Virus record (IMG/VR): IMGVR_UViG_2698536395_000002
DNA from: a virus
Taxonomy: Duplodnaviria > Heunggongvirae > Uroviricota > Caudoviricetes
DNA: 4,318 bases
Direction: 5' to 3' (one strand)
Shown here: one piece after another, positions 1 to 4,318 of the stretch
Layout of the letters: every line of letters begins with the position of its first letter
Position numbering within the stretch: position 1 is the stretch's first letter
Notes under the pieces: model-generated
The model's input: only the letters and a program-made list of their open reading frames with translations
What the model was told of the DNA's origin: nothing
Databases searched by the model: none
Translations under genes and position numbers: made by a program

Positions 1-101
1 AATACATTGAGATTTTCTACAATCGTCAGCGTCGTCACTCTCGTCTGGGGAATATCTCCCCGGCAGCCTTCAGGGAAAAATATCATCAGATGGCTGCTTA
101 A
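1..101 (+). CDS. IS3-family transposase (OrfB-type), 3' end only; the 5' part lies outside the window
   Basis: Frame 3 is open from the window edge to TAA at 99-101 and translates to YIEIFYNRQRRHSRLGNISPAAFREKYHQMAA. The YNRQRRHS-LG-ISPAAF pattern is the conserved C-terminal signature of IS3-family DDE transposases (recollection; exact IS not identified). Confidence 0.7.
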   Translation, partial: YIEIFYNRQRRHSRLGNISPAAFREKYHQMAA

Positions 102-139
102 AAAAAGAACAAATGGTAGCGTCCGCTATTGCCAGTACA
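1..139 (+). mobile_element. Right end of an IS3-family insertion sequence, inserted into the phage int gene
   Basis: Transposase 3' end at 1-101, followed by about 38 bp ending in ...CCAGTACA at 139 (IS3-family ends are 5'-TG...CA-3'). Int homology on the opposite strand stops at this point (around codon 77). The exact terminus is inferred, +/- a few bp. Confidence 0.65.
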
Positions 140-370
140 CCTCAGAGTGATTGCGTCACCGCCTTTAATTCTGTCTATCAGTGATTTGCGTCCGCTGTCT
201 GAGAGTAACTCAATATTGGCCTGTATTGCTTCAGTGATTGCTATCCTCCTGTCTCGGCCTAATCCAAACTCTTTACCCGTCCTTGGGTCCCTGTAGCAGT
301 AATATCCATTGTTTCTTATATAAAGGTTAGGGGGTAAATCCCGGCGCTCATGACTTCGCCTTCTTCCCAT
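98..370 (-). pseudogene. int: Integrase truncated by IS insertion: N-terminal arm-binding domain of a lambda/HK022-type tyrosine integrase (about 77 native codons) fused to 13 IS-derived codons
   Basis: ORF begins MGRRRSHERRDLPPNLYIRNNGYYCYRDPRTGKEFGLGRDRRIAITEAIQANIEL, which matches the lambda Int N-terminus as recalled. The next stretch, LSDSGRKSLIDRIKGGDAITL, resembles HK022-type Int. Homology is then lost (RCTGNSGRYHLFFF*) where the reading frame enters the IS end. Full-length Int is about 356 aa; this ORF is 90 aa. The 5' end overlaps xis by 23 bp, as in lambda. Confidence 0.9.
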
Positions 371-566
371 TTCTGATCCTCTTCAAAAGGCTACCTGTTA
401 CTGGTCGATTTAAGTCAACCTTTACCGCTGATTCGTGGAACAGATACTCTCTGCCATCCTTAACCGGAGGAGGGAATATCCTGCATTCGCGCACCCATCG
501 ACGAACTGTTTCAAGGCTTCTTGGGCGTCGCTGGCGAGCGTTCCACTCCTGAAGTGTCAAGTACAT
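348..566 (-). CDS. xis: Excisionase Xis (72 aa), apparently intact
   Basis: Translation MYLTLQEWNARQRRPRSLETVRRWVRECRIFPPPVKDGREYLFHESAVKVDLNRPVTGSLLKRIRNGKKAKS is essentially the lambda Xis sequence as recalled. GGAG lies 8 nt upstream of the ATG; the 3' end overlaps the int start. Confidence 0.95.
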   Translation of the reverse strand: MYLTLQEWNARQRRPRSLETVRRWVRECRIFPPPVKDGREYLFHESAVKVDLNRPVTGSLLKRIRNGKKAKS

Positions 567-592
567 CGCAAAGTCTCCGCAATTACACGCAA
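555..592 (-). promoter_or_regulatory. pI-like promoter region with a cII-type activator box (TTGC-N6-TTGC) just upstream of and overlapping the xis start
   Basis: On the minus strand, TTGCGTGTAATTGC (plus 579-592) lies immediately 5' of the xis ATG. This matches the direct-repeat TTGC-N6-TTGC cII recognition motif known from lambda pI/pRE. Position relative to xis is as in lambda. Confidence 0.55.
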
Positions 593-615
593 TAAAAAAC
601 CGCCATCAGGCGGCT
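591..615 (-). terminator. Intrinsic (rho-independent) terminator for leftward transcription, overlapping the stop codon of the orf55-like gene
   Basis: Minus-strand RNA would read GCCGCC-UGAU-GGCGG followed by UUUUUUAUU. Stem is at plus 600-604 / 609-613, loop 605-608 (contains the TGA stop), T-tract at 592-599. Confidence 0.6.
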
Positions 616-773
616 TGGTGTTCTTTCAGTTCTTCAATTCGAATATTGGTTACGTCTGCATGTGCTATCTGCGCCCATATCATCCAGTGGTCATAGCAGT
701 CGTTGATGTCCTCTGCTTCGATAACTCTGTTGAATGGTTCTCCATTCAATTCACCTGTGACTCGGAAGTGCAT
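606..773 (-). CDS. Small hypothetical protein, 55 aa; homologue of the lambda orf between xis and ea8.5 (orf55-like)
   Basis: ATG at 771-773; protein MHFRVTGELNGEPFNRVIEAEDINDCYDHWMIWAQIAHADVTNIRIEELKEHQAA. The six-frame track extends it to a TTG at 788, but the ATG start matches the lambda orf as recalled. Stop TGA sits in the terminator loop. Confidence 0.75.
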   Translation of the reverse strand: MHFRVTGELNGEPFNRVIEAEDINDCYDHWMIWAQIAHADVTNIRIEELKEHQAA

Positions 774-808
774 TTGTGATTTCCCCAAAAGATGCTTGAG
801 TGCGCTTC

Positions 809-1108
809 TTATTCGATTCGCACACCTGGTATTTCGCCTTTTGAAATGGCTAAGTCATAAATTTGCGCAGCACTATACCCATCTCGCATCCATGAATCTA
901 AGGCGCGAATAGCCTCGCTACGCTTTTTATCTTCTCTTTCATTTTTGATATCAACGAGGACATCAACGCAATTAAGGCATATGTGGATTTTGTCCTTACA
1001 TTCGATCATGGCAGCTTTACCATGATTTCCGCCACACAGTGAGCATAAATCTTCAGGGTCTGGCTGGTATTTCTGTAACGTTAAAGGGTTGAATGTTGAA
1101 CAGGCCAT
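809..1108 (-). CDS. Hypothetical zinc-ribbon protein (about 99 aa) with CxxC-x11-C-x6-CxxC motif; function unknown
   Basis: ORF open from 1120; preferred start is the ATG at 1106-1108, preceded by GGAGATGATT (SD, 6-nt spacer). Cys pairs C22/C25 and C44/C47 plus C37/H42 (numbered from that start) suggest a treble-clef or zinc-ribbon fold. Stop TAA at 809-811. Confidence 0.7.
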   Translation of the reverse strand: MACSTFNPLTLQKYQPDPEDLCSLCGGNHGKAAMIECKDKIHICLNCVDVLVDIKNEREDKKRSEAIRALDSWMRDGYSAAQIYDLAISKGEIPGVRIE

Positions 1109-1120
1109 AATCATCTCCAT

Positions 1121-1145
1121 AAAACAAAACTCGCCGTAGCGAGTT
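1121..1145 (-). terminator. Putative intrinsic terminator (or antitermination-sensitive pause hairpin) in the leftward operon
   Basis: Minus-strand RNA: GAACUCGC-UACG-GCGAGUU followed by UUGUUUU. Stem plus 1128-1134 / 1139-1145, T-tract 1121-1127. It sits in a 120-bp non-coding gap downstream of the 92-aa gene. Confidence 0.5.
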
Positions 1146-1265
1146 CAGATAAAAGAAATCCCCGTCAGTGCGAGGATTGTTATTGTCTTTTCTTCGTGCA
1201 TTTGTCGCACTTTCGGCACCATCCAGATAGGCACATCCGTCCGCAATTAACACATATAGGCCACA

Positions 1266-1544
1266 TCATTTTTCCTCTTTTGGTTTATGAATCTGAATGG
1301 TCATGCCGCTTTGAGTGGTGACTACAATGACATAACCAGGCTGAAGACTGTTAAGATTGAATGCTTCGTAAAACGAATCCAAGGCCAGCGCTTTTTTATT
1401 CTTTCGGTTCCACCAACGCCATCCCTTGCTACAGGCTACACTGACAATCCACTGCCCACTCCTGTAAGCCATATAAAACCAGATGAGCAAAACCTGAAGG
1501 AATGCTATCCAGTCAATAATCGTATATTTCGCGAAGGAGTCCAT
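1266..1544 (-). CDS. Small predicted membrane protein (92 aa): one hydrophobic transmembrane-like segment followed by a basic Trp-rich patch
   Basis: ATG at 1542-1544 is preceded by AGGAGG (7-nt spacer) and overlaps the upstream TGA (TGATG). Hydrophobic stretch YTIIDWIAFLQVLLIWFYMAY, then KGWRWWNRKNKK. Stop TGA at 1266-1268. Confidence 0.7.
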   Translation of the reverse strand: MDSFAKYTIIDWIAFLQVLLIWFYMAYRSGQWIVSVACSKGWRWWNRKNKKALALDSFYEAFNLNSLQPGYVIVVTTQSGMTIQIHKPKEEK

Positions 1545-2131
1545 CACTTCACCTCCTGCTGCGGTGCTGCTGGCATTTCACGCCAGTGCGTAACTGAGTG
1601 CGGATCCGGATATTCGGTGCCATCATCCCAGCGATTGCCATTCCACATTGCAGACCACATCTCACCGTCTTCATACATGACCATTACCGGAATTAACTTA
1701 TCCGGCATTCGCTCACTACAGCATATCCAACCATCCGGAGTTACCGGAGAGTTGCCCGATAGCGCATTACGCAATCGCTCCAGCTTCACGTATTCCTGAA
1801 CCCTGTTTCCGTCGCATGCCTGAAGCCATTGCGCAGCCTTTTGCGCATCAGTGTGAAAGGCACAAGTGCGACCGTCATCAAATTGCATTTCGTAGAGGTC
1901 AGCAACTTGTTCAAACTGCGTATGTTGTGACTTGTAAGTTTGGCTTACAGGTTCGGCACCATGAAGCATGGCGGCGCGGAGTTTCTGTATCTCCCGTGCC
2001 ATTATTGCGGCCTGACGAGGAGTGAACATATCACCTGCAATAATTCTGTTTAGTTCCTCGTCAGTGAACTCATAATCATCAGGAACATTGTGAACCTCAG
2101 CATAAAGAGGCTTTTTTGTAGAAATGGTCAT
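1544..2131 (-). CDS. Phage protein with a C-terminal DUF551-like domain (195 aa)
   Basis: ATG at 2129-2131 overlaps the upstream stop (ATGA); GGAGG upstream. The C-terminus GWICCSERMPDKLIPVMVMYEDGEMWSAMWNGNRWDDGTEYPDPHSVTHWREMPAAP fits the DUF551 signature (W..P...V.V..........W.........THW.E.P, recollection). Confidence 0.8.
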   Translation of the reverse strand: MTISTKKPLYAEVHNVPDDYEFTDEELNRIIAGDMFTPRQAAIMAREIQKLRAAMLHGAEPVSQTYKSQHTQFEQVADLYEMQFDDGRTCAFHTDAQKAAQWLQACDGNRVQEYVKLERLRNALSGNSPVTPDGWICCSERMPDKLIPVMVMYEDGEMWSAMWNGNRWDDGTEYPDPHSVTHWREMPAAPQQEVK

Positions 2132-2745
2132 CGTAAAACATCCTCCGCACTTACCAGTCCGTTTCGCAAAAGATAATCCATCGCCCTATCAGGTAATTTG
2201 CAATCAGGTTTTGCTTTTTTCAGTTGGCTGACCAATTGTTTAACCAGCATTGTTAATTCGATCACCTGGTAGCGCGGCAATGGTGAATTATCGGATTTGC
2301 CCTGACTGTCATCACTGCATGAATGCCCTTCCAGCCAGGCCAATGCTTGTCGCATGAAATACGCAATATGTTTGCCGTGGTAATCGTCTTCATCGATGTG
2401 AAAAGCGATACTGCGGATGTATTCTATTGCATTTTCAATGGCCTCCAACGCTATCGGCGCTGGCGGTGCGGTATAAAACTTCGTCCCCAGCGGCAACAAC
2501 TTCATCGCTTTTTCTCCCTTAATGATGCGATAAGTTGATTTCCCGCCAAGGTCTACCGTTCCATCCATAACAAGGCCGAGTCGCTTCTCTGAAACCTCAC
2601 CAATAGGCTCTGCTTCCAGCGATGCCAGAGCAATTCGTGCCAGTTCTTCCGCTTCTTCTGCTGGCAGTACAACGTTGCTACCAGGTCCGTATGTTTCGCG
2701 CCACTGCTTGATTGTCAGTAGTCGCTCTTTGGTAATAGTGGTCAT
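2128..2745 (-). CDS. Hypothetical protein, 205 aa, no recognisable domain
   Basis: ATG at 2743-2745 preceded by AGAGGA (6-nt spacer) and lying 3 nt after the upstream TAA. The 3' end overlaps the next start by 4 bp. An acidic His-rich patch HIDEDDYHGKH is present. Confidence 0.75.
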   Translation of the reverse strand: MTTITKERLLTIKQWRETYGPGSNVVLPAEEAEELARIALASLEAEPIGEVSEKRLGLVMDGTVDLGGKSTYRIIKGEKAMKLLPLGTKFYTAPPAPIALEAIENAIEYIRSIAFHIDEDDYHGKHIAYFMRQALAWLEGHSCSDDSQGKSDNSPLPRYQVIELTMLVKQLVSQLKKAKPDCKLPDRAMDYLLRNGLVSAEDVLR

Positions 2746-2748
2746 GGG

Positions 2749-2937
2749 TTATCCTCTTAGCGCCACAACGCGCACTTCTGGGTCAAAAGATGGTGCATTC
2801 TCATCTGTAACATCAGCAACATGACCTACAAAGTCGTTATACTCACCCTCTGATTGGTCATAGCCCTGCCAGACCACGACAGCCTCAGGAGGCATTTTTC
2901 TGAGCTTGCTGATTAACTGCCTAACCGTCAGCGACAT
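2749..2937 (-). CDS. Small hypothetical protein, 62 aa
   Basis: ATG at 2935-2937 preceded by AAAGGAG and lying 1 nt after the Ea22-like TGA stop. Protein MSLTVRQLISKLRKMPPEAVVVWQGYDQSEGEYNDFVGHVADVTDENAPSFDPEVRVVALRG. The longer 103-aa version in the track would overlap the Ea22-like 3' end in another frame, so the shorter coupled start is preferred. Confidence 0.6.
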   Translation of the reverse strand: MSLTVRQLISKLRKMPPEAVVVWQGYDQSEGEYNDFVGHVADVTDENAPSFDPEVRVVALRG

Positions 2938-2938
2938 C

Positions 2939-3607
2939 TCACTCTCCTTTGATGCGAATGCCAGTAGCGCGGATAGATTTCCATTGTTTCCACATTCGGT
3001 TGAAGTCTGTGCCTGATAAGGTTGCGTTACGGTATCCAGTTTCGGTACGCAATCCTTCAAGCGTCGATTTGGAGATACAAATTGAATGCATTACCCATGA
3101 TTCAAACAAATCACGCTCCCGGGCTTCGCAACTTTGCTTACTCATCTCTTCGATACGTTCAGCCATCGCAGCACACTCTTCAAAGTTGCTTAATGCTTTT
3201 CGCTCCCATTCGGCGCATTGTTTTCCAAGCTCTGCAATCAGCTTGTCTTTGCCTTCCAGCTCAACACGCAGTTTCCCTACCGTTAGCGCAATATCCTCGT
3301 TCTCCTGATCGCGGCGTTTGATGTATTGCTGGTTTCTTTCCAGTTCATCCAGTAATGCCAGCACAGTAGCCGGATTGGCTGCGGCGATGAATTCAGCATT
3401 GGCCTGCTGTTCCATTTGGAAATCTTCATCGAAACCGCTTTCTGGATGTGCTCCTTCAATTCTGCAAATGGGAAGATATCCAACAACTTCACGATGAATT
3501 AACGCATCATCACAATCAAATCGGCTCTCTCCATATTCGAGCGACCATACACCACACGTTGCTTTTTCTGCCTTGGCACGCAGTGCCTGATAGTCAATCA
3601 GGCTCAC
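2939..3607 (-). CDS. ea22: Ea22-like protein (222 aa), a mosaic variant with a conserved coiled-coil core
   Basis: GTG start at 3605-3607 preceded by AAAGGAGG and overlapping the upstream TGA (GTGA). N-terminus MSLIDYQALRAKAEKA..., core LLDELERNQQYIKRRDQENEDIALTVGKLRVELE and C-terminal IRIKGE* all match lambda Ea22 as recalled (which also starts at GTG). The segments between are divergent. Confidence 0.85.
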   Translation of the reverse strand: MSLIDYQALRAKAEKATCGVWSLEYGESRFDCDDALIHREVVGYLPICRIEGAHPESGFDEDFQMEQQANAEFIAAANPATVLALLDELERNQQYIKRRDQENEDIALTVGKLRVELEGKDKLIAELGKQCAEWERKALSNFEECAAMAERIEEMSKQSCEARERDLFESWVMHSICISKSTLEGLRTETGYRNATLSGTDFNRMWKQWKSIRATGIRIKGE

Positions 3608-4191
3608 TGGTTGCCTCCTTTGCGAATCTGTTCCGCCCATTCTTCAAGGGATTTCTCCGCATATTCACCAGACAGGCCATCAATCGGATGCGGTTCATTA
3701 GCCAACTCTTCTTTCGCTGACAGAATCATGCGCGTAACATCGAAAACTTCACGTAAAGACTTATTGATAAATCCGTGGTTGAAAGCAGCAGCAAGACGGC
3801 TTGCGGCATAGTTAATACCCTCGTTGCGTGCTTCCGCACGTACTTCAGCCAGGAAAGCATCGGTGGCTGGGGTTTTGATTTCGTTAAGCGCATCACTGAA
3901 TAAACCACGCTCCATACCTAGCTCTGCTTCGTAATCGGCATCGAATGCAGCGTCTTTGCAGAACTTCTTCATCCCCGCACTCTCCGCTGCCAGCGCCGCG
4001 CACTTGGCCTCAAGGTTATCAATCGTGATTCCAGCAGAACGACACTCCCGCAACGCCGTTTCCAGTTTTGATTCAAGTTCACCGAACTTACGGACAAGAT
4101 ATTCAGCGTTTGTTTCGTTAACCTTTAGATCTCGTGGGATGCATTTACCTTTCAGAAAACCATCCATCTCAATTAGTGACATTTGTTTCAT
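3604..4191 (-). CDS. Hypothetical protein (about 195 aa), largely alpha-helical by composition, no recognisable domain
   Basis: ORF open to a GTG at 4209; preferred start is ATG at 4189-4191 (GGAG/GGGA upstream), giving MKQMSLIEMDGFLKGK.... Stop TGA at 3604-3606 overlaps the Ea22-like GTG start. Start codon choice is uncertain. Confidence 0.7.
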   Translation of the reverse strand: MKQMSLIEMDGFLKGKCIPRDLKVNETNAEYLVRKFGELESKLETALRECRSAGITIDNLEAKCAALAAESAGMKKFCKDAAFDADYEAELGMERGLFSDALNEIKTPATDAFLAEVRAEARNEGINYAASRLAAAFNHGFINKSLREVFDVTRMILSAKEELANEPHPIDGLSGEYAEKSLEEWAEQIRKGGNQ

Positions 4192-4257
4192 TTTTTCCCA
4201 CTCCGCCACATAGCATTCAGATATTTGTTGTCATTAACAGAACCGAAACTCTTTCTC

Positions 4258-4318
4258 TTAAGCAATTACTCTCTCGATGGCATTGGCTTTACGCGTTGGC
4301 GAATAATCATTTCTGCCG
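4258..4318 (-). CDS. Possible 3' end of a further upstream minus-strand gene (partial, about 19 codons)
   Basis: Open frame entering from the window edge and ending at TAA 4258-4260 (...GRNDYSPTRKANAIERVIA*). Too short to identify; supported only by context in a densely packed leftward operon. Confidence 0.3.
   Translation of the reverse strand, partial: GRNDYSPTRKANAIERVIA

Follow-up and report, generated by a model that had tools for sequence, protein, structure and literature searches.

The window, the whole stretch of 4,318 nucleotides of caudoviral DNA that was analysed (IMG/VR record IMGVR_UViG_2698536395_000002), begins inside an insertion sequence of the IS3 family and passes directly into the 5′ part of a lambda-type integrase gene (int), beyond which lie an intact excisionase gene (xis), a pair of cII boxes and a terminator-like hairpin, as listed in Table 1. 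The initial annotation, made from the sequence alone, had proposed that an IS3-family element cuts int just after its arm-binding domain while xis and the cII-box promoter remain untouched, and this central reading was upheld, with the element now named as IS600. No uninterrupted full-length int was found through this region, and the frame within positions 1-101 does match the IS600 transposase.

Table 1. Features of the window and their coordinates (strand: + as shown, - opposite,. not stranded)
Feature	Position	Strand	Remarks
IS600 right end, last 144 bp	1-144	+	IS3 family, full length 1,264 bp; window starts inside the element
Transposase OrfB/OrfAB, C-terminal 32 codons and stop	3-101	+	YIEIFYNRQRRHSRLGNISPAAFREKYHQMAA, then stop TAA at 99-101
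Right inverted repeat region	100-144	+	ends ...CA at 144; from comparison of left and right repeats
Chimeric ORF, 90 aa	98-370	-	ATG at 370; Int residues 1-76 plus 14 IS-encoded residues; TAA at 98-100
GAG, predicted 3-bp target-site duplication	145-147	.	partner copy would lie left of the IS
5′ fragment of lambda-type int	145-370	-	226 nt: codons 1-75 and first base of codon 76
xis, intact, 72 aa	348-566	-	overlaps int start by 23 nt, as in lambda
cII boxes, TTGC-N6-TTGC	579-592	-	TTGCGTGTAATTGC; just upstream of xis ATG
Intrinsic-terminator-like hairpin	590-616	-	AAGCCGCC TGAT GGCGGTTT and T-run; directly upstream of the cII boxes; identical in lambda

The IS600 end, the interrupted int and the xis region

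The first 144 bp of the window were identical at 143 of 144 positions (99.3%, E 6e-67) to annotated copies of 'IS3-like element IS600', thousands of which were found, and both the sequence identity and the ...CA-3′ terminal repeat end typical of the IS3 family place the segment in IS600. The frame at 3-101 matched Pfam rve_2 (E 9.9e-6, above the curated cut-off), which identifies the last 32 codons of a DDE (rve) transposase, annotated in the references as 'IS3-like element IS600 family transposase', and its translation bore out the stop codon that had been read at 99-101. The exact terminus was located with a reference set of eight IS600 copies from four STEC genomes, strain MBT-5 serving as the comparator with an intact int. 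All eight copies end in ...GCCAGTACACCTCA, which corresponds to position 144, and diverge right after it; the terminus at 139 (...CCAGTACA) given by the initial annotation is 5 bp short, so that aligning the left end of the window to IS references, as had been suggested, both named the element and moved its end. The left inverted repeat (TGAGGTAGCC...) and the orfA-orfB pair with its programmed -1 frameshift were seen in the reference copies only, being left of the window in this sequence. A perfect reverse complement of the right end, sought in order to place the left ends, was not found, and the left ends were placed by element length because the IS600 repeats are imperfect.

A single substitution distinguishes the IS600 piece: position 120 is C in the window and T in all reference copies, an A-to-G change on the strand that reads inward into the IS, and it falls inside the CGGACACT block common to the left and right repeats. 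Complete E. coli genomes yielded 6,118 IS600 right ends, none of them an exact match to 1-144 and the best at 99.3%. The change could be a sequencing error, or else a private mutation where the transposase is likely to bind the repeat. An outward hybrid promoter was also looked for; by eye, TTGCCA at 129-134 offers a possible -35 element with no -10 at the right spacing, and a sigma-70 scan of 1-800 returned nothing.

The int sequence resumes at 145 (GAGTGATTGCG), where the intact gene reads ...CACATGAAGAG TGATTGCG..., the intact target being ...CATGAAGAG joined to TGATTGCG; the BLAST match to int reaches 144 only because int, too, has an A in front of GAG. The int fragment is 100% identical to that of O26:H11 prophages with an intact int, and residues 1-76 of the chimeric ORF match those of the intact 357-aa Int of strain MBT-5 (O26) without a difference. 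One int base and two IS bases make up a hybrid codon 76, which reads CTG in place of the intact CTT and keeps leucine; after it, a 14-residue tail (RCTGNSGRYHLFFF) is read from the antisense strand of the IS600 end. The homology described as running from the ATG at 370 to about codon 77 was therefore correct at its start and ends one codon earlier, in this hybrid. It was also observed that the stop of the transposase (+) and that of the chimeric frame (-) overlap in a TTAA palindrome at 98-101; that the int-derived frame ends where the opposite-strand transposase frame ends is probably a coincidence.

The claim that the 90-aa ORF holds the whole N-terminal arm-binding domain was confirmed by Pfam Arm-DNA-bind_1 (PF09003), which covers residues 1-68 with profile positions 1-73 of 74 (E 1.1e-29), and by matches to lambda Int in the PDB. 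Residues 1-55 of the fragment are identical to lambda Int (PDB chains 1z1b/1kjk), and the fragment aligns with the lambda Int structures 1z1b, 1z1g and 5j0n over residues 1-77 and with the isolated N-domain 1kjk over 1-62; taken at the level of sequence, these PDB and Pfam matches settle its domain identity. The core-binding and catalytic domains with the active-site tyrosine, which mark a lambda-type integrase, are absent, as the Int sequence ends at residue 76 and the ORF at 90 aa, and since everything left of 145 is IS600, int is here a fragment and no functional member of its family. For lambda Int, arm-site binding is assigned to NTD(1-64), cooperativity in that binding requires NTD(1-70), the core-binding and catalytic functions reside in CTD(75-356), and separate NTD and CTD polypeptides, when mixed, restore no recombination (PMC9791396). 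Set against these limits, the retained Int residues 1-76 place the IS600 cut at the NTD/CTD boundary, with the whole arm-binding module kept and everything needed for catalysis outside the reading frame.

The xis product matched Pfam Exc (PF07825) over residues 1-72 (E 3.9e-41) as a full-length excisionase, and it is identical to WP_001303849.1 of intact O26 prophages and identical at 71 of 72 residues to lambda Xis. In a three-way alignment of the window, lambda and an intact O26 prophage, covering the terminator hairpin, the cII boxes, the xis start and the adjoining part of int, the window equals the intact prophage throughout, so that xis and the cII-box promoter had been rightly called unchanged. 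Few base differences separate the window from lambda in that stretch, none within TTGC-N6-TTGC, and from the terminator hairpin into xis the two are identical except for one base upstream of the cII-box motif. The TTGC-N6-TTGC repeats are placed relative to the xis start as in lambda, as expected of a pI-type promoter, and the reference prophage encodes a CII-family regulator (locus L007, 33169-33465); by analogy with lambda genetics, the motif at 579-592 would act as a cII-activated pI, with a transcript that would start inside xis. The hairpin at 597-616 has a terminator-like score on both strands. No plus-strand terminator-like site was predicted between the transposase stop and about 600-620, and read-through from IS600 would therefore run antisense to the int fragment and xis.

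Further into the window, a 103-aa ORF at 809-1120 (-), annotated as the hypothetical protein WP_001368678.1, has a cysteine-rich CSLCGG...C...CLNC segment that resembles a small zinc-binding motif. At 2939-3640 and 3604-4209 (-), two long overlapping ORFs of 233 aa and 201 aa were observed where RefSeq calls only about 3131-3607, as an 'ead/Ea22-like family protein, incomplete' pseudogene, and because of this disagreement the gene models around 2939-4209 look unsettled. An Rfam scan of the window found no family.

Source prophage, the junction and the left flank of IS600

Positions 144-4318 matched several complete O26:H11 genomes with an intact int, including strain H19, at 100% identity and in one piece; phage Stx1a_11KH263 likewise matched at 100% in one piece and phage H19J at 99.9%. 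IS600 is hence the sole difference from the intact prophage. In the matching O26:H11 genomes the region adjoins torS, int is whole and stx1a lies in the same prophage, and the source prophage is on these matches assigned to the lambda-like Stx1a-converting type at torS-torT in O26:H11 STEC. Stx1a phages at torS-torT of the O26:H11 ST21 lineage have been described, with IS600 insertions and IS-mediated deletions mentioned (PMC10042803). Some genomes matched the whole of 1-4318 in several pieces, which was first read as a further IS600 just past the right end of the window, that is, a contig bounded by repeats; this idea was dropped, as the annotation of those strains puts IS600 inside the region equivalent to the window.

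The junction itself was seen only in the window. A megablast against 5,426 complete E. coli genomes returned no single-piece match spanning the IS600-int junction, exact scans for the right junction found it absent from GTDB species representatives, JGI metagenomes and IMG/VR, and the assembly collection, queried for the exact 90-aa ORF, contained no gene with that product. As there are zero other differences over 4.2 kb and the junction was seen nowhere else, the sequence dates the insertion as very recent and private to the source strain. The same rarity, together with a window that starts inside a multicopy repeat as is typical of short-read contig ends, is what a misjoined contig would also give, in which case int would be whole in the organism; this is extremely improbable, since the break lies to the base at the canonical IS600 terminus ...CCTCA, where transposition would put it but a random chimera would not be expected to, the IS piece bears its own private substitution, and a junction between a repeat end and a unique flank needs spanning reads to assemble.

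IS600 insertions elsewhere in related prophages give the frame in which the junction can be read. An independent int::IS600 allele was found at about codon 244 in the prophage at the torS site of strain 10205, and another after codon 34 in the prophage at the ybhC site (lambda attB) of strain NIID080884; both are simple insertions with 3-bp duplications (AGC and CTC, respectively) and retain the int 3′ part across the IS. A 3-bp duplication accompanies six of the eight reference copies, and the other two join non-contiguous segments and are therefore deletion or rearrangement joints. With one to three IS600 copies in each of the fetched loci, IS600 is highly active in these prophages, and no target-site consensus was apparent when the reconstructed sites of seven insertions were compared. 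On this evidence, transposition of IS600 into codon 76 of the int of a Stx1a prophage, splitting the arm-binding domain from the core-binding and catalytic domains, is very probably what the window records. An IS600 copy would have moved in the copy-out/paste-in manner of the IS3 family into codon 76, and the 90-aa ORF (Int 1-76 and the 14-aa IS-encoded tail) would be an accidental by-product.

That the event was a simple insertion with duplication of GAG, the int 3′ part being kept left of the IS, is likely, if somewhat less assured than the transposition itself, given the two reference copies, out of eight, that mark deletion or rearrangement joints and show no duplication. The remaining 281 codons of int, attL and torS would then lie left of IS600, and the left junction is predicted to read ...CACATGAAGAG followed directly by TGAGGTAGCCTGAG... 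(int 3′ part, GAG, IS600 left end), a flank also given as ...CACACATGAAGAG followed by TGAGGTAGCCTGAGTT...; genome_contigs and metagenome_contigs, scanned for exact copies of this predicted junction, returned no match. The alternative that the junction is an IS600-mediated deletion, inversion or inter-IS recombination joint, so that the int 3′ part, attL and possibly host DNA have gone or moved and the remnant is permanently immobile, is unlikely, though it has precedents. The two reference copies without a 3-bp duplication join non-contiguous phage segments (the recombinase-NinF joint in loci L005, L008 and L009, and the ERF copy in L004), an IS-mediated 18-kb deletion is recorded in an O26 Stx1a phage (PMC10042803), and the window ends inside IS600 with the left side outside it. 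Against such a joint, simple insertion with the other gene half kept is the rule in the reference set, in six copies out of eight and in both int::IS600 alleles, and the sequence right of the junction is all collinear with and 100% identical to the intact prophage. Simple insertion is accordingly preferred, and the earlier statement that the catalytic Int domains have been lost goes further than a window ending inside the IS can show: the catalytic part has probably been separated and not deleted, given that both reference int::IS600 alleles retain the int 3′ part. Either way, this gene can give no functional Int.

The recombinase-IS600-ninF arrangement was observed as a joint in its own right, where an IS600 without target duplication (L005 10618-11881; L008 25915-27071; L009 27182-28338) connects a truncated recombinase gene directly to ninF. 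It was seen in several O26-like strains, in a P22-like prophage adjoining torI, and implies that the entire immunity and replication region was lost through an IS-mediated deletion. Moreover, all IS600 copies seen in these lambdoid prophages have one chromosomal orientation, at least ten distinct sites in five strains in addition to the window, the set comprising window 1-144; L001 1881-3144; L002 1881-3144 and 4332-5595; L004 4863-6126 and 10140-11403; L007 41120-42276; and L005 5843-7106, 9108-10371 and 10618-11881. The same orientation occurs in leftward early genes, antiparallel to them, and downstream of stxB in the rightward late operon, co-directional with it, so the bias does not follow the direction in which the phage genes are transcribed. 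The loci themselves all lie the same way round in the chromosome, with torS and ybhC on the minus strand of each. In K-12, torS and ybhC belong to the right replichore; if this holds for the present loci, the transposase gene would point the way the replication fork moves. A literature search on orientation bias found nothing specific to IS600.

Predicted consequences for excision and the Int fragment

Sequence and established domain requirements together indicate that this gene yields no active Int, the N-terminal arm-binding domain having been separated from the core-binding and catalytic domains. Prophages of lambda that are int-defective do not excise, and the present prophage should likewise fail to excise on induction; Xis alone would be unable to excise it, so the toxin prophage would be locked, barring loss of the IS or a compatible Int acting in trans. 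The earlier description of the prophage as fixed in the chromosome is plausible on that footing, conditional on the IS-excision enhancer IEE and on paralogous Int. Acting with transposase, IEE promotes the precise excision of elements of the IS3 family (bioRxiv 10.1101/2023.06.07.543989), and therefore a simple insertion could revert; IEE is common in O26:H11 strains, which make up 13.8% of the IEE-carrying genomes (PMC9943667). The catalytic region of int was detected by megablast at three places per O26 genome, i.e., in two further paralogues, the core-site specificity of which probably differs. The Stx1a prophage is most likely unable to excise, and the strain would keep stx1a and should release no transducing phage. 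For typing, the join of the IS600 end to int codon 76 can serve as a marker specific to the strain.

Synthesis of the 90-aa fragment is plausible when its promoters fire, on induction or under CII, because the start codon, the xis overlap, the pI-type promoter and the leftward operon are kept. Cognate arm sites exist, as the reference attL, where it aligns with lambda P′1-P′3, carries lambda-like P′ arm repeats (GGGTCATTAT, TAGTCAAAAT and AAAATCATTT); searching that attL for the lambda arm-site consensus, with up to one mismatch allowed, gave no hit, the aligned P′ repeats being more diverged. A truncated Int that is functional, occupying lambda-type arm sites with Xis and acting as a dominant-negative on integration and excision of co-resident or incoming lambdoid phages, would draw on these repeats, on the identity of residues 1-55 with lambda Int and the intact start codon, xis overlap and pI, on the ability of the isolated lambda Int NTD to fold and bind arm sites alone (PDB 1kjk; PMC9791396), and on the identical arm-binding domain shared by co-resident and incoming lambdoid phages. 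Such a function is nevertheless very unlikely: the allele occurs in a single sequence and gives no hint of having spread or been selected, the other IS600 insertions hit unrelated int codons (34 and about 244) as random knockouts would, the promoters are silent in a repressed lysogen, and the foreign hydrophobic 14-aa tail may destabilise the product. Slighter still is the chance that Int 1-76 with its tail, expressed with Xis, serves as a trans decoy on the arm sites of other lambdoid prophages and phages in polylysogenic STEC, a reading prompted by the identity of the first 55 residues with lambda Int; if true, it would be a naturally arising dominant-negative integrase fragment that alters the integration and excision of other lambdoid phages. 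There is no indication that the fragment is functional or selected.

Comparison with known systems

Knockout of a prophage integrase by an IS is an ordinary event of a kind already known, and this allele adds one more case to the documented IS600 erosion of O26:H11 prophages and raises no new question. Its modest interest lies in a break precisely at the NTD/CTD boundary with the expression signals intact, a natural version of a fragment so far studied in vitro only. On equivalent alleles, PGAP/RefSeq annotates an IS600 transposase and an incomplete 'phage integrase Arm DNA-binding domain-containing protein' pseudogene. The closest counterparts are the int::IS600 alleles of STEC 10205 and NIID080884, which share with the window the IS element and its orientation, an int of lambda type that is closely related, and the same xis downstream. 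They are cut at about codon 244 and codon 34, respectively, whereas the window is cut at codon 76 and only its allele ends right at the NTD/CTD boundary; they also display the left junction, the 3-bp duplication and the int 3′ part, while the window stops inside the IS.

The O26:H11 Stx1a prophages at torS-torT (H19J; G1-type Stx1a phages; LC744179) have the same int, xis and early-left genes as the window, but carry an intact 357-aa Int. The lambda Int NTD fragments (1-64 and 1-70; PDB 1KJK, 2WCC) have the same fold as the window fragment and are essentially the same in sequence; they bind arm sites independently and give no recombination without a covalently linked CTD (PMC9791396). The window fragment differs from them in that it is predicted from sequence, has a natural IS origin, reaches residue 76 and carries the 14-aa IS-encoded tail. 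Lastly, the inactivation of EHEC prophage genes by IS629/IS1203v, reversed by IEE, likewise involves an IS3-family element in a gene of a Stx prophage, with a different IS, IS600 being the element here, and a different target gene.

Follow-up and report, generated by a model that had tools for sequence, protein, structure and literature searches.

Morons and junction ('boundary') sequences have reportedly been described from the mosaic genomes of lambdoid phages (Juhala et al. 2000; Clark et al. 2001). A moron is an extra gene separating two elements that lie side by side in a related phage; it has its own promoter and terminator and a deviant base composition, and it is expressed from the repressed prophage. 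The zinc-binding domain (ZBD) of ClpX is the closest described system at the protein level. It docks lambda O, MuA and the adaptors SspB and RssB, and ClpXP determines how stable lambda O and host regulators are. ClpX-type fingers are also present in proteins unrelated to proteolysis. The 4,318 nucleotides analyzed here (the window) are lambdoid prophage DNA and contain the early-left (exo-xis) region at its xis-proximal end. A first-pass annotation had proposed that a 99-aa zinc gene was inserted here as a moron at the start codon of the orf55-like gene. Our analysis corrects the idea of a recent moron. We read positions 774–1108 with moderate confidence as one accessory-gene cassette of the variable xis-proximal exo-xis end and not as a newly inserted moron. 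The 99-aa gene (L0063 of 933W, gp19 of Sf6) is an already catalogued but uncharacterised lambdoid accessory gene, absent from lambda. What is new is that its zinc finger appears from its sequence to be related to the ClpX substrate-docking domain.

The window shares 99.9% identity with H19J, and the Stx1a phage 11KH263 is identical across 560–1270. From right to left, the minus strand carries an Ead/Ea22-like gene, DUF551, DUF4752, a leader, the zinc gene, a spacer, orf55, a terminator, xis and int. The leader is a 74-bp intergenic segment (1110–1183, minus strand) supported by blastn, a terminator scan and an RNA fold z-score of −2.65. By blastn it is common to lambda, where it abuts orf55, and to 933W, Sf6, Kapi1 and HK140. 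Within it, two terminator-like hairpins stand in tandem (1178–1157 and 1146–1127), and each has a T-run behind it. Since homology to lambda, 933W and Sf6 stops at 1183/1184, this point is a mosaic breakpoint. Next to the leader, GGAGATGATT (1109–1118, minus strand) provides the Shine-Dalgarno GGAG (1118–1115) and 6 nt ahead of the ATG at 1108. This is the same element as lambda GGAGATGATAA, which precedes orf55. The zinc gene (809–1108, minus strand) belongs to the 933W L0063/Sf6 gp19/H19J orf312 family (PHROG 3680) and runs from ATG 1108–1106 through 99 codons to TAA 811–809. Older records (933W L0063, H19J orf312, Sf6 gene 19, Kapi1_003) start it 12 nt further upstream at ATG 1120, giving 103 aa. 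We favor ATG 1108 as the probable start because of RefSeq WP_001368678.1 (300 bp), the PHROG profile (positions 1–99 of 99) and the spacing of the GGAG, and translation would begin from GGAG 1118–1115. The spacer (774–808, minus strand) contains a GGGGA Shine-Dalgarno-like element for orf55. The orf55 homologue (606–773, minus strand; lambdap35, PHROG 676) extends from ATG 773–771 to TGA 608–606 and encodes 55 aa with 96% identity to the lambda protein. Its stop codon is overlapped by an intrinsic terminator hairpin found by the terminator scan (597–616, minus strand) and followed by TTTTTTATT; the equivalent site is annotated as a rho-independent terminator in the HK140 record. The next gene downstream is xis (348–566, minus strand), encoding a lambda-type excisionase (Pfam Exc, E 3.9e-41). 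Rfam gave chance-level matches only across 500–1300, and neither the zinc protein nor orf55 had a match in PADLOC.

The window was compared with lambda (NC_001416) by blastn. Window 165–790 matched int-xis-orf55 at 93.8% identity, and window 1110–1183 matched the 74 bp abutting the lambda orf55 ATG (94.6%, E 1e-28). These two segments are contiguous in lambda, and the window has a net gain of 334 bp (about 774–1108). The extra bases follow the hairpin leader, which ends in GGAGATGAT, and precede the start codon of the orf55 homologue; they comprise the 99-aa gene and the 35-nt spacer. The lambda junction reads ...GTTTTGTTTTATGGAGATGATAA followed by ATGCACTTCCGAG, or in its longer form ...CTCGCTACGGCGGGTTTTGTTTTATGGAGATGATAA-ATGCACTTCCGAG (orf55). 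At the zinc-gene end of the window, ...GTTTTGTTTTATGGAGATGATT is followed by ATGGCC..., with the longer form ...CTCGCTACGGCGAGTTTTGTTTTATGGAGATGATT-ATGGCCTGT. At the orf55 end, ...GGGGAAATCACAA is followed by ATGCACTTCCGAG, 35 nt past the zinc-gene TAA. The lambda RBS-ATG sequence given in the first-pass annotation was correct, and the shared motif is present in NC_001416. Pairwise alignment with lambda gave 334 bp for the extra block that had been estimated at about 330 bp. The CxxC...CxxC gene starting at 1108 was also confirmed (ORF 1108–809, cysteines C22, C25, C44 and C47), as was the leader after its TAA (808–774, exactly 35 nt). The orf55-like ATG placed at 771 occupies 773–771, with 771 as its low-coordinate end. 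The claim of a precise cassette insertion agrees with the comparison in that there is a clean 334-bp presence/absence with ends at the RBS/ATG boundary; the event itself may have been an insertion or a deletion. The zinc gene does use the RBS that serves orf55 in lambda, and may or may not have captured it.

The zinc block sits between the leader and the orf55 ATG, which are adjacent in lambda, as would be the case for a moron. No sigma-70-like promoter was found by a consensus scan of 540–1300 (0 sites vs 1.7 in shuffles). Behind the zinc gene, 774–808 contained no terminator-like site or significant structure (fold z-score 0.07). The GC content of the gene was 0.42, showing no anomaly vs the leader (0.41) and orf55 (0.46). 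The zinc gene resembles lambdoid morons and junction sequences as an extra gene whose breakpoints coincide with gene boundaries and fall within short conserved junctions, but it differs from morons in having no promoter, terminator or compositional signature of its own. With all three absent, its designation as a moron was not upheld. Terminator-like hairpins in 540–1300 numbered three on the coding strand and five on both strands, vs 0.4 expected. Because the zinc gene is co-oriented in the leftward early operon behind two hairpins, its expression should depend on antiterminated read-through. Judging from its position, it would be transcribed, like xis and int, only within the N-antiterminated pL transcript that passes the two upstream hairpin terminators.

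Ten junctions from the window, lambda, PA28 and Enterobacter and Klebsiella prophages were aligned. A GC hairpin, TTTTTT(A)TT, a GGAGA-type RBS and an ATG recurred among them. The 35-nt spacer looks like a degenerate, hairpin-less copy of this layout. Terminator-like hairpins inside an operon presumably need antitermination for read-through, and the junction hairpins may be recombination hot spots for cassette exchange. Cassettes would be gained, lost or swapped at the recurring hairpin/T-run/RBS/ATG junctions, and exchange there would place breakpoints exactly at start codons. The repeated junction with TTTTTTATT between the GC hairpin and the GGAGA-type RBS was seen in the window (1127–1178 and 597–616) and at three other loci (L006 3330–3366; L010 2985–3023 and 3280–3319; L011 1365–1396). 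The Sf6 record annotates 'boundary sequences' ('bsq' features) in this region.

Homologues of orf55 were found with other neighbors in PA28, P27 and Proteus phage Brookers. No deep linkage of the zinc gene to orf55 was detected, as the downstream genes in Enterobacter and Klebsiella and the gene upstream of orf55 in the Proteus phage are unrelated. Since each gene is found with unrelated neighbors elsewhere, the zinc gene and orf55 appear to be independent cassettes shuffling at conserved junctions. The orf55 gene is itself mosaic at its 5' end. PA28 (L011 1160–1215) and Stx2-phage 86 have a different leader and the first five codons MKFKF, not MHFRV. P27 (L012 1150–1359) has the N-terminal third of orf55 swapped for unrelated sequence. 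The locus is ordinary lambdoid mosaicism and agrees with the classical picture.

One slot exists here in three allelic states, whose breakpoints fall in the repeated hairpin/RBS junctions; as mosaicism this is a neat but ordinary case. The composite state (leader, zinc gene, spacer, orf55) is found in the window, H19J and Kapi1. Lambda has the second state, leader and orf55. In the third, represented by 933W and Sf6, the leader and zinc gene are followed by an orf55 remnant. Junction-specific queries against phage records and 5,426 complete E. coli genomes detected the composite junction in 3 phage records and 115 genomes, the lambda-type junction in 61 and 1,942, and the 933W-type junction in at least 48 and 205, respectively. 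The lambda-type junction is by far the commonest; the counts do not show the zinc gene to be ancestral at this position in most lambdoid phages, a point in favor of the first-pass annotation. At least two backbones carry the composite: one has lambda-type xis/int, and the other, seen in P22-like phages, has a torI-type xis. The zinc gene occupies the same slot in 933W (L0063), VT2-Sakai (H0073), Sf6 (gene 19), IME10, Kapi1 (Kapi1_003) and H19J (orf312). Its protein matched PHROG 3680 ('unknown function') over its full length (positions 1–99 of 99, E 2.2e-69). By tblastn the zinc gene was present in 53 phage records and orf55 in 86, and about 320 of the 5,426 complete E. coli genomes carried the zinc gene.

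The zinc gene of the window is 96–100% identical in nucleotide sequence to those of 933W, VT2-Sakai, Sf6, H19J and Kapi1; the leader is shared too, and in each case the gene lies shortly before the terminator near xis. In 933W, Sf6 and IME10, however, orf55 is a 17-codon remnant, whereas the window has an intact orf55 and the 35-nt spacer. These three phages lack a 149-bp segment (658–806, minus strand) that starts 2 bp past the zinc-gene stop codon and consists of the spacer and the first 38 orf55 codons. They retain 591–657, the last 17 orf55 codons and the terminator. Their junction reads ...ATCGAATAAGA followed by CGTAACCAATATTCGAATTGAAG..., with the zinc-gene stop directly before the orf55 remnant. 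In the window, an AGA microhomology flanks the 149 bp on both sides. The remnant after the zinc-gene stop and the AGA on either side show the 933W/Sf6 state to be a 149-bp deletion derivative of the window-type arrangement. That 933W carries 'a portion of orf55' had been observed independently (PMC8614690). The dead 17-codon 3' remnant and terminator were located at 1501–1567 in 933W (L002), at 1507–1578 in Sf6 (L005) and in IME10 (L015).

The 99-aa protein was examined by profile searches and structure prediction, which point to a ClpX-type zinc domain. The AlphaFold model was of medium confidence (pLDDT 75.7). It has a zinc knuckle and β-hairpin at about 20–47, a long, highly charged helix at 45–75 and a short C-terminal helix. 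All of 22 sequences compared, with identities as low as 24%, have the predicted zinc ligands C22, C25, C44 and C47, and the C-terminal motif IYD..I..G.IP..RI is conserved. Searched alone, the window protein had as its top matches the ClpX ZBD in PDB sequences (E 0.05), the N-terminus of ClpX models in NCBIfam (E 0.002) and zf-C4_ClpX in Pfam (PF06689, E 0.014), the last at 15.7 bits, below the 27-bit gathering threshold. Four full-length relatives exceeded this threshold (P0043, 28.4 bits; P0046, located in L019, 43.3; P0047, 31.7; P0052, 29.5). When 1.84 billion representative proteins were searched exhaustively with a profile, only 31 clusters reached E ≤ 0.001. The nearer clusters comprised full-length relatives that share the architecture and measure about 100 aa, and the remote tail consisted of CSFCGK...ICxxC ClpX-type fingers, some in tandem. 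A profile including distant relatives (A3) matched only ClpX in the PDB, with 1ovx_A best (E 3.6e-7). Foldseek against the PDB gave no significant match, with the ClpX ZBD at rank 7, and no relative of the C-terminal half was detectable. From these sequence comparisons, we conclude that the N-terminal half is in all likelihood a divergent ClpX-type zinc-binding domain.

The phage protein and the ClpX ZBD (PF06689; PDB 1OVX, 2DS5) share the CxxC-18-CxxC spacing and the CS(L/F)CG and ICxxCVD(L/V) motifs. In ClpX, the hydrophobic-patch residues F16 and I46 lie within the lambda-O/adaptor binding site (PMC7804408); they align with the hydrophobic L24 and I54 of the phage protein. Unlike ClpX, the phage protein has no AAA+ module, and its single-sequence score is under the Pfam threshold. 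Against the ClpX unfoldase model TIGR00382, its 99 aa matched positions 5–56 of about 415 at 16–17 bits, vs cut-offs of about 360–370. A further difference is a family-specific YQPDPED motif at the N-terminus of the phage protein, together with a helical C-terminal half bearing IYD..I..GKIP.IRI. Lambda ea8.5 (PF20735) is similar as a small zinc-binding accessory protein of the exo-xis region. Its gene is located just upstream of the 74-bp leader and the zinc gene on the other side, so the two are not allelic. Homology to Ea8.5 was rejected, with an hhalign probability of 4.5% and no PF20735 match in Pfam.

More distant homologues were found in Enterobacter and Klebsiella prophages, where a single variable small gene separates them from xis/int downstream. 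That gene encodes a 54-aa protein, a 72-aa protein or an 80-aa lipoprotein-like protein, in each case unrelated to orf55. The Klebsiella homologue is 59% identical and has the same hairpin/T-run/ATGGAG leader before the zinc gene. A survey of other loci also identified homologues of 26% and 34% identity in Hafnia phage Meifeng (L014 1492–1794) and in L019 (3001–3306), respectively. Both are located deeper within early regions, away from xis, and their C-terminal motif differs (LYDAGYRK). Several database proteins are chimeric. In P0039 (257 aa), some 190 aa of unrelated N-terminal sequence precede the last two-thirds of the zinc protein, so that the first CxxC is missing; in P0035, a different N-terminus is fused to the C-terminal tail of the zinc protein. 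The entire 99-aa protein is present at 100% identity within P0002 (146 aa, from a contig of 983 bp), for which a precomputed Pfam match to PF02061 also exists. These could be recombinants or assembly artefacts.

The difference between the window and lambda is a single 334-bp event, and the present comparison does not distinguish insertion here from deletion in lambda. We consider deletion in the lambda lineage slightly likelier. It would have occurred by one unequal crossover between two similar RBS regions. The leader ...TTTTATGGAGATGATTATG and the spacer ...TTTTGGGGAAATCACAAATG are identical at 12 of 18 positions by our count. Lambda GGAGATGAT-AAATG reads as a hybrid of the two, in which the leader would supply GGAGATGAT and the spacer AAATG, as expected from an unequal crossover that deleted the zinc gene. 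The composite is also necessarily older than the 933W/Sf6 state. Insertion is a credible second choice, in which a lambda-type ancestor (leader-RBS-orf55) gained about 334 bp, the zinc ORF and a 35-nt trailer with a new orf55 RBS, and the zinc gene took the resident RBS. The lambda-type arrangement is the majority (61 phage records and 1,942 E. coli genomes vs 3 and 115), its junction being about 17 times commoner than the composite and present in many phage types. Distant phages such as Proteus phage Brookers have orf55 homologues without the zinc gene. The spacer has the zinc gene upstream in 13 of 13 IMG/VR contigs; as an independent orf55 leader it was not found in these 13 matches, and the GTDB representative genomes gave no matches. 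Since the spacer never occurs without the zinc gene and the lambda type is the majority, insertion of gene and spacer together fits these data equally well. However, insertion needs two exact illegitimate joints vs one crossover for deletion, and the Klebsiella outgroup has leader and zinc gene together. The hybrid appearance of the lambda RBS, the age of the composite relative to the 933W and Sf6 state and the missing moron signature also count against it. Per-segment identities among lambda, 933W, Sf6, Kapi1 and HK140 did not discriminate the direction of the event.

The main lead is that a gene of 933W, VT2-Sakai, other Shiga-toxin phages and Sf6 appears to encode a free-standing ClpX-type docking domain. 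A search of the literature on L0063, zf-C4_ClpX and phage ClpX-type fingers found nothing on this protein. The ClpX ZBD serves to dock proteins and does not bind DNA (PMC7804408). As a stand-alone ClpX-type zinc-binding domain with a helical tail, the phage protein would act through protein-protein contacts as a ClpX N-domain mimic. It could titrate ZBD ligands (lambda-O-type replication proteins, SspB, RssB) or, alternatively, pair with the ClpX ZBD itself, and either route would modulate ClpXP proteolysis in lytic growth. That a free ZBD-like protein, made early, modulates ClpXP is a tentative proposal that may well be wrong. The fuller version is of low probability. Here, the L0063/gp19 family would be a ClpX N-domain decoy, expressed early from pL, that sequesters O-type initiators, SspB or RssB or heterodimerises, stabilizing ClpXP-labile phage or host proteins. 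CIII acts on FtsH; if the decoy idea is true, lambdoid phages would have alongside it an inhibitor or modulator aimed at ClpX, the first of its kind. Because ClpXP controls the stability of lambda O and host regulators, a docking-domain mimic could affect phage replication, induction and toxin output. The idea is directly testable by standard ClpXP degradation assays.

Domain homology is no proof of action on ClpXP, since ClpX-type fingers are also found outside proteolysis. The protein could be unrelated to ClpXP, its treble-clef finger and long helix forming a nucleic-acid-binding or transcription-modulating factor or a scaffold for another host target, and we regard this as a possible, though not the leading, explanation. 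Several neighboring exo-xis proteins have been modelled as transcription regulators (PMC8614690), such roles having been proposed for Orf73/TraR-like on RNA polymerase, Ea8.5 and Orf61. The charge of helix 45–75 and the absence of a detectable relative for the C-terminal half are consistent with a role of this kind. It is opposed by the ClpX ZBD ranking first in sequence and fold libraries (rank 7 for Foldseek vs the PDB), by the absence of any detected DNA-binding family and by the docking of proteins, not DNA, by the ClpX ZBD. A decaying or non-functional remnant with fortuitous CxxC pairs is very improbable. No function is recorded and, among the database members, P0006, P0035 and P0039 are truncated or chimeric, but full-length homologues range from 98% to 24% identity with four invariant cysteines and a conserved C-terminal motif, and the gene is retained in hundreds of prophages.

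At its left end, the window contains a terminus of IS600 (IS3-family, 1 to about 156), including the 3' end of the transposase ORF. IS600 cuts the lambda/H19J-type int after about 75 codons (98–370) and leaves xis intact. With int truncated, the prophage cannot make integrase. The exact IS600/int junction was fully covered in no complete E. coli genome of the collection, with a best coverage of 91%. Upstream of the leader, the ORFs for DUF4752, DUF551, a 205-aa protein and the Ead/Ea22-like proteins overlap by 4–7 nt at their stop and start codons (1544–1547, 2128–2131 and 3604–3610), which suggests translational coupling. In contrast to these overlapping genes, the cassettes closer to xis are separated by hairpins.

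Follow-up and report, generated by a model that had tools for sequence, protein, structure and literature searches.

Gene content of the exo-xis slot

The DNA stretch analysed here (4,318 nucleotides; called the window) comes from the Stx1a/H19J prophage of E. coli O26 and comprises its exo-xis ('ea') region. It showed 100% identity to the Stx1a phage LC744179 and 99.9% identity to H19J (AJ236875), in which orf189, orf688 and orf588 are annotated, and the ORFs of the cassette have been in GenBank since 1999. Four ORFs for proteins of 62, 205, 195 and 92 amino acids, designated A62, B205, C195 and D92, are all located on the minus strand, exactly where the earlier note had placed them (Table 1). 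Alignment to lambda showed homology over int-xis-orf55 at 165-790 of the window. The homology restarted at the hairpin block (1110-1183; 94.6% identity), just downstream of lambda ea8.5, and was found again at 2936-2964, a final 29-nt stretch at the ea22 stop. Because lambda homology is present on both flanks, the segment 1184-2935 replaces the lambda ea8.5 segment, and the assignment of the cassette to the ea8.5 position was thus confirmed. No protein of the window matched the lambda ea8.5 segment, and PDB sequence searches with the four proteins and with the zinc-finger-like ORF of 103 aa found no Ea8.5 homologue. The proposal that this is an early-left accessory region of a lambdoid phage also agreed with the minus-strand genes from the ea22 homologue to xis-int, the lambda flanks and the gene order of phage Gally. 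A literature search on H19J, DUF4752 and EaA/P22 gave no useful result.

Table 1. Positions of genes and other features in the window
Feature	Position	Strand	Description
int N-terminus	98-370	-	
xis	348-566	-	
Zinc-finger-like gene, 103 aa	809-1120		beyond the hairpins
Two tandem terminator-like hairpins	1127-1178	-	sites 1178->1157 and 1146->1127; close the slot
28-codon Cys-rich ORF	1180-1266	-	overlaps the D92 stop (TGATG)
D92, 92-aa DUF4752 protein	1266-1544	-	Pfam DUF4752 (PF15944)
C195, 195-aa DUF551 protein	1544-2131	-	Pfam DUF551 (PF04448)
Mosaic block over the B205/C195 junction	~1945-2465	-	B205 aa ~95-205, stop/start, C195 aa 1-~62
B205, 205-aa 'Eaa'-type protein	2128-2745	-	phrog_660, phrog_60, phrog_924
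A62, 62-aa acidic protein	2749-2937	-	phrog_6161, E 4e-23
Ea22/EaD-like gene	2939-3607	-	directly upstream of A62; Pfam Ead_Ea22, E 5.8e-29
EaE-like gene	3604-4209	-	phrog_614, E 1e-95; opens the tightly packed run within the window

Within 1266-2937, a signal scan detected neither a terminator-like site nor, on the coding strand, a sigma-70-like promoter, and the two terminator-like hairpins come directly after the cassette. No RNA family of Rfam was found in the window. The Ea22-like protein has a coiled-coil block and the last 29 nt of its gene in common with lambda ea22. The Pfam match to Ead_Ea22 starts at residue 13 of the longer Ea22-like ORF, and the start of this gene is likely a GTG that overlaps the stop of the preceding gene as GTGA. 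The tight packing therefore reaches past the four genes, with this GTGA overlap on the upstream side of the Ea22-like gene.

All four cassette proteins matched PHROG families (E 1e-23 to 1e-40), and in agreement with the earlier note none has an assigned function in Pfam, PHROG, NCBIfam, PADLOC or the literature. The NCBIfam search of the cassette proteins gave no result. Against the 5,027 defence-system models of PADLOC, A62, B205 and D92 had no match and C195 gave sub-threshold noise (E 0.004-0.04). PDB sequence searches with all four proteins and with an A62 family profile yielded no meaningful matches.

A62 belongs to a family of 44 representative clusters in 1.84 billion proteins, all of about 57-99 aa and stand-alone, with the motif W-x-D-H-D-Q..E, which reads G25-Y26 in the copy of the window. 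It has no Pfam or PDB relatives and was found in only 3 of 50,697 phage records. Behind the homologues of A62, diverse ORFs of 93-314 aa start 2-3 nt later.

D92 scored 121.6 bits for DUF4752 over aa 9-92 (E 1.4e-35), above the cut-off of 27, and has a single hydrophobic stretch at aa 7-27, which would form an N-terminal helix. Matches to WD40 proteins of the PDB had no significant aligned stretch and look compositional. The variation in D92 was distributed 12/7/41 over the three codon positions; this third-position bias points to purifying selection and indicates that the cassette ORFs are real genes. The family comprises 47 clusters in 5.8 billion proteins, and D92 was found in 57 of the 50,697 phage records. 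The short Cys-rich ORF that overlaps its stop comes after D92 in about 50 of the 80 related loci among the matches listed, and was considered as a fifth coupled gene. This candidate was dropped, since the ORF showed no codon-position bias (12/13/12) and its variant codons were 2 synonymous versus 19 non-synonymous. It is probably not a conserved gene, judging from these substitution patterns.

Gene junctions and co-occurrence of the four genes

On the minus strand, the junctions read GAGAGTGAgATG for Ea22-like/A62, GGATAAcccATG for A62/B205, CGATGACC for B205/C195 with a 4-nt ATGA overlap, and AAGTGATGG for C195/D92 with a 1-nt overlap. A Shine-Dalgarno (SD)-type motif (GGAG, GAGGA, GGAGGA or AGGAGG) is located 5-9 nt upstream at each of them, so that the earlier description of tight junctions, each with its own SD, holds on the minus-strand sequence. 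The junctions of the cassette are tight by the criterion of an overlap or a spacing of at most 3 nt, the SD being located within the upstream ORF. Lambda has 63 same-strand junctions, of which 32 (51%) overlap or are at most 3 nt apart, including 15 of the ATGA type and a run of 8. The run of tight junctions in the window is no more than chance for such a genome. RNA-accessibility estimates for the start sites of the cassette were 0.29-0.58, not different from those of other starts in the window, and spoke neither for nor against coupling.

The full four-gene set was present in 60 of 5,426 E. coli genomes and in 3 of 50,697 phage records (100% identical), and separate pieces of it were found in 2,336 genomes. 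Since all 60 copies are 100.0% identical, they represent one lineage (O26/H19J Stx1a). All four genes were detected in 5 of 80 IMG/VR contigs anchored on D92, B205 or C195, at cutoffs of at least 50% identity and at least 80% coverage, under which the B205/C195 linkage is hidden; these frequencies are biased, because the IMG/VR samples were anchored on the cassette genes themselves and comprise at most 80 loci each. The slot had 63 distinct fillings of 661-3806 bp in 85 contigs, and A62, D92 and sub-gene segments of B205 and C195 assorted separately. The components of a conserved defence or anti-defence operon should co-occur across diverged genomes, but the full set was found in one lineage and its components were found apart elsewhere. 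The loose order Ea22, A62-like, EaA-type and DUF4752 recurs, once at real divergence (contig L248; 84% identity for A62 and 45% for DUF4752). An O26:H11 locus (L002, FWSEC0001) was considered as an independent prophage context and rejected, because its exo-xis region is the same one, combined with another int/xis module and carrying IS600 in D92.

The earlier note had suggested that the coupling may mark a multi-component module, in which all four proteins would serve in host takeover, exclusion or anti-defence at a stoichiometry fixed by translational coupling. Four tight junctions in succession with their own SDs, a single transcript as expected from the lack of internal promoter and terminator signals in the scan, and the intact set in 60 O26-type genomes are consistent with such a module. 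However, those 60 copies come from one lineage, each gene or segment was found elsewhere without the others, none of the defence-system models matched, half of the lambda junctions are packed likewise, and D92 is disrupted by IS600 in some O26 genomes. Independent occurrence of the genes, as now observed, had been named beforehand as the result that would speak against the module, which we regard as very improbable. Stop/start overlaps with an own SD are part of portable gene ends in lambdoid phages, and hence give no evidence of a multi-protein module.

The portability of gene ends was most clearly observed at D92. Proteins of 49 different clusters were found upstream of it, with nothing but their last codons in common, and 72 of 73 ORFs preceding D92 end in ...(P/Q)QE(V/M/A)(K/N), the codons of which form the SD and the overlap of D92. 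The TGATG overlap and the SD were unchanged behind all 49 upstream proteins. A functional pair of a DUF551 C-terminal domain as soluble effector and DUF4752 as membrane partner could be imagined, because a C195-like DUF551 C-terminus adjoins the D92 start with the same 1-nt overlap in 66 of 80 D92-anchored contigs among the matches listed, and the same adjacency was seen in Gally, Stx2 phage 86, P27 and PA28. Those D92 copies are at least 90% identical, however, so that the adjacency can be co-inherited DNA, and none of five more diverged DUF4752 contexts (29-66% identity) has DUF551 upstream. The diverged DUF4752 genes occur in Mu-like phages, a nin region, an Enterobacter prophage and phage SPN1S. 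Moreover, C195-like genes were found in 257 of the 50,697 phage records, and D92 is absent from most of these. Such a pair is therefore unlikely. By the evidence of its contexts, D92 is an autonomous mobile gene for a predicted small membrane protein.

Mosaic structure of B205 and C195

B205 consists of an EaA N-terminal module (aa 1 to ~100), a conserved middle (~100-163) and a short tail (164-205), which sits where relatives have DUF551. B205 bears the name 'Eaa protein' in UniRef. Its residues 1-163 showed 90-94% identity to DUF551 proteins of 276-352 aa, and the tail showed 63% identity to the gp45/45.1 region of N15. B205 was found in 203 of the 50,697 phage records. C195 consists of a conserved head (aa 1 to ~62) matching phrog_31417, a variable middle and the DUF551 domain, which spans aa 134-191 and scored 63.5 bits (E 3.3e-17), above the cut-off of 22. 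P22 eaa was 41% identical to C195 over aa 70-190.

In other phages, C195 from about aa 45 to 195 is fused behind the N-termini of Ea22 proteins (P0236, P0255) or of EaA proteins (Gally EaA, P0221). Gally EaA corresponds to B205[1-101] plus C195[52-195], P0221 to B205[1-69] plus C195[30-194], and P0255 to Ea22[1-135] plus C195[43-195]; P0150 is also a single chain with a B205-type N-terminal part and a C195-type C-terminal part. The EaA-type protein is thus a single polypeptide of an N-module and DUF551, but this is not so in the window, where the homologous parts are split into two ORFs with the 4-nt overlap. The junction is contained in a block of near-identical sequence, which in 10 distinct arrangements was 91-100% identical when scored in steps of 10 aa, whereas the flanking N-terminus of B and C-terminus of C drop to 10-60% identity. 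The breakpoints cluster at about 1951-2000 and 2451-2500, inside the genes.

When linkage was counted without identity or coverage cutoffs, 14 of the 16 distinct junctions behind a B205 tail led directly into the C195 head, and the C195 head was preceded by the B205 tail in 14 of 14. The junction was tight in both variants, having the 4-nt overlap or a 2-nt gap. The idea of a linked unit thus failed for the whole set, which is confined to a single lineage, and survives for the B205/C195 pair, whose junction block is inherited intact. Given this block linkage and the fusion proteins, the pair may be a functional unit. It is possible, although we hold it only tentatively, that B205 and C195 are two components of a naturally split EaA-type DUF551 protein, the halves of which translational coupling would keep at similar amounts and which would reassemble, with A62 and D92 as unrelated neighbours. 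The single chains that unite both parts in Gally EaA, P0221 and P0150, the linkage in the two directions and the tightness of both junction variants argue for it. On the other hand, the linked part is a near-identical block of ~520 bp, and its intactness may reflect a mere lack of recombination over so short a distance; on either side of it, the N-terminus of B and the C-terminus of C are swapped freely, and no similarity was detected between B205 and C195.

Structure predictions added little to this question. The AlphaFold2 models of C195 (pLDDT 50.7 overall, about 70 in the DUF551 part) and B205 (pLDDT 49.1) were poor, each being based on a shallow, near-identical alignment. Foldseek searches of the PDB with them gave nothing below E 0.1 and TM-scores below 0.3, from models too poor to exclude hidden relationships. 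The top matches of C195, the Tudor domains of 53BP1, were not significant and were rejected.

Interpretation and comparison with known systems

The best explanation, to which we assign a probability of about 0.8, is that the four ORFs are genuine genes but not a dedicated four-part system: mosaic modules that assort independently came to lie side by side in the H19J-type exo-xis region, recently and in this lineage. The cassette is the variable part between the ea22/ead homologue and the hairpin pair upstream of orf55-xis-int. From their position, the ORFs would belong to the leftward early (pL) transcript and be translated from SD sites of their own, and the stop/start overlaps would permit re-initiation. 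A62 would be a small stand-alone protein and D92 an autonomous small membrane protein (DUF4752). B205 and C195 represent two portions, N-terminal and C-terminal, of the EaA-type DUF551 protein that other phages have as one chain. Both halves would be complemented by parts of a single conserved block, in which the stop/start junction lies. Recombination would take place inside genes at linker regions and also at the conserved gene ends. These ends (the last codons, the SD and the stop/start overlap) would move with the downstream module, which would make every junction tight with any partner. By analogy with other exo-xis genes, each product most likely acts alone, modulating host physiology or the development of the phage without being essential. 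The lack of conserved linkage is no proof against an interaction in this phage.

A wider reading would make the Ea22/EaD-EaA-DUF551 genes of lambdoid and P22-like phages a combinatorial domain-shuffling system. The conserved gene ends and linker stretches of the AEPV- and APPAP-type would act as built-in recombination joints that generate many chimeras under arms-race selection, and B205/C195 would be a split EaA reassembling into one complex, e.g., an exclusion, anti-defence or lysogeny-tuning factor. We consider this doubtful. Under the preferred reading of a recent juxtaposition of mosaic modules, the one lead left is the possible B205-C195 partnership. This putative split-EaA pair, like the widespread proteins with DUF551 or DUF4752, is a modest but reasonable target for functional work. 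Because exo-xis genes act on prophage induction, and through it on the release of Shiga toxin, the region has some medical relevance. As a discovery the cassette carries little weight, because the mosaicism of the slot in Stx phages is already published and the ORFs were deposited long ago.

YfdS of the CPS-53 yfdQRST cluster in E. coli K-12 is, like C195, a DUF551 protein in a tightly packed prophage accessory cluster. The two have DUF551 alone in common, and YfdQ, YfdR and YfdT have no counterparts in the window. When the yfd cluster is overexpressed, the initiation of replication is affected, and mutants in yfdS show sensitivity to H2O2 (PMC4776307). Since YfdS and YfdT were interchangeable and YfdR alone bound DnaA (PMC4776307), no mechanism of DUF551 is known from this cluster.

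[quoted passage not shown] Lambda has the single gene ea8.5 in the slot, whereas the window has four other genes, none of which is ea8.5-like, and, unlike lambda, an extra zinc-finger-like gene past the hairpins. The distal content of exo-xis regions is known to vary in number and kind and has been called 'highly mosaic' (PMC8614690, PMC10834534). In Ea22_V2 of Stx phages, an Ead_Ea22 N-terminus is followed by a coiled coil and a C-terminal DUF551, which has been described as a portable domain (PMC10834534). C195 from about aa 43 to 195 was 86-93% identical to the C-terminus of such Ead_Ea22+DUF551 proteins (P0236, P0255). [quoted passage not shown]

The same gene order as in the window was found in the P22-type 'ea' region of phage Gally (OV696608), which reads EaE-EaD-EaA-DUF4752-...-xis-int. 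Gally EaE was 38% identical to the 201-aa protein upstream in the window (E 4e-34), and EaD was 90% identical to the Ea22-like protein over aa 1-118. Gally EaA showed 95% identity to B205[1-101] and 57% to C195[45-195], and the gene after it was 95% identical to D92, as was the orf55 homologue to its counterpart. Unlike Gally, the window has A62 inserted between EaD and the N-terminal part of EaA, and whereas Gally EaA is one chain of 267 aa, the window has the two ORFs B205 and C195 with the conserved block and its stop/start overlap between them.

Gene content and packing of the cassette

All genes of the window were located on the minus strand, and their positions are summarized in the table. 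The four ORFs of the cassette, A62, B205, C195 and D92 (62, 205, 195 and 92 aa), and their four junctions matched the description in the earlier note exactly, with a Shine-Dalgarno motif at each junction. All four matched PHROG families, and the variation in D92 was biased to the third codon position (12/7/41), which supports that the four ORFs are real genes.

Features of the window and the matches on which they were assigned
Feature	Position	Strand	Remark
EaE-like gene	3604-4209	-	rightmost gene on map
Ead/Ea22-like gene	2939-3607	-	Pfam Ead_Ea22, E 5.8e-29
A62	2749-2937	-	PHROG family match
B205	2128-2745	-	PHROG family match
C195	1544-2131	-	DUF551, 63.5 bits (cut-off 22); PHROG match
D92	1266-1544	-	DUF4752, 121.6 bits (cut-off 27); PHROG match
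Two tandem terminator-like hairpins	1178->1157, 1146->1127	-	directly after cassette
Zinc-finger-like 103-aa ORF	809-1120	-	CxxC...CxxC motif; phrog_3680, E 2.5e-69
Lambda orf55 homologue	606-788	-	
Further terminator-like hairpin	616->597	-	
xis	348-566	-	
int N-terminus	98-370	-	cut by IS600 end, window 1-145

A 28-codon Cys-rich ORF (MWPICVNCGRMCLSGWCRKCDKCTKKRQ; 1180-1266, minus strand), whose start overlaps the stop of D92 as TGATG, was present downstream of D92 in about 50 of the 80 related contigs listed. Codon-position bias was not found in this ORF (12/13/12; 2 synonymous versus 19 non-synonymous), and therefore, a conserved micro-protein at this place was not supported.

The tight coupling of the four genes had been read in the earlier note as suggestive of a multi-component module. 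In lambda, 32 of the 63 pairs of adjacent genes on one strand overlap or are separated by at most 3 nt, 15 of them as ATGA overlaps, and eight tight junctions follow one another in one run. In the window, the packing continues upstream of the four genes, where the likely GTG start of the Ead/Ea22-like gene overlaps the stop of the preceding gene as GTGA (3604-3607). The tight packing of the cassette is thus not special as compared with lambda.

Distribution and exchange of the four genes

The window was 100% identical to the Stx1a-converting phage Stx1a_11KH263 and 99.9% identical to H19J, a 1999 GenBank entry from E. coli O26 strain H19, whose annotation names three of the four ORFs (orf189, orf688 and orf588). 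Any part of the 1,672-bp cassette was detected in 2,336 of 5,426 complete E. coli genomes, and at least 80% of it in only 60. All of these 60 copies, including those of strain H19 and O26:H11 strain 11368, showed 100.0% identity, indicating a single recent lineage. Among 50,697 phage records, A62 matched 3, B205 203, C195 257 and D92 57, and the coverage was at least 80% in 3, 3, 21 and 57 of them, respectively. When IMG/VR contigs were chosen by anchoring on each cassette gene itself, all four genes were found in 5 of the 80 contigs listed per anchor for D92, B205 and C195, and in 5 of the 21 anchored on A62. From the Ea22 coiled-coil block to the hairpin block, 85 contigs had 63 different fillings of 661-3,806 bp, in which one to six ORFs were combined in almost all possible ways. 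Many mosaic boundaries in the breakpoint profile were internal to B205 (about 2251-2300, 2451-2500 and 2601-2650) and C195 (about 1551-1600, 1701-1790 and 1951-2000). The earlier note had asked whether the genes co-occur as a unit, and had named independent occurrence with no conserved linkage as evidence against its hypothesis; the genes do occur apart, and the full set is confined to one lineage, so that the reading as a four-component module is not supported.

The junctions belong to the individual modules and travel with them. Next to A62 homologues (77-92% identity), the following ORF always begins 2-3 nt later, and this ORF differs in sequence, with 93, 98, 198, 214, 228, 261, 274, 300 or 314 aa. 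The A62 family is small and consists of stand-alone proteins of about 60 aa with a near-invariant motif, W-x-D-H-D-Q/H...E, in which D-H is kept in 37 of 41 representatives. Residues 25-26 of the window copy are G-Y, so that the motif reads G-Y-D, and its activity may be altered or lost. The start of D92 was overlapped by one base by the upstream ORF in 72 of 73 D92-anchored contigs among those listed. The 73 upstream ORFs, from 22 to 411 aa, fell into 49 different protein clusters, and 72 of them ended in ...(P/Q)QE(V/M/A)(K/N); in C195, the end codons CCG CAG CAG GAG GTG AAG TGA provide the Shine-Dalgarno motif and the stop/start overlap for D92. The D92 module thus carries the "coupled" junction with it as a portable 5' edge.

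In Mu-like transposable phages, DUF4752 homologues with 64-66% identity at two loci, L255 (4330-4614) and L257 (2868-3152), come directly after the early-region gene for a MuB-like AAA ATPase, a context very unlike the lambdoid ea region. Other homologues (29-66% overall) were located before ninB in a lambdoid nin region, in an Enterobacter prophage downstream of a 379-aa protein, and in Salmonella phage SPN1S. No DUF551 protein was found upstream of the homologues in the Mu-like, nin, Enterobacter and SPN1S contexts. The single hydrophobic helix of D92 is N-terminal, and a basic stretch comes after it; from the positive-inside rule, this arrangement suggests a cytoplasmic C-terminal domain.

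Relationship of B205 and C195 with EaA-type proteins

B205 and C195 together correspond to an EaA-type protein, of which each is one half. Among their single-chain relatives, EaA of phage Gally corresponds to B205[1-101] (95%) plus C195[52-195] (60%), P0221 to B205[1-69] plus C195[30-194], P0150 to B205[1-163] plus C195[129-194], and P0255 to Ea22-like[1-135] plus C195[43-195]. Counted over distinct junctions and with no identity cutoff, 14 of 16 B205-type tails led directly into a C195-type head, and all 14 C195 heads were preceded by a B205 tail. In the conservation profile, one near-identical block (91-100% identity) extended over B205 aa ~95-205, across the junction and into C195 aa 1-~62, and around it the B205 N-terminus and the C195 C-terminus were swapped (10-60% identity); the junction itself is a 4-nt overlap in some cases and a 2-nt gap in others. 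This profile indicates that the linkage reflects a co-inherited short block, and argues against deep conservation of two whole genes. As judged from the sequences, recombination occurs at the linkers beside the block, ...TAPPAPIA... in B205 and ...GAEPVSQ... in C195. A functional partnership of B205 with C195 is plausible from the fusion proteins, although we consider the odds to be against it. The only lead that merits further work is this possible split-EaA pair together with, more generally, the conserved gene ends and linkers of this gene family, which seem to function as joints for recombination.

The first 26 residues of B205 (MTTITKERLLTIKQWRETYGPGSNVV; 2668-2745, minus strand) open otherwise different genes with 85-100% identity in far more than 100 records of Stx phages, and are a conserved gene 5' end that resembles a recombination joint. 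At the other end, B205 aa 160-205 (2128-2265, minus strand) shared 63% identity with a segment of N15, a linear plasmid-prophage, at its gp45/gp45.1 boundary, and hence the small tail module circulates beyond integrating lambdoid phages.

Predicted roles and comparison with lambda and Gally

As the earlier note stated, no function could be assigned. NCBIfam and PADLOC gave no matches for the cassette proteins, PDB sequence searches gave no relatives, and a fold search with the poor AF2 models of B205 and C195 (pLDDT about 50) gave no significant matches. Published work describes Ea22 as pro-lysogenic, the neighbouring exo-xis genes orf60a, orf61 and orf63 as pro-lytic, and yfdS mutants, lacking a DUF551 protein, as H2O2-sensitive. 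From these reports, the four proteins would most likely be non-essential and act each on its own, modulating host physiology or the balance between lysis and lysogeny. No promoter or terminator signals were found inside the cassette, which from its position would be read on the pL transcript.

The lambda-type int is interrupted by an IS600 end (window 1-145, plus strand; 99.3% identity with the annotated IS600 of O26:H11 FWSEC0001) encoding the transposase C-terminus ...YIEIFYNRQRRHSRLGNISPAAFREKYHQMAA*, and the intact phage LC744179 aligns only from position 144 onward. This prophage copy has thus probably lost excision by its own integrase. In FWSEC0001 (locus L002, NZ_CP031922 1520078-1535016; 6001-7546) and strain 05_3471, IS600 lies inside D92, indicating that D92 is dispensable in those lysogens. 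In both, the region is joined at about position 586 to a TorI-type excisionase and another integrase, pointing to exchange of the int/xis module at the terminator near 597-616.

The placement of the cassette at the lambda ea8.5 position was confirmed. Homology with lambda covers int-xis-orf55 (165-790, 94%), the hairpin block just downstream of ea8.5 (1110-1183, 94.6%), the 29 nt surrounding the ea22 stop codon (2936-2964, 100%) and the ea22 coiled-coil block, and window 1184-2935 therefore fills the ea8.5 slot, of which the hairpin block is a conserved right-hand border. No window protein resembled Ea8.5 in the lambda comparison or the PDB sequence search. The 103-aa ORF, with the hairpin block on one side and the orf55 homologue on the other, lacks a counterpart at the same place in lambda; it matched the ClpX zinc-binding domain only weakly (E 0.015-0.05). 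The accessory-region reading was correct and already known: the cassette region is the exo-xis region, called "highly mosaic" in Stx phages (PMC8614690), and DUF551, called a "portable domain", is described as the C-terminal domain in Ea22_V2, a variant of Ea22 (PMC10834534). At the same position, P22-like Gally has the order EaE - EaD - EaA (267 aa) - DUF4752 - orf55 homologue - ... - xis - int. Identities with the window were 38% for EaE, 90% for EaD with the Ead/Ea22-like protein, 95% and 57% for the EaA halves with B205 aa 1-101 and C195 aa 45-195, 95% for DUF4752 with D92, and 95% for the orf55 homologues.

Follow-up and report, generated by a model that had tools for sequence, protein, structure and literature searches.

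A DUF4752 family gene in the distal early-left operon of a Stx1a-converting prophage encodes a predicted single-pass membrane protein

The window analyzed here, a stretch of 4318 bases, matches Stx1a-converting prophages of E. coli O26:H11 at 100% identity, for example those in LC744179.1 and in the chromosome of strain FWSEC0001, and that of strain H19 from base 144 onward. All of its genes are read on the minus strand. Followed downstream from the repressor side, the annotated order in H19 is kil, erf, the anti-RecBCD gene, DUF2737 and Ea22-like genes, and then hypothetical genes, a DUF551 gene, the DUF4752 gene that is our subject, two small hypothetical genes, xis and int. The window covers the distal stretch of this lambdoid early-left (pL) operon next to xis and int, known as 'exo-xis' or 'ea', the same region and operon as ea22, ea8.5, orf60a, orf61, orf63 and orf73 of lambda and the Stx phages. 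An IS600 element disrupts int in the window. The neighbors of the DUF4752 gene encode Ea22-like and DUF551 proteins, together with an ORF showing a weak ClpX-type zinc-finger match, and in the H19 prophage the same operon has kil 4.4 kb further upstream.

The gene itself is a 92-codon ORF at positions 1266–1544 of the minus strand, with its ATG at 1544–1542 and a TGA stop at 1268–1266; its translation is exactly the one quoted in a first-pass annotation of this DNA. In RefSeq, an ORF of the same length at the matching position of H19 is annotated as WP_000376716.1, 'DUF4752 family protein'. The ORF is absent from the annotation of the 1999 H19J record because, compared with the window, that record has two single-base insertions. 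Family membership was clear from two profile libraries. Pfam DUF4752 (PF15944) matched with an E-value of 1.4e-35 and 121.7 bits (gathering cut-off 27 bits), aligning residues 8–91 to positions 2–84 of the 84-position profile, and PHROG 667, whose category is 'unknown function', matched residues 1–92 to profile positions 1–91 of 94 (E 7.6e-38). All 35 aligned relatives also match DUF4752. A length of 92 residues is typical of the family (about 84–94), and the window protein has the family columns W32, A54, Y59, A61, F62, G70, T77 and I83; at position 71 it has tyrosine, where most close alleles have serine. The protein is a member of an already catalogued and annotated family, so that the first-pass annotation rediscovered a known DUF and added a topology prediction to it.

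A profile search placed the size of the family at 421 clusters at 90% identity. The named clusters derive from Escherichia, Salmonella, Klebsiella, Citrobacter, Enterobacter, Serratia, Erwinia, Hafnia and Cronobacter, and family matches with a named source belong to Enterobacterales without exception. DUF4752 is confined to temperate phages and prophages of this order. Carriers include Stx1- and Stx2-converting phages, P22-like, epsilon15-like and P1-like phages, and prophages of Klebsiella, Salmonella, Serratia and Hafnia, and so span several morphotypes. The gene region was found in 549 of 5426 complete E. coli genomes (~10%), with up to three copies per genome, while lambda was absent among the tblastn matches listed (60 of 69 records). 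An exhaustive HMMER scan of 1.84 billion representatives returned 33 proteins, the convincing ones being DUF4752 members throughout, with no other credible relatives. Four long matches in multiple stretches (P0050, P0052, P0055 and P0067) were discarded as artefacts, P0050 being an ankyrin-repeat and P0067 a tandem-repeat protein.

Selection on the gene was assessed across 75 related loci, 74 from IMG/VR plus the window, which comprise 52 distinct nucleotide alleles. Mean pS among these alleles was 0.139 and mean pN 0.0089 (pN/pS 0.064), and variable sites fell at codon positions 1, 2 and 3 in the proportion 15/11/35. Because of this low ratio and the third-position excess of variation, the DUF4752 ORF is a real gene under strong purifying selection. 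Its C-terminal cytoplasmic part gave a pN of 0.009 against a pS of 0.18. A 170-codon ORF overlapping it on the plus strand (1287–1799) was rejected, as codon-position variation fits the minus-strand frame instead. Disrupted copies nevertheless circulate. A run of six adenines at codons K50–K51 (1392–1397, minus strand) is the point directly after which several shortened variants lose frame: in variants P0023 and P0026 the first difference from the reference is at residue 52, where P0025 likewise goes out of frame. Some clusters of shortened variants contain 9–10 member sequences. Frameshifted copies, seen as two-piece matches, occur in the deposited Stx2 phages 86, phi315 and phi296 and also in many prophages, from which we infer that the gene is dispensable.

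The upstream DUF551 gene (1544–2131, minus strand) is joined to the DUF4752 gene by a TGATG stop-start overlap at 1542–1546 of the minus strand, in which its TGA shares one base with the DUF4752 ATG. A Shine-Dalgarno sequence, AGGAGG (1552–1557, minus strand), lies 7 nt before this ATG, inside the last codons of the DUF551 gene. It had been singled out as the strongest ribosome-binding site of the window; it is present, but not unique, as a second AGGAGG on the same strand (3614–3619) stands 7 nt before a GTG at 3606. The latter is probably the true start of the Ea22-like gene, and the Pfam match of the longer Ea22-like ORF begins at residue 13. The TGATG arrangement of the DUF4752 start implies that its translation would be coupled to that of the DUF551 gene. 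Either TGATG or TAATG was present in 30 of 30 upstream junction variants, again preceded by AGGAG(G/A). Among the 75 loci, window included, the junction GCAGGAGGTGAAGTGATG or a near variant was retained behind at least five unrelated upstream sequences. With at least five complete changes of upstream sequence and the junction kept, the junction is a mosaic boundary and the ATG at 1544 the conserved start. An alternative GTG start at 1547 was excluded, since junction variants reading GTAATG retain only the ATG.

Neighboring genes vary on both sides. Upstream and downstream neighbors are exchanged among close relatives (75 loci), the upstream one being most often one of many different DUF551-type genes. 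Distant phages showed no conserved neighbor gene and no DUF551 neighbor. A conserved partner gene was accordingly rejected, as distant members are without the DUF551-type neighbor that most close relatives have. SPN1S and Klebsiella phage Chronis carry the gene in the early-right region, behind the replication genes, with a start that overlaps the preceding gene; P1-like phage D6 carries it among Ea22-like genes. The gene that follows overlaps the DUF4752 end in both SPN1S and D6. A simple sigma-70 consensus scan of the window found no promoter-like site upstream of the DUF4752 gene, although such a scan could miss a weak internal promoter and leaves room for low expression in the lysogen. On the basis of the coupled starts, the lack of a promoter and the variable neighbors, the protein appears to be produced only once the early operons are derepressed, and to need no dedicated phage partner.

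Downstream of the gene, on the same strand, are two terminator-like hairpins with U-tracts. The first (1157–1178, minus strand) has an 8 bp stem and a 6 nt loop followed by UUUCUUUUAU, and its stem is kept in related loci despite changes in the loop. The second (1127–1146, minus strand), with an 8 bp stem and a 4 nt loop, leads into UUUUGUUUUAU; the next ORF (809–1120) starts immediately beyond. Folded jointly, the two gave −22.9 kcal/mol (z = −4.05 against shuffles). The first-pass annotation had the DUF4752 gene as the last one before a terminator. The hairpins bear out the terminator, but a cysteine-rich micro-ORF of 28 codons, MWPICVNCGRMCLSGWCRKCDKCTKKRQ (1180–1266, minus strand), probably intervenes. 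Its ATG overlaps the DUF4752 stop, again as TGATG, and it ends one base before the first hairpin. Most likely it is this micro-ORF that directly precedes the terminators, which would make the DUF4752 gene the penultimate one.

Annotation of the micro-ORF is lacking in the records compared: its interval is empty in RefSeq H19, and in mEp213 and Dewey the ORFs annotated there have other coordinates, leaving the micro-ORF uncalled. It also had no family match in Pfam, PHROG or NCBIfam. By tblastn, micro-ORF peptides 64–77% identical to it were found in siphophages of other genera (Deseoctovirus C1, Skatevirus KFS-SE2 and ST1UNAM). There the micro-ORF is intact, with synonymous substitutions, starts 1–2 bases after the stop codon of the upstream gene, and comes last in a small operon with a strong terminator directly after it. 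Searching with a degenerate DNA pattern located the micro-ORF in 77 IMG/VR contigs; across all loci compared it has 21 distinct peptides of 24–38 residues (most 24–28). C17 and C20 are kept in nearly all 21, and the WCxKCDK part in most; none of these positions is forced by the search pattern. Which gene follows tracks the end of the DUF4752 allele. Alleles ending in ...EEK are followed by the micro-ORF (39 of 75 loci), whereas after those ending in ...EEGRG the next feature is not a terminator but an ASCH-like gene, starting with a GTG that overlaps the DUF4752 end (36 of 75). A conserved, unannotated cysteine-rich micro-ORF placed on the DUF4752 stop codon is the most noteworthy by-product of this analysis.

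The hydrophobic segment of about 20 residues that had drawn attention to the protein is a transmembrane helix by prediction. It comprises residues 8–27, TIIDWIAFLQVLLIWFYMAY (1464–1523, minus strand). The 19-residue Kyte-Doolittle mean of this segment is 1.78 and its Wimley-White octanol energy sums to about −12 to −13 kcal/mol, values usual for helices that span a membrane, and AlphaFold2 modeled it as helix with pLDDT 85–91. The N-terminal segment is hydrophobic in all 35 aligned members, down to about 23–25% identity. In the large Salmonella/Klebsiella subfamily it is weaker (Kyte-Doolittle 1.2–1.6) and includes N and G residues, and membrane insertion is less certain there. A signal peptide was ruled out, as the segment lacks a basic n-region and its hydrophobic core gives way to a dense basic cluster. 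Lysine and arginine number 0–1 before the helix and 4–10 in the 25 residues after it in 35 of 35 members, with one before and seven after in the window protein. Because this bias toward the C-terminal side is family-wide, the positive-inside rule by itself predicts a single-pass (bitopic) inner-membrane protein oriented N-out/C-in. Predicted exposure to the periplasm amounts to 2–7 residues, with roughly 65 other residues in the cytoplasm. The description of a small single-pass membrane protein in an early phage operon thus holds, helix and charge asymmetry being kept to about 25% identity.

Codons 28–51 (1392–1463, minus strand) form a predicted cytoplasmic juxtamembrane helix that includes a (K/R)xGxW motif, a short amphipathic and hydrophobic stretch (WIVSVACS) and, at residues 40–51, the aromatic and basic patch KGWRWWNRKNKK. 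It contains seven K/R and no D/E, and the hydrophobic moment peaks at 0.49 around residues 37–55. The patch had been described as basic, Trp-rich and juxtamembrane. It is present, but 12 residues, RSGQWIVSVACS, which include the nearly invariant W32, separate it from the transmembrane helix, and WRWW occurs only in the close subfamily. Where the window subfamily reads GWRWWNRK, the distant and larger Salmonella/Klebsiella subfamily reads QWDKRRK, within QWDKRRKxSRRQK. To judge from this larger subfamily, the conserved property of the patch is its basic character and not tryptophan richness.

The remaining codons, 52–92 (1269–1391, minus strand), encode a small C-terminal domain. AlphaFold2 was run twice, with alignments of 35 and 108 sequences, and both runs gave a helix at 9–46 (pLDDT 80–91 over residues 11–40), a second helix at about 50–61, and strands at 72–76 and 82–86 that form a β-hairpin after a loop at G70. 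What had been called a β-rich tail is in these models one helix plus a hairpin, so the hairpin part of that description survives at low confidence: pLDDT for the C-terminal part was 56–66, with no gain from 108 sequences (58–66), and the fold is uncertain. Low values of this kind could reflect a domain that needs an oligomer or a partner in order to fold. The conserved positions cluster on the cytoplasmic side (W32, A54, Y59, A61, F62, L64, G70, T77, I83 and R87). Across 108 sequences G70 is invariant, A54, Y59, A61, F62 (together AxxxxYxAF) and L64 are conserved in the C-terminal helix, and T77 and I83 in the hairpin.

Searches for a function returned little beyond the family itself. Pfam scans of 35 members at E-values up to 10 gave nothing significant other than DUF4752. 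HemY_N (13 of 35 members, best E 0.0095) and the weak, recurrent Chalcone and PglL_A matches were rejected as compositional and below threshold. NCBIfam had no match for the protein. A PDB sequence search with the family profile gave one chance match (E 2.1), a PDB fold search was uninformative, and Foldseek against the BFVD viral structures recovered only fragments or members of the same family. No paper was found on DUF4752, PF15944, WP_000376716.1 or phrog_667. Likewise, the gene is not mentioned in the sections consulted of the exo-xis literature on ea22, ea8.5, orf60a, orf61, orf63 and orf73, nor in those of one accessory-gene screen.

Taken together, we consider there to be an even chance that the DUF4752 protein is a membrane-anchored, early, host-modulating protein, which is the best explanation at hand. 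As the distal gene of an N-antiterminated pL operon, it would be expressed only in early lytic growth or after induction, and translated by coupling to the upstream DUF551 gene. Its helix would insert N-out/C-in and serve as an anchor, while the aromatic, basic interfacial helix seems suited to lie on the anionic inner leaflet. The conserved domain of ~40 residues (helix plus β-hairpin), which carries most of the invariant residues, would be cytoplasmic. More tentatively, the anchor could concentrate this domain at the cytoplasmic face of the inner membrane, where it might bind a membrane-associated, Enterobacterales-specific host component. A host-specific target is suggested by the restriction of the family to Enterobacterales, and candidates include the division, elongation, transport or proteolysis machinery. 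The protein would thus act as a dispensable, host-modulating accessory factor rather than as a prophage-expressed exclusion protein or a pore-former.

One specific version of this explanation is a Kil-like inhibitor, in which the tethered domain would block division or elongation early in infection by binding a membrane-proximal cytoskeletal or divisome protein. We regard it as rather unlikely in this specific form. The gene shares the pL operon with kil and other host-directed accessory genes, and prediction places its conserved domain in the cytoplasm. Lambda Kil, Rac KilR and Qin DicB are also small, dispensable, host-acting products of pL-type early regions. Known lambdoid division inhibitors are, however, soluble proteins. 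Kil, KilR and DicB are unrelated in sequence to the DUF4752 protein, with no family match, and Pfam and PHROG scans showed no similarity to Kil, DicB or CbtA. [quoted passage not shown]

Superinfection exclusion, whereby an inner-membrane protein of the lysogen or infected cell would block DNA entry of related phages, perhaps via an entry factor, strikes us as improbable. A single-pass inner-membrane protein of temperate phages would suit such a role, and carriage by phages of several morphotypes agrees with an activity directed against other phages. HK97 gp15 and E. coli YebO-like single-pass proteins offer a likeness from the temperate coliphage setting, being similarly small with an N-terminal helix and a cytoplasmic remainder. 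Gp15, itself single-pass, reportedly excludes superinfecting phages via an inner-membrane entry factor. It is a late-region moron expressed from the prophage, unlike the DUF4752 gene, which is a coupled gene in a repressed early operon, and Pfam and PHROG scans showed no sequence similarity between the two proteins. Elsewhere, too, the early-right position after replication genes is not one of the immunity or moron positions. Among defense-related searches, PADLOC-DB 2.0 models gave no match at E-values up to 1. SieB (PF14163) appeared in 3 of 35 relatives (best E 0.16) and not in the window protein, a match far below significance that we rejected as compositional. What speaks against classical prophage-expressed exclusion is that the gene apparently lacks its own promoter, that its start is coupled to the preceding gene within a repressed operon, and that the predicted orientation is cytoplasmic, with almost nothing exposed to the periplasm.

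It is very unlikely, in our estimate, that the protein is a non-specific membrane-perturbing or holin-like peptide whose helix and Trp/Arg patch depolarize or permeabilize the inner membrane. In many peptides, a Trp/Arg-rich amphipathic stretch that adjoins a hydrophobic helix acts on membranes, and frameshift variants that keep only the helix and the basic patch persist in databases. WRWW is not conserved family-wide, however, and the gene lies in the early-left operon by xis and int, not in a lysis cassette, with no Pfam match to holin families. The evidence leans against this reading, as the strongest conservation and purifying selection fall on residues of the cytoplasmic C-terminal domain.

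The weakest proposal is an AbrB/MazE-related swapped-hairpin module, in which the C-terminal helix, PG turn and hairpin would form a membrane-held dimer that binds DNA or a host protein; a by-eye motif, (F/L)Y(D/E)AFxLxx(I/L)xPGxxVxxxTxxGxxIxI, resembles the second half of AbrB/MazE (SpoVT) domains, hhalign puts the PG-hairpin segment in the expected register and the adjacent basic stretch could contact nucleic acid, but the hhalign probability was 5.5% over 16 columns against a hand-typed alignment, no SpoVT/AbrB Pfam match appeared at E-values up to 10, only one hairpin is predicted where two are required (the first being absent), and PDB and BFVD searches gave no fold match, which leaves it a most improbable reading. 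Equally speculative, and at best a slim prospect, is a new class of early phage effector in which the single-pass anchor and basic interfacial helix would hold a dimerizing, half-AbrB-like helix-hairpin domain on the cytoplasmic side of the membrane, to sequester or tether an Enterobacterales-specific host factor or DNA, perhaps together with the coupled micro-protein MWPICxxCGRMCxxxWCxKCDK in about half of close relatives.

The favored explanation, a membrane-anchored and early-expressed host modulator, bears on a region with recognized effects on phage development. Several reports describe the exo-xis region as modulating lysogenization and induction (PMC3824215, PMC7093339, PMC10789677). 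The target of the DUF4752 protein, if found, would be one more host process manipulated from the exo-xis or 'ea' accessory region, which influences lysogeny and the induction of Shiga-toxin phages.

An unannotated, Cys-rich micro-ORF of 28 codons (MWPICVNCGRMCLSGWCRKCDKCTKKRQ) was found at the end of the DUF4752 gene (window 1180-1266, minus strand). Its start overlaps the DUF4752 stop codon, and it ends 1 nt short of the first terminator hairpin. Several phage contexts, among them Deseoctovirus C1 and Skatevirus KFS-SE2, hold related peptides; the 21 variants, mostly of 24-28 residues, have the consensus MWPICxxCGRMCxxxWCxKCDK. Searches of these peptides against Pfam, PHROG and NCBIfam returned no family match. 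The product may be a zinc-binding micro-protein.

Zinc-finger matches were seen in neighboring genes. The 103-residue ORF that follows the terminators (window 809-1120, minus strand; PHROG 3680) gave a weak match to the ClpX-type C4 zinc finger (E 0.0025) and ends in ...IYDLAISKGEIPGVRIE. The proteins preceding the micro-ORF in C1 (L088 921-1499), KFS-SE2 (L089 894-1499) and the siphophage ST1UNAM (L090 849-1499) carry this same C-terminal motif, ending in ...IYEAIAAGKIPGVKLED, and are otherwise different. In the P1-like phage D6, the gene directly upstream of DUF4752 (L004 3538-3858) encodes a clear zf-C4_ClpX domain (E 3e-17).

The upstream edge of the DUF4752 gene is marked by a conserved junction, GCAGGAGGTGAAGTGATG (window 1544-1560, minus strand, and loci L006-L085), comprising the last ~6 codons of the upstream gene (...QEVK*) and the Shine-Dalgarno sequence. 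Behind it stand at least five unrelated upstream sequences. Mosaic recombination boundaries have been described for the lambdoid 'ea' and 'nin' regions, and the junction looks like one of these.

In the databases, several truncated forms of DUF4752 go out of frame immediately past an A6 run at codons K50-K51 (window 1392-1397, minus strand). These retain the helix and basic patch and acquire a new tail; some form clusters with 9-10 member sequences. They may be pseudogenes, slippage variants or sequencing errors. Relative to window 1260-1560, the 1999 record of phage H19J (L002, AJ236875.1) contains two single-base insertions within or adjoining the DUF4752 gene, and the ORF is unannotated in that record because of them.

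The start of the Ea22-like gene (window 3604-3640, minus strand) probably differs from that listed. The 233-codon ORF is listed from an ATG at 3640, whereas the true start is probably the GTG at 3606: AGGAGG stands 7 nt in front of this GTG, which shares bases with the TGA stop of the preceding gene (GTGA). In the longer, 233-codon ORF, the Pfam Ead_Ea22 match does not start until residue 13.

A strong terminator-like hairpin (window 597-616, minus strand; 8 bp with five GC pairs, then a T-run) is positioned between a 60-codon ORF (606-788, PHROG 676) and xis. Early-left transcription therefore has at least three terminator-like sites to cross before xis and int. The lambda-type integrase gene is itself interrupted past its arm-binding domain by an end of the IS3-family element IS600, the two features together being placed at window 1-143 and 98-370 (minus strand); IS-free strains match the window only from base 144 on. 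With its integrase cut by IS600, the prophage of the source strain may therefore have lost the ability to excise.
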